A DNA stretch of 64,000 nt, from NCBI GenBank assembly GCA_951406725.2, contig OX597822.1, positions 68,882,001 to 68,946,000 of the forward strand, given 5' to 3'. Positions within the stretch are counted from its first letter, which is position 1; the number at the start of each line of letters is the position of its first letter. The DNA is from Octopus vulgaris. Its lineage: Eukaryota. Shown piece after piece: positions 1 to 64,000 of this stretch. The translations under genes and the position numbers were made by a program. A model generated the notes under the pieces. The model saw nothing but the letters and a program-made list of their open reading frames with translations, was not told where the DNA came from and did no database searches.

Positions 1-459
1 ACTTTACTCTCCTATCTTCCCCCTCTTCCTCTCTCCAATTTCTTCCTACAATTTCTCTACACCGCCTCACCTTTATCTACCCTTTCTCTCATTCTCTAAA
101 GTTTTAATGTCTATCTGCTTCTCTTCCCTTTCCCAACAGAAGACCTATTCAGTCATAATTCCTGTCACAAAAGACCAGTTTTCACCATCTCCTCCATTCT
201 TTACTTTCCTGTTCTTTCAAAACTGATTTTTTTTCGTTGCCAGTTCACACATTTCTCCCTTTGTCTTTCTTTCTTCACTAAACTTTTTTAAGCGACTTCC
301 TCTCTCCTTACATTTACTCTCTCTCTCTCTCATTCTATTTTAATCTCGCTATCTCCTCTTTCATTTAATACACTTTCTATTTTCCCCCTTTCTTAAGGTT
401 TTTCTTATACCTTCCCGCTTCCATGTGTCTGTCTTTATTCTCTGTATCTTTCTCTATAG

Positions 460-538
<79 letters not shown>

Positions 539-1060
539 CATATTCCTCTTTCTCTTACTATATATTAATTTAACTATCTATCACTTTATATTTATCTCTG
601 TCACCTGTTTTTGCTATATCACAACTCGAAGTCTTTTTCTTTTTTTGTCTCACGTTTTCACTCCGTCTTATTGTCTGTGTAATATATTTGTCTTTTTTTC
701 TCTCACTACTTTGGCCTCTATCCTTATCTTTGTGCTATCAGCAACTCTTCCTCTCGTCATACGTTAATCTGTCGCCCTTCTCTCTCTCTATCTCTCTCAC
801 GATCTCGTTTTTTTCGTCTTTCCTCCTCATCCTCTCTTAATCTTTTCTATATCTCACATTATCTCTTTCTCTCTCTTCTTCACCCTCTAACTCTCCCTCG
901 TCTCTCATCCCTTTCTTTCTCACGATCTCACTTATTCATCTTTCCTCCTTCTCTCTTGATCTTTTCTGTATCTCATATCTCTCACCCTCTCTATTTCTAA
1001 CTTTTCCCCCTTCCCTCTTTTTCGTTCTTTTCTCCTCTCTGCCATTTCTTTCATTTAAAT
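1..1060. repeat. Pyrimidine-rich low-complexity tract including (CT)n(TA)n at ~464-532
   Basis: Strong C/T bias on the + strand; ORF 423-767 is a translation of the microsatellite. Confidence 0.9.
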
Positions 1061-2116
1061 TCTTTTAACTTGAAACTTGACAGATATCCTAAACAAGAGC
1101 CACCACGACATTTTTGACAACGTTATCAATTATATGAACATTTTCCATTTTTCTCTTGCATTTTGTCCTTTAACAATATCATTTTTGATGATAATCAATG
1201 TTTTGACTGCAAATACCGGCAAATTATTTGTTTAGTAGTTGTTAATTTAGTTTCGAAGAATATCTTTGTTATAAAAGTATATTAAGAATAAAAAAAAATG
1301 TTATTAAGTTCAAGGATATCAATTCTTTAAACTTAAGACTTCAAACTCTAGCATTATTTTTTTCAATAAAGCCCTTCACTGAAAGTTGTGGGTTCAAGTA
1401 ACACCTCAGTTTGGCGCTCAATATTTTTTCATATATCTACTTATTCAAATTCTCTCACATCTATCTATCTATCTATGTCTAGTTCACACACACACACATA
1501 TATGTATGTATACACACACATCTTGCTCGCTTTTCAATTAGTAAATAGAAATGTTTTCTTAGAACAAACCCTAGCTTAATAATAAATATCGTATTTTTGT
1601 TACAATCATGATATAGTTTTAATTTTCCTTTCATCTACCTTTCTTTTCGTCAATTTTTTTTTTTTTTTTTACTTTTTTTAAAATTTTGGCTTTCATTTTT
1701 TTCTTAAAGTTTCTTCTTTTTCTTTTATGTAATGGAATAAAATTTTCATAATTAAAATATTCGTTTCAGACATCTACTATTCATATAGGACATTGTTTCA
1801 GTATTATTCCTCGTCTGAAAAATGGTCTTGTTCTTAGGTTTGGGAGTTGACGGTGAGGTTAGTACTATGATTAGAAATTGCACGATTCCAGGTTGAAGAT
1901 TGACGAGTTGAACAAACAATTTATCTTCAGAGGAAAGGTGCAAACGTAAAGTTTATTATATATAAATAAGTTTCCGCATTCGATCTTTACTAAGGATGGG
2001 TCTACCTATTTTGTGCCACATTTTTTTGAAATGACAATCAGTAAACAGCGTGACCTGTCACGAAACAAACATTGGTTATGCAACACTCTCCATCTCTGCT
2101 GTGTCTGTTCTGTATT

Positions 2117-2316
2117 GAGCTGGCGGAATTGGTAGTACAACGGGCAAAATGCCTTGAGACTCTACGTTTTGAGTTCCAATTCTGCCGAGGTCGACTTTGC
2201 CTTTTATCCTTTCGGGGTCGTTAAAATGAGTACCAGTCGAGCACTGGGGTCTATGTATTCGACTAGCTACCTCCCGCCAAATTTCAGGCCTTGTGCCTTT
2301 AATAAAAAGGATTATT
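2117..2316 (+). mobile_element. SINE family B' (short-tail variant)
   Basis: gagctggcggaa...gccgaggtcgactttgccttttatcctttcggggtcg...agtaccag...aaatttcaggccttgtgcct; the same sequence recurs at 24308, 24925, 49361, 53258 and 53720. Confidence 0.85.
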
Positions 2317-3000
2317 TTAAGGCAGCACACACAAAAAAAAGCATGTCCGGTCCCATGTAAACTAACTTAAAGAAACGGTATGGTAAAAATCTGCATGGCA
2401 CTGGAATTAAATGTCTTTTAGTGATTTGTTCTGTCCTATATTGTTTTCAAATCATTTCGAGTTCACTTTGAGCCTCTCATCAATCGACTTATTTCCACTT
2501 ACAAATTTGTAACCTTTTGCCAATATGAGAAATCATTATCGTTTCTATAGTGATGACACAGACAGTGGCTATCTTTTTATATGCTTTATAAATAAAATAA
2601 ATAAAAAATAAATATTCTGAGATCTCATCCCAGTGGAGATGTTCACTTCAGCTTTCATTCCTCGGAGGGTTGATTAAATAAGTATCATTCCATTTGTTTT
2701 TCTTTCTTTTTCTTCGCTTTTTCTCTTTTCATAGTCTTTCGTTCTTTATCTTCTTTTTCATTCTCTTTATCTTCTTTTTGTTTTTGACTCACATTCTCTT
2801 CTCTACAGTCCCTCTCTCTCACTCTTCCATTTTATTCTCTCTCCCATGCATACACATCTTGCTTTACACATTCAGAAAATGATATACACATGTCATATTC
2901 AGATAAAGAATCTTGCAAACACGTGGTTTGTAAGATTCTTTATGTAAATTCGTGTGTTGAAATATTTTGTTGAGTCTAGAGAGTTACATACAACAATATA

Positions 3001-3314
3001 TAGGAGCGGCTGTGTGGTAAGTAGCTTGCTTATGAACCACATGGTTCCAGGTTCAGTCCCACTGCATGACACCTTGGGCAAGTGTCTTCTACTATAGCCT
3101 CGGGCCAGCCAAAGCCTTGTGAGAGGATTTGGTTGACGGAAACTCAACGAAGCCTATCATATATATATATATTTATATATATATATTTAAATCTATGTAT
3201 GTATATGCTTGTGTGTCTGTGTTTGTCCCCCCAACATCTCTTGACAACCGATGCTGGTGTGTTTACGTCCCCGTAACTTAGCAGTTTGGCAAAAGAGACC
3301 AATAGAACAAGTAC
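3001..3314 (+). mobile_element. SINE family A (tRNA-like head, CORE-like centre, internal TA/TG tract), 3' truncated
   Basis: ggctgtgtggtaagtagcttgctt...ggttcagtccc...accttgggcaagtgtcttctactatagcc; about 20 copies in the window. Confidence 0.9.
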
Positions 3315-3369
3315 ACAACCACACCTATTTCTTTATTACCCACAAGGGGCTGAACATAGAGGGGACAAA

Positions 3370-3800
3370 CACAACCATACCACACAACACCACATCACAT
3401 CACACCACCACGCACGCACTAGCACTGACCACCTCCCAGCCCCATACCATCATCCATACACCTACATATGCACACACGCACATGTCAAGGTCACCAGCCC
3501 TCTTCCACATATTGTCTTATACACAAGCACACACACCTTCATTTTGGGATCACCACTACTTTATTATCTCCCCTTCTTCCTAGCTTTCCTGTGTGACCCC
3601 TCTGTCTGGCATTCACCATGATAGATCGCTAGCCACTACACATTCTTTATTTTCTCTCCCTGTTTCTTTCTGTGGAAGAGCGTAGGCTTGAAACTTTAAA
3701 GACTTTTTCACTTCCCGAGCATTAAGCTAATACATCTGTTTGTTGTCTGCACCACCTGTCTTCATCTTTCGTTTTTTTGTGAATTCTCCCTATATATATA
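3370..3800 (+). mobile_element. Dispersed repeat P1, probably a Penelope-like retroelement terminus
   Basis: Homologous to 45740-46100; ends in (TA)n; degenerate gaagagcgtaggcttgaaac hammerhead-like motif. Confidence 0.55.
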
Positions 3801-3809
3801 TGTATATGT

Positions 3810-4340
3810 TTATAATTGTTAATCAGGACATCAAACATTAATGCAAGGCAAACATCTCAAGTCATATACAATATTATTATAAGAAGAAATTCAAAATCTT
3901 ACAGCTGTTTCTGGGATATTCCTGAGAATGGGATCAGAGACAAATAGGGGAAAAAATATAAGGAAAATGAGAATGGTATGTATTAAGATGACAACATAGA
4001 GGAAAGGTGTAAAAGAATAAGGAGATGGAAAGAGAGAAGTAAAAAGAAGCATAAAAGTTCATTGTTCAGTTTTCCAAAGTTACAGAAACCAGAGCATGAG
4101 TCCTTAGGCGCAATCCTGTGTAGCTCCATGTGGGTTAAAGTCTTGATATTGTAGACAACCCAAGAAAAAGACACGAATATATCAACGTTCAATAACAGAA
4201 TGGTAGCGGAGGTGGCTATTAATCGGTAAAAGTAAAGAAAAGACAATAAATAAAAAGAGAGGTAGATAGAGTAAGGTATTCTTTTACTCTCTTCCTCTAT
4301 GTTGTCATCTTATTAATATATACCATTTTTATTTCCCTGT
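3810..4340 (-). mobile_element. Penelope-like fragment with internal inverted repeat (3968-4020 vs 4277-4332)
   Basis: taagatgacaacatagaggaa is inverted as ttcctctatgttgtcatctta; minus strand gaaacagctgtaaga motif is shared with 8826-8846. Confidence 0.5.
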
Positions 4341-4719
4341 GACCAGACATGCTAGAAGCAAACAACTTTGCTTGTATGACAATGATGCTCATTTACAAAT
4401 CATTACTTGATCTCCAGACACTCAGAGCAACTCAGCCACTAGTACTTTGGACATTGTTGTTTAGTAGTACTGAGCTATGATTTTTGAAAGAAAGGAAAAA
4501 GAAAAAGAAAAAGGTAAAAAGAGACAAAAAAATAAGATATTGAAAAAACAAACAAAAACAACAAATAGATAAGAAGAATAAAATTTTTGAAAAGCTTACA
4601 AAAATGGGAAAAAATAAAATCTTATCAACAAAGATAATTTGTATTTAAACTGAAAAAAACTTTTTATTTTATTTTACACTCAAACACTTACACATAGAAA
4701 CATACTCTCTACAGCAGTT

Positions 4720-4882
4720 TTTTTTTTTCAGCTTCCATCTACCAAATCCATTTAGAAGAGTCTGATCAACCTTGGGCTATAGCAGAAGACACTTTCCCAA
4801 GGTATTTACTGCGCTGTGGGATTGAACCGAAGGCCATATAGTTGGGAAACAAACTTGTTAACCACACTGCCACGCCTGCATC
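4720..4882 (-). mobile_element. SINE family A, 5' half, diverged
   Basis: cagcttccatctaccaaatcc...gaagacactttcccaagg...accacactgccacgcctgca. Confidence 0.8.
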
Positions 4883-5414
4883 TATTCTGCATTAAAAATA
4901 CATTGACACTAACTTAACTAAATATTGTAATGCTCTCTGTCCACTTCAGTATCTCTACTAACCTCTGTCTATTGTCTCAGCAGACATTCATCATTTTCTT
5001 CTATCTTCGCCACATCTTTTTGGAGGTACTTTGATAATACAGCAACTTTTTTAAAACATCCAAAAGTTAAATATTACTTACTTCAAAGACGTAAGACCAT
5101 ATCGCATTTCATTCTTTCTTCTCAATAATAACTTTTAAGTTCAAAGATTTCTACTCGTTGAACATGCAATGACCACATATTCTTCACATAGATAATATTA
5201 CATTACAAAGGCTGGATTGCCTTTTCTGAACCTGAAAATGTTTGAAACTAGTCATAAGCAGCTGCTAACTCTGAACAAAGCACCAAATGAACCCACAACT
5301 GTAGTATCGCTCACACTTTTGAAACAGTGCACTCACTTTTAACACAGATGTATCTCAGATGGTAAAGGGCAAAAAGATATCTATTTGGTAAGTAGTCCTT
5401 CACTCAGCAATTTA

Positions 5415-5600
5415 GGTGCAGGCATGGCTGTGTGGTTAAGAAACTTGCTTTGTAACCACATGGTTTCAGGTTCAGTCCTACTGTGCGACATTATGGGTAG
5501 ATGTCTTCTATTATAGCCTTGGTGTGACTAATGCCTTCTGAGTAAATTTGGTAGCCAGAAGTTGCCTATCTGATTGGAAACCCATTGTATACACACACAC
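5415..5600 (+). mobile_element. SINE family A, 5' half, diverged
   Basis: ggtgcaggcatggctgtgtggttaag...ggttcagtcc...tgtcttctattatagcc. Confidence 0.8.
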
Positions 5601-6110
5601 ATACGCACATATATATATATGTAACGGATTTATTTTTGTAACGATAATGTTTTTAGTTGAAGTCGACGGTCACCAATTGTAACGGTAGAAATTGATTTGT
5701 AAACAATATTATAAAATGTCGGAGTCAGCAGTTGTAATGATAAAAAGTTATTGCTATGATTGCATGTTGTATGATGAGAAAGATGTGTGTGGTGGATCTT
5801 GCATGCATGAAGTGGATTTGATCCATCACATATATATATAAGTTCATTAGTTAGGAATTGTTCATATTCAGTTTTTCTTATTCATTTTCATATTCATGTG
5901 GGATGCAGAAACATGATGCATTAATGAAGCCTATGAATTTCCACCTGCAAGTTATTATCATTATTATTATATTTATCCTAAGCTGAAAGTTGTTCCACCT
6001 ATACAACCATTCCATTAGATTATACTGACAGGTGGTAGTAATCAACAAGAAGCATAGGAGCTTTTAGGAGTGCATTTTGAGACATTTGCTAAAAAAAAAA
6101 TGACTTTTTC

Positions 6111-6328
6111 GTGGCCGTTGCCAGTACCGCCTGACTGGCCCTTGTGATGGTGGCACGTAAAAGCACCCACTACACTCTCGGAGTGGTTGGTGTTAGGAAG
6201 GGCATCCAGCTGTAGAAACTCTGCCAGATCAAGATTGGAGCCTGGTGCAGCCATCTGGCTCGCCAGTCCTCAGTCAAATCGTCCAACCCATGCTAGCATG
6301 GAAAGCGGACGTTAAACGATGATGATGA
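6111..6328 (+). mobile_element. 5'-truncated RTE LINE 3' UTR (family C), (GAT)n tail
   Basis: gcacccactacactctcggagtggttggtgttaggaagggcatccagctgtagaaac...ggacgttaaacgatgatgatga; same sequence follows an RTE ORF end at 7645-8110. Confidence 0.85.
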
Positions 6329-6339
6329 AGCTAAATGAA

Positions 6340-6572
6340 TTTGTGTGTGAGTGTTACTGTCTCTTTGCTTTGACATTACATGATAGTTGCAAATAATGTG
6401 TTCTTCATTTCCAATATTCTGTGAAAACATGTCTGGTCATGAGGAAACATTACCTTACTTAGAAACAGGTGAGTATTGGTAACAGGAAGGACATCTAACC
6501 ACAGAAAATCTGCTTCAACAAGTTCTGTCTGACCCATGAAAAGTGGATGTTAAAATGGCAAAAATGATGATG
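6340..6572 (+). mobile_element. Repeat with RTE-like 3' tail (family I)
   Basis: aaacatgtctggtcatg...ggaaggacatc...gacccatg...gtggatgttaaa; homolog on minus strand at ~58680-58900. Confidence 0.6.
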
Positions 6573-6775
6573 GTCACCTGACTTGCTAGAAACAGCAGTC
6601 TATATGCATATAATTAACCTATTAACCATGATTTCTCATGGAATCCCCAGCATCCTCTCATGGAACGCTGCATTGGAAATGTTTTTGGGATAGCAATGGG
6701 ATAAAAGGCATGTTTGACCTCAACAGGTTTTGAACTCAAAAGATAAAAAAACTAAAGCTTATAAAGTATTCAGTG

Positions 6776-7100
6776 TGTGAAGGCACATAGCTTAGTGGTT
6801 AGGGGTATTCAGCTCACAGTCGTAAGGTCCTGAGTTCGATACCTAGTGATGCATTTTGTCCTTGAGCGAGATACTTTGTTTCACATTGGTCCAGTCCACT
6901 CAGCTTGTAAAAATGTGTTTTGCCTGTTTTTCAAAGGTTCAGCCGTGTCACATTTGGTGTGTAATGCTGAATCTCCTTGAGTACTACAATAAGGGTATGC
7001 ATGTCTCTGTGGAGTGCTCAACCACTTGTAAGTTAATTTCATAAGAGGATGATCCGTTAATGAGATCAACTGAAACACTCATTGTAACTGGTGGAGTACC
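6776..7100 (+). mobile_element. tRNA-derived SINE family D
   Basis: A-box-like tagcttagtgg, B-box-like gagttcgatacc, followed by gtccttgagcgagatactttgtttcac core shared with family E. Confidence 0.7.
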
Positions 7101-7248
7101 AGTGATTCAGTGTAGGGCATTACACTCTCAGCATTCTCCATCACCAATTATGAAATGTTCTTATAAAATGTGACCTAATGAAGGAGCATCTATGAGGTCT
7201 CAGCATGTTTAAATAATGGCTAAATTTCTCTCTGACAACAACCTGCTG

Positions 7249-7635
7249 CAGGGCTGGATTAAGACCCATTGAGGCCCTAAGCACCTAAAAGATTCTGGTG
7301 CCCCCATAAAAGATTATGTAATTCAAAATATAAACAATAACAAACCATAAAATAAATTTTTATTTTTGTATACTTCCACTTTATTTATATTTGAAAAGTT
7401 TCCTCCTACTTTTTTGAATTGCAAAGTCTTTGATCAGATCCTCAAAATTAATCTTCAGTAACACATCTGCATCTATACTTAGTAGAGGTAAAGGCATTCC
7501 AAATATTATTTTACCAAGTTTAAAGTGATTTCTTTTGTGCCATAAACCATTTACCATTTCTCTGGTGCCCCCCACCCTCCTTCCTTTGATGCCCTAAGCA
7601 TGTGCTTATTTTACTTAATGGTTAATCCAGATCTG
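7249..7635 (-). mobile_element. hAT-derived MITE (family G)
   Basis: Termini cagggctggattaa / ttaatccagatctg; perfect 8-bp TSD acctgctg (7241-7248, 7636-7643); minus strand LLSIDADVLLKINFEDLIKDFAIQKSRRK resembles a hAT transposase C-terminus. Confidence 0.92.
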
Positions 7636-7644
7636 ACCTGCTGC

Positions 7645-8091
7645 CTTGCATCAAGAAGGGCTGTTCTCTAACTGTGGAGGGAACCTGTAGAGGTAGAGGC
7701 AGGAAGACATGTGGCAAGGTGATGAAGTATGATCTTTAAATGTTGAGTCTCATGGAGGTGATGGCAAATGATCAAGACCTTTGGCAATTTTCTGTGACCG
7801 AGAAGACACATCAAGCCATGTGAAATCATAGTCATGACCAGAGCTGCTGACACATAAAAAGCACTTGAGCTGATGACACTTAAAAGGTGCCTGTGCCAGT
7901 GACATGTAAAAGGTACCCATGCTGGTGATACATAAAAGGCACCCACTACACTCTTGGAGTGGTTGGTGTTAGGAAGGGCATCCAACCATAGAAACCAAGC
8001 CAAAATCAGACTGGCATCTGGTGCAGTTTTCCAGCTTGCTTGTCCCAGTCAAACTATTTAACCCATCTCAGCATGGAAAATGGATGCTAAA

Positions 8092-8110
<19 letters not shown>
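7645..8110 (+). mobile_element. RTE-clade LINE 3' end: ORF terminus plus family C 3' UTR
   Basis: CIKKGCSLTVEGTCRGRGRKT...MANDQDLWQFSVTEKTHQAM* runs directly into the family C sequence and (GAT)n tail. Confidence 0.85.
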
Positions 8111-8125
<15 letters not shown>

Positions 8126-8214
8126 GGTGGTGGTGAAGTACACTGTCTGAAAACATGGCAGGATGGTCGTGTTTGGAACAACTTTGGTCATAGATCTGCT
8201 GAATCAGGACTGAT

Positions 8215-9560
8215 TAGATTTATCTTTTTATTTTTCATTTGTTTCAGACATTACACTGCGATCATGCTATAGCATTACTTTGAAGGGGATTTTTTAGCTG
8301 AACAAATTGACCCCAGGACTTATTTTTCAAGTCTAGTATTTATTCTATCGATCTCTTATGCTGAACTGCAAAGTTATAGTGATATAAACAAAGGTGCAGG
8401 AGTGGCTGTGTGGTAAGTAGCTTGCTTACCAACCACATGGTTCTGGGTTCATTCCCACTGTGTGACACCTTGGGCAAGTGTCTTCTACTATAGCCCTGGG
8501 CCGACCACAGCCTTGTGAGTGGATCTGGTAGACAGAAACTGAAAGAAGCCCATTGTATATATGTATGTATATATACAAGATGAGAAAATGGAGAAATACA
8601 TCTAAATCAAATATCAATTACCAGATAATACTCAATCACATACTTTATTAAACCACCACATAAGAGACTGTAGGGTAAGATATAAAAAGCAGAACAAATC
8701 AGTGTACATAAAGGAATGTACATAAAAAAGTGTACATAAAAAAGTAATGTTGTATAATAAGTAGAATATATATATATAAAAGAGAATATAAATATAAGTA
8801 AATATAAATATAAGTATAGATTACATCTTACAGCTGTTTCGGCCATGTAGATAAGTATGTCTCATTTTACCAATATTAGCCCTTTATGGTAGGTCAATAT
8901 ATAGATATATGTATATGTGTGTATATGTTTGTGTATCTGTGTTTGTCCCCCCAACATCACTTGAAACCGATGGTGGTGTGTTTACGTCCCCGTCACTTAG
9001 CGGTTCGGCAAGAGAGACCGATAGAATAAGTACTAGGCTTATAAAGAATAAGTCCTGGGGTTGATTTGCTCGACTAAAGGCGGTGCTCCAGCATGGCCAT
9101 AGTCAAATGACTGAAACAAGAAAAAGAGTAAAGAGTGAGAGTAAAGAAATACCAGTTGCCAAGCAATGAGAGGGACTAACACAAACACGAAGAAAAGCAC
9201 ACACACACACACAAACACAAAGAAACACACATACAAACCACTCACACACTACACACACTCACATACACATGTATGACAGGCTTCCACAGAGTTTCCATGT
9301 ACCAAATTCACTCACAAGGCATTGGACAACCTGGGGCTATAGTAGAAGACACTTGCCCAAGGTGCTTTTCTACTCTAGGTACAAGCCCCGAAATTTTTTT
9401 TTTGGTTGGGGTGGGGGGTGTCCAGTCGATTAGATCGAATCCAGTATGCAACTGGTACTTAATTTATCAACCTTGAAAGGATGAGAGGCAAAGTCGACCT
9501 TGCTTAAGATGCTGTGCAATAGGACTGGACCCAAAACTGTGATTGCAAGCTAAGCTTCTC
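8215..9560. mobile_element. Nested cluster: minus SINE A split by plus SINE A (8392-9135), itself split by a Penelope-like fragment (~8575-8900); B' fragment at 9365-9500
   Basis: Family A halves resume in register on either side of each insertion. Confidence 0.75.
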
Positions 9561-9603
9561 AACTACACAACCAATCCCTGCTCCATGAAAAATGGGTTTT
9601 TTT

Positions 9604-9754
9604 ACCCACTACACTCTTGGAGTGGTTGGCATTAGGAAGGGCATCCAGCTGTAGAAACTCTGCCAGATCAAGATTGGAGCCTGGTGCAGCCATCTGGTTC
9701 GCCAGACCTCAGTCAAATCATCCAACCCAGCTAGCAGGGAAAGCGGATGTTAAG

Positions 9755-9797
<43 letters not shown>

Positions 9798-9805
9798 AAT
9801 GATGA
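9604..9805 (+). mobile_element. RTE 3' UTR (family C) with expanded (GAT)n tail
   Basis: acccactacactcttggagtggttggcattaggaagggcatccagc...gatgatgat. Confidence 0.85.
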
Positions 9806-10368
9806 TTTTTCATGGTAAAATAAAGTTGATGACAGGATCTGTGTCATTTATGTTGATGATTAGGGTTATAGTGGTGGTGGTGGTGGTGGTGGTGGTGTTA
9901 GTGTAGTGTCAGTGAGAATAAATGGTGTTTGTCTTTGGTGAAGTTTGTTTTATTGTTGTTGTTTAACACCAGGTCAGCCCTGATGAAGAAGACTGATGAA
10001 AGCAAGCATTCCAGTTATGACCATTCCATGTACAAGAAACCTAAGATTTCATTATCCATATTCTCAGATAAAGGAGGCATGATTTGAAGATTTGGCTGCT
10101 ACTTCTAGCAGGTTAAGCGACCATATATAAGATCCTTCTTTGGTTCGGCTGATGATGCTAAATATAGTGCTGGTGACGATAATAATGATGGTGGTGGTGA
10201 TGGTAGTGGTGGTAGTGGTGGTAGTGGTGATAGTGCTGCTGCTGCTGATGATGATGATGACGATGATTGTGATTCTTTACCTAGGCATGAGGGGTGTTAT
10301 ATCATATAGACTCTTACCAAGTTGGAGGAAGAGCAGAAGAAAATTACAGAATTTGAAAGAAATAATCT

Positions 10369-10369
<1 letters not shown>

Positions 10370-10450
<81 letters not shown>
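10370..10450. repeat. (TG)n microsatellite, ~40 units
   Basis: Perfect dinucleotide run. Confidence 0.97.
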
Positions 10451-10453
<3 letters not shown>

Positions 10454-10596
10454 GTGGTTGTTGGCTCTTGTGAAAAGCTAGTAGTGGTTCATGGGTTCAA
10501 TATGTGTATGTATGTATGTGTGTGTGTATGTGTTTGAAAAGTTAGTAATGGTTCATGGGTTCAATATGTGTATGTATGTATGTATGTGTGTGTGTA

Positions 10597-10627
<31 letters not shown>

Positions 10628-10832
10628 AATGCTTTCCGTAGCAAGCTAGATGGGTCTGTTATGGGTAGCAAAATTATATTCAATGTTATTGGCTGTAAAG
10701 CTGCACATCATCAGCTCAGGGACAGTTATCTATCTTCATACATACATTTAGGCTTGGTGGGTTTTCTCTGCTAACACCTGCCAGCTTGCCTGATTATTGT
10801 CACCACGCCCACGCATACACACACACACACAC

Positions 10833-10877
<45 letters not shown>

Positions 10878-11052
10878 CAAACATACACAGCAAACCAGTA
10901 TGTTGCTCTCTAGATTTCTCTCTCACTTTCCGTTTTAATTATGGTTTCTTTTCAGTTTTCATTCTTTCTTTCTTTTAATACCCATCCCCTCTGTCTTTTT
11001 CTGTGTACACCCTATTTATTTTAATTTCATTTGTTATATATTTCTCAATATA

Positions 11053-11287
11053 TATTTTCTTTACTGCCCACAAGGGGCTAAATATAGAGGGGACAAACAA
11101 GGACAGACAAAGGAGTTAAGTCGATTACATCGACCCCAGTGCGAAACTGGTTCTTTATTTATCGACCTCGAAAGGATGAAAGGTAAAGTCGACCTTGGTG
11201 GAATTTGAACTCAGAACGTAACGACAGATGAAATACCGCTAAGCATTTCGCCCGGCGCGATAACCTTTCTGCCAGCTCGCCACCTCT
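11053..11287 (-). mobile_element. SINE family B, full length
   Basis: Flanked by 16-bp direct repeat tatatttctcaatata; central gcctttcatcctttcg.ggtcgataaa-type domain on the minus strand. Confidence 0.9.
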
Positions 11288-11302
11288 ATATTTCTCAATA
11301 TA

Positions 11303-11695
11303 GGCACAGGCATGGCTGTGTGGTAAGTAGCTTGCTTACCAACCACATGTTTATAGGTTCAGTCCCACTGCGTGGCACCTTGGGCAAGTGTCTTCTACTA
11401 TAGCCTTGGCCTGACCAAAGCCTTGTGAGTGGATTTGGTAGACGGTAACTGAAAGAAGCCCATTGTATATATATATATATATAAGTTTGTGTCTGTCTTT
11501 GTCCCCACCATCATCGCTTGACAACAGATGTTGGTGTGTTTATGTTCCTGTAATTTAGCAGTTCAGTAAAAGAGGCTGATAGAATAAGTACTAGGCTTAC
11601 AAAGAATAAGTCCTGGGGTCGAGTTGTTTGACTAAAGGTGGTGCTCCAGCATGGCCACAGTCAACTGACTGAAACTAGTAAAAGAATAAAAGAAA
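11303..11695 (+). mobile_element. SINE family A, full length
   Basis: Head ggcacaggcatggctgtgtgg to tail ggtggtgctccagcatggccacagtcaactgactgaaactagtaaaag. Confidence 0.92.
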
Positions 11696-12344
11696 GAAAG
11701 AATATCCTAATTATTTTACTCTCTTTACCTCTCTCTCTCTCTCCCTCTTTCTCTTTTTCACTTTTTTCTCAATCACCACACACACTCTTTTATCCTTTTA
11801 TTCTTTTATCCTTTTATTCTCTTATCCTTTTACATGTTCCAGTCACTTGTCTGTGGCCATGCTGGAGCATTGTTTTGAAGGGTTTTATTTGAAGAAATCA
11901 ACCCCAGGACTTATTCTCTGTAAGCATAGTACTTATTCTATCGATCTGTTTTTGCCAAACCGTTAAGTTGCAAGGATATAAACACACCAACATCTGTTGT
12001 CAAGTGACGGTGGTGGGTCAAACACAGACACAAAGACACACACACATAAATATATACATACTAGATGTACCTGCCATGACCCATTGGGTGACAACCACTC
12101 CAAGTTGAAAATGTCAATGAGCAACAGGAAAGGAAAAAATACTATTTTAAACGTTGAGCAATGAAATTCTTAAATAATACAAGTCCTCCTGCCTTTGGTA
12201 TGACAACATAAACACAACCAAATGTTTTTTTCTTTGAAAACATTCAAATGGCCTTCAACTTTTTTCCTTGCTTCCTTCTTTGCCGTTCTTTGTTACTACT
12301 GTATATATATACATAAACAAAGTATATATATATATATATATATA

Positions 12345-12522
12345 TCATCATCATCATGATCATCATGATCATCATTTAACGTCCGTTCTCCATGCTAGCA
12401 TGGGTTGGACGGTTCAACCGGAGTTCTGGGAAGCCAGAAGGCTGCACCAGGCTCCAGTCTAATCTGGCAATGTTTCTACAGCTGGATGCCCTTCCTAACG
12501 CCAGGATGCCCTTCCTAACGCC
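12345..12522 (-). mobile_element. RTE 3' UTR (family C), truncated, with 20-bp tandem duplication at the break
   Basis: catcatttaacgtccgttctccatgctagcatggg...; ggatgcccttcctaacgcca occurs twice in tandem. Confidence 0.8.
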
Positions 12523-12523
12523 A

Positions 12524-12583
<60 letters not shown>

Positions 12584-12587
<4 letters not shown>

Positions 12588-13148
12588 GTTGTTCAGAAAG
12601 TTTGTGCTGATTTATAGTAGCTTACCTTTCGACTTATTTTAGAACATGGCTGAGTCCATAAAATAGGATTTGACTACACCTCCATTTAGAGCAGAGTTTA
12701 AGCTATCTTTTCATGGAAGAAGATTTATGCTCCTATAACCTGTGTTAATTCTCTAACCCTTTAAAATGGAAGATAAGAAAGTTCCTTTTTGGCATTTGAT
12801 GCTTTGGGAACCAGACAAAAATTGCTGCAGCTCGGCTGGGATGTGTTACCCCACCTTCCATATTCACCAGATATTGCTCCTTTGGATTTACACTTAATCA
12901 GGTCTCTGCAGAATAGTCTTAATGGTAAAAATTTCAATTCCTTGGATGACATAAAAAGAGACCTTGATGAATTCTTTGCCATGAAACCAGCTCAATTCTG
13001 GGAAGAGGGTATTTTCAAGTTAAAGGAAAGATGGAGATGCATTGTGCAACAAAATGCTTCATATTTGGTTGATTAAAATGATTAAAAATGTAATGGCAAG
13101 TATTTATTTACCTTTTTCTTTCCTTTAAAAATTGACATGACAACCCAA
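12584..13148 (+). mobile_element. Internally deleted mariner transposon
   Basis: TA-flanked TIRs ttgggttgt...acaacccaa; MEDKKV start fused to TRQKLLQLGWDVLPHLPYSPDIAPLDLHLIRSLQNSL...WEEGIFKLKERW (YSPDLAPSD-type motif). Confidence 0.95.
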
Positions 13149-13152
13149 TATA

Positions 13153-13491
13153 TTTCGTTTTGGGATTTGGTTTGCAAGATTCTTTATGTGAGTTTGTGTG
13201 TTGAAGGATATACCGTTGTGTCTGGGGAGAGTCATTCTCTTTTGGTGCCCTGTGGTTTAACACACTCACTGGTGGAGTTTCCACTTATTTCTTTTCTATT
13301 TCTTTTATATTTTTCAAAAATTTTTGTTGCGTCTTGTAACCTTTTCAATAGTTCTGACTCTCAAAACTATTGAAAGGGTTACAGGATGCAGCAAGAATTT
13401 TGGAGGAACAGGGGAAGTGGGGAGAAGTTTTACCGGTGAGTGTGTTGAGTTGTAGGGCATCAGAAGAGAGTGACTCTCCCCAGACACAGCA

Positions 13492-13497
<6 letters not shown>
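13153..13497. mobile_element. Repeat with inverted duplication forming a long hairpin (arms ~13208-13353 and ~13365-13497), probably Penelope-like
   Basis: gtgtctggggagagtca is inverted as tgactctccccagacac; 5' part homologous to 2925-2985; ends in (TA)n. Confidence 0.7.
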
Positions 13498-13536
<39 letters not shown>

Positions 13537-14249
13537 AACTAGACTTCCCATGACCCGTTGGGTCACCCGAAAAGTCTGAGTTTCCCAGCCATGCAGTTTT
13601 GTTTCATAGGTTTTTTTTCTTTTCCAAGTTATTTTGCATGCTTTCATGAATGTGACATCTAAATCACATGCTGAGTAACTTATTTTCTTCTCTTATAATT
13701 GTTATAGTTATTCTGGATATCTAATGATAATACCATAATTGATGGCATAAAAGATGCACAGGCATACTAGATGCATTTCAATTTCAGCAGTGCAACATCA
13801 TCATTTAACATCCATTTTCCATGCTGGCATGGGTTGGATGATTTGACTAGAGTTGGCAAGCCAGAGAGCTGCAGTAGGTTCCAGTCTGATTTGACTTGGT
13901 TTCTACAACTGGATGCCCTACCTATCACTAACCAATTTACAGTGTTCTGGGAGATTTTTACATGGGACAAGCATGGACACAGCACCAGCACAGACATAGC
14001 ACCAAAAAATGTTGTTAGTGTATTAAAGTTTATAGGAGGCCCAGCTTTGCATATAGGACTCAGGGAGTCCTATATTTTTAAGACATTTTTGAAGAAAAAC
14101 GTGCATTTAATATGTCTTCTGATAATAATATCCTATTTTCCTAAAATTCAAATAGTAGTTGGTGTAGATTCTTCAATGAACAAATCTTTGTGTTATTAAA
14201 ATATTCAGAGAATTGTCTTAACAAGAGGTTTAGAGCTTTTGGCTTTCTG

Positions 14250-14455
14250 AGTCCAACCTGCCTAAGACTTTCCCCTGGTTTGATGGAGCAAATTTCATGA
14301 TTTAAAGCAATCTAAATTAAAATCTTTCATCAAAATTTCATTTTAATTTATGCTCTAAACACTATATGATTTGTTATCTTAGTAAATTCTTCATTAATTT
14401 CAAAATTAACTGAAATAAAGGCAGAGTATATCAATATGGTAACAAAAAGGTTAAA
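14250..14455 (+). mobile_element. Decayed piggyBac-type MITE
   Basis: Homologous to 48886-49092; ends ggtaacaaaaagg-ttaa. Confidence 0.55.
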
Positions 14456-16464
14456 GTAATTTTAGACATAAGTTTTTCTAGACTGTAGCTATAGAATTGA
14501 AATGATTATTTACATCTCAATATTCTGATGAAACATTAACAAAGAATGAAACAAATTAAATAGATGCCAGTAAGATGATTTGAGAGAAACATCCAAAGCT
14601 ATCATCATTGAGGTTTAATTCTGCTAAAATCAGACACAAGAATAGATGAAGGCCTCAGAATAGTTTTGGAGTATCTCATTTTATTTTATCTTTACTCATA
14701 TACAGTGTTGTTGGTAACTATTAAAACCTTACTATAAACTGGTTAGAAAATTGTGTTTAAACAAAGAAGTATGAGTATGCCTTGTGAGAGAGAGATACAC
14801 TTTCAATCAAAACACTTTCTATCAAAATAGACATGTACTTTTTAAAATTATAGAGAAGTCTGTGAGATTGGAAGCAAACAAATATAAAATGTTAATCTAT
14901 TCAGCTTGGAAATTTTAATAGTTCTTTCTCAAAACAGGTCTTAGTTTTAGATTTCAAATATTCTAAAGATGTTCCTGAAAACCTACTTCTATGATCTCAA
15001 GCTGCAAGTGAATTTCTCTAAAAACATCTTTCAGCTAACAGTCTTAGAACTAAAGATACAACCGCTTAACAATGGTCTTGGCTAATTTCCCTTGATGGCC
15101 ATTTTAATTTCATAAACTGGTTTTTCTTGTTTGGTGATAACAGGGAAACAAGATTATTTCTTTATAAATTATTCCTATTTTCTGAAAATGGTTTCCTATG
15201 CTTCACAATTACATAATTGATTTCTCTGTTAGCTTCCAAAATAAACCTTTCTCAACAAAATCAATGCCTTTTTTTTTTCATACTCATAAAACCGTCTCTT
15301 CCTTGTTCTTTTCTTTATTACTCACAGATTTTTTTTCTTTTTTAATATATATATATAAGAAAAGCCATGTGTTTCATTTGAAAAGCTGGTCCAATTTTCT
15401 GAATATTGCCATATTAGTTTAATCCTTTCATGAATTTTATCCATTAGGTAATAACATTCATAAATTTAAGTTAAGTATTGTTTTTATAAGACCATTTTCA
15501 TTACCATATTTACTCTGCTAATCAGTTTCTAAATTGCCACGCCAATAAGATAATATACAACTCTCAACCTGCCAATACAACTGGCAAATCTTCCTCAGCC
15601 AAACTACCTAATGAGATACCTTCTATATAAGTCATGTGACTTGCCTTTACTGCAACAAAATCTTTCTACAAATAAATTTCTATTTTCTGAAGTTCAGGAA
15701 CCACATATTCAGCAGTTTGGTCTCCATGACAACTATAATCAATGGGGAGTTTCAACAAATCACATGACTAGATAATTCTTACCTCAAACAAATCTATAGT
15801 GTCTGAAGTGTTGAGACAACAAATTCTAAATGCCATTCCCTTGAACAACATAATAAAATGAAAGGAAGTTCTACTTAAGTCACTTAACCAGCTAATACAG
15901 CTGTTAAAACTTATAATCAGACATAGCCTTAACATTTTAAGAACTGGGCTCATATGATTTGTAGCTTTGTCCCTCATCACAATATGACAAACTCTACTAA
16001 CAGGATGTTTTGAAGACTAACAAAACATTACTTCACTGAACATAAAATGTCTAATTTAAAGGCACAACTTTGGATGACCACTAAAGCACAGTTTCAAAGT
16101 AAGCAAACTAGTGGTCATCAGAGGGCCATGTATGCCACAAGTTCACCGTGAAAACCATCTCGTTTAGCACACAGATGGAGTATTCAGATGCAAAGCATTT
16201 CCTCTGGTTACAAAAACTCTGTTACATGAAAATATTATCGCATTTTGAGCCAATTAGAAATACTATCATTTGGAAATTAAAATGTTAGGTATGTTATGAA
16301 GATCTTCAATTAATTTGTTTTCTTGTTATAAATTTGGATATTGTTTTCTTTATGTATATGAACTGTAGGAATTCTTAAGATTTCTATTTGTAAAGGTTCT
16401 GATTTTAGTTTTCTCATGTGTTAACAGCTCTCAAGACACTTGATAAATATTACATCCTTGTATA

Positions 16465-16872
16465 TTTCTTATCTTTTGTTTCTGTCAACTGTGGCCATGT
16501 TGGGGGCACTGCCTTGAAGAATATTAGTCGAACAAATTGACTCCAGTACTTAATTTTTTTAAAGACTGGTACCTATTTTATCAGACACTTTCGCTGAACT
16601 ACTAAGTTATGGGGACGTAAACACACCAACATTGGTTGCCAAACAGAGACACAAAGACACACACACAAACACACATACACTCACACACACACACACACAG
16701 ATACACATACACAACAGGCTTCTTTCAGCTTCCATCTACCAAATCCACTGACAAGGCATCAAGGCTTTGATTGACCTAAGGCTACAGTAAGACACTTGCC
16801 CAAAGTGCCATGCAGTGAGACTGTACCAAATACCATATGGTTGGGAAGCAAACTTCCTACCACACAGCCATG
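16465..16872 (-). mobile_element. SINE family A, diverged
   Basis: gtggccatgttgggggcactgcc...ctaccaaatccac...gacacttgcccaa...ccacacagccatg. Confidence 0.85.
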
Positions 16873-16924
16873 AAAATTCATCATCTGTACCACAGCCACT
16901 ACCTCCACCAGTCTATATCCATCA

Positions 16925-17295
16925 AGAAAACAAAATCAAAACTTGGAATCAAAACCAACATCAAAAATCAATGGAAACTGCAGCTGTGATCCCTGTGCTG
17001 GTGGCACATAAAAAGCACCATCCGAACGTGGCCGATGCCAGTGCCGCCTAGACTGGCTTCCGTGCTGGTGGCACGTAAAAAGCATCATCCGAATGTGGCC
17101 GATGCCAGCGCCGCCTTGGCTGGCTTCCATGCCGGTGGCACGTAAAAAGCACCCACTACACTACACTCAGCTGTAGAAACACTGTCAGATCAGACTGGAG
17201 CCTAGTGCAGCCTTCTGGCTTCCCAGATCCCTGGTCGAACCGTCCAACCCATGCTAGCATGGAGAACGGACGTTAAAAAATGATGATGATGATGA
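16925..17295 (+). mobile_element. RTE 3' UTR (family C) with ~68-bp internal tandem repeats
   Basis: gtgctggtggcacgtaaaaagca..atccgaa.gtggccgatgccag repeated about 2.5 times; (GAT)n tail. Confidence 0.85.
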
Positions 17296-17523
17296 ATGAG
17301 AAAACAAATTAGGTACAGATATTCATAACATGCCTAACATCTGAATTTCCAAAACATAGTACTTTAAATTGGTTTAGCATGTGGTAACATTTGCATGTTG
17401 CAAAGATTTTTTAGTCTCAGGAAATGCTTTATATTATAATACATTGCATATATATTTTCTATGAAAGGCAGCGAGCTGGTAGAAACATTAGCATGCTGGG
17501 CGAAATGCTTAGTGGTATTTCGT

Positions 17524-17592
17524 GGGCATATGGCATAGTGGTTAAGAGCATGGGCTACTAACCCGAGTTCGATTCCAAGCAGTGACCTGAAC

Positions 17593-17623
<31 letters not shown>

Positions 17624-17760
17624 TTGAAAAATACCTTAAGAATGAGAATCCCCAAGACACCTGAAGAAGGCTGAAGGGTATATCAGCCGAAACGTTGTGT
17701 TTAACAACAAACAAGATGAGGACAAATATCTGTTGAATGTAAATAATGTAAATAATGTAC
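17524..17760 (+). mobile_element. Element H: tRNA-like head + (AAT)n + hammerhead-containing tail
   Basis: A-box tggcatagtgg (17531), B-box gttcgattcc (17567); tail homologous to 42705-42862 and 51070-51205. Confidence 0.8.
17655..17702 (+). ncRNA. Minimal type I hammerhead ribozyme motif
   Basis: Stem I agacac/gtgttt; core CTGAAGA; extra A; stem II ggctga/tcagcc; GAAA; palindromic ACGT stem III; GTT cleavage triplet. Confidence 0.72.
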
Positions 17761-18931
17761 TCTAACTGCTGTTCAAATTTAAATGCGGGTAAAATTTGAA
17801 TCACAGACATAAGCTTTTCAATTCTTAGTGTTGAGGAAAGATCCCATATTGGTCAATTTTCTACTTAGTGTCTTCCAGAGCCATCTCTTCTCTTCAGAAA
17901 CAAGCTGAAAATTATAATTTCTAAAATTCACTCTTTTGCTATGTGACAAGTCCTCAATATAAATGGCAAACAGTGGAATGTGATGGGCTGATAACATTGA
18001 TTGCTTTTTGAATTTGAAAGATATGAAAGTGATAATCACAATGGGAAATTCATATAGCAACACACACACACATACGCACACATAGTGAAGAAAGCAATGA
18101 AGTACTAGTGTGCAAATAGATGTTATACTACTGTACAACAGTATACACACTATTCACAATAGCACTTTCTTTAGGCGTCACTCAAATCTACATCATGAAT
18201 TTTATATGAAATAGAAGAGACACAGTTTATATGGAAAAGGATGCGAGATGAAACAGGTGTGTGTGTGTGTGTGTGTGCGCGTGCGCGCACACACGCACAC
18301 ACACAAGAATAATCAGAGTTGGAAATCATAATTTATTTATAGTTTAACATTGAAGTCTGCTTCGTCTGCAGCTCGGTTTCAATTCCCATTAGTAGCCATT
18401 CTACTTACAAGAGAAAACATGAATATTACACACACATGCACACACTTTCATTCACCATTCTCCTATCAATCCAAAAGCTTTGTGCTAATGGAAAAGATCA
18501 TTGTTTGCCAACTTTCGGTTTTTGATATCTATCCGCCAAACAAATGCTGCTAGTCAGGCATTGACATCAGTTCCATTCCCCTCCACTCCATAGTCTGAAA
18601 ATCAGCGATTAAACAGATTTAAACAATAACAAGACAGAAAGCAACAGACTTATTCAAGATTGTTATCTAAACTATGAAGTATTACTGTATAGAATCCTAA
18701 TGGAATGGTACAGTTTCTGCTAATGAATGGTAAACACTTTCAAGCATTTTGCTATCTCCCTACAAAAGTTATTAAATATTTATCTTCTTAGATATTCTTA
18801 GTAAAGCAAAGGTGTCACCCAAATCATGGTTCTCTGGTCATGTATATATAGTTCTTTGACATTTCATATAGTGGCTATATGTGCATTACGGCTATTAGAA
18901 AAGAAAGGTACATATAGAAACATCTTTGGCA

Positions 18932-19089
18932 TTCTTCTTCTTCTTCTTCTTCTTCTTCTTCTTCTTCTTCTTCTTCTTCTTCTTCTTCTTCTTCTTCTTC
19001 TTCTTCTTCTTCTTCTTCTTCTTCTTCTTCTTCTTCTTCTTCTTCTTCTTCTTCTTCTTCTTCTTCTTCTTCTTCTTCTTCTTCTTCTT

Positions 19090-19119
<30 letters not shown>
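18932..19119. repeat. (TTC)n/(GAA)n, ~62 uninterrupted units
   Basis: Perfect trinucleotide run. Confidence 0.97.
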
Positions 19120-19123
<4 letters not shown>

Positions 19124-19124
19124 C

Positions 19125-19141
19125 TTACTCACTCACTCACT

Positions 19142-19181
<40 letters not shown>

Positions 19182-19465
19182 CACATACACACACACACAC
19201 ACAAACATGCATACACATGCACATTTTGTCTCTGGAAGAAACTAGCTCTATTCATACCTGGTGTGGGATGGGTTCTGACCCCACTATGTCACCATGATGT
19301 CCCTCTGATTCTCTCTGAGTTGAGGACCTTACCACCACCAATACACGCACACACACGAGAGAGAGAGAGAGAGAGGGAGAGAATGTGTGTGTGTGTGTAT
19401 ATGATTAAATCCACATGTAAGTCTAAGGTAAGAAGTATCAAGACTTACAATACTCACTCTCTTTT

Positions 19466-19504
<39 letters not shown>

Positions 19505-19783
19505 AACTCATACACATGCCCATTTTTGTCTCTGGAAGAAATTAGCTTCATTCAGACTTGGAATGGGATGAGCTCTGATTCCACTTCTCCCCCACCCCCG
19601 TATGTCATCATGGTACTCCTCTGACTCTCCTTGAGTGGGAGGTTTACCATCATCAGTACACACAAACACACACACACACACACGAGAAAGAGAGAAAGAG
19701 AGAGAGAGAGAGTGTGTGTGTGTGTGTATGTGATTAAATCCTCCTGTAAGTCTAAGGGTAAGAAGTAACAAGACTTACAATAC
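19125..19783. repeat. Diverged tandem duplication, two units of ~330 bp
   Basis: ttttgtctctggaagaaa.tagct, tgattaaatcc and ggtaagaagta.caagacttacaatac each occur twice. Confidence 0.88.
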
Positions 19784-19875
19784 CTGAGCACCAGTGGACT
19801 CAAGCTTTCAGATACATAGCAAAATTTAATTACAAAATTTACAAACAACACTAACTGAAAAATACAATAATAAAA

Positions 19876-20160
19876 TTTTTTTTAAGTGATAAAGTCTAGA
19901 TTTTCTATAGAATTCAGAACCAGCACTGTGTTACAACATTTTGCATACAAATACAGCTATGTGAACAATGTGATTGAAAATAGGAAAAAATTAGTAATGT
20001 GTGTATATGCATATTTCTAGAGTTATTGCTCTTTCATCAGTACCTCATTCAACTCATCATCTTTTCTATCTTCAATCACATTCATATATAAAATGTTATA
20101 GCTTACAGTGCTGGTTTTGAATACTATATAAAATCTATAGTTTATCACTTGAAAAAAAAA
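19876..20160. repeat. Imperfect inverted repeat, ~100-bp arms
   Basis: aagtgataaa...aaccagcactgt...aatgtgattgaa vs ttcaatcacatt...acagtgctggtt...tttatcactt. Confidence 0.85.
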
Positions 20161-21300
20161 ATAAAATAAAATAAAATGAGAATATCACACCGCTAATACA
20201 AAAAGTAAGACACAATATTGACTTAAAAACCTTTGATATATTTGGTAGTATATCATGGTTGCAAAACAAAATAATATTTATTCATGTATTATTTTTTCTT
20301 AAGGATATTTTCATATGTACCATTTGTAAGTCACTCATGGCGTCTGTATGAAACCTGTCTGTCTATTTATCTATCTGCCTATCTATCCATCTGTTTATCT
20401 ATCTATCTGTGTGTGTGTTTGTAGAAAAATAAAAATATATATACAGAAATCCACCGATTGTAATTTCAGCCAATTGACTTAAGAATTATAATTCTTTCTA
20501 CTATAGGCTTAAGATCTGAAATTTTGTGGGAAAGAGTTAGTAGATTTCATCGATGTCAGTACTTGACTGGTACTTACTTTATCAAGCGCGAAAAGGTGTG
20601 GAGCAAGCATATTTGCTCTTTACCTTTAGGTACCCACATTTTGCCTCCTTACCTTTAGACTCATCACCATTGGCTCATCTCCAAGCAGTCACACGACCTT
20701 ATATGTTAGTGCTGACTGGATGTTTTAAGTCATCCAGTCAGACAACTTGCCCAACCAGAAAAGTGTGGTCCCTTTTTGAGCCTGCCCTTAGCTATTTAAG
20801 GATACCTTTTCCTCCTATTTTCCCTAGTGTCAATATGGAGTTCAGATTTTCAGTATGAGAGCAGTCTTATTCCGCTATGATACCAGTGACGAGAGAATTG
20901 TGAGCAGAATTTCTTGTCGCCATGTTTTGTGTCTTTCCTACATACATCTTCAAGAAGCATGAGGAACCAATGTATTTTAATTAACAGAATTATTTGTGTA
21001 TACCAGTTTGCTGTATCATCTGTTAACGATGAAATAAATGTGTCAGTCAACTTTAACCTGTCTTCATATTCCTTGATATTCTTTATCATGACTCTTATTA
21101 AACCAGGAGATTATAATATTACCAGCGCCTTAGCCATGTGCACCTTTTTCATCATGTTAAAAACGAATGGTAAAGGTGACTTTGCTGGTATTTGAACTCA
21201 GAATGTAATATTGGTAGAAATGTTGCTAAGCATTTTGTTTGGCATGGGTTGGTTGGTTCAACAGGGTTGGATAGGTATGAAGACTGCATTGTGCTTCAAT

Positions 21301-22259
21301 CAGTGCTGGATTAATCATTCACCAAAACAAGCATGTGCTTAGGGCATCAAGGGAAGAGGTGCACCACAGAAATGGTAAATGGTTTATGACACAAAAGAAA
21401 TCACTTTCAGTTTGCTAAAATATTGAGTTGTCTGGAAAGTTCATGCCGATTTATAGTAGCTTACCTTTCGACTTATTTTAGAACATGATCGAGTCCATAA
21501 AATAGGATTTGACTATACCTCCATTTAGAGTACAGTTTAAGCTGTGTTTTTGTGGAAGAAGGTTTATGTTCCTATATCCTGTGTTAATTCTGTAACCCTT
21601 TAAAATGGAAGATAAGAAAGTTCATTTTTGGCACTTGATGCTTTGGGAACCAGACAAAAATTGCTGCAGCTCGGCTGGGATGTGTTACCCAACCCTCCAT
21701 ATTCACCAGACATTGCTCCTTCGGATTTCCACTTATTCAGGTCTCTGCAGAATAGTCTTAATGGTAAAAATTTCAATTCCTTGAATGACATAAAAAGAGA
21801 CCTTGATGAATTCTTTGTCATGAGAGGGTATTTTCAAGTTAAAGGAAAGATGGAGGTGCATTATGCAACAAAATGGTTCATATTTGGTTGATTAAAAATG
21901 CAATGGCAAGTATTTATTGACCTTTTTCTTTCCTTTAAACATTGGCACAAACTTTCCAGACAACCCGATAATATTCTGAATGCTTTATCTCTACTAGGTA
22001 TAGAAGCAGATATGTTACATAAGTTTAATTTTAAGGATCTGATCAAAGACTTTGCAATTAAAAAAAGTTGGAGAAAACTTTTCAAATATAAAGAGGAAAA
22101 ACATTATTTTCCATCTTACTGTTAGTTTTGTTTTATTTTGAAAAATAAAAATTTATTTTATGGTTTATTATTGTTTATATTTTTAATTACATATAAATGG
22201 GGGGACACACCAAAATCTTTTAAATGTGTAGGCCCTCTATGGGTGTTAATCTGGCCCTG
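21301..22259 (+). mobile_element. hAT MITE family G carrying a mariner insertion
   Basis: Termini cagtgctggattaa / ttaatctggccctg; TSD gcttcaat / gctccaat; ALSLLGIEADMLHKFNFKDLIKDFAIKKSWRK. Confidence 0.9.
21423..21968 (+). mobile_element. Internally deleted mariner, second copy
   Basis: TIRs ttgagttgtctggaaagtt / aactttccagacaacccga, TA TSD; PPYSPDIAPSDFHLFRSLQNSL; same deletion junction as 12584 copy. Confidence 0.95.
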
Positions 22260-23189
22260 GCTCCAATCCCTGCGTTAGTATGGTTTATACAGCTTGATGC
22301 CCTTTCTAATAACAACTACTTTATTGCATGTGTGTATTTTTCTATGTTACCAGCACTTGTGAGATTGCCATGTGCATGAATTTTTATTATAACACATTTG
22401 GTTTTTACTAGATGAGAGCTGTTTTATCAAATTACCAAATATATCATTAAATATTTCTAGTGTCTTGTAATCATTTTGTTCTGCTGTAGTGTGATTGCAT
22501 TGATAAAACTTTGTCAAATCTTAATACGCCGTATTACTTATTTATTTTCACATCAGAGAAATATGCATCCCAGTAAAAGAAGTACACGGTTGCTCGACCG
22601 ACTGAGCTTATAGATTTTCAACACTCACGCACGCATATCACACTTCATTTTATTCATCAGTCAATTGTCTTACAAACCTGTGTAGAATAGTTTATATATT
22701 TCGTTCCACTGTTTAAAAAAGGCTCCCGACCAAAAAAAAAAAGAAAAAAAACGTCAGTTAGAAGCGTTATATACGTAGATTGTAGTACAATAATGTTATA
22801 GATTTATATATATATTCATTTGCCTGTCATATATATGACTACATGTGTATACTATGCAGGGTGTACAAAAGCTTCTACTGCCATCGTTTCATTTGTTCAT
22901 TGAAGTTAACAAACACACAGATGTGTCTGCGTTCTCTCTATATCCAGCTGTTTAGAAATGTCACTTGTGCTACTACTCTTCACGGCCTATTAATTCTATT
23001 AATCTTTCTATGTATTTAATTTCGCAACTAAATTCTATAGAATGAACCTCGCCTCAACCACCGTTGTCACCTTGTCTAGCTACAAGCCATTTTTTTTCTC
23101 TTAAGCGTCACCTACTTTTTATCTTGACCTTTTTGTATCTGTTAAACTGTCACGAATTCTCAGTATTCTTGATATATTTTACAATAATA

Positions 23190-23620
23190 ATTTCAACGAG
23201 TTAAAGTATGAAATCATTAGAATGTAGAAAATGAAGAGGGCAACTATCATACTTGTAATCGTACGAAGAGATCGAAGGAGATTGTGAATAGGACAGTCTT
23301 AGCAGCATTATAAGTCCCCATGTAAATCAATGCTCTGGACCCTATAGTATTTATCGACAGTAACACATGGATTAGAATTGGGCCTCTTGGCAAATGCGGT
23401 ATGCCCATGTCGTAAGACTGCGTTAGTTGTGAAATGTAACTGATGCAAAGAGTTAGTTTATTGGAACAGCTAAAATATTGCGAAGAGCACTCCATGGCTA
23501 AGATTGACCAAAAAGAATGGAAAAGGCTAAGAGGAGGCTGCTTGGTACTCAAGGCGACCAAGTTATAAGTGCCATTCTGAGGAAAAAAGAAGCAGTGATA
23601 GTAATTATAACAATGATCTC
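23190..23620 (+). mobile_element. Decayed R4/Dong-like (RLE endonuclease) non-LTR retrotransposon 3' end
   Basis: FNELKYEIIRM*KMKRATIILVI and frameshifted QRVSL/GTAKILRRAL resemble the C-terminal LLGTARILR motif also seen at 48383-48818. Confidence 0.6.
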
Positions 23621-23852
23621 TAACATAGATTCAAGCTTAATCGATGAAAGTGACCCGAGTACTTAATAGGTATGTATTTTATTTTTATCGACACTGGAAG
23701 GATGGAAAGTAAAAGTTGACCGTGGTAGAATTTGAGGACAAAACGCAAAGAGCTCTGTCGAAAAAATCATAACATATTTTACCCTGTACTCTAACGCAAT
23801 TTTTCCCAACGGACTAAGTTAGCAGTTCTCAAAGTGACAAGCACCAGACACT

Positions 23853-23855
<3 letters not shown>

Positions 23856-23924
<69 letters not shown>
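23856..23924. repeat. (TA)n microsatellite
   Basis: Perfect dinucleotide run. Confidence 0.97.
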
Positions 23925-23926
<2 letters not shown>

Positions 23927-24164
23927 TAATAAAAGGCCTACTTAAATATTTTATACTCCTCCTTTATTTATGAGAAGACAAAATAGAGCTTGCATCCATA
24001 TAAATTTCACATCATATTATGTAATATATCGTGTGCAAATAGATAACCATGCATAAATTGATCTATCTATTTATCTATTCATCTTCATACACAAGGTTTT
24101 AATGTTATAAATTGTCTTCCCTGCCCAAATACTCCTTTCTGGTCTTGTGGCTATGTTAACTAAT

Positions 24165-24811
24165 CAAGGCTGGGTTAATTGCCATAGAAGCCCCTAAGCA
24201 CTTAAAACATTTTGGTGCCCTCATATATATGTAATTTAAAATATAATAAACTATAAAATAATTTGTTATGTTTCAAAACTTAAACAAAGCTAACAGTAAG
24301 ATGGAAATTAATCCCTTCTAGCATAGGCACAATGCCTGGAATTTATGGGGAGGAGTCTATTTGATAACATCGATCCCTCTGTTTCGCCGGTAATTAATTT
24401 ATCGACCCTGAAGGAAAGACTAAGTAGACGTCGGTGGAATTTGAACTCAGAACGTAAAGACGGACAAAATGTCGATATGCATTTCTCCCGGATAGCTAAC
24501 GATTCTGCCAGCTTGACGCCTTAGTAAAATGGAAAATATTTATCACTTTGCACTTCCACTTTATTTATATTTAAAAAAAAATTCTCCTACTTTTTTTAAT
24601 TGCAGTGTCTTTGATCAGATCCTCACTATGAAACCATGAACACTTCGAATTTATATTTCCGATCATACAAACAACTTCGAATACTTCTCTAGCAAGTTTA
24701 AAGTGATTTCTTTTGTGCCGTGAACTGTACACCATTTCTGAGGTGCCCGTCATTCCTTTGATGCCCTAGACACGTGGTTATTTTGCATAATGGTTAATTA
24801 ATCCAATGCTG
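24165..24811 (-). mobile_element. hAT MITE family G with SINE B' inserted at 24308-24522
   Basis: TSD taactaat / taactaac; inner SINE flanked by agtaagatggaaa / agtaaaatggaaa. Confidence 0.88.
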
Positions 24812-24924
24812 TAACTAACTAGTTTCTTACAAAGGTACGAAGTGTGTAAATTTATGTAAGATAGTGTTGGCAAAACTGAAGTCTACTGTGTAAAAAGCAT
24901 CGGGTCATTTTAAAATTATTGCAT

Positions 24925-25315
24925 AATGCTTTCTACTAAAGGCACAAGGCCTGAAATTTTGGGGGCAGGGGACTAGTCGATTACATCGACCCCTGTACTC
25001 GACTGGTACTTATTTTAGCAATGAAAGGCAAAGTCGACCCCAGTGGAATTTGAACACAGAACGTAAAGACGGTCGAAATACCTATTTCTTTATTACCCAC
25101 AATGGGCTGAACATAGAGGGGACAAACATGGACAGACATAGGTATTAAGTCGATTATATCGACCCCAGTGCTTAACTGGTACTTAATTTATCGACCCCGA
25201 AAGGATGAAAGGCAAAGTCGACCTCGGCGGAATTTGAACTCACAACGTAACGGCAGACGAAATACCGCTAAGCATTTCGCCCGACGTGCTAACGATTCTG
25301 CTAGCTCGCCGCCAG
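24925..25315 (-). mobile_element. Composite SINE B + B'
   Basis: Two family B bodies joined at gaaatacc|tatttctttattacccac. Confidence 0.88.
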
Positions 25316-25871
25316 CGATTCTGCTTGAAACATCTGTCATGTGACGGGCGAGTGATCTGTAGTTCAGCAGGATTTTGAGCTGTATCATTATTCGTTGAAT
25401 AAAGTCTTTGGTATTCAGATTTCTTATTGTTACTAACAATGTCAGCTTCTTCAGTGAATGAAGTTGGTCTGCGTTATATGCCCTCAAACAATTAGTGTAA
25501 TTCCTTCTCAATTAGTGTCGGTCTCTTCGCAGTTCAAACACTTGTTAGGCACCTCTGCAAAGTTTCTTACTAGTATTCCTGACTTCGAGAGACACACGCC
25601 CTAGTAAACTTCGTATCACACGAGATATTCGAATTTATCGCAGATAAAATCCTCCTAAGGATATTTACATGAAACCAATGAGCGAGATTGGTTACACCAG
25701 CCTGTAACTCACAAACAACAGCCAACTGGATCCCCGGAACAGCTTCTTTAATCTTTAAAATTCTTGGTTAATGAATACCAAGCGTGTATATTCCGAGTGT
25801 GCGAGGTGTGCGCTGCACACCCATCAGAAATGGGAAATTCCTTATAAATATTAACCTTACTAATCAATTTT

Positions 25872-26251
25872 CTTTTTCTTTTTTTTTTCGTTTTACTTGT
25901 TTCAGTCATTTGACAGCGGCCATGCTGGAGCACCGCCTTTAGTCGAACAAATCGATCCCAGGACTTATTCTTTGTAAGCCTAGTACTTAATCTATCGGTT
26001 TCTTTCGCCGAACCGCTAAGTTACGGGGACGTAAATACACCAACATCGGTTGTGAAGCGATGGTGGGGGGACAAACATAGACACAAACACACACACACAC
26101 ACACATGACAGGTTTCTTTCAGATTCCGTCTACCAAATCCACTCACAAGGCTTTGGTCGGCCCGAGGCTATAGCAGAAGACACTTGCCCAAGGAGCCACG
26201 CAATGGGACTGAACCCGGAACCATGTGGTTCGTAAGCAAGCTACTTACCAC
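25872..26251 (-). mobile_element. SINE family A, CpG-retaining copy
   Basis: Near-full-length match to other copies; flanking direct repeat tcaatttt. Confidence 0.92.
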
Positions 26252-27711
26252 TCAATTTTTGTTATACCCCTGTTTGAAATTTGGTGGTATTGGATGTGAC
26301 AGCACACCCTATACAACAACCACCATGTCACTGGTGAATACAACTTCAAAGCAGTGAATTATATACAAAAAAATAAATTAGGTAATGGATGCATTCGTTA
26401 CTGAAATAATATCGATCAGTATCAGACTTGGAGACTAGTCGAAAATAAAACGTTGGTCTTTAAAATAGCACAATTGCAAGCACAAACATTGCACTTAATT
26501 CTAGAGAATGCCAGCGTTTATTAGGCCATTTTCACAGGTATGCGAATATCTTCAGGATCCCGTTAGATACTGTTACAATACAAGTTGAAAACCAATCTCA
26601 AATGTATATATGAACTTCTCCAACAAGTTTATCAGGATATCCTTGGAAATGCCTCTACTGTTGCAAAAGAGGGCCCCTAGTAAGAATGTATTTCAGCGGC
26701 TGCTTCCCATAATTGTTATTGTTACTGTTGGGGGAGTATAGATACGATTCAAAAAGAGTCCAGCAAAAGTTGTTGCATATCACCAGTCTGATATGAAAAA
26801 AACCCCCAAAAGACCATTATAGATGGTCGTGGTCACCAATTATAGATAGTGGTCCGTTGTGCGTGTAGTGTGACCATCTAATATCGACTCATATCAGAAG
26901 GCTGAAATAATATATATATTGTGCCAGTTGGAAAAGAGAGACAACCGCGTAGAAGGCTTATGAAAGATTTGTTGATATATTTACATGCATATGTGTGGGT
27001 TGTATGTTTGCTGTTAACCATGGTGTAGTAATTCACGAACAGTGCTATGTTAGAACCTGTGCAGTGTTGCTGGTGCTGAGTACGTAGAGATTTTGTTGAC
27101 GAGGTTGGCGACGAAGATGGAAGTCGCTGTAATGCTGTTGAACAGGTGTTGTCTGGCGTCGTCGCTGGAACTGGATGTGTCGTGTGGTCGGTGGTTGGGC
27201 CTTAGAAGGTCTGGAACCAAAGACTTCGATACAAGGAGAAGATGAGTTTTTATAAGTAACAGTAGGCTCAAATCGGATTGGGAACAGACTGTCTCACGTG
27301 ATCTTATTTAGGAACCTCGATTGATTAGGTTGCTTACAGGCGCGATAGAGTAAGAGACAAATTGTGCCAATATCAACCAATCAGAGTGGTGGACACTACG
27401 GTGTCGAAATAGCGACCAAAGGTTAGCTGTTAACTGCTACGTTCGAATGTATGTATATATATAATAAAGAAGGGAGGAATTTCACTAGAGTGTACGCTCA
27501 CCATTTTCACAGGTGTGCGAATATCTTCAGGAACCCGTTAGATACTGTTACAATCCAAGTTGTCAGCTTTAATTGAAAATCCTTTATCTCATGCGTTCGT
27601 TAATGTTGTACTTTGCAATCAATCAGTTAAGCTTCACTTGACTGTAGAAACACCGGTGACTTTATCGAAGCTGATATTGCTAATCAGGCCATCTAATCAT
27701 AAAACAATACA

Positions 27712-28090
27712 GAGGCGCCGGCATGCTTACGTAGTTTAGAAGCTCGCTTTGCAAACAGTTAGTTTTGGGTTCAGTCCCAATGTGTGGGGACCGATAAATA
27801 CCTTGTGAATGACTTTGGTAAACGGCAACTAAGTGGAAGTCTGTCGTGTGTGTGTGTGTGTGTGTGTGCATGCGCGCGCGAGGGTATGTGCGTTTCTCCA
27901 GCACCATCGAACGAGAGCCGATGCTGGTTTGTTAACATCCCCGTAACTGAACTGCCCGGCAAAAGAGGCCTATATAATAAGTACCAGACTTGCAATAAGT
28001 ACAGTGGCCGATTTGCTCGACCAAACTCTTTGAAGGGCTCCAGCATGACCGCAGTCCAATGATTGAAACAAGTAAAAGGTAAAAAAAGCA
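27712..28090 (+). mobile_element. SINE family A, old diverged copy
   Basis: ggcgccggcatg...gggttcagtccc...ccttgtgaat...gctccagcatgaccgcagtccaatgattgaaacaagtaaaag. Confidence 0.82.
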
Positions 28091-28199
28091 ACATTATAGT
28101 AGCGTCAGCCCATCATTAGTTTTTCTCCTATTACGAGAATATACGAAGTTGGCCTTCAGTATGATGAAAAGTTGTACAATAGCAGCCATTGTTTGTCAC

Positions 28200-30345
28200 A
28201 CAGTCTCTGTTCAGAGTTTTACTGGACGGATTTCAGCATTCATCTCTTTTATCCATACATTCGTGGGGGAGCATTTAAGTTTAATGGCCTAGAAGTTCCT
28301 TTAGTCTTGCGAAATTTTGCTTGCTTAAATATTTTGACTGTTACACCATTTTATTTTTTATTCAACCCCCAATCGTAAAACTCACGACTACACCTTCTCG
28401 ATGGTATTATGTGGGCGATTCCAAATTCTTAAGGCAACAAGTGGACTTCCCAATAAAAGAAGTCTCATAGAACTTAGTAATTCACAGTGGAGAGCCAAGT
28501 TGTAACAAAAAAACAAAACAAACTAAAACCATACATGATACCTCTGCATTGATTTCTCAAACATTATTACTCATGCTTTCGTGATGTTTCTCCAGCGACT
28601 GTCATTGATGAATTGATATTATACTATATCAGAATAGTTGTATTTTAGCAAAGTCGATATGATCAATGACTACTAGTGATTAAAGAGCGTCCTCATACTG
28701 CTTTTCAAGCCTTGCGGCAATTGTATCAGTATATCTAGACTTTTATATGGCTTTACGAACGCAGTGATATGTTTACAACGGGCGATGAACCATATCTCGC
28801 AGAATAAACATGAATCCATCTATTCGCCGTTAGACATCATTGCATGCAGTATTTATCAGAAAATTTCTATCATGTGTCAAAGATTTCAATATAGCTAGTT
28901 TCAGTGAAAAAGGCGCTGTGTGTGTGAAAAACAATTACCCTTGATTATTGCATAAAACACCTCAAAATAAACCTGATCCGATAGGTTACTTTCTCTTTAA
29001 TGCTTCAGGATTTCTATTACTAAAACGGAACTTGAAAAAAACAAATCATGCAGTTGATAGTTTCTTAGAGTATATGGGTTGTACATTTTACTGACTAGGT
29101 AAGACCGTTAATGAAATGTACCACGTTTTCCATTCCCCAAGAAGTTGTTACGGCTTTCAAAAATATTAAAATCGATGTACATATGCTTGCATCTTTGCTA
29201 TAGCCAACTCTATCGCGTCTACTGTCGAGATTGACACACCAGACATTGGCCTAGCTCCCGCGGTTAAAGGGCCCCATGTTAAGATCAAAGTACGAGGGTG
29301 ACTCAAAAAGTAATACCATTTTCTTTAGGACAGGTATAATTACCAATACAGGAACATGTATCATACATCAAAATGAAGCTGGTCCTCTGTGGATCACATC
29401 CCTACTTCTCAACATAGTCACCGTTTCTCTCAATAGCAATGTTCCACCATCGAATGAGAGCATGTATCCCTGCCCCGTAAAAATCTGTTGACTGTTCTTT
29501 GAGCCATTTCTTCACTACAGTTTTCACTCCCTCGTCACTGGAATAATGTTTGCCTCTCAAACACTCTGTCATGGAGCCGAAGAGGTGATAGTCTGAAGGC
29601 GCTAAATTATTCCAGGGACAAGGAAGTGAAAACTGTAGTGAAGGAATGGCTCAAAGAACAGTCAACAGAATTTTACGGGGCGGGATAAAAGCTCTCATTC
29701 GAAGGTGGAACATTGCTACTGAGAGAAACGGTGACTATGTTGAGAAGTAGGGATGTGATCCACAGAGAACGAGCTTCATTTTGATGTATGATATATGTTC
29801 CTGTATTGGTAATTGTACCTGTCCTAAACAAAATGGCATTACCTTTTGACTCACCCTCGTACGTAGATAAGTCATCTATTTACTTTGGTTAAGATGTTGA
29901 ACAAGAATTAAACTATGTTAAGTGAAAATTTCAAGAAATAAAGTGTTAATACATTGTACCAGCAAAAGTCCTTGTAAAAATATTACATTGTTGTACCACG
30001 AATGTGCACCAATCTTTGTGGATTGTCTATGATATCTATTGAACACGATGTATCTCAGCTTGGTTTTTCTGAACTGATCAATGATTTCGCGTCGTGTTTG
30101 TCTTTGAAAGTTGACTGGATTATAAAAGTGCTCTTTTATTCATATCTGGAAGTTTTACCCAATGAAATTTGTAATAGACCTAGATAAATTAAACTTGTAT
30201 TTTTAAAGATGTTCCTTACTATAACGAGAAATATTAAACTTCATTCAGATAGAATAAAGTAAAATATAGCTATGAATAAAAGGTGTGTAGATTATGAATT
30301 TTGATTGAAGGGATGGGGCCGCGAAACAAAATGTTGCAGCGGGGG
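28200..30345 (+). pseudogene. Highly decayed hAT-like transposase remnant, interrupted by the mariner foldback element
   Basis: LCGLSMISIEHDVSQLGFSELINDFAS at ~30015-30095 resembles a hAT C-terminus; weaker RFQILK..LIELSNSQWRAK at ~28415-28500; left boundary uncertain. Confidence 0.45.
29293..29859. mobile_element. Mariner-derived foldback MITE built from two inverted 3' ends
   Basis: TA TSD; ~255-bp inverted arms starting cgagggtga; minus strand LAPSDYHLFGSMTECLRGKHYSSDEGVKTVVKKWLKEQSTDFY...NGDYVEK*. Confidence 0.95.
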
Positions 30346-30869
30346 ATGGCTCTAAAAGTCACGTGACGGAACTATCTTCCGCAACTGAGCATCATCCATA
30401 TGCAACCTGGATACCTATCTCTGCTTTAACTCCATACATTGAAACCTCGAAAGCATCCTCCTATAGACTCATGTCTCTTTCAACGGCATAAAAACACAAT
30501 CACTGCACAGAAAAAAATATTTGTCAAATTTTTATTAGAAATATAAAAGTAACAAGTGTCGTGCACGCACAACCATGAATAATTTTAAGGCGAGTGAAAA
30601 TATCATTGCACTCCACTTCAACATGAACAGTCAACAGCTAAAGCTCTCATTATCCTGGTGAATGAACATCCTTAACATTAGCACTTCTAGAGCAAGGAAA
30701 CTTGATCTGGTATGAAGTGATTCACAAATACTCTCCTGCCTTTCAATACGACAATCTCATTTTTTGTCCTTTGCTAAGCCTTGTTTTGTTTGTTACTCCC
30801 ATTGATGAATTTCATCGGTCAAAGAAAACTTTCAAATCACCTGAAATATTTAATATTTAATTTGTGATT

Positions 30870-31070
30870 TTGGCGAACTGGTCGAATCATTAGCGCGACA
30901 AGCAAAATGTTAAGCAGCATCTCTTCGGGCTTATACGTTTAGTTCAAATACCGCCGAGCACAACTTTGCCTTTCATTCTTCCGAGGTCGATAAGATAAAG
31001 TAGAATATGTAATCCACTAGCTCCCCTCGGCTCAAAGTTTTCAGGTCTTGTGCCTATAGGAGAAAGAATT
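30870..31070 (+). mobile_element. SINE family B', diverged
   Basis: ggcgaactggtcgaatc...ctttgcctttcattcttccgaggtcgataag...caggtcttgtgccta. Confidence 0.78.
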
Positions 31071-32553
31071 ACTATTATTGTTACATTATAAATTGTATAA
31101 ACATAAAATCTAACCCAGATGTATTAATACAATTATCGTTTGCTTTTGTTATTTTTACAATCTCACCATTTAGTATTTTTTCTTAAGGCAAGATGAATGT
31201 TACGATTTTACGTTCTTGTAATTATTAATTGTATCACGTGATTGACAAATGCTCTTTGCTTTAAAACCGGATTTTGAGCTGAAAGCACTATTCGTTGAAT
31301 AAAGTCTTTGGTATACGAATCACTTTATCGTTACTTCTTACGACAATATACTTATTGAATGTGGAACAGAGCATAAAGCGAATGAAAAACATGAATTTAT
31401 GTCGACTTTGCCGGCAACTATGAATATTCTATTATGAAGGGTTCGGCCTTGCATTCTGCTCCAGGCATGCCCTAAAGCATTCCTGTTTCTCTTATTGGAC
31501 AACTGATCTGGATCGCCCTACGTGGCAGCACTTTCGAATCCGCTGTATAAGCTTGGGCTACCCCAGCCTCGGGGAGGGGAAGAGTTGAACAAACTTAAGG
31601 CCTGCCCCGGATGGCGTACACTCTATCTATGCCACTGGAACTAAATGCTTTTAACATAAACACGCGTTCTCGTGTGTGAGAACAAATAGTAACTCGTTAT
31701 TGAACTAAAAGTTTTATCCTATTCTTTCTTAGTATCTCATATTCCTCTATAAAACTCAAGTCCTCAGTTTACGAAAATAACGTAACACAATTTTGAAAAA
31801 GGCTTTCTCTTTTGCCGATGCTAGTCTAGACATATACTGTGTGTGTGCGTTGTCAATGGAATATATTTTTAACATGCATTGGAAACTTGAATCAGTGACT
31901 ATTTTATTAGGAAACCTTCGGATTTCCTTATATAATTTGTTTTGTTTAGAACAATAAATTTTCTAGGTTAATCGACATTTCCAACACCTTCCACAACTTA
32001 TATCCTGGAGGAAACGGTTTTAGTGGCGATAGCTATTGGTGAGAATTGTGTGTGTGGATGTATGTATTCATAATTTTTTTTATGTATTTCAGCTCAAAGA
32101 CTGTGATCATGCTGGGGCATATAAAGACAGCTGTATCAGTCCTAATGCTCATGGAACCTTCATTAAGTGTCTTCTACTGTAACTCAGGACCGACCAATAC
32201 TTTGTGCATGGACTTGCTTGTTAAAAACTGAGGAAATCCGTAGTATACGTGGAAGTGTGTGTGGCTGTATACACACACCTTATTACAGCCCTAGTTGAAA
32301 TTGTACAACTTTCTTTAATATGGCAATTTCACTCCCTCATTTATCCCAGAAAAAAAAATATTTCTCCAACTTCCATTAGAGATATAGAAATAGACAAGTA
32401 TCCGCGCGCGCAACTATGAGCAAGAGACATTGACAAAAGAATCTAATATGTAGTTTTTTTTTTTAAAGACAGGCGAAAATACAGTGCAAATATTTTAATT
32501 ACCGATATACTGGTATAACGTTAAATGTATGGAGGTAAAATTCCTTACCAAGG

Positions 32554-32604
<51 letters not shown>

Positions 32605-33545
32605 TACCTCGTTATTGCTTGAAAGAAAAAAAATTGATATAAATCTTCATATACTAGGTTTTGTTCAGTTCAGTTCACGTGTTTTACATTTTATTTATTG
32701 TTATCTTTAGCGATTTTCCTTGCTTTGGTTCTTTTCTTTGTTCGTTGAATAGTTAGTTGCTTAGGTTTGTCCTATTACCATATTTTTTTTATATCATGTA
32801 ATAAAAGAACCACTTGTAGGTTGTCTTTTCGAACCATTGACCTCGATCTTCGCGACTAAAGCGCTCACTATCTTTCTCCTGTTGAGAGGGCGAGGTGAAG
32901 AAGGAGGAGGTATATACGTTCTTTGGCAATTCACTTGATTATTATTCATTTACATTCTTTTCTGTTGCTTCTTCTTATTTCATTTCTGGCGACAATATTA
33001 GATTAAAACAGAAGAAACCAAATTAGACTTCCCTCCTCCAGATAGCATTCCCTTCTCTAATGTTTACGAGTACATACATACATACATAGGTGTGCATATA
33101 TACATACACACAAGTTTTCAGAATGGCAGTAGCTGTAAATATACTTCCAAGTCAAGCACACCTGCTGGGATAAAATGGTTCCAGAGCAGGTCGTCTGTAG
33201 TCTGTCAGTATACACACACACATTTGAGGATGTCAGGAATTTAAACTATTAGAGTTCTAAGTTACCGACTGTTGACACACCTGCCATTAAGCCTTAAATT
33301 TTGGTTACAAAAACCTAAAGGCGGACTGTGCTTAGAAGAGTGTTTATTTATAGAAAAGTTAATATTTTGGATAAATTCATTCTTAATAATTGATAATTTA
33401 GTTATAATAAAACATTTTTTTCGATTATTAGGCTACACAAAATATTTCCTTCGTTATTTGGAAGGCAAATTCCAAACAATGCACAGGAATTGAACAGCAA
33501 AATATGACTCATACAATAAACATATATGTAAATCATTTCAATAGG

Positions 33546-33904
33546 TAAAATTCTTGCTATACCGTATCAGGCTTTTATCACCAAAACTTAAAATTTGCTC
33601 ACCTGCCTTCAAGGTGAACATCAGTATGGTCGCTCGATCTGCTAGAAATAGCAGCCTAATCTTCCTCATATAGTATATGAGGAAGATTAGTATATAGTAT
33701 ATGAGGAAGATTAGGCTGCTATTTCTAGCAGATCGAGCGACCATACTGATGTTCACCTTGAAGGCAGGTGAGCAAATTTTAAGTTTTGGTGACAAAAGCC
33801 TGATACGGTATAGCAAGAATTTTATCAAATGTGTCATTCCTCTTAAAGACGGTAGGGTATATGACATATACCCTACTCTTTAAGAGGAATGACACATTTG
33901 ATAA
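33546..33904. repeat. Two abutting near-perfect palindromes (127-bp arms and ~40-bp arms)
   Basis: 33546-33672 is the reverse complement of 33698-33824 with 1 mismatch; 33822-33863 pairs with 33865-33904 with a 2-nt bulge. Confidence 0.97.
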
Positions 33905-34319
33905 TTTAATCATACATTGTCTGGGTGGAAGAACTGGTCAAGTCTGGGACGGCTTTTATTATTATAGTCTTATTCGACCTGAGACTCACTGTAAGAAATG
34001 GGTTAAAATGTGCTAGAATGGACTTTTATTCCCAAGCAATTTTTTAATGTTCAGTTTTGTAGTAAATGTTATCCTTTGTCAAATTTCTACCTATTAAGTA
34101 TATCAGCCCACTTAACATGTGAAACTACTCTCGTGCAACACTTGATATTAGCAATAATATGTAGCGAGTTCCCATAACATTTTCTATTTATTTCATACGA
34201 AAATTTGAATAAATTACGCTAGTCAAGGGAATCCCAATATTTGGAATAGGATACTTGCTATCTTTTATTCTTTCAACTTTTCTTTAACTCTAGCTGCTTC
34301 ATCATTCAGTGAAGAATAT

Positions 34320-34995
34320 TGTTTGAACCACAGGATAGCTCTGATTGTAATGGATCTGTGAGAAAAGGCGTTTCAGCCATGACCATTTTATCTTATTCTT
34401 TTCTAGAAGTAATGAATTCCTAAGCGAACATTATAAAATAATATAAACTTGTTTTATTATTTTTTCTTGAAGACGGAAATTTCATTTCTTTTCTTTTTGT
34501 CACGAGGATTTGGTTGCTCTTTCTAGCAACTCGAGTGACCAGGTAAAGGCTCTCTTGTTGCCTCGTCTCGTTCCCTTCGTCACCTGTTGTTTAGTCCCGA
34601 GTTGGATGACTGAACAGACATGATTAAAGACGTCCCAACTGTGACCATTCCGTCTTTCTTCCCAGACATAATGGACTCTACGTGTTAATCATAGAATAGA
34701 GGTTTTTCTATCTTGTATATAAAAAAGTTTGGCTACTTTTTCTAGCAGGTCATGCAACCACATACAGGCTCCGTCGTTGGTCTGTCTCAGTAATAATTTT
34801 GTTGTTATTTAGCATCAAATCAACCCTAATGCAGCAAACCTATTATCAAAGACATTCCAGCCTTCAGCAAACCGTCTTTTTAGGGATAATCTAGGACATT
34901 ACGTACAATGGGGGTATGATTTAGGTAGGGGTGATACTTTGGCTGCTATTTTTAGCGTGTCGAGTGACCAGGTAGAGGCTCTTTCATTGGTTCGA
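34320..34995 (+). repeat. Three head-to-tail diverged copies of dispersed repeat J
   Basis: Each ends tttggYtRctWtttYtagc...tcRWgYRaccaSRtaVaggctc...ttg; other copies at ~9955-10145, 35730-35885 and, on the minus strand, 33546-33904 and 54125-54310. Confidence 0.7.
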
Positions 34996-35457
34996 TTGCG
35001 TGATGAGATTTTTTACACATCATTGACTGATTAACGAAGGAGCGGAAGTGAAAATAACTAATTCATATTAGGAAAAGTTGATGCCACATTTGAAAGAAAC
35101 AAACCCAAATTGTTGCTGCATTATATGTATGCATGTGTGTGTGTGATCGGCAGAAGTTAGAGAGTAAGTCAAATGCAGAGTTTCTTGTATTGGCACTTAC
35201 CAAACACAAATTTGGCCAATGTCACTCTGTAACTTCTGCCTATTATTAATGTGTGTGTGTGTGTTATAAAAACATTTCTGGATATTAAAAAAAGGTTTTG
35301 TTAGGGGAGATTTTCAGTTTAAATTTTTCTGTTGTCAAAGAGTCATCGTTTTGTCAATGACTAAGGGAAAATTAACGTAATGTGTGTGTGAGTGTGTTTC
35401 AAAGTAATTTATTTCAGGTACACGATGTATAATAGGTCATTAAATGTAAAACTGTAA

Positions 35458-35497
<40 letters not shown>

Positions 35498-36743
35498 TAC
35501 AAGGGCACTCATTAGGGACTTCCATTGTAAATTGAAACTATAATTGTAGTGAGCAGAGCTGTGACTGTTTTAGCAGCTTTATAGACCGTCAGGTAAGTCA
35601 ATACACTGGGTCCTATGTTATTTATTGACAGCAAACTAGTGTACATAGATCAGAACAGGGACCCTAGACTTGTGAGGTCCCCGAACAACTGTTCAGTGTG
35701 CTCATGCTGTAACACGCACTGATTGAAGGTACTCTATCTGTGACCATGTCATTTGAGCGACATTTAGGAGTGCATAATGTAATGTGTCCTTCCCTTTTAC
35801 GAAGATGATGGTAGGTGTTGTTCTTAGGCTGCTATTTCTAAACAGCTCGAGCAGCGACGTAGGTAAAAGATCCCGCATTGGTTCGATAATTAAGAAATAT
35901 ATTTTGCCTTATGTGGCTGTAATATTTCCTCGTGTATTTTATTTTATATACATCGGTTCTTAATTCTGTAAGACTGACATGCATAGAGATATAGATTTAT
36001 ATTTCTAACACATACGTCCAGAATAATGAATGAACGAAAGTAAAAGGAAATAATTTATGGTGAAAAGATTATCACGTTTTTAATGGGATACATAAAGCTA
36101 ACAATTGTCAGTTATTTATCATAACATTAGAATTAACAGAAAGTCCTCACAAAATGTGTGTGTGAGTATTAGATAGATGTGTGTGTGTTTCAGTTACCAT
36201 TTTGCTAAGGGAGAAAGTGAAATTAACATTAACAAAACAACAAAACATTCAACGACTAGCGATCTTTCGATGTAAATTATGTATTGTAATGCCCATTTTC
36301 TGACAAATATATTCGGTGTCCGATGCTATTTAAAATATTCCTGAAAGTGTTAGGATGAAAAATCGGATACGCCGAAGTTTAAGTTACGAAAGAGGAAATT
36401 TAAAAATGGAAAATAAGTCAGTCGGTTTCTTTATGCGTGCAAAAATATGCATTGTTGAAAAAGTTACTAGAAAACAAAGTCCTGATAATGAGGTGTTGAG
36501 AATCGAATTAAACTATGTCAAAAAAAAAAAAAATATATATATAAAAGGAATTGTCACGGCTGGAACGGTTTCGAAAAAGAAAAAAGATATATATTTTGAA
36601 AAACAGACGTCGTGGCATCCAGTATTTAAGACATTCAATGCTGAAATAGCAGTCAAATCCTCCTTAGAAATAGAAAATTTCTTAAAAAAAAAAAAAAGAA
36701 AAAAAAGTAATTAAGAGGAAAAAATTTATTTTTTATCTAATCG

Positions 36744-36810
36744 CAACCCTAACCCTAACTTTAAACCTTAATCCTAAATCCTCATCCCTAAAACGCCTAA
36801 ACCCTGATCC
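36744..36810. repeat. Degenerate (CCCTAA)n telomere-like tract
   Basis: aaccctaaccctaactttaaaccttaatcctaaatcctcatccctaaaacgcctaaaccctga. Confidence 0.65.
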
Positions 36811-37127
36811 TTGGGACTTTATTTCCTTGTTTTAAAAAGTGCATAACATACTTCTGTATATGCGAATGGAAGCAAATGTATTTTGCATTTTGAAAAGTTT
36901 CTATATGGAGTGCTTAAATTCTGGGAAAATAAAAAAAAAAAATCTAACAAAAAAATCTTTGCAATTTTGGAAATCAAAAGTACCATTGATATCAGTCGTG
37001 GGTAACTATTACCCATAGGACTTCCTGAAGTCTAACGAAAATCTACCTTGAGTGCAGCCTACCTGATGATGGGCCATGTCTTATGCAACCCACTTAGTAT
37101 GAAAGGTTGCCCCTGCTTGCTCTACAT

Positions 37128-37352
37128 TAGTGTTTCTCAACCATTTTTCATCTATGGACCACTTTCGTTCCTATTTTACTCAGATAGACCTTCCTATTAT
37201 ATTTTTATTATTATGTAAAAATATAATTCCGGGTTCCAGGTTCAGTCCCACTGCGTGGCACCTTGGGCAAGTGTCTTCGACTATAGCCTCGGGCCGACCA
37301 AAGCCTTGTAAGTGGATTTGGCAGACGGAAACTGAAAGAAGCCCATCGTATA

Positions 37353-37409
<57 letters not shown>

Positions 37410-37761
37410 ATATGTTTGTGTGTCTGTGTTTGTTCCCCCCAACATTGCTTGACAACCGGTGCTGGTGCGTTTACGTCCCTGTAATCTAGCGGTTCAGCAA
37501 AAGAGACTGATAGAATAAGTACTAGGCTTACAAAGAATAAGTCCTGGGGTCGATTTGCTTGACTAAAAGGCGGTGCTCCAGCATAGCCACAGTCAAATGA
37601 CTGAAACAAGTAAAGGAGAATATATTATTAGGAATTTTATAAAAATAATTATTAAAATATTTAGTGCATTGTAGAAGTATAACAAATTTATTGCAGATAA
37701 ATGTTAACAAAATATTGTATGGAACCCCAAGGGCCACATGAACCCTGGTTGAGAATCACTG
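37128..37761. mobile_element. hAT (Charlie-like) MITE with SINE A inserted at ~37228-37620
   Basis: Termini tagtgtttctcaacc / ggttgagaatcactg; perfect 8-bp TSD ctctacat. Confidence 0.9.
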
Positions 37762-37839
37762 CTCTACATGATTGTCCTTTCTGCTGGAAATAACCGTCTA
37801 ATCTCCCTCAAACCACACCCTAGTAGGAGGAGGGGGAGA

Positions 37840-38147
37840 CACCCTTCGGGATTGCACCTAGAAAGTTACCCTCTGAAGCACAGGTCTGGGCAAGATTGTT
37901 GATGGAAGACCAGCAGTCGCCCACGCATACCAGCCTCCCCTCTCTACACCGCTGATGTTATCCCAGGGAAAAGCAAATGCCGATACAGCTTGGCACCAGT
38001 GATGTCGCAACTCATTTCTACAGCTCAGTTAACTGGAGAAACGTGAAATAAAGTGTCTTGCTCAAGAACACAACACAGAGCCCGGTCCGGGAATCGAACT
38101 CACAACCTCACGATTGTCAGCTCGACGCTTTAACCGCTGAGCCATGC
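37840..38147 (-). mobile_element. tRNA-derived SINE family E
   Basis: Minus strand gcatggctcagcggttaaagcg...gagttcgattccc...ttcttgagcaagacactttatttcacg; homologs at 59080-59310 and 63840-64000. Confidence 0.88.
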
Positions 38148-38635
38148 ATCACACCCTACCAGCTTAGAAAAGAACACAATGAATAATGTGGTTTTGGATT
38201 TCTTGTGTAGAGGAAAATGATGAGATGGTCTTAGCTAGAATGCCTTTCATTGTTGGCCTTTTAAGAATGATTATGATTGAATCAGGGCTTGGATTAAACA
38301 ATAACAAAAACAACAAAAACCACTTCTCTTGATTTCCATGTTTTTAAAAAATCAAAACATTGAAAAATAAAAAGAACAGAATATTCTAACCATAACAGAA
38401 TTTAAAATTTGCATATCAAGTTCTGTGAATTAAACATTAACTACTATTTCTATTCAGTATTAGTACAAGTTTTAATTGAAACAAATTTTTACAAACCTTA
38501 CTCAATTTTCACTGATTCTCCTCATACAATTACAAGAACTCAGATTTATTTGAAGGAAGATCCTAAGTTGTGACCGTCACATCTTTCTTAAAGATATTAT
38601 ATTCGTTACCTTGCCTTTCTTTCAACTATTTATAA

Positions 38636-38842
38636 CTTTTATCTTTTGCTTGTTTCAGCCATTTGATTGTGGCCATGCTGGAGCACCGCCTTTAGTCGAA
38701 CAAATCGACTCCAGGACTTATTCTTTGTAAGCCTAGTACTTATTCTATCGGTCTCTTTTGCCGAACCGCTAAGTTACGGGGACGTAAACACACCAGCATT
38801 GGTTGTCAAGCAATGTTGGTAGGACAAACACACACACACACA

Positions 38843-38900
<58 letters not shown>

Positions 38901-39063
38901 CGACAGGCTTCTTTCAGTTTCCATCTACCAAATCCACTTACAAGGCTTTGGTCAGCCCGAGGCTATAGTAGAAGACACTTGCCCAAGGTGCCACGCAGTG
39001 GGACTGAACCCGGAAACATGTGGTTCATAAACAAGCTACTTACCACACAGCCACTCCTACACC
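38636..39063 (-). mobile_element. SINE family A, full length
   Basis: Complete match; followed immediately by an older copy at ~39075-39430. Confidence 0.92.
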
Positions 39064-39434
39064 TCTATTTATAACTTTTATCTTTTGCTTGTTTCAGTCA
39101 TTGGACTGCAACCATGCTGGAGCATTGTTTTGAAGGGTTTCTAACTGAACAAACCAACCCTAGTTACTATCTTTTTAAGTTTGGGATTTGTTCTATTGGC
39201 CCTTTTTACTGAACTGCTAGGATATAGGGACTTGAACAAACCAATAGCAGTTGTCAAGTGATGTGACAGACAGCCACACACACACACACACACACGCACA
39301 CAACATGCTTCACACTTTCCATGTACCAAATTCACTCACAAAGTATTAAGGTGGTGATTGGCTTGGGGCTAAAGTAGAACAAACTTATCCAAGGTGTCTT
39401 GCTGTGTAGCACTGAACCTGAAACCATATGATCA

Positions 39435-39650
39435 TCGTTGTCGTCATCGTCATCATCATCATCATCATCATTTAACGTCCATTTTCATGCTGGCATGGGT
39501 CAGACAGTTTGACTGGAATTGGTAAGCTGGAGAGCTGCACTAAGTTCCTGTCTGACTTGGCATCGTTTCTACAGCTAGATGCCCTTCCTAATGCCAATCA
39601 CTTCAAGAGTGTAACGGATGCTTTTACATGCCATTTACAACACATTGGTA
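39435..39650 (-). mobile_element. RTE 3' UTR (family C)
   Basis: catcatttaacgtcc...tttctacagctagatgcccttcctaatgccaa. Confidence 0.8.
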
Positions 39651-39676
39651 ATGGCCACACACACACATACACACAC

Positions 39677-39730
<54 letters not shown>

Positions 39731-39736
39731 GTTTTA

Positions 39737-39960
39737 AGGTGGCAGAATCGTTGGCATGCTGGACGAAGTGCTTAGTGGTATTTCGTCTGCTGTTATGTTC
39801 TGAGTTCAAATTCTGCCGAGGTTGACTATGCCTTTCATCCTTTTGGGGTCAATTAAATAAGAGTCTGTTACACACTAGGGTTGGTGTAATCAACTTAATC
39901 CTTTTGTCTGTCTATGTTTGCCCCCTCTATGTTTAGCCCCCTGTGGCCAATAAAGAAATA
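39737..39960 (+). mobile_element. SINE family B
   Basis: ggcagaatcgttggca...gcctttcatccttttggggtc...gccaataaagaaata. Confidence 0.85.
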
Positions 39961-39977
39961 TATATATATATATATAT

Positions 39978-40096
39978 GAGGACGATTGGGATCACGTGGA
40001 TGAGGAAGGCGCGATCCAGAGAGGAGTGGACAGCGTGCTGTGACCAGCGGTGTCAAATGGACGCCTGACGTACTGGTCGGTCAAAGTGATCAAGTG

Positions 40097-40098
<2 letters not shown>
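39978..40098 (+). mobile_element. Very short 3' end of a second RTE-like LINE inserted in (TA)n
   Basis: IGITWMRKARSREEWTACCDQR resembles an RTE ORF end; tail caaagtgatcaagtgat; CpG-rich. Confidence 0.55.
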
Positions 40099-40128
<30 letters not shown>

Positions 40129-41128
40129 ACACGCACACACATGCACATATCCCTTTATTTCCACTGAAAATGGACAAAACACCAAAATTCATATATGTCT
40201 GACCTGAACTAAGAACATGGAAGAAAAGGAATATTTACTGTAAGATGATATTTATTTTAGCCTAACACTCTATGTCTTTCTGTCACCTCGCCACCTTTAA
40301 ACGACAGTTACAAGGGTACGCATTTTGGGTGGAGGGCAAAAATCAGTAATGGTGACTCTAGTACTTGACTAATACCCATTTCATCACCTCTGGACAGTGA
40401 TACAGCTAGAGGATGTACTGCTCAGGGCAACCCTTTGAATTTGCAACCCCTACCCCTATATAGGCCTATACAACAGATCTGAAAGTGCCATCCACATAAA
40501 AGTGTCACCCAGGGTGGAATGTCCTTCCCCTTACCAACAAGCTACACTGCAGCCCCTAGAAAGATGAATGGTAAAACTGAACTCGGTAGGATTTAAAATA
40601 CCTGAATAATAAATACCACATGGCATTTTGTCTGCAACTTGACATATTCTGCAAATCCACTGCCCTCTACCTTTAATAAATATAAAAAAAGAAACTGTAA
40701 GTTCATCTTGACTATGCCATTTTATATTTTGTCTAAGGCCTTCCTCACTCTGTCAACCTCTAATTACATGCACTTTTATTCTGAAGGTGTCATCTGCAGG
40801 GGAATGCATATATGTTAATGTCTGACAAGTAGTTGAATTGTGTTACTTTGTGAAGGCTTGCATGTTAAGCTGTTGCTGTTTTTCCTTATTATAATTGTGT
40901 CTGTAAATATGTGTACCGTTGAGTTCACCAAACTATAAGTATGCAGTCTGTTTTATTGTATTCATGGTGCTTAGCTTCTGTTGTATCTTTGTTTTGTGTC
41001 ATAACAAAAGAACTGCATAAAGTACGCAGCGGTGCATGCAAATGTGCATATATGCTGACGTTTATATATGCAGGCACAGAAGTAGTGGTTGTACAAAACA
41101 TATTTGAAACATATATTTTCATATGCAT

Positions 41129-41505
41129 GGTGGCACATGGCCTAGTGGTTAGAGCAGTGGACTCGCGGTCGAGAAATCGCGGGTTCAAATCTCAGACCAG
41201 GTGGCACATGGCCTAGTGGTTAGAGCAGTGGACTCGTGGTCGAGGGATCGCGGGTTCAAATCTCAGACCGGGTGGCACATGGCCTAGTGGTTAGAGCAAT
41301 GGACTCGTGGTCGAGGGATCGCGGGTTCGAATCTCAGACCGGATGATATGTGTGTGTATTTATGAGCAAAACATCTAAGCTCCACGCGACTCTAGCCGAA
41401 GGTAATGGCGAACTTCTGCTGACTCTTTCGCCACAACTTTCTCTCACTCTTAATGGTGGTGCATCAGCATGGCCGCAGCTCTTAGCTGAAACTAGAGAAA
41501 AAAAA
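41129..41505 (+). mobile_element. SINE family F with triplicated 71-bp tRNA-like head
   Basis: Units start at 41129, 41200 and 41271; A-box tggcctagtgg, B-box ggttcRaatc; tail cagcatggccgcagctcttagctgaaactag. Confidence 0.9.
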
Positions 41506-41726
41506 TACATACAGGAACAAGCATGGCTTCACGGTTAAGAAGCTCCCTTTACAACCATGTGGTTTTGAATTCAGCCCCACTGTGTAGCACTTTGGAAAAC
41601 TGTCTTCTACTATAGCCCTGGGTTGACTAGCACTTTGTGAATGAATTTAATAAATGGAAATTGTGGAAGCTCATTATACACACACACACATGCACATGCA
41701 CACATATATATATATATATATATATG

Positions 41727-41919
41727 TGCACGTAAAAAGCACCCACTACACTCGTGGAGTGGTTGGCGTTAGGAAGGGCATCCAGCCGTAGAAACTCTGT
41801 CAGACCAGACTGGAGCCTGGAGCAGCCCCTGGCTTCCCAGACCCCGGTCGAACTGTCCAACCCGTGCTAGTGCGGAAAACGGACGTTAAACGATGATGAT
41901 GATGATGATGATGATGATG
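41727..41919 (+). mobile_element. RTE 3' UTR (family C) inserted in the TA/TG tract of a SINE A (~41512-42012)
   Basis: gcacgtaaaaagcacccactacactcgtggagtggttggcg...(GAT)n. Confidence 0.85.
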
Positions 41920-42415
41920 TGTGCATATATGTGTGTGTGTATTTGCATTTGTCCCTCACATCGCTGGACAATTGATGTTGGATTGTTTATATCCTTCTAA
42001 CTTAGTGGTTTGGTCAGGGTTGGATTAAGGCCTCTAGAGACCCTTAAAGTAAATACATTAAACCATAAGTAAATAAAGAATAAAAAGTTTTGAAAAGTAT
42101 AGCAATGCACTATAATACAGACAATGGGCCATATACCTGTTGCAATTTAGTCCTCCATAGTCTGATATGATATTTCGGAATAATATTCCTTCTTCAGATA
42201 TTCTTAGATGGAGTATAATTGGTTTAGCAGCGACTCTTTCACTCTCTCTTTCTCTCTCACTCTCTCACTTACTCTCTCACTCTCCCTTTCTCTCTCCCTC
42301 TCCCTTACTTCCTTTCTGTCCTCCTCTCTCTCGCTTTGCCACCTCTTTGAAGTATGACGCACACAACAAGTACGTACAAAAACAAAAAGTTAGTGTATTA
42401 ATATTATTGATAATG

Positions 42416-42704
42416 GTGGCCGTTGCCAGCGCCGCCCTGACTGGCCTCCGTGCCAGTGGCATGTAAAATGCACTATCCGATTGTGGCCGTTGCCAGCCTC
42501 GTCTGGCACCTGTGCAGGTGGCACGTAAAAATCACCCACTACACTCATGGAGTGGTTGGCGTTAGGAAGGGCATCCAGCTGTAGAAACACTGCCAGATCA
42601 GACTAGGCCTGGCGCAGCCTTCTGGCTTCCCAGACCCCAGTTGAACCATCCAACCTATGCTAGCATGGAAAACGGACGTTAAACGATGATGATGATGATG
42701 ATGA
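42416..42704 (+). mobile_element. RTE 3' UTR (family C)
   Basis: gtggccgttgccagc repeats, gttggcgttaggaagggcatccagc, (GAT)n tail. Confidence 0.88.
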
Positions 42705-42862
42705 TAATAATAACATCAACAAAAAATATCTTAGGAATGAGAACCCAAGGTTGGGTTCAAAATTCTACCAGGACATCTGATGAAGGCTGGAGGGTAAATC
42801 AGCCGAAAAATGGTAACAAACAAACAAGATGAGGACACATATTCATCCAATGTAAATAATGT
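42705..42862 (+). mobile_element. Element H tail with degenerate hammerhead core
   Basis: CTGATGA-a-ggctg/cagcc-GAAA at 42777-42808; stems I and III damaged. Confidence 0.72.
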
Positions 42863-42934
42863 ATATATGCATGCATGTATATATACATGTGTGTGTGTGT
42901 ATATATATATGTATATATATATACATACACACAT

Positions 42935-43920
42935 ATGGTCAGAAAGCTACCTAGAAGTGGTTGATAACTTTTGTTACCTAAGTAGCCTAATTAACCATGG
43001 AGGAGGGTGTTCTAAATGCATAGCAGCTAATAGTTTAGCTCTTTACTCATTACTCTTTTACTTGTTTCAGTCATTTGACTGTGACCATGCTGGAGCAACG
43101 CCTTTAGTCGAGCAAATCGACCCCAGGACTTATTCTTTGTAAGCCTAGTACTTATTCTATCGGTCTCTTTTGCTGAACTGCTAAGTTACGAGGACGTAAA
43201 CACACCAGCATCAGTTGTCAAGCAATGTTGGGGTGACAAACATAGACACACAAACATATACACACATATACATATATATATATACATATATACAACAGGC
43301 TTCTTTTAGTTTCCATCTACCAAATCCACTCACAAGGCTTTGGTCGGCCTGAAGATATAGTAGAAGATACTTGCCCAAGGTGCCACGCAGTGGGACTGAC
43401 CCCGGAACCATGCTGGTAAATATGAGATTCTTTCTCTACATGAAGGGCAGATTGTATGTTATTTGCATACAAATTGTGATAGTGTATGGCAGCAAAACAT
43501 GGCTGGAAAGAAATGCAAAGAAAGCAAAGAGCATGCTTCACTTCATATGTTACGTTAGTGTATATGAATGACAGAGCGTAACTGAGTCGAGAGGGAAAAA
43601 ATTGGTTACAAAAGAAATCAGATGTAGTATGGAAGAGAGAAAACTGCACTTGTTATGGATGACAGTTTTGTAAAGAAGTGCCAAGTGATTCTAGTGGAAA
43701 AAAACATTTGTAGAAGAGGAAGACATGGGGAAAGAAATGATGAAAAAAACAAAATTCTCTGGCTGTTGAACTTAATATCGAAGATGACAAAGAACAGCAA
43801 TAGACTTGGGAGAAGTTGGGTCAGGGAAGTTCCATATATGCATGTGAAAATCAGATATCTAATGAACATAAAGATGGTAATGATGATGATGGTGATGATG
43901 ATGATGGTGATGATGATGAT
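42935..43920 (+). mobile_element. Decayed RTE LINE ORF C-terminus, split by minus-strand SINE A (~43040-43412)
   Basis: YLEVVDNFCYLSSLINHGGGCSKCIAA, then MKGRLYVICIQIVIVYGSKTWLERNA, then MDDSFVKKCQVILVEKNICRRGR; (GAT)n tail. Confidence 0.8.
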
Positions 43921-44697
43921 TCAAGGATTTTAAACAAACATCACAAACATATAAATGTATGCAGTTACACACACACACACATGACTGTGTGTGTATGAGA
44001 AATCCTCCTCCTCCTCCTCACCACCACCACCACCACCACCACCACCACCACCACCACCATCATTGTCATCATCATCATCATCATCATCATCATAACCACC
44101 ACCACCACCACCACCATTCAAGTGAAGCATACAGGTTAAGTGAGGAAATGCTTGTGACCCTGAGATACCTGCTGACAATATGGAAGGGTTTCCAATACTG
44201 TAAAGGATTTAGAAGAGCTTGCAAAAGTTCTGAGTAGCTCCTGCACTCACTGAATGGGGCAAAGCATCTCTGATGTTTATTCCATATATATATAAATCAG
44301 GGACATGCCTTGAATAAAAGAGATCAATAGCAACATTTTCCTTTTGTGGCAAAATATGCACCTAATTCAGTAAAATTATGAAGGTTACTCTGATTACGAT
44401 GCATAAAATGCAAAATATTTTATTTTCTTGTAGATTAGGTAGACATTATTTTTTTGATCCCTGCTTTTCAATCTCAGTATTTAAGCTGTGCATAGTAATA
44501 CTGTACTACACATGCTGTATACATTTCTACAATACCGTTTTCTTTATGTGCTATAAAGGCATAAGTAAATAAATCTGCCTTCGACTCAGTCATTTGCCTG
44601 TGTGTCGCTTATTTTTTGTGTGTTTTACGACATAAAGGTCACTAACTGCCTACCCTGAGTAATTACTGATGGCATGTGCCTGATATATATATATACT

Positions 44698-45245
44698 CTA
44701 AGAAAATTGTCACAATGCAACATGTCAGCTACTGGAAAAGACTGAAAGAATTAAAACTCTTCTCCCTGGAACGAAGGCAGGAGAGATATGCAGTCATATA
44801 CATCTGGGAAATCCTAGAAGGCTTTGTACCAAACTTTGGCATTGAAAGTTATTCAAACTGTAGAACGGGGCACCACTGCATAGTGCCAAGGATCTCAGCA
44901 TCGCCTTCAAAATACAGGACCAGATACTGCAACAGTTTGGGCTCCAAGGGCCCACAGCTTTTTAATATCCTTCCAAAATGCCCTGAGAGACCTGCATGGT
45001 GTGGATGTAAGTGTCTTTAAAACAAACCTGGATCTCTTCCTGTTGCGGGTTCCAGATGAGCCTACCTCACGGCAGGAAACACAGACGAAGGCAGCGGCAT
45101 CAAACTCCCTCATTGACCAAATGACACATATTAGAGAAGGTTCCAAATAATGGCGTAGCTCAGTCAATGGTGGTGCTCCAGCATGACCACAACTTTGCAG
45201 CTGAAACATTTTAAGAGAAAATTAAAATAAAATAAAATAAAAATG
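44698..45245 (+). mobile_element. CR1-group LINE 3' end (5' truncated, one frameshift)
   Basis: SYWKRLKELKLFSLERRQERYAVIYIWEILEG...GPQLFNILPK/LRDLHGVDVSVFKTNLDLFLLRVPDEP...SNSLIDQ; tail ggtgctccagcatgacc...gctgaaac(TAAAA)n. Confidence 0.88.
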
Positions 45246-45739
45246 AATATGTATGTGTGTGTGTGTGTGTGTGTATGTGATTGGATTGAATTGCCCATGT
45301 TCTGTTCACTGCTGGGCAAGGGCTTCAGCATGTCTCTCCACCAGCCACACTTTGATGTGTAGGCCATTAATTTGAGCTTGAGATCATACTGGTTTGATGA
45401 TCCTACTCTACCACACTGCTTGGTTGAGGGATGCAATTTTATTACTCATACCCAGGAGTAGTTAAGTTGACTACATCCATCCCAGTGCTCATATGGTACT
45501 TATTTTATCAACCCCAAAAGGACGACAGTCAGAGTTGAACTTGGCGGAATTTGAACACAGAGCACGTAAGGGTGGATGAAATACCTCTAGCATTTCACTC
45601 GGCATGCTAACAATTCTACCTGCTCACTGCCATATATACATATACATATACACATATACATACATACACGGTGTGTGCGTGGTGGTGTGTTGTGGTGTGA
45701 TGTGTTGAGATATATGCATATATATATATATGTGTATAT

Positions 45740-46093
45740 ATCACAACACATTACACCACAACACACCACCAGGCACACACCAGCACTGACCACTTCCCAG
45801 ACCCACATTTTTACACTTACACATACACACACGCACGTGCACCTTTGTTTTGGGATCACCACTACTTTATTATCTCCCCTTCTTCCTAGCTCTCCTGTGT
45901 GACCCTTCTGTCCGGAATTCAACATGATAGATTGCTAGCCACTACACATTCTTTATTTTCTCCCCTTGTTTCTTTCTGTGGAAGAGCATAGGCTCAAAGC
46001 ATTAAAGACTTTTTCACTTCCCGAGCATCATACTAATACATCTGTTTGTTGTCTACACCACCTGTCTTCATCTTTTGTTTTTTTGTGAATTCT

Positions 46094-46100
<7 letters not shown>
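45740..46100 (+). mobile_element. Repeat P1, second copy, preceded by a short inverted duplicate (45668-45714)
   Basis: Homologous to 3370-3800; ggtgtgtgcgtggtggtgtgttgtggtgt is the near reverse complement of acaccacaacacaccaccaggcacacacc. Confidence 0.65.
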
Positions 46101-46133
<33 letters not shown>

Positions 46134-46701
46134 TTACACATCACACACATACATGTAAGCTTATTTGTGTGTGTGTATGTGCATGTTTGTGCAAATGTGT
46201 CTTCTTATCTGTGATTTTTATGTTGTTTATGTGCTTAAAATGTAAAACATCAATGCTTAGTTTGTTGTGTGAAAGAGAAGGGTAATATGTTCCTCAGCTG
46301 GGAACAAGCAATGTTGGCAACAGGAAAGGCATCCAGCTAGACAAAATTGTCTATTGTGGCACTGAAAAAAATGGACAACAAAATGGTGATTTTGATGATT
46401 TTGATGATATATATATATATATATATATATATGTTAGTAGATAGAATATGTGCCTGTATAAGTTTGTGCAAAATTGTAAAAACAATGGAAGGAACCACAA
46501 CAAAACTATCACCCACTCTGCTTCTCTTTTATCCCATTTTCTCATCCGCTGCCTTCTGCAAATTAAATAACTAAATAAATAAGTTAAGCAAAAATAAAAG
46601 CAAAGAAAAAGACTTTTGCTGTGAATTGATCAAAGAGTCAGCATCAGGTTCTATTAGATGAAAAGCAATTCCATTTCATTGCTGCAGCAGTGCGAAATAA
46701 A

Positions 46702-46732
<31 letters not shown>

Positions 46733-46884
46733 ATAATAATGATAATAATAATGATGATGATGATGTTAATAATAATAATAATAATAAAGATAATCTCTTA
46801 ATTTGCCATAAGGGTAACAAGACACAAATACTATAATACGAGTTTTATGTAATACAATGCTATGCAAATAGCAAACATATTGCG

Positions 46885-47706
<822 letters not shown>

Positions 47707-48382
47707 GCAATGGTAATTAAAAAAAAGTGGGAAATAAACATGTTTTTAAAAAAGCCAGTATTTTAGAATCACAGAATTATTTTGTCCAAAGAAAATAATA
47801 GAACAATGAATGAATAAAAGAAAATGCTCCTCCATGTTCTTCACAAAAAGCCAGAAAAGATAAATGCAAGAATGGTAAATTACTTCCAAATGATGGAAAT
47901 CACCAAGAATTTTCTCCAGAATGTTTGCATTTTACTTTTGCATTTTTTTCAATTATGAAATATCTAAGCATTTATCATAGATATGGAATGGACAATGTAC
48001 ACACACATGCACACTGACACACATACATACATACATACATACATACATACATACATACATACATACATACATACATACATACATACATGCACACATATAT
48101 ACATACATGCATATATCTACATACATTACATTCATATATCTACATACATACACACACACACACACATGTGCGTGCACACAAATACACACACACACACACA
48201 CACATGTGCAAAACATGAGAAAAAGATTTCCCCTGGTTTTGCCAAGAATAAGCATCAAAAGATTATTGTGGTGATAGTGATGATAATGGTGGTGGTGGCG
48301 GCGGTAGTGGTGGTGGTGGTGGTGTTAATGGTAGTGGTAATGGTGGTGGTGGTGGTGATGATGATGATGTCGTCAAGGTAAA

Positions 48383-48818
48383 GAAAATGTGGGATGTAAT
48401 AATCCAATGTGATCATGAATTTGAACATTGGAAGTCAGATTTAGTTGTGAATAAAGAGGAAAAAACCCTGTTTAATCACAAGATATTGTATGTCCGAGTA
48501 TCAGAAAGAGAAGAGGAGACACTAACGAGATCAGATGATTTTAAGTGGGGAATAAAAGTAATGTGGTCATTGATGAAAGGGAGTGTTGTAAATTCTTGTT
48601 GGGGTCTTGGGAACTATAAGTCCCAAACTCACGAACTGGATTGCAAAGATAGGGATATGTGTGAAAATTGAGCATCCACAAGACAGAGTTGCTTGGAACT
48701 GCTCGAATCCTCTATAGAGATCTCAACATCTAAATGAAGGGTATTACCTCAGTCTACTGGTTGTGCACAGCTACATCTTACATTCTCCAGCAAATTTGTT
48801 GTTAAACAAGATAATAAT
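48383..48818 (+). mobile_element. R4/Dong-like (RLE endonuclease) non-LTR retrotransposon 3' end
   Basis: MWDVIIQCDHEFEHWKSDLVVNKEEK and HKTELLGTARILYRDLNI* match the WD..IQ.D....PD and LLGTARILR motifs; adjacent to a (GGT/GAT)n tract. Confidence 0.8.
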
Positions 48819-48885
48819 TTCTAACATATGCATAAGGCAAAACATTTCTTAGAAAGGTCATTGGATTTAATCCTTCAGTGTTTAA

Positions 48886-49092
48886 CCATTTCGATACCAA
48901 CACGGCTGAAACCACCTCTGGCTCTGTAGTACAAATGTCTTGTTTTCATAAGTTTTGAATTAAAATCTTTTACCAAATCTTAGTCACAATGAGCTTAATG
49001 ATAACTAAGTTATCTTACTAAGTTCTTTGTTATATTTAAAATTAATTGAAAGACACACAGGTCATCTCAAAATAAATGCAGTAACGAAAAGG
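48886..49092. mobile_element. piggyBac-type MITE
   Basis: TTAA on both sides; imperfect TIRs ccatttcgatac / gtaacgaaaagg. Confidence 0.75.
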
Positions 49093-49112
49093 TTAAACCA
49101 ACTATATCTGGC

Positions 49113-49692
49113 CAGGGCCAGATTAAGACCCATTGAGGCCCTAAGCACTTAAAAGATTTTGGTGCCCCCATTAAAGATTAAGTAATTCAAAATATAAGAT
49201 GGAAAATAATGTTTATTTTTGTATACTTCTACTTTATTTATATCAGAAAATTTTCCTCCTACTTTTTTGAATTGCAAAGTCTTTGATCAGATCCTCAAAA
49301 TTTATCTTCAGTAAAACATCTGCATCTATACTTAGTAGAGATAAAGGCATCCCGAATATTCTTTTCTACACTAGACACAAGGCCCAAAATTGTTGGGGAG
49401 GGGGTCAGTTGATTAGATCGACCTCAGTATGCAACTGGTGCTTAATTTATCGACCCTCAAAAAGATGAAAGGCAAAGTCGACCTTGGCAGAATTTGAACA
49501 CCGAATGTAAAGACAGATGAAATACCGCTAAGCATTTCGCCTGGCGTGCTAACATTTCTGCTAGCTCACTGCCTTAAAGGCATCCTGAATATTATTTTAG
49601 CAAGTTTAAAGTGATTTTTTTTGTGCTATAAACTATTTACCATTTCTGTAGTGCCCCCTCCTTCCCTTGATTTTTTGGTTAATCCAGCACTG
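49113..49692 (-). mobile_element. hAT MITE family G with SINE B' inserted at ~49361-49575
   Basis: Perfect 8-bp TSD tatctggc; inner SINE flanked by aaggcatcccgaatatt / agggcatcctgaatatt. Confidence 0.92.
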
Positions 49693-50046
49693 TATCTGGC
49701 TCAAATATCTTAACATGTTTTTAGAGTTATCTCTTCAGATTTTCAATAGAAACTAGAGCCAGCACTGTAGAGATAACTTCAAAAAGTGATTGAATAGCAC
49801 TGCTAACACAGGTAGCACACAGCTTTGGCTTATAATCCTTTAATACACTTGGTAGTGTATTATAGTTGCTTAAAGAAATATGGTGTCCCTACCAGCAATT
49901 AATACCTACCTGTTTTATGTTCAAACCATTGAGATCTGGCCTCTCACACCTACCCTACAATCTCATTCTGAAAATAAACAATCACATCATTGAAATCATA
50001 AAGCTACAAGATAATAAGGCATGATTAGTTCAAAACAATGTAAATA

Positions 50047-50200
50047 GGTGTAGGAGTGGCTGTGGCAAATAGCTTGCTTAAACTACATGGTTCCGGGTTC
50101 AGTCCCACTGCGTGGCACCTTGAGCAAGTGTCTTCTACTATAACCTCAGGCTGACCAAAGCCTTGTGAGTGGATTTGGTAGATGGAAACTGAAAGAAGCC

Positions 50201-50254
<54 letters not shown>

Positions 50255-50480
50255 ATAAGTTTGTGTGTCTGTGTTTGTCCCCCCAATATCACTTGACAAC
50301 CAATGCTGGTGTGTTTACGTCCCCATAACTTAGCGGTTCGGCAAAAGTGACCGATAGAATAAGTACTAGGCTTACAAAGAATAAGTTCTGGGGTCGATTT
50401 GCTCAACTAAGGGCAGTGCTTCAGCATGGCCACAGTCAAATGATTGAAACAAGTAAGAGTAAAAGAGAGTAAAGAGTAAA
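50047..50480 (+). mobile_element. SINE family A, full length
   Basis: Complete match, several CpG to TpG/CpA changes. Confidence 0.92.
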
Positions 50481-50677
50481 TGAGCATTTTGATTAATTCA
50501 AAACAATATGAATAAATGAGCTTGATTGCTACTTATAAGGAAAATGACAAACCTCCTCCTTCTCTTCCTCTCTGTTTTACTATACTCACATAGACAATGC
50601 TCATTAGAGGATCGGTGGGGCTATCAGCTATGGTATTGACCAGAGAGCTCATTACACACACACACAACCCCCCCCCC

Positions 50678-50738
<61 letters not shown>

Positions 50739-50835
50739 GTACATATATCCCCAGCATGGCCACAGCTTGTGAGCTGAAACTAGATAAATAAATAAAAAAA
50801 AAATATATATATAAATATACAGTTCTATATTTAAG

Positions 50836-51070
50836 AAGTGGAGGCACATGGCCTAGTGGTTAGAGAAGCGGACCTCGCGGTTGAGGAATCCTGGGTTCGA
50901 ATCTCAGATTGGGCGATGTGTATGTTTATGAGCGAAACGCCTAAGCTCCACACGGCTCCAGTAGAAGTTAATGGCGAACTTCTGCTGATTCTTTTGCAAC
51001 AAATTTCTCTTGCTCTTTTCTCCTGCATCTTGCAGCTCACCTGCGACGGACCAGGAAACAAACAACAACA
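50836..51070 (+). mobile_element. SINE family F (single head), apparently inserted into a minus-strand element H
   Basis: Homologous to 41271-41450; flanked by atatttaa direct repeat. Confidence 0.8.
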
Positions 51071-51227
51071 ATATTTAACAGACGAGGAATTATGTACATT
51101 ATTTACATTCGGCAGATATTTGTCCCCATCTTGTTTGTTATTAACACCAAACAAGATGAGGACAAACAACCCATCGAATGTAGATAATTTAAATAATGTA
51201 GATAATATATGTAATTATGTATATATA

Positions 51228-51425
51228 TGAGGAGGTGCAGAAAAGGTCCTGGCTTTAAGGGTATCATGAAAGGCCTGGCTGGCGGCCCAACATTCCGAGT
51301 TCTTTTAGAGATTGCTGCAATAAGTGTGTGAATCTGAGATGGGAATATGTTAAATAAAATGATAATTAACTAATCCTCTTGTATTTTCTTTTACCCAAAG
51401 CCTAGAACTTTTCAGCACACCCTTG
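51228..51425 (+). mobile_element. Short mariner-derived MITE
   Basis: TA TSD; imperfect TIRs tgaggaggtgcagaaaaggtcctggcttt / aaagcctagaacttttcagcacacccttg; remnant CCNKCVNLRWEYVK*. Confidence 0.8.
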
Positions 51426-51483
51426 TAATTGTGCATAGCTTTATTTTAGTGATTACTGTCTAGCGTACCTTTATATATACATG

Positions 51484-51765
51484 TCTCTTTTACTGAACCG
51501 CTAAGTTACGCGGACGTAAACACACCAGCATCGGTTGTCAAGCGATGTCGGGGGGACAAACACAGACACACAAACACACACACACATACATACATATATA
51601 TATACGACAGGCTTCTTTCAGTGTCCATCTGCCAAATCCACTCACAAGGCTTTGGTTGGCCCAAGGCTATAGTAGAAGACACTTGCCCAAGATGCCACGC
51701 AGTGGGACTGAACCTGGAACCATGTGGTTCATAAGCAAGCTACTTACCACACAGCCACTCCTACT
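51484..51765 (-). mobile_element. SINE family A, 3' truncated
   Basis: gaaccgctaagttacg...ccacacagccactcct. Confidence 0.9.
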
Positions 51766-51813
51766 ATATATACAAATGATAGATAGATAGATAAATGGGT
51801 AGTTACATAGTTT

Positions 51814-51844
<31 letters not shown>

Positions 51845-52249
51845 TGATGTAAACTGAATTACAGAAAACACAATTTCATATTTTACGTAGTAGTAGAGCT
51901 CTGTGTATGCAATGGGAAGTTTTCTAATATACATATGAATGGAAACAGCTTTCTGTAGTCAATGAGTTTCTTAATAGTTGATAATGCTCAAATATTTTTA
52001 TGTATATTACCAGGAGATTTGACTTGGCTGTTTATGCCAATGCTCATAGATTTCTTGAGTCTGCCGCACAGCTCGTTACCATTGTCTTCAAATCTATGTC
52101 AATCTCACTCGTGATTACGAGGCCCAACATCTTGATATCTCGCACCATTACTTCATTTCTTCCCATTATTATTTATTTTTCTTGCTCTTCTACAGCCACG
52201 GATAAGTTCTAATGGTAGCTCACAACACTTTTTTTTTTCCCACCTAGTT

Positions 52250-52406
52250 GCAGGTAAGCCTTTGTAGTAAGAAGCTCACTTCCAAACCACATGGTTCTAG
52301 GTTCAGTCCCACTGTGTGGTACCTTGGGCAAGTATCTTCTACTATAGCCTCAGGCTGACCAAAGCCTTTTGAGTGGATTTGGTAGAGGGAAACTGAAAGA
52401 TGCCTG

Positions 52407-52455
<49 letters not shown>

Positions 52456-53088
52456 CGCATGCATGTGTGTGTCTTTGTGTCAGTGCCTGTCTCCATCGCT
52501 CCTTGACAACCAGTATTGGTGTGTTTACATCCTTATGACTTAGTAGTTCAGCAAATGAGACTGATAGAATAAGTACCAGGCTTTAAAAAAATTAAGTTCT
52601 GTGGATGATTTATCATCATCATCATCATTATTGCTAAACGTCCACTTTCCATGCTAGCATGGGTTGGACGATTTGACTGAGGTCTGGCGATCCAGATGGC
52701 TGCACCAGGCTCCAATCTGATCTGGCAGAGTTTCTACAGCTGGATGCCCTTCCTAATGCCAACCACTCCGAGCGTGCAGTGGGTGCTTTTACGTGCCACA
52801 GACACGAGGGCTAGTTAGGCGGTACTGGCGACGGCCATGCTCAAATGGTCCTTTTTTTCTATGTGCCACCTGCACAGGAGCCAGTCCAGCGGCACTGGCA
52901 TTGACCTCACTCGAATGTTTTTCATGTGCCGCCAGTACAAGTGCCAGTAAAGCAACGCAGGTAATGATCACGCTCGAATGATGTTTTTTCCGTGCCACCA
53001 GCACAGAGGTCAGCTTCATTCGACTAAAATTCCCCAAGGTAGTGCTCCAGCATGGCTGCAGCCTAATGAGTGAAATAAAAGATAAAAT
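52250..53088. mobile_element. Plus SINE A split by a minus-strand RTE 3' UTR (~52612-53015)
   Basis: SINE resumes at cattcgactaaaa...gtgctccagcatggc after the insertion. Confidence 0.82.
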
Positions 53089-53257
53089 ATAATATTCTTT
53101 GACATTACAATTGACTTTACATCATATTTTAAATGAGACCTTTACATTCCCTGCTATTTTCTCAGCTAGTCTGTGCTCCATCATTGACATGACACATCCA
53201 ACAGATCAAGTACAACTCATTTCTTTTCAGTTTCTGCTATTTCTCTACATTCAATAT

Positions 53258-53942
53258 AATCTTTTCTACTCTAGGCACAAGGCCTGAAATTTTCGGGGAG
53301 GGGCCAGTCAATTAGATCAACACCAGTATGCAACTGGTACTTAATTTTATTGACCCCAAAAGGGTGAAAGGTAAAGTCAACTTCAGTGGAATTTGAACTC
53401 AGAACATAAAGACAGACGAAATACCTATTTCTTTATTACCCACAAGAGGCTAAACACAGAGGGGACAAACAAGGACAGACATAGGTATTAAGTCGATTAC
53501 ATCGACCCCAGTGCGTAACTGGTACTTAATTTATCGACCCCGAAAGGATGAAAGGCAAAGTCGACCTTGGCGGAATTTGAACTCACAACGTAACGACAGA
53601 CGAAATACGGCTACGCATTTCGCCCGGCGTGCTAACGTTTCTGTCAGACGAAATACCGTTAAGCATTTCACCTGGTGTGCTAACGTTTCTGCCAGTTCAC
53701 CACCTCTCCACATTCAATATAATCTTTTCTACTCTAGGCACAAGGCCTGAAATTTTGGGGGGAGGGGGTCAGTCAATTAGATTGACCCCTGTATGCAACT
53801 GGTACTTAATATTATTGACTCCTGAAAGGATGAAAGGTAAAGTCGACCTCGGCGGAATTTGAACTCAGAACACAAAGACAGATGAAATACTGCTAAGCAT
53901 TTCGCCTGGCATGCTAATGTTTCTGCCAGCTTGCTGCCTTTC
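53258..53942 (-). mobile_element. Tandem SINE B/B' cluster
   Basis: attcaatataat repeated three times (~53249, 53711, 53946); same B+B' junction as at ~25080. Confidence 0.88.
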
Positions 53943-54823
53943 CCTATTCAATATAATGCAACAGGACATTGCTTACACAATCTATATTCTCTGTGCATTG
54001 AGAATAAACTTGTTATACGTTGAGTTAATGGCTCATTAGACTACTTCCAACTAATTGGCTGTAGCAATTTACAAAAACTAACAAGCCATCTCCTCAGAAA
54101 CCCATGGAATTCCTTGAGCTAAGGAGAGTTACTCTATGTGGTTACTCAACCTGCTAGAAATAACAGCCCAATATTCTTCAAATCATACCCTTCAGGAAGT
54201 AATTTACCACACTTGCTTTTCTGGGTTTTTTTGTGAAGAACATAGAGAGGCATTTATATGGTCACATGACCTACAAGAAATAACAAATATTCTTCGAATC
54301 ACCCTTCTGCTTGTCAACAGGGGTGAAATGCTTTGTTAGTATCAGGTACAAACTGCAAACATACAAGAATCTATGGAGGCATGGTTATGCTGAAAAGTAT
54401 AACAAATCTTTAATTTTACAAACTCATAGCTATACAACTTTATTAAAACTCATTAGTGCCCAATTTTTTTTTTTATTTGATTACCAAAAATCGTTTTTTA
54501 TACAGCTTTATCTGATACTAAATATATAAAAAAAAATTATTACAATATTTGAAAGACACTCTTGTCCTGATGACTAATTAAAGATATCTCAGAAAAATAC
54601 AGGTGTTACAGAAATATGATGGATTATCCTTCTGGTCCTAAAAAAGTACCATGGGTTTATACAACTTTATTAATCTACTGTTTTACCCTTCAAAAATGTT
54701 TTATTTATTTATCCTTTCAGTAGTTCTTAATCTTTTTGCTTCAAGCCTTGCTTTATTTTATCTTCTTTCATATTTTCTTATTCTTTTTACCTTGAGCTTG
54801 GTTTCTGTTTCTTCAGTTTCTCA

Positions 54824-55193
54824 TTATTACCTCAGCCTTAGCGAAATCAGAGATATTATTTTTAGTTGCATTTGTTTGTTTGTCCATGGACAAGATATCT
54901 CAAGAACTACTGGATGGATTCAGATGAAACTTTCAGAGATGTTTGGCATCATGACTGGCACGAACTGATTAGAGTTTGGGAATCACTCTATTACCGAACA
55001 AGGATTCTGGATTATTCTTCCGGTTTTTTAACTTAACTTTTGAGAGCAGTTGGATTCATTTTTAGTATTCTCGTTTGTGAGAGCAGTTGAGTTTATTTCA
55101 AATATTCTCATTTTAAAAATCATCTCCAGCTAATCGTTGAGAGGACATTGATATTGTCTTAGTGGAGGTTTACCCTCTCTGAGTGCTCTTGTT
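54824..55193 (+). mobile_element. Non-autonomous Helentron/DINE-1-like element
   Basis: 5' ttattacctcagcc, internal (GTTT)n, 3' gtggaggt plus ccctctctgagtgc stem-loop remnant, TT flanks. Confidence 0.6.
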
Positions 55194-55429
55194 TTACAAT
55201 ACTTCTCTCCAATTCTCAATGAGCATTGACTTCTTGCAACAATCTTTATCTTCTTTCTGGTTTGACTTAACAATTACCCATTGTATATTTGAAAAGCATC
55301 TCTTCATTCCCTTCCCTTTACCCTCTCAATTCATTTAAATTATTTCTTTTCACTCCATTATTTATTTATCTGTCTGCCTGCCAGCCTGTCTGTGTGCCTA
55401 CCTGCCTGTTTGTCTGTCTGTCTGTCAGT

Positions 55430-56445
55430 TTCTCTCTCTGTATTTGTGTTTGTCTCTTACTACTGTTTGACAATTGGTGTTGGTGTGTTTACGTCACTGT
55501 AACTTAGTGGTTCAACAAAAGAAATTGATAGAATAAGTATCAGGCTTTAAAATACAAGATCTGAGATTGATTCAGTCGACTATAAACTCTTCAATGCAGT
55601 GCTCCAGCATGGCCACAGTCTAATGACTGAAACAGGTAAAGGATAAAAGATTCCTGCATATGTGTGTGTGTGTGTGTGTCTTTTATCTTTTACTTGTTTC
55701 AGTCATTAGACTGTGGCCATGCTGGGGCACTGCTTTGAAGAATTTCAGTTGAATGAATTAACCACAGTACTTTTTTTTTTTGAAACCTGGTATTATTGGT
55801 CGCTTTTGCAAAACAACTTCATTATGGGGATGTAAATATACCAACACCGGTTGTCAAGCAGTAGTTGGGGAACAAAAAGATACACACACAAATACACACA
55901 CACACACACGCACACAAATACACACACACACGCACACACACACACACACAAACATACACACACAACACAACAGACTTCTTTCAGTTTTTGTTTACCAAAT
56001 CCACTCACAAGGCTTTGGTTGGCCCAAGGCTATAGTAGAAGACATTTTCCTGAGGTGTCATGCAGTGGGACTGAACCTGGGACCACGTGGTTGGGAAGCA
56101 ATTTTCTTACTGTACAGACATACCTGTACCTGGTGTATAAATACCATCACCCTCATCACTTAATGCCCATTTTCTGTGCTGGCATAAGCTGGATAGTTTT
56201 ACAGAATCCAGCAAGCTGCAAGGCTGTATTGCAGCTTTTTTTTTTTTAAGCCTGGAGTCAGTATATTGGTTGCTTTTGCCAAACCACTATGTTATGGGGA
56301 CATAAACATACCAACACCGGTTGTCAAGCAGTAGTTAGGGGTCAAAACGACACACACGCACACGCATACGTAATAGGCTTCTTTCAGTTTCTATTTACCA
56401 AATCCACTCACAAGGCTTTGGTTGGCTTGAGGCTGTAGTAGAAGC
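55430..56445. mobile_element. Cluster of three SINE A pieces (+ 55430-55650, - 55680-56130, - 56240-56445)
   Basis: Family A tail and head motifs in both orientations. Confidence 0.82.
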
Positions 56446-56943
56446 TGCAAGGATGTATTGCACTCCAGGTATCTATGGTTGGGTACCCTTCCTAATGCCA
56501 ACCACTCTATATAGTGTATTGGTTGCATTTTTCATGTCACTGGCATTAGTGATGTCACCAGGTAACCCGTGAGACAAAGAAAAAAGAGAAAGATGGGAAA
56601 AGAGGGGAAAAAAATCCCTCTTTGACTAAAGGGTAGTGGTATTTGACAGGGGAGGAGGTGTGATGGTTCTATGCCAGGTGGTGAGAGACTCAAGTTTGGT
56701 AGCTGGACAAGCCCAGGTTCCCTTGCTATAGAAGAGATAGAAGGCAACCTTGTATTATATGAATGTGGGTGGGAGAAGCTGGAAAGAAAATAGAGATGGT
56801 GCTGATGGGATGCCAGAGCAGCTCAAGATATCAAAAGGTTGGTATAAGAGAAGATACAGACAGTGGATGACGGGGCAGGGAGAAGTTTCATAAGAGTGTG
56901 AGGAGAGAGTATGTATGTATATGTATGTGTGTATATGTATATG

Positions 56944-57353
56944 TAGGCGCAGGAGTGACTGTGTGGTAAGTAGCTTGCTTACCAACCACATGGCTCTGGG
57001 TTCAGTCTCACTGTGTGGTACCTTGGGCAAGTGTCTTCTACTATAGCCTCGGGCCGACCAAAGCCTTGTGAGTGGATTTGGTAGACGGAAACTGAAAGAA
57101 GCCCATCATATATATGTATATGTATGTATAAATATGTGTGTGTGTTTGTGTGTCTGTGTTTGTCCTCCCAACATCACTTGACAACCGATGCTGGTGTGTT
57201 TACGTCCCCGTAACTTAGCGGTTCGGCAAAAGAGACCGATAGCATAAGTACTAGGCTTACAAAGAATAAGGCCTGGGGTCAATTTGCTCGACTAAAGGCA
57301 GTGCTCCAGCATGGTCACAGTCAAATGACTGAAACAAGTAAAAGAGTAAAGAG
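56944..57353 (+). mobile_element. SINE family A, full length
   Basis: ggcgcaggagtgactgtgtgg...gactgaaacaagtaaaagagtaaagagta. Confidence 0.93.
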
Positions 57354-57591
57354 TATACAGATGTATATATGTGTTTGTATATATATGTATAGATATGAAT
57401 ATATATATATGTATATATATATATGAAAATGTATATATGTGTGTGTGTATGTATATATAGGTATATATGTATACAAATATATAGAAATTCGGGGTGAGTA
57501 CTTTGTGTGAATCCTTTGAATCTTCATACAAATATATAGATATTTATAGGAATATATATATATTATATATGTATGTATCTTTATTTCTCTC

Positions 57592-57671
<80 letters not shown>
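57592..57671. repeat. (TATC)n microsatellite, ~20 units
   Basis: Perfect tetranucleotide run. Confidence 0.96.
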
Positions 57672-58032
57672 CCTACACACACACTTACACACATTTTTGT
57701 ATGCGTGCATGCACACGTGCATGTGTGTGTGTGTAAGAGAGCTTACTTTGGATCTTTCTTTGGGCGAATAAGAACAGAAAACAGAATCTTCTGCAAACAA
57801 AAGAGTTGAGGATTAGCATGAACAAATTGAAAGTACTAATTACATGACTGTGACCTCAATAAACTTACAAAAGCAAGAATATAGTCTTGCTGATAGTATT
57901 AAAAAACAAACAAAAAATCAAAGAAAAGCAAAAGAAAAAAAATTACAAACCAAAACAGGGGGATTGGTAAAGTTATGAGTAAGTTTGTTGGAATATACAT
58001 ATACATACATATATGTATGTACATATCTAGAT

Positions 58033-58075
<43 letters not shown>

Positions 58076-60288
58076 ATTGTGAAAGAACTTTTATGAGTGT
58101 TGTGCAAATTATTCTGTGGATGTTGGAACTTACAAAGGGAAATGCTTGTTATTGTTTATTATCAAAGGCAGTATAGGCTAAGTTCGTGTGTAGATACTGA
58201 TATAAACATAAATGGAACTGATGAATTTCTTAAATTAACCTCCAAAACTATATAAGAATATCTTGGTTCATGAAAATAGAAAAGTGTCTAACTTTAAAGT
58301 TGGTAAGATTATCTTATATAACTGAATGATTGATGTTCAGAGATGAAAGAATTTTTGCTGAAACGAAGTAGGATTTATAGATTCGATCACTGAGTAGTGG
58401 TTTGGAACCTAAGATAGTTAATGTGTGAAGAATGGAATCTTTCTTTTTCTTTTTCTTTTTCTTTTTTTTTTCAGTTTTTAGTTTTCTATTCTTTCATGCC
58501 TTTGATCCATCCTTCCAGGATCAATAAAATAGATACCAGTCAAGTACGAGGGTCAATTAAATCAAATTTTCTCTCTGTAAACAAACTGCATATATTCACA
58601 GGACAGTCACTTCTTTGCTGCATCCATACAGTCGTCATTGTCATCAACACCACCACCACCACCACCACCACCACCACCATTCTAATACATACTTTTCCAT
58701 CCTCACATGGGTGGGAAAGAATTTGTTGAGGCAGATAGTTTCTATGGCTGGACGCCCTCCCTCCCACCAACCCGTACCTGTTTCCAGGTAAACTAATATG
58801 TCTTCATGATGAAACATGTTTCCATGGAAATTTTGGAAACAAAGGACACTGCTTGCTTGACAGTGACATTCATTTACAACTGTTATACTGTGTCAATGCT
58901 TGGCTTGAAGAATCTGCCTTGCAATTCTTTTCTGTGATATTCTGATTACATGTCTATGGCACTAGAGTTGTAACCTCTCAGTGCAGAAAAGTAGAGCTAT
59001 GCGCCCTGACTAGTAACATTCCTCCAGAGATCCCTTGGTGGAACTCCATTTCAGCTGCTTGTATTTGTGATCTTTCTTTCACATTGCTCCAGTTCACTCA
59101 GCTGTAGAAATCATTTGTGGCATCACTAATGCCAAGCAATATCAACCTTTGTCTTTCTCTTGAACAACATTGGTTGTGTGGAGAGGGGAGACTGGTATGC
59201 ATGGGTAACCGTTGGTCTTCCACAAACAACCCTGCCTGGACTTGTGCCCAAAGGGGGACTTTCTAGGTACAGTCCCATGGTCATTTGTGACTGAAGGGGG
59301 TCTTTACCCTTTACCCATTTGTGATTGTACACTTCTGATCATTACCCAGTTTTCATGATCATCGGTGAAGACCACAGGCACAAGCACTAAATTTAAGGTA
59401 GCTAGCTTAGTTTTTTGTTTTTGTTTTGCCAACCTCACCTCTTCTGAGAAGTCTCTAAATCTTGAAGTTATTTGTAATGACAGAGTCTCCATCAGGTCCA
59501 GACTCAAACATTTAAACTGACCAAGATCTATGCTATTTATTTTCCAGTGTGAATGCCTCTTCAGTTTGCTATGCTTTACCAATGAATTAAACTGCATCTC
59601 TCACATTAAATTCTTTAAGAAACTAGAGTTAACTTCAATCAGAAATTTCCTCATAAACAAGGAATAATATGCCATTATGCAGGGATTGAATTGATAGCAA
59701 ACAGTTTTGGGAAAAGTAGATAATATAGCTGAGGTTACATATGAACAGGTTGTAATAATAAATGAAATAAAATGAATAGGTATAACTTAAGAGTGTTTTT
59801 GAGTTTGTGTCAAAAGCTAGTGTTGCAACCAGTGCAACGAAAACAAAAACTGTAGTGACATGTCAGTGTACAAATCCGAAATTATGTTTGAAATAGCAGT
59901 GGAATTTGATTTCTGGTGACTGCATTGGTGATGATCAAGAGTGTATCATCAGTTATTGCCATCCTTTTAAAACCTGTTTTTCCATGTTGTCATAGATTGG
60001 ACAGGTTGTCTAAGTTAGTTTTTATTTGGAGGTATTACACTCTTAGGTAGAATGTGAACCATATCTCACTCGTATGCTCCATTTTTGGCATATTTTCTGC
60101 CCTTCCTATAATGAAACACTTTACAGAGTGTACTGAAAGTATTTTGTTGTGGTGTTAGCACTAGAAAGATTGTCACACCCTTGGTAAGAACAGAGAATGT
60201 TCTCTCTCGTTCTTTTTGTTACTTTCTCAGAATTGGCTATGGCCAACAAGATGGTGTTTTGTAATAAGCACCCAAAACAAGCCAATCT

Positions 60289-61068
60289 GATATGTCCTGC
60301 ATTATGAAGACATAACTTCATCGTCTGCATGACTGGTCCGAACACCACACCCCACTGACTGACACTGCTTGCTATGTTTGTCCACTGTTTAACAGTAGTG
60401 GAACAGGCCACTTCTCACTTGGGGGTGTCCACCACAATCCCTACTCCTTTTGAGATTTTTTTTTCTTCTTTCACACAGCATTATTATTTTTTTTTCTTCA
60501 TTTCTTTTTCTTCCACACAGAATTAGTAGTACCAGTCTACATTGTTTACTGGTAGTGCTACTAACATATAGTGACCTAACTAAAATCCTTCACACGGACT
60601 TATTATTATTATTACTTTTTCTTCCACACACAATTATTTTTCTCTTCAGAATGCTGCAGGTAGTACCAGTCTACATTGTTTACTGGTAGCACTGCTAACA
60701 CAGCAATCTGACAGAAATTCTACAAATGGAATTATATTATTTTTCACTGTGTGTAGTTCAGTTCTGCATTAGAGTTCCAGGTTTATCAGACAATTTTTTC
60801 TTCAGAATCTTTTTTCAATAGAATTTATATATCTTTCACTGTGTGTATATTATTTATCACTGTGTGTAGTTCAGTTCTGTGTTAGTCTTATCTGCCACTT
60901 TGTGTAGTTCGACTTCTCATCGCCACTGATATGCCCCGCATTATGACAACGTAACTTTGTCGTCTGCATGACTGGCTCAAACAGCGCTCCTCGCTAACTG
61001 ACACTGCTTGCTGTGTCTGTCCACTATTTAACAGTTGTGGAACAGTCCACTTCTCACTTGTGGGTGTT
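60289..61068. repeat. ~140-bp direct repeat pair (60289-60429, 60927-61068) enclosing shorter sub-repeats
   Basis: tcgtctgcatgactgg, actgacactgcttgct and ccacttctcacttg occur in both copies. Confidence 0.85.
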
Positions 61069-61221
61069 TGCCATAACTTAATTGAAAACCACCTCTGTAT
61101 TTTCCAATAAAAAAAATCTATGACAATCACATTGAGCTTGAGAAGGCAGTCACAAGTGGTGGTGGTGGTGGTGGTGGGTGACAGTGAAAAGAAAGAAGGA
61201 AATATAAACCAGTGTCTAAAG

Positions 61222-62052
61222 CAGTGGTTCTCAACTTGGGTTCATATGGCCCCTGAAGGTCCACATAAGTTTTTTGGGGTCCATACAAGAAAATAGTAAA
61301 TTGAGGATCCACAACTTTATTTTGAGGGCCCCTGAAAATTTTTGTTTTTATGTGTATATTGGTAGTATTGCAGCTTCACGGCGCAGTTGTCTGAAGGTAT
61401 CGGATTGGTTGCATCAAGCTTGTTTCACTTTTTCAGCAATTTCGATTGTTCGGCCCGAGATCTAATCTTTGTTTTTTCGCTTAGTAGTGCCGAGTGTTGT
61501 GGACATCATGGATTGAAGATTGTGTTTGACTGTTTGCCAGACTTCATCTGAGGAAGCAGATTGAGGGACTTCGAGCCCGTTAAAACCGATTTGTTAATTC
61601 AGGGTTGGCGAAAGCAATGTGGTGGACAACGAAAAACCTGGCTGATGACAGTTAAGGCTGATCTGGAACCCAACCTAGGCCTCCATATATATGGCGTTCA
61701 CCGCTGGAATAAGGAGTGGTTGGAGATCACATGGTTGTTAGCCTCAAATCGCCAGGCCTGGTCGGCGTTTATGAGAGATGCAGCATTGAGAATGAATGAA
61801 GCCAGCTCAACCCACCCCAGGTGAATGCTGTCAAGTTAGTCAGTCAGCAGTATTGCAAGAAACAGCTAGGTTTCTTTCTCTAATATTTTACATAGTTCAA
61901 CCTACAAAAGTTAATGTGTGAAAAACAAAATAGGAATTTTGAAAGAAGTTTTTTTATAAAACTAGTTTTCGAATGTTGAATGACTTTGGGGGTCCACCAG
62001 AATAAAACAGTAATCAAAGGGGTCCATATGTAAAAAATGGTTGAAAAGCCTG
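61222..62052. mobile_element. hAT (Charlie-like) non-autonomous element with retroelement insertion
   Basis: Termini cagtggttctcaac / ggttgaaaagcctg; TSD gtctaaag / atctaaag; repeated ggggtcca subterminal motifs. Confidence 0.85.
61373..61848 (+). mobile_element. Short RTE-like retroelement
   Basis: TSD agtattgca; GWRKQCGGQRKTWLMTVKADLEP...RWNKEW...LASNRQAWSAFMRDA; tail gtcaagttagtcagtcag. Confidence 0.82.
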
Positions 62053-62352
62053 ATCTAAAGGAAATAATGGCTCTCAGTATCAGCAAGGCCTTGCCTCAAA
62101 TGTTAGAATTCTTGTCTCACAATGACATGCAAACTTATTCATAGCAAAATACAACTCTCACAGTCACTGTCACTACATGGAAAATAATTTTCAAACCTGT
62201 ATGCAATACCCTCAAACACTACAACAACAACTTAAAATCATTATCTCTGCCACTTAGCCCAGACGAGCATAAAGAATGCTTACACACAGTAACAGCTGCA
62301 ACAATAGCCTGACTAGCTTCATGCACAATGCTGGAATATGCACCACCATTAT

Positions 62353-62536
62353 AGACGTAGGAGTGGCTGTGTGGTAAGAAGCTTGCTTACCAACCACATT
62401 TTTCCGGGTTCAGTCCCACTGCATGGCACCTTGGGCAAGTGTCTTCTACTATAGCCTCGGGCTGACCAAAGCCTTGTGAGTGGATTTGGTAGACGGAAAC
62501 TAAAAGAAGCCCGTCGTATGTATGTATGTATATATA

Positions 62537-62583
<47 letters not shown>

Positions 62584-62805
62584 ATATGTTTGTGTGTCTG
62601 TGTTTGTTCCCCCAACATTGCTTGATAACCGATGCGGGTGTGTTTATGTCCCCGTAACTTAGCAGTTCGGCAAGAGACCGATAGAATAAGTACTAGGCTT
62701 ACAGGGAATAAGTCCTGGGGTCGATGTGCTCAACTAAAAGGCGGTGCTCCAGCATGGCCACAGTCAACTGATCGAAACAAGATAAAAGAGTAAAAGAGTA
62801 AGAGT
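62353..62805 (+). mobile_element. SINE family A, full length
   Basis: Complete head-to-tail match. Confidence 0.93.
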
Positions 62806-63839
62806 AGAAGGCAGCAACAGTTGCGTTCTGATTGAATAAGCTTTCTCAGCCTTCAATGTGCCAGAATCAACAGACATACAGAAATAGACTGGACACTGGA
62901 AAGTGTGCAATATGTTTAGATTGTCACTCTACAACAAATACAATTGATCACAGCATGCCAGAGTGTTTAGAATGGTTCTCAGCTATGTGGAAGTAAGGTG
63001 TAACTAGAAAAACTGGTATAAATTGATTGTCGCATTCAGTAGTTGTGCCAACTACCTGCACGCCATAGGACCACTTGATTAGAACCGATCTCGGGTTACA
63101 CACCAATAACTGACTCTCAGATTTATAAGACATTTAATAAAATTGATGAAATAAATTTATGTGTTGTGAGGAGTAATGTGACCTTGAGAAGAGCCCTGCT
63201 CCAAATGTCAGAATTCTCTTCTTTCCACAACACACTAATTTAACATGTCATATATTTTTTGGTAAATTGCTTTTTTTATAAATTCAAGCTATCACAAATT
63301 TTCTTGGGATCTTATTTTTTCAAAAAATGTTTTCTTATAAATCATTATTTATAGACAAATTCAAAGTTTCATATTTAGAAAGAAAAGGAAAGATTTTTTG
63401 ATTTTTTTGGAAAGAACATTATTCATATAAGTAAAGTGGAAATAGCTCTGCTGGGATAGAAGCAAGTCAAGGTGTTGACAGCCAGAAGCTTACCTCTACT
63501 TTCATATGTGAGTCACCATTTCATAATTATTGATCTCCTTTGATTAGGCTCAAGGCCAACTTTTGTTGGGGGGAAAAAGAAGTATAGTCTTAGTTTTGGT
63601 TTGCTTATATGATTCCATTCATGTCTAGTCAGATACATTATAGAAATGTTAAACTGACTTCAATTCTTGATTGATGCTTTCTGTTTATCAACCCTAGAAG
63701 TGTAAAAGGCAAAGTTGACCTCTGCAGGATCTGACCTTAATGTGAAGAGCCACAACTGACTGCCATAGAATTTTTTTTTTCATACTAATAATCAGGTGAT
63801 TCTAAATGAAATGATCACCACAGAGTTCAGTCCTAATTG

Positions 63840-64000
63840 CAGTATGGTAGTTCAGGGGTTAGAGCATTGGACTCACAATAATCAGGTAGAGAGTTCAATT
63901 CCTGAACTGGGCTGTGTGTTGTGTTCTTGAGCAAGACACTTTATTTCATGTTGCTCCTGTTCATTCAGCTGTAGAAACCAGTTATGATGTCACTGGTGCC
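63840..64000 (+). mobile_element. SINE family E, 5' part (runs off the window)
   Basis: gagttcaattcc...gtgttcttgagcaagacactttatttca...gtcactggtgcc. Confidence 0.85.

Follow-up and report, generated by a model that had tools for sequence, protein, structure and literature searches.

The systems closest to the locus described here concern A-to-I hyper-editing of repeats in RNA, which, in the parts of the sources available to us, is strongest in octopus, with depletion of an upstream G as the invertebrate hyper-editing motif (PMC5625713), and is also seen in a palindromic frog repeat (PMC9068888). A repeat apt to form dsRNA, with upstream G depleted, is likewise what we find in Octopus vulgaris; unlike the RNA-versus-DNA differences treated in the available text of those two reports, however, the G's studied here sit in the genome. 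Among reverse-transcribed sequences, the avian retroviruses (Rous-associated virus, avian leukosis virus) undergo ADAR-type A-to-G hypermutation of nearly 50% of A's, according to the accessible portion of a later account (PMC12925331, on Hajjar and Linial 1995 and Felder 1994). Both cases would involve an inverted repeat in reverse-transcribed RNA and a large A-to-G share (33% here), whereas ours appears to be a non-viral, germ-line-fixed and amplified host family with probably more than one editing episode. APOBEC3 fossils, as far as the consulted part of PMC2873906 goes, share a deaminase signature clustered in genomic retroelement copies, but theirs is G>A from cDNA deamination, with no dsRNA link and with another enzyme and substrate. 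In the sections of each that were accessible, one review calls a role for ADAR of the kind considered here logical but undetermined (PMC4982230), and the write-back of RNA edits into DNA is presented as debated (PMC10209271). Full-text searches, judged by title and abstract start, gave no paper describing germ-line-fixed ADAR hyper-editing in a retroposon family; most subscription papers lie outside this coverage, and absence is unproven.

The hairpin examined here lies in a window of 64,000 nucleotides (the whole stretch of DNA that was analysed; contig OX597822.1, positions 68,882,001 to 68,946,000), and its features are collected in Table 1. We read the family to which it belongs, with a probability of roughly 0.9, as a fossil of RNA editing in DNA, in which an ADAR would have edited adenosines of the stem and a LINE reverse transcriptase likely copied the RNA back. 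An initial annotation had pointed to two inverted arms around an 11-nt loop and counted 22 of 24 mismatches, in segments chosen for clean alignment, as G-U pairs. That bias holds over the whole arms, although the sub-segment figure was slightly cleaner than the whole: an alignment that scored G-U and A-C alike, and so was neutral to bias, gave 103 Watson-Crick pairs, 28 G-U, 4 A-C and 2 transversions, with G-U forming 28/34 mismatches on the + strand and 28/32 transition mismatches (binomial p=2e-5). The loop of 11 nt is the gap between the perfect inner arms, and the minimum free energy (MFE) structure narrows it to 3 nt. RNA folding yielded -198 kcal/mol (z -22.4) for the + strand, with 29 G-U pairs in the MFE structure, versus -138 kcal/mol (z -15.8) for the - strand. 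Two control palindromes of the window, cited in the same annotation as having mixed mismatches, are indeed mixed (4 G-U and 8 A-C at 29284, there given as 29293; 5 G-U and 6 A-C at 19876).

Table 1. Features of the hairpin and its surroundings, in window positions
Feature	Position	Strand	Basis or remark
Left arm of the Penelope-derived fold-back	13208..13352	+	arm alignment, family alignment
Left arm, G where parent has A	13252, 13254, 13255, 13274, 13275, 13277	+	family alignment
Left arm, insertion of ~11 nt	near 13305-13316	+	private to window copy
Loop / fold-back point	13353..13363	+	its A's unaltered in 21/21 edited copies
Right arm of the fold-back	13364..13492	+	family alignment
Right arm, G where parent has A	13376, 13384, 13391, 13395, 13402, 13405, 13406, 13411-13413	+	
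Right arm, G where parent has A (continued)	13417, 13419, 13420, 13427, 13447, 13449, 13452, 13455, 13463, 13470, 13489	+	
Unpaired Penelope-like tail, ~56 nt	13152..13207	- (element sense = - strand)	internal control
Mariner-like element, internally deleted, with terminal inverted repeats	12584..13150	+	composite module
(TA)n tract	13493..13532	+	end of window copy
A-run and (TA)n tract	12523..12583		start of window copy; 5'-truncated relative to the full composite

A scan for inverted repeats, covering about 1.0 Mb of partly overlapping DNA taken from around the family rather than a random genome sample, returned 197 with at least 8 transition mismatches, 16 of them at p<0.001; of these outliers, 15 are hairpin copies of the same composite element and one is a microsatellite artefact. 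Other candidates for G-U-biased hairpins were rejected, L102 and L118 as microsatellite artefacts and L106 as mixed (4 G-U, 4 A-C). No Rfam family exceeded its gathering threshold for the hairpin (the best reached 48.9 bits vs 86, the matches being generic hairpin matches), and a miRNA identity was rejected, all Rfam miRNA matches being sub-threshold.

The repeat from which the hairpin derives has approximately 2,884 candidates in the octopus's own genome (2.8 Gb). Among the best 30 loci, 17 are G-U-rich like the window copy, while 13 are near-perfect palindromes that carry A in both arms at those G sites. Genome-wide, exact 18-mer matches number 2,896 for the A form and 15 for the G form, the latter all at composite loci; non-composite copies thus lack the G form, and the family consensus that the annotation had called for carries A rather than G. 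Both this 2,896-match parent and the outgroup copies carry A, which is therefore the ancestral state; read on the window's + strand, the two arms alike have changed from A to G.

The parent is itself, by its sequence features, a Penelope-like element. In the part of the literature source at hand, such elements combine an inverted pLTR and a tail with 8-10 bp target duplications and a GIY-YIG endonuclease (PMC3846280). The parent resembles that description in its inverted arm, its one-sided tail and its GIY-YIG frame. Specifically, 30 loci taken in order from the A-form matches fold back at variable points and bear a tail of about 60 nt on a single arm, and target duplications of roughly 9-12 bp, judged by eye, flank 6/13 solo copies, most of the remaining ones sitting in (TA)n or (ATT)n, where a target duplication is indistinguishable. 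One long copy carries a GIY-YIG frame (L113:1368-1670(-), PF01541, E 1e-6, 29.3 bits vs a cut-off of 22.6) on the strand complementary to the window's +; the domain is C-terminal and precedes the terminal repeat. A 175-aa frame upstream of it, where a Penelope-clade reverse transcriptase would be expected, has no Pfam match, in a copy that is 5'-truncated. Unlike the elements in the consulted part of PMC3846280, the window copy is carried passively by a composite that is read from the other strand, and it bears an A>G cluster. Elsewhere, window positions 2899-2983 hold an older, diverged piece of the same Penelope tail, folded back on itself, and the solo Penelope palindrome of L106/L107 (G000:C1:12.81 Mb), which lies beside a separate GIY-YIG-like frame, has 8 transition mismatches clustered in the purine-rich segment and without strand coherence.

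Whole or part of the hairpin is present at 26 composite loci, of which 3 are unedited, 1 (L063) is partly edited and 22 are edited. Majority against majority, 29/88 stem A's have become G, as against 1/88 for T>C (p=4e-9), and the other founder-type stem changes comprise 2 C>T (2/43 stem C's altered), 1 G>A and 1 T>A; the A>G excess on the + strand in both arms that the annotation had predicted is therefore present. Counted per copy against the column majority of 16 parents (13 solo and 3 composite), the 23 edited copies have 616 A>G and 41 T>C in the stem, figures that share ancestry and are not independent, while the 16 parents have 34 A>G and 37 T>C, and the window copy alone 27 and 6. The excess ends where the duplex ends. 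None of 9 A columns is altered in the unpaired tail (p=0.054 alone) and none of 2 in the loop, and A>G and T>C stand at 44 vs 51 in the mariner-like module (28 copies), 75 vs 63 in the Tc1 module, and 52 vs 32 and 29 vs 35 in two LINE parts, a skew nowhere like that of the stem; against 20 free LINE copies, fixed A>G affect 0/194 A's of the LINE module. The expected neighbour preference, with 5' G depleted, was likewise recovered, edited A's numbering 26/59 after A/U vs 3/29 after C/G (p=0.0016), and the two edited A's that now follow a G probably followed an A in the source haplotype, judging from the alignment. A one-strand A>G cluster, its confinement to predicted dsRNA and a 5' neighbour bias together make up the signature of ADAR hyper-editing, and all three are found in the stem.

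The G's are genomic, being present in DNA contigs from other studies; the annotation had asked for confirmation in raw genomic reads. One contig (X1) matches 13222-13294 with 0 differences and another (X4) matches 13323-13452 with 2 differences, while X2 and X3 also have pieces over the left-arm G's. These contigs stem from four runs, four studies and three species labels; two of the runs are DNA by our guess, the kind of X4 is not on record, and no single piece spans the locus.

The hairpin travels within a composite whose modules follow the order 5' segment, ~50-bp tandem repeat, Tc1-like piece (with a DDE_3 Pfam domain), SINE piece, TIR element (220 bp), mariner-like piece, hairpin, (TA)n(GA)n and LINE 3' end. 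The mariner-like element has no Pfam match, its name being our assumption from a transposase motif. The LINE module, 1.2 kb long, sense on + and ending in (GAT)n, is 83% identical to the C-terminus of an RVT_1 protein and presumably belongs to an RTE-like clade, to judge by its tail and motifs. Such an anatomy recalls the LINE-mobilised composite retroposons and 5' transductions of the SVA type, which unite a tandem repeat, captured repeats and a LINE-compatible 3' end with 5' truncation or inversion and successive masters. The octopus element shares all of these, although its parts are different, its tail is (GAT)n, and its diagnostic subfamily changes are mostly of the editing type, A>G.

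Of 36 loci mapped, 1 is a plain LINE and 35 are composite; 13 of the latter end at (GAT)n, 5 at (TA)n behind the hairpin (the window copy included) and 17 are cut earlier. The LINE 3' piece stands behind the (TA)n(GA)n junction in 21 other copies, and the window copy is without a LINE tail. The 5' ends vary, with an inverted repeat block at the 5' end in 6 copies. Taken together, the sense of the LINE on +, the 13 (GAT)n ends, the varied 5' ends and the 6 inverted blocks argue for an RNA copied in the + direction; both this direction and the RNA step itself are well-supported inferences, and the LINE 3' end is most likely what mobilised the composite RNA. Weighing against this account are the 17 loci cut earlier and the five that stop at (TA)n without a LINE tail. 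None of 20 truncated composite loci resumes within a further 10 kb, and loss of the LINE end in 8/21 composite copies vs 3/20 free LINEs gives p=0.16, with a free-LINE control that favoured well-kept copies. Likewise counting against it, no target-site duplication of the whole composite was evident by eye at 32 loci, where many ends lie in microsatellite. Splicing was not supported as the source of internal jumps in copies, the junctions resembling short microhomologies by eye. In L058, L063, L071, L075, L076 and L077, the 5' tandem repeat runs directly into the interior of the composite, at a point that differs between copies and often shows short microhomology, and L062 has its modules in a rearranged order. 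A 543-aa LINE frame lies open at L113:4371-5999 (-), with RVT_1 and a PHD-like finger before its C-terminus and 83% identity to the composite's LINE module; it is likely a near-intact relative of the presumed mobiliser.

A second A>G cluster occurs in the TIR element, where 6/21 covering copies each carry 10-21 A>G vs 0-3 T>C on the + strand. Columns altered in at least two of the six comprise 21/56 A's and 0/48 T's, again with a 5' preference (19/35 after A/U vs 2/21, p=0.0013). Two free copies of the same TIR subfamily have A at all covered cluster sites (21 and 18), while in a commoner free subfamily six of the A columns hold G, and editing has affected five of these six. Gene conversion from that common subfamily was rejected as the source, given that 12/13 other diagnostic columns keep the composite state. 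ADAR prefers A's at A-C mismatches, and of the A's that would lie opposite a C of an antisense partner 5/6 are edited, vs 16/50 of the others (p=0.024); the cluster thus fits editing at A-C mismatches with such a putative partner, a strand that none of the composite copies retains. In the SINE module, 4 A>G stand among 4 other changes, a mini-cluster that may weakly hint at further editing.

From the parent state and polarity, the confinement to the stem, the neighbour bias, the composite anatomy, the unedited outgroup copies, the second cluster and the genomic G's, we infer an enzyme, an RNA step and a history along the following lines. Penelope would make its inverted arm at insertion, its own RNA being one-armed and not a hairpin, which is presumably why the thousands of solo palindromes are unedited. 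One palindrome would have come under transcription from its opposite strand, at a locus where a 5'-truncated LINE with a (GAT)n end lay downstream. A read-through RNA from this locus would have folded into a duplex of about 135 bp, in which ADAR likely deaminated some one-third of the stem adenosines, and would then likely have been retroposed in trans by the LINE reverse transcriptase into germ-line DNA, with inosine read as G. The initial annotation had proposed that a foldback transcript was hyper-edited and then retrotransposed, which our analysis supports, with the amendment that the edited RNA was likely this read-through transcript, antisense to Penelope, rather than Penelope's own. The edited copy would have turned into a master, its descendants (about 3% non-CpG divergence) inheriting the G's, and at least one later round of editing would have affected the small TIR element, likely while an antisense copy from its abundant family was base-paired to it. 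The window copy would be a 5'-truncated descendant that ends at (TA)n by internal priming or later deletion. Fixation of the edits by retrotransposition, as originally suggested for this locus, thus appears to hold for the subfamily, while the window copy probably received its G's from the master. More broadly, we think it rather likely that ADAR has acted here as a recurrent, heritable germ-line mutagen, with the RNA hyper-edited in several separate rounds, on the hairpin, on the TIR element and perhaps on the SINE, and with a LINE reverse transcriptase entering every round into DNA, where it defines new subfamilies.

The relationships among copies bear on how often the hairpin was edited. 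We built a tree of 28 copies after removing CpG columns and columns of possible edits; inside the late clade it is poorly resolved. All 20 edited copies that it includes form a single clade with a bootstrap of 98, and the unedited copies C3 and L053 fall outside. Eight loci that are short or non-composite (L057-L061, L080-L082), among them three edited ones, do not enter the tree. Divergence of the copies from their majority is 3.2% outside CpG. L056 (G000:C22:3.94 Mb) nests among edited late-clade copies, yet its hairpin is unedited, belongs to another solo subtype and ends like a solo copy; a replacement, by template switch or gene conversion, is a possible reading. A search of the genome, including one with the 5' segment, found no source locus combining late markers and the LINE tail in A form, the 5'-segment search adding three more copies that retain 5' parts only. 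The copy at C3:182.21 Mb was rejected as a late master, given that it is unedited but has neither late markers nor a LINE tail, and is an outgroup. That copy (G000:C3:182216700-182217600; L046:1820-2664, -) has an IS1595/Merlin-type transposase remnant directly upstream of the 50-bp tandem repeat, a place taken in the other full-length copies by a different 5' segment of 530 bp. Also at G000:C3:182.21 Mb, at L035:about 500-960 (-) and 3' of its hairpin, three more unrelated palindromic insertions lie at (TA)n tracts around the unedited hairpin.

Granting that ADAR is the enzyme, the source locus may instead have stayed in A form, each copy being edited afresh at near-deterministic sites and so forming its own independent record of editing. 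Differences in edits between the sister copies L050 and L063 and between L075 and L079, and at site 13470 within three sister pairs, agree with such a history, as do second-cluster patterns that overlap without nesting, the absence of that cluster from further members of the late clade, and an excess of private A>G (37/902 vs 23/1,418, p=4e-4), which shows no 5' bias. L063 in particular has four rare markers in common with the fully edited L050, yet lacks four common edits and has some edits of its own, for which a single founder gives no simple account. Back-mutation or local conversion can nevertheless explain most of these exceptions, and the genome search yielded no copy in A form that has both late markers and the LINE tail. 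Further, site frequencies are bimodal, some 28 sites being changed in 80-100% of copies and most of the rest in 0-10%, and two UA sites that should favour editing, 13259 and 13454, have escaped it in 20/20 and 19/19 copies. Bimodality favours inheritance from an edited master, and the G's common to the 23-copy subfamily were, on these sequence patterns, probably inherited rather than made at the insertion of the window copy. We accordingly hold fresh editing of every copy to be a tentative and rather unlikely account, and consider inheritance from a founder, followed by later rounds of editing, the probable one.

Explanations that dispense with ADAR editing of RNA fare worse. Hypermutation of A>G in DNA itself, by polymerase eta at WA motifs in gap filling or by a deaminase on single-stranded or hybrid DNA, would agree with the neighbour bias, polymerase eta too having a WA preference, and with the many copies that have no LINE tail or target duplication; in the portion of PMC12925331 available, ADARs are also reported to edit DNA in RNA:DNA hybrids in vitro. 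We nonetheless regard it as improbable, since one-third of the A's are altered with almost nothing else, on one strand, in both arms and in the stem only, with none in the tail, the loop or the adjoining mariner, and since editing of the first cDNA strand made from a + RNA would appear as T>C. Selection for RNA structure, with G-U pairs tolerated and A-C mismatches not, was raised in the annotation together with strand-specific C-to-T deamination and would account for the + strand folding much better than the - strand. Such selection should also have admitted C>T, which yields G-U equally and is commoner in the flanking modules, whereas 29 A>G stand against 2 C>T in the founder; later pair-breaking changes (41 T>C, 28 G>A) are, moreover, as common as pair-keeping ones (40 C>T). 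Polarity and spectrum thus lead us to reject both suggestions, selection being very improbable. Least credible of all is that the polarity is reversed, with G ancestral and G>A/C>T changes as by APOBEC, that the arms come from two subfamilies, or that the assembly was polished with RNA reads. APOBEC G>A clusters are known in retroelements (PMC2873906, in the part consulted), but the A form is the state of the 2,896-match parent and of the outgroup, both arms are altered, and the G form recurs at 23 loci that bear private mutations, as well as in contigs of DNA from other studies.

If the family is a fossil of RNA editing, it offers a polarised natural case, in which parent and outgroups are unedited, one subfamily is edited, and unpaired segments serve as internal controls. 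It would imply ADAR activity in cells giving rise to the germ line and a LINE reverse transcriptase that tolerates dense inosine, and it cautions that a genomic G at an edit-prone site can stem from past editing. Strand-coherent A>G clusters provide the basis for a simple genome-wide scan and, should ADAR have been a recurrent mutagen, the genome would be a readable fossil record, findable genome-wide, of ancient germ-line ADAR activity and its site preference.

Two further features of the window concern mariner-like sequences. A second copy of the 570-bp mariner-like element, 89% identical to that of the composite and without a hairpin, lies at 21420-21978, and the palindrome at 29284-29868, with 280-bp arms, resembles a fold-back of a mariner-like terminal piece.

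Follow-up and report, generated by a model that had tools for sequence, protein, structure and literature searches.

In the case of Hermes, the transposase nick falls one base into the DNA that flanks the element. On excision, elements of the hAT group (Ac/Hermes/Buster) are described as leaving a footprint in which an 8-bp duplication is accompanied by palindromic insertions, the centre of each being the complement of the base next to the transposon (PMC5873905). In the Ac/Ds footprints treated in that source, which come from the maize element in yeast, Candida and Arabidopsis, such palindromes occur together with microhomology at the join, and the longest arms cited are 20 nt for budding yeast, a figure given there at second hand, and 3 nt for Candida. 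TcBuster, of the Buster branch, is reported to prefer the 8-bp target nnnTAnnn and to form its footprints via hairpin formation and end joining, with insertions of a few bases in the cases given (PMC3499496); for Hermes the target pattern is given as nTnnnnAn (PMC10368747).

A double palindrome in the genome of Octopus vulgaris resembles these footprints in form and departs from them in scale. It occupies positions 33546-33904 of a 64-kb stretch of contig OX597822.1 (64,000 nt, the window in what follows), and to judge from its sequence it is, with a probability that we put at roughly 0.8, the site vacated by a DNA transposon of the hAT type, with palindromic arms of exceptional length on both sides. 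Like the Ac/Ds footprints it has complement-centred palindromes, microhomology at the join and an 8-bp duplication, whereas its palindromic (P-type) arms measure 127 and 42 nt, are present on both sides and lie at a natural animal locus. The mechanism is a known one, and the unusual part is that both arms extend far beyond the 20-nt maximum cited for yeast, being 2-6 times as long as the longest yeast P-arm. Since these lengths fall outside the typical range of about 20 nt, which is not a definition, the locus is to be regarded as a variant hAT footprint. With TcBuster it shares the target form and the route through hairpins and end joining, although here the scar stands without its element, and the assignment of that element, probably to the Buster branch, draws on the site and on neighbouring elements.

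Long inverted repeats derived from hAT hairpins have a precedent in plants. The Antirrhinum Tam3 excision allele niv-525 reportedly contains a long inverted duplication of the flank, of about 200 bp, at a hAT excision site; it is said to be one-sided and to lie in a plant gene promoter, unlike the two-sided octopus scar. In Arabidopsis a 598-bp inverted repeat of flanking DNA beside Ds has been attributed to the hairpin chemistry of Ds and proposed as a source of new repeats, although the repeat as described is one-sided and still attached to the element at a new site, whereas the octopus scar is a two-armed empty site (PMC1978519). In the literature searched, no hAT footprint with long arms on both sides was found for a natural animal genome; coverage of subscription papers was weak, as it was for the classic work on Tam3, on Ascot-1 and on Ac footprints by deep sequencing, and supplements were outside the scope of the search, such that longer arms may be on record.

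Table 1. Positions of the parts of the double palindrome, of the putative target duplication and of short-TIR elements in the window.
Feature	Position	Strand	Description
B'	33546-33672	+	left flank as it was before the event, copied into the long arm; minus-strand repeat J in its inner part
B	33698-33824	+	P-type palindromic arm of 127 nt that repeats B' in inverted form, one substitution apart
A	33822-33863	+	palindromic arm of 42 nt that repeats A' in inverted form, with an additional CG at 33850-33851
A'	33865-33904	+	original right flank, 40 nt, minus-strand piece of repeat J
TTA microhomology	33822-33824	+	joins the two arms, common to B and A
Left hairpin tip G	33673	+	complement of the last base of the putative duplication
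Right hairpin tip A	33864	+	complement of the first base (T) of the putative duplication
24-nt tandem duplication	33667-33714	+	lies across the left tip; units 33667-33690 and 33691-33714, 23/24 identical
Left copy of putative target duplication	33666-33672	+	TCATATA seen; eighth base C only as complement at 33673
Right copy of putative target duplication	33865-33871	+	CATATAC seen; first base T only as complement at 33864
Non-autonomous TIR element	37128-37761	-	perfect 8-bp duplication CTCTACAT, central TA; interrupts another J copy
Second copy of the 37128 TIR family	61222-62052	+	duplication GTCTAAAG/ATCTAAAG, 7/8, central TA
First short-TIR family, three copies	7249-7635, 21301-22259, 49113-49692		ends CAGGGC/CAGTGC...GGATTAA
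Possible further short-TIR element, weak	44298-44682		low-complexity 7/8 duplication

The structure had been described in a sequence-only reading as two flanks that enclose inverted copies of themselves in the order B' B A A', with arms of 127 and 42 nt meeting at a TTA junction, and re-derivation of coordinates and arms returned the same arrangement (Table 1). B' and B are complementary at 126 of 127 positions, with a single substitution at 33577/33793, while A (42 nt) and A' (40 nt) differ by one 2-nt indel, the CG of A being absent from A'. Each palindrome turns on one central base, a G on the left and an A on the right. The proposal that a single event acted at both ends of one break, followed by microhomology joining, also stands, as B and A share the TTA, and so does the proposal that the event was recent: the arms differ by 2 events in 169 nt, or 1.2% (95% interval 0.14-4.3%), a figure that arm-to-arm conversion could have lowered. 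Other claims needed amendment. The allele left when the inner part is removed is contiguous, as had been supposed, only if one copy of CATATA (33667-33672 or 33865-33870) is dropped as well, an overlap of the flanks that had gone unremarked. Identity with repeat J applies to the inner part of the structure, which matches the J copy at 35781-35852 at 74% over 73 nt, and does not extend to the outer 81 nt of B'/B, for which no other match at E<0.1 was found within the 64-kb window. What had been seen as an extra partial copy in the first loop is present and can be defined more closely as the 24-nt tandem duplication spanning the left turning point. This duplication turns a palindrome with a 1-nt centre into an inverted repeat with a 25-nt spacer, and a wider spacer should make the palindrome stabler. 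Four more J fragments, all on the plus strand, lie within 34504-35852 (1.4 kb) and adjoin the minus-strand J copy that hosts the scar.

The net gain at the locus is 198 nt, and folding of its plus strand gives -291.8 kcal/mol (z = -38.8), a stability reached by 0 of 100 shuffled sequences. When the whole 64 kb was scanned for perfect inverted arms of at least 12 nt with loops of up to 40 nt, 276 hits were obtained, six of which passed a low-complexity filter. Three of the six fall inside this structure, two in a TA/CA tract at 47.5 kb and the last is an isolated 12-nt arm, leaving the structure as the sole adjacent double palindrome among them.

The evidence for excision lies at the turning points. 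CATATA closes the original left flank and opens the original right flank. In the right flank it is followed by a C, to which the left tip G is complementary, and in the left flank it is preceded by a T, to which the right tip A is complementary. When the complement of each tip is added to its own flank, TCATATAC results on both sides, each copy of the duplication having seven bases that are seen and one that is read from the hairpin tip. The tip bases carry information from the opposite flank, and the comparison of the two 8-mers is therefore not circular. Among the lengths of 2-11 nt that were tried, the left and right reconstructions are identical only at 8 nt. An enumeration of hairpin models over duplication lengths of 0-12, nick offsets of 0-4 and both opening polarities returned exactly one solution, namely 8 bp, an offset of 1 and opening to a 3' overhang. 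The junctions thus match the hAT excision footprint in the 8-bp duplication, the complement-centred palindromes and the microhomology at the join, and of the two mechanisms offered by the sequence-only reading it is hairpin opening after transposon excision, here of the hAT type specifically, that agrees with them.

How surprising is such a coincidence of overlap and tips? The chance that two unrelated local flanks share an 8-mer is 9e-5, and a generic break with an overlap uniform within +-15 nt and random centre bases would give the overlap together with both tips at 2.4e-3; both figures are post hoc, because the signature was noticed only after the data had been looked at. From base frequencies, the tip match alone would be expected at about 0.23 if either opening polarity is accepted. 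At the scar site the J paralogues of the window are longer than the reconstructed allele by about 3 bases; the paralogues support contiguity and leave the 6-nt overlap without independent fixing. The reconstructed target TCATATAC has TA at positions 4-5 and so fits nnnTAnnn, as do 8.8% of local 8-mers. Against nTnnnnAn it agrees in the A at position 7 and departs at position 2, which is C and not T, the pattern being a preference rather than a rule.

The other mechanism that had been put forward, snap-back or template-switch synthesis of polymerase theta type from both ends of an ordinary break with no transposon involved, has some appeal at the distal join, where the TTA microhomology resembles templated end joining, and at the left tip, where two short slips (TAG, then ATAT) rebuild the 24-nt duplication base for base. 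At the turning points themselves it does poorly: neither tip shows any homology (0 nt), and on the reconstructed allele no fold-back register reproduces the junctions (ends within +-14 nt, stems of 0-7, loops of 0-24). Two untemplated bases, both complementing the next flank base, would be required in addition to the 6-nt overlap, a combination with the chance of 2.4e-3 given above. We consider it quite unlikely. Fold-back inversions in yeast likewise show an inverted duplication of the flank at a break (PMC7467729, PMC6315862), and in the accounts given they start from pre-existing stems of at least 4 bp with a loop, of at least 3 nt in the examples of PMC7467729. The octopus scar, by contrast, has no stem, has single-base centres and carries a target duplication. 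Nor do its centres resemble those of RAG hairpins, which give even palindromes without a central base. The P-nucleotides of V(D)J coding ends share with the scar a flank hairpin made by transesterification and opened off-centre, whereas RAG, as described, cleaves at the boundary of signal and flank, with no 8-bp duplication of the kind found in octopus (PMC6900584). Three further rearrangements were considered and rejected: a staggered-break inversion and a single template switch would each yield the order B' A B A' in place of the B' B A A' that is observed, and a tandem duplication followed by inversion needs both breakpoints at one site and leaves the tips unexplained.

The same tips bear on the possibility of a fold-back artefact of library or assembly. 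Near-perfect inverted repeats are a known source of chimeras and assembly problems, yet an artefact would here require two opposed fold-backs whose tips rebuild one 8-mer, and between arms and templates there are a substitution, an indel and the 24-nt duplication. Moreover, copy A holds a CG that is missing in its template A', and two of seven aligned J paralogues read GGTAGG like A and not AGTAGG like A', which is a weak argument in the same direction. There is, on balance, only a slim chance that the structure is artefactual.

With the excision of a hAT element, the events at the locus could be arranged as follows. The element would have inserted into an old J repeat, duplicating TCATATAC. 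At excision the transposase would have cut a single strand of each flank, one base away from the element, and attack of the resulting 3'-OH on the opposite strand would have closed the flank into a hairpin, with the complement of the element-adjacent base at its tip; the geometry of this step is seen at the locus and its chemistry is known for hATs. Neither hairpin would then have been opened near its tip. The cut would instead have fallen on the strand that is 5'-terminated at an ordinary break, such that 127 and 42 nt of flank were kept as 3' extensions. MRN-Sae2/CtIP is described as nicking the 5'-terminated strand at positions inward of a blocked end, in vivo as far as about 300 nt from it, and as leaving pieces of 41-300 nt when its exonuclease is defective (PMC6315862). 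At both ends of the scar the opened strand is the would-be 5'-terminated one, which fits the strand nicked by this complex, and an internal nick of MRN-CtIP type at a blocked end may account for the polarity; incomplete trimming back toward the tip would leave the 3' ends 127 and 42 nt out.

A variant of this opening step would have the transposase hairpins replicated into long palindromes, with breaks at distances of 127 and 42 bp from the centres and subsequent rejoining. Unopened hairpin ends do give rise to inverted duplications in yeast without the Mre11 nuclease or Sae2 (PMC6315862). In the octopus, however, two separate breaks near the centres would be needed with no other rearrangement, and each tip could have read either base, which on our reasoning gives the observed pair a prior of 1 in 4 and so discriminates weakly; we regard the variant as unlikely. 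Where the hairpins were nicked directly, the two 3' ends would have annealed at the TTA that is seen at the join and primed fill-in across both hairpins, plausibly by polymerase theta. The 24-nt duplication could have come from stuttering at the left tip during this fill-in or from a later break at the centre of the palindrome, and a polymerase-theta-like activity may lie behind both the distal TTA join and the duplication. One substitution and one 2-nt indel would have accumulated since the repair. The 8-bp overlap geometry, the complement tips, the polarity that they imply, the arm lengths and the TTA join are features of the locus itself; that a nick far from the tip and subsequent microhomology joining produced the long arms is what we infer from them.

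As candidates for compatible transposons the window contains six short-TIR elements with 8-bp duplications, three of them 8/8 and three 7/8. A central TA is found in three of the six duplications, and one element sits inside another J copy. Five of the six came from a TIR scan that covered elements up to 6 kb and kept 227 candidates, of which only the six starting with CAG/TAG/CAA/CCG/CAC were inspected; the candidate at 23289-23425 was dropped as weak, with 4 TIR mismatches. The sixth element, at 61222, was found by motif, the motif count being 12 against 6.7 expected, which is not significant by itself, with two exact matches taken further. A stricter TIR scan, in which the terminal 5-mer had to match exactly, was overrun by microsatellites and did not pick up the copies of Buster-like form. 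The family of 37128-37761 and 61222-62052 is one that we take to be Buster/Charlie-like, and that of 7249, 21301 and 49113, with duplications ACCTGCTG, GCTTCAAT/GCTCCAAT and TATCTGGC (8 bp), appears hAT-like without a central-TA preference; the labels hAT and Buster/Charlie are suggested for these elements by the form of TIR and duplication. The copies at 37128-37761 and 61222-62052 are 77% alike at their ends and, given the 1.2% divergence between the arms, are probably older than the scar. Within the 37128-37761 element there is a multicopy insertion of younger age, at about 37232-37618. The window yielded no young hAT copy, and a scan of it for classic short hAT footprints was uninformative, with 1 match (16751-16766) against 1.2 expected by shuffling. 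A Pfam search with 15 long ORFs and 101 non-repeat ORFs gave 0 hits, revealing neither a transposase domain nor a host gene nearby; the 101 belong to a set of 107 non-repeat ORFs of at least 45 aa between 20 and 48 kb, the other 6 of which are among the 15.

These neighbours also bear on whether some other transposase that hairpins the flank and makes an 8-bp duplication, chiefly that of a Mutator-like element (MULE), was responsible. The 8-10-bp duplications of MULEs are compatible with the 8 found here, and Muta1 does hairpin flanking DNA; in the account given, however, more than 90% of Muta1 excisions in yeast are precise, and its hairpin is sized at 43+43 nt with no stated one-base offset (PMC5499845). 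The intact elements of the window, among those of up to 6 kb that were scanned, have short TIRs starting with CAG/TAG and not TIRs of more than 100 bp. A MULE or its like is accordingly a very unlikely source of the scar.

The window as a whole is eukaryotic DNA and, as far as its ORFs were scanned, non-coding; it is AT-rich, rich in microsatellites and 43% multicopy, with short repeats that seem similar to those of octopus genomes. Across the 64 kb there were 0 Rfam matches at the gathering threshold and no tRNA call by ARAGORN. It includes two mariner transposase fossils (12581-13137 and 21420-21947) that are 88% alike, the first of which is a eukaryotic mariner with best mariner transposase hits of 68-70% identity in a homologue search. 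Three tandem tRNA-like units of 71 nt, 95% matches related to 50839-51017, are found at 41129-41342, where neither ARAGORN nor Rfam made a call, and are probably a SINE head. An old tandem duplication of about 310-330 bp, with 77% identity and microsatellites included, lies at 19146-19783, and a short degenerate run of CCCTAA-like units at 36745-36810. In a region with so high a multicopy content, the hairpin shape of the structure might suggest a MITE or foldback element present in many copies, comprising either the inner part or the whole; that the whole is a multicopy MITE had been named by the sequence-only reading itself as a finding that would overturn its account. The outer ends, however, are not inverted repeats (3-6 of 15 matches for three choices of end) and have no flanking duplication, the inner segment copies its own flanks, and the structure, with its outer 81 nt, is single within the window; a MITE is hardly credible.

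The locus is a single non-coding site without shown function, and its interest lies in what it records. Excisions are normally invisible without a comparison genome, whereas the scar preserves in one sequence the place of insertion, the chemistry of the transposase and the route of repair, and it supplies a pattern for searches. It suggests that, in an animal germline, hairpin-capped ends can open far from the tip and in the polarity of a resection nuclease, an outcome that bench assays with short amplicons could under-report. It also indicates that a perfect hairpin of 127 bp can arise in one step; should the locus be transcribed, this would bear on how dsRNA substrates originate. It is doubtful on present evidence that opening at a distance of tens to hundreds of bases from the tip, with rejoining at microhomologies, is common for hAT excision hairpins in the germline of this animal. 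If it were so, excision would regularly give rise to local inverted repeats that are long and near-perfect, and hence to substrates for hairpin RNA, editing and small RNAs. Its signature would be readable from one assembly, as two palindromes with single-base centres whose tips and 6-nt overlap spell an 8-bp target, and a genome-wide scan would then date and count the excisions of elements that have since vanished.
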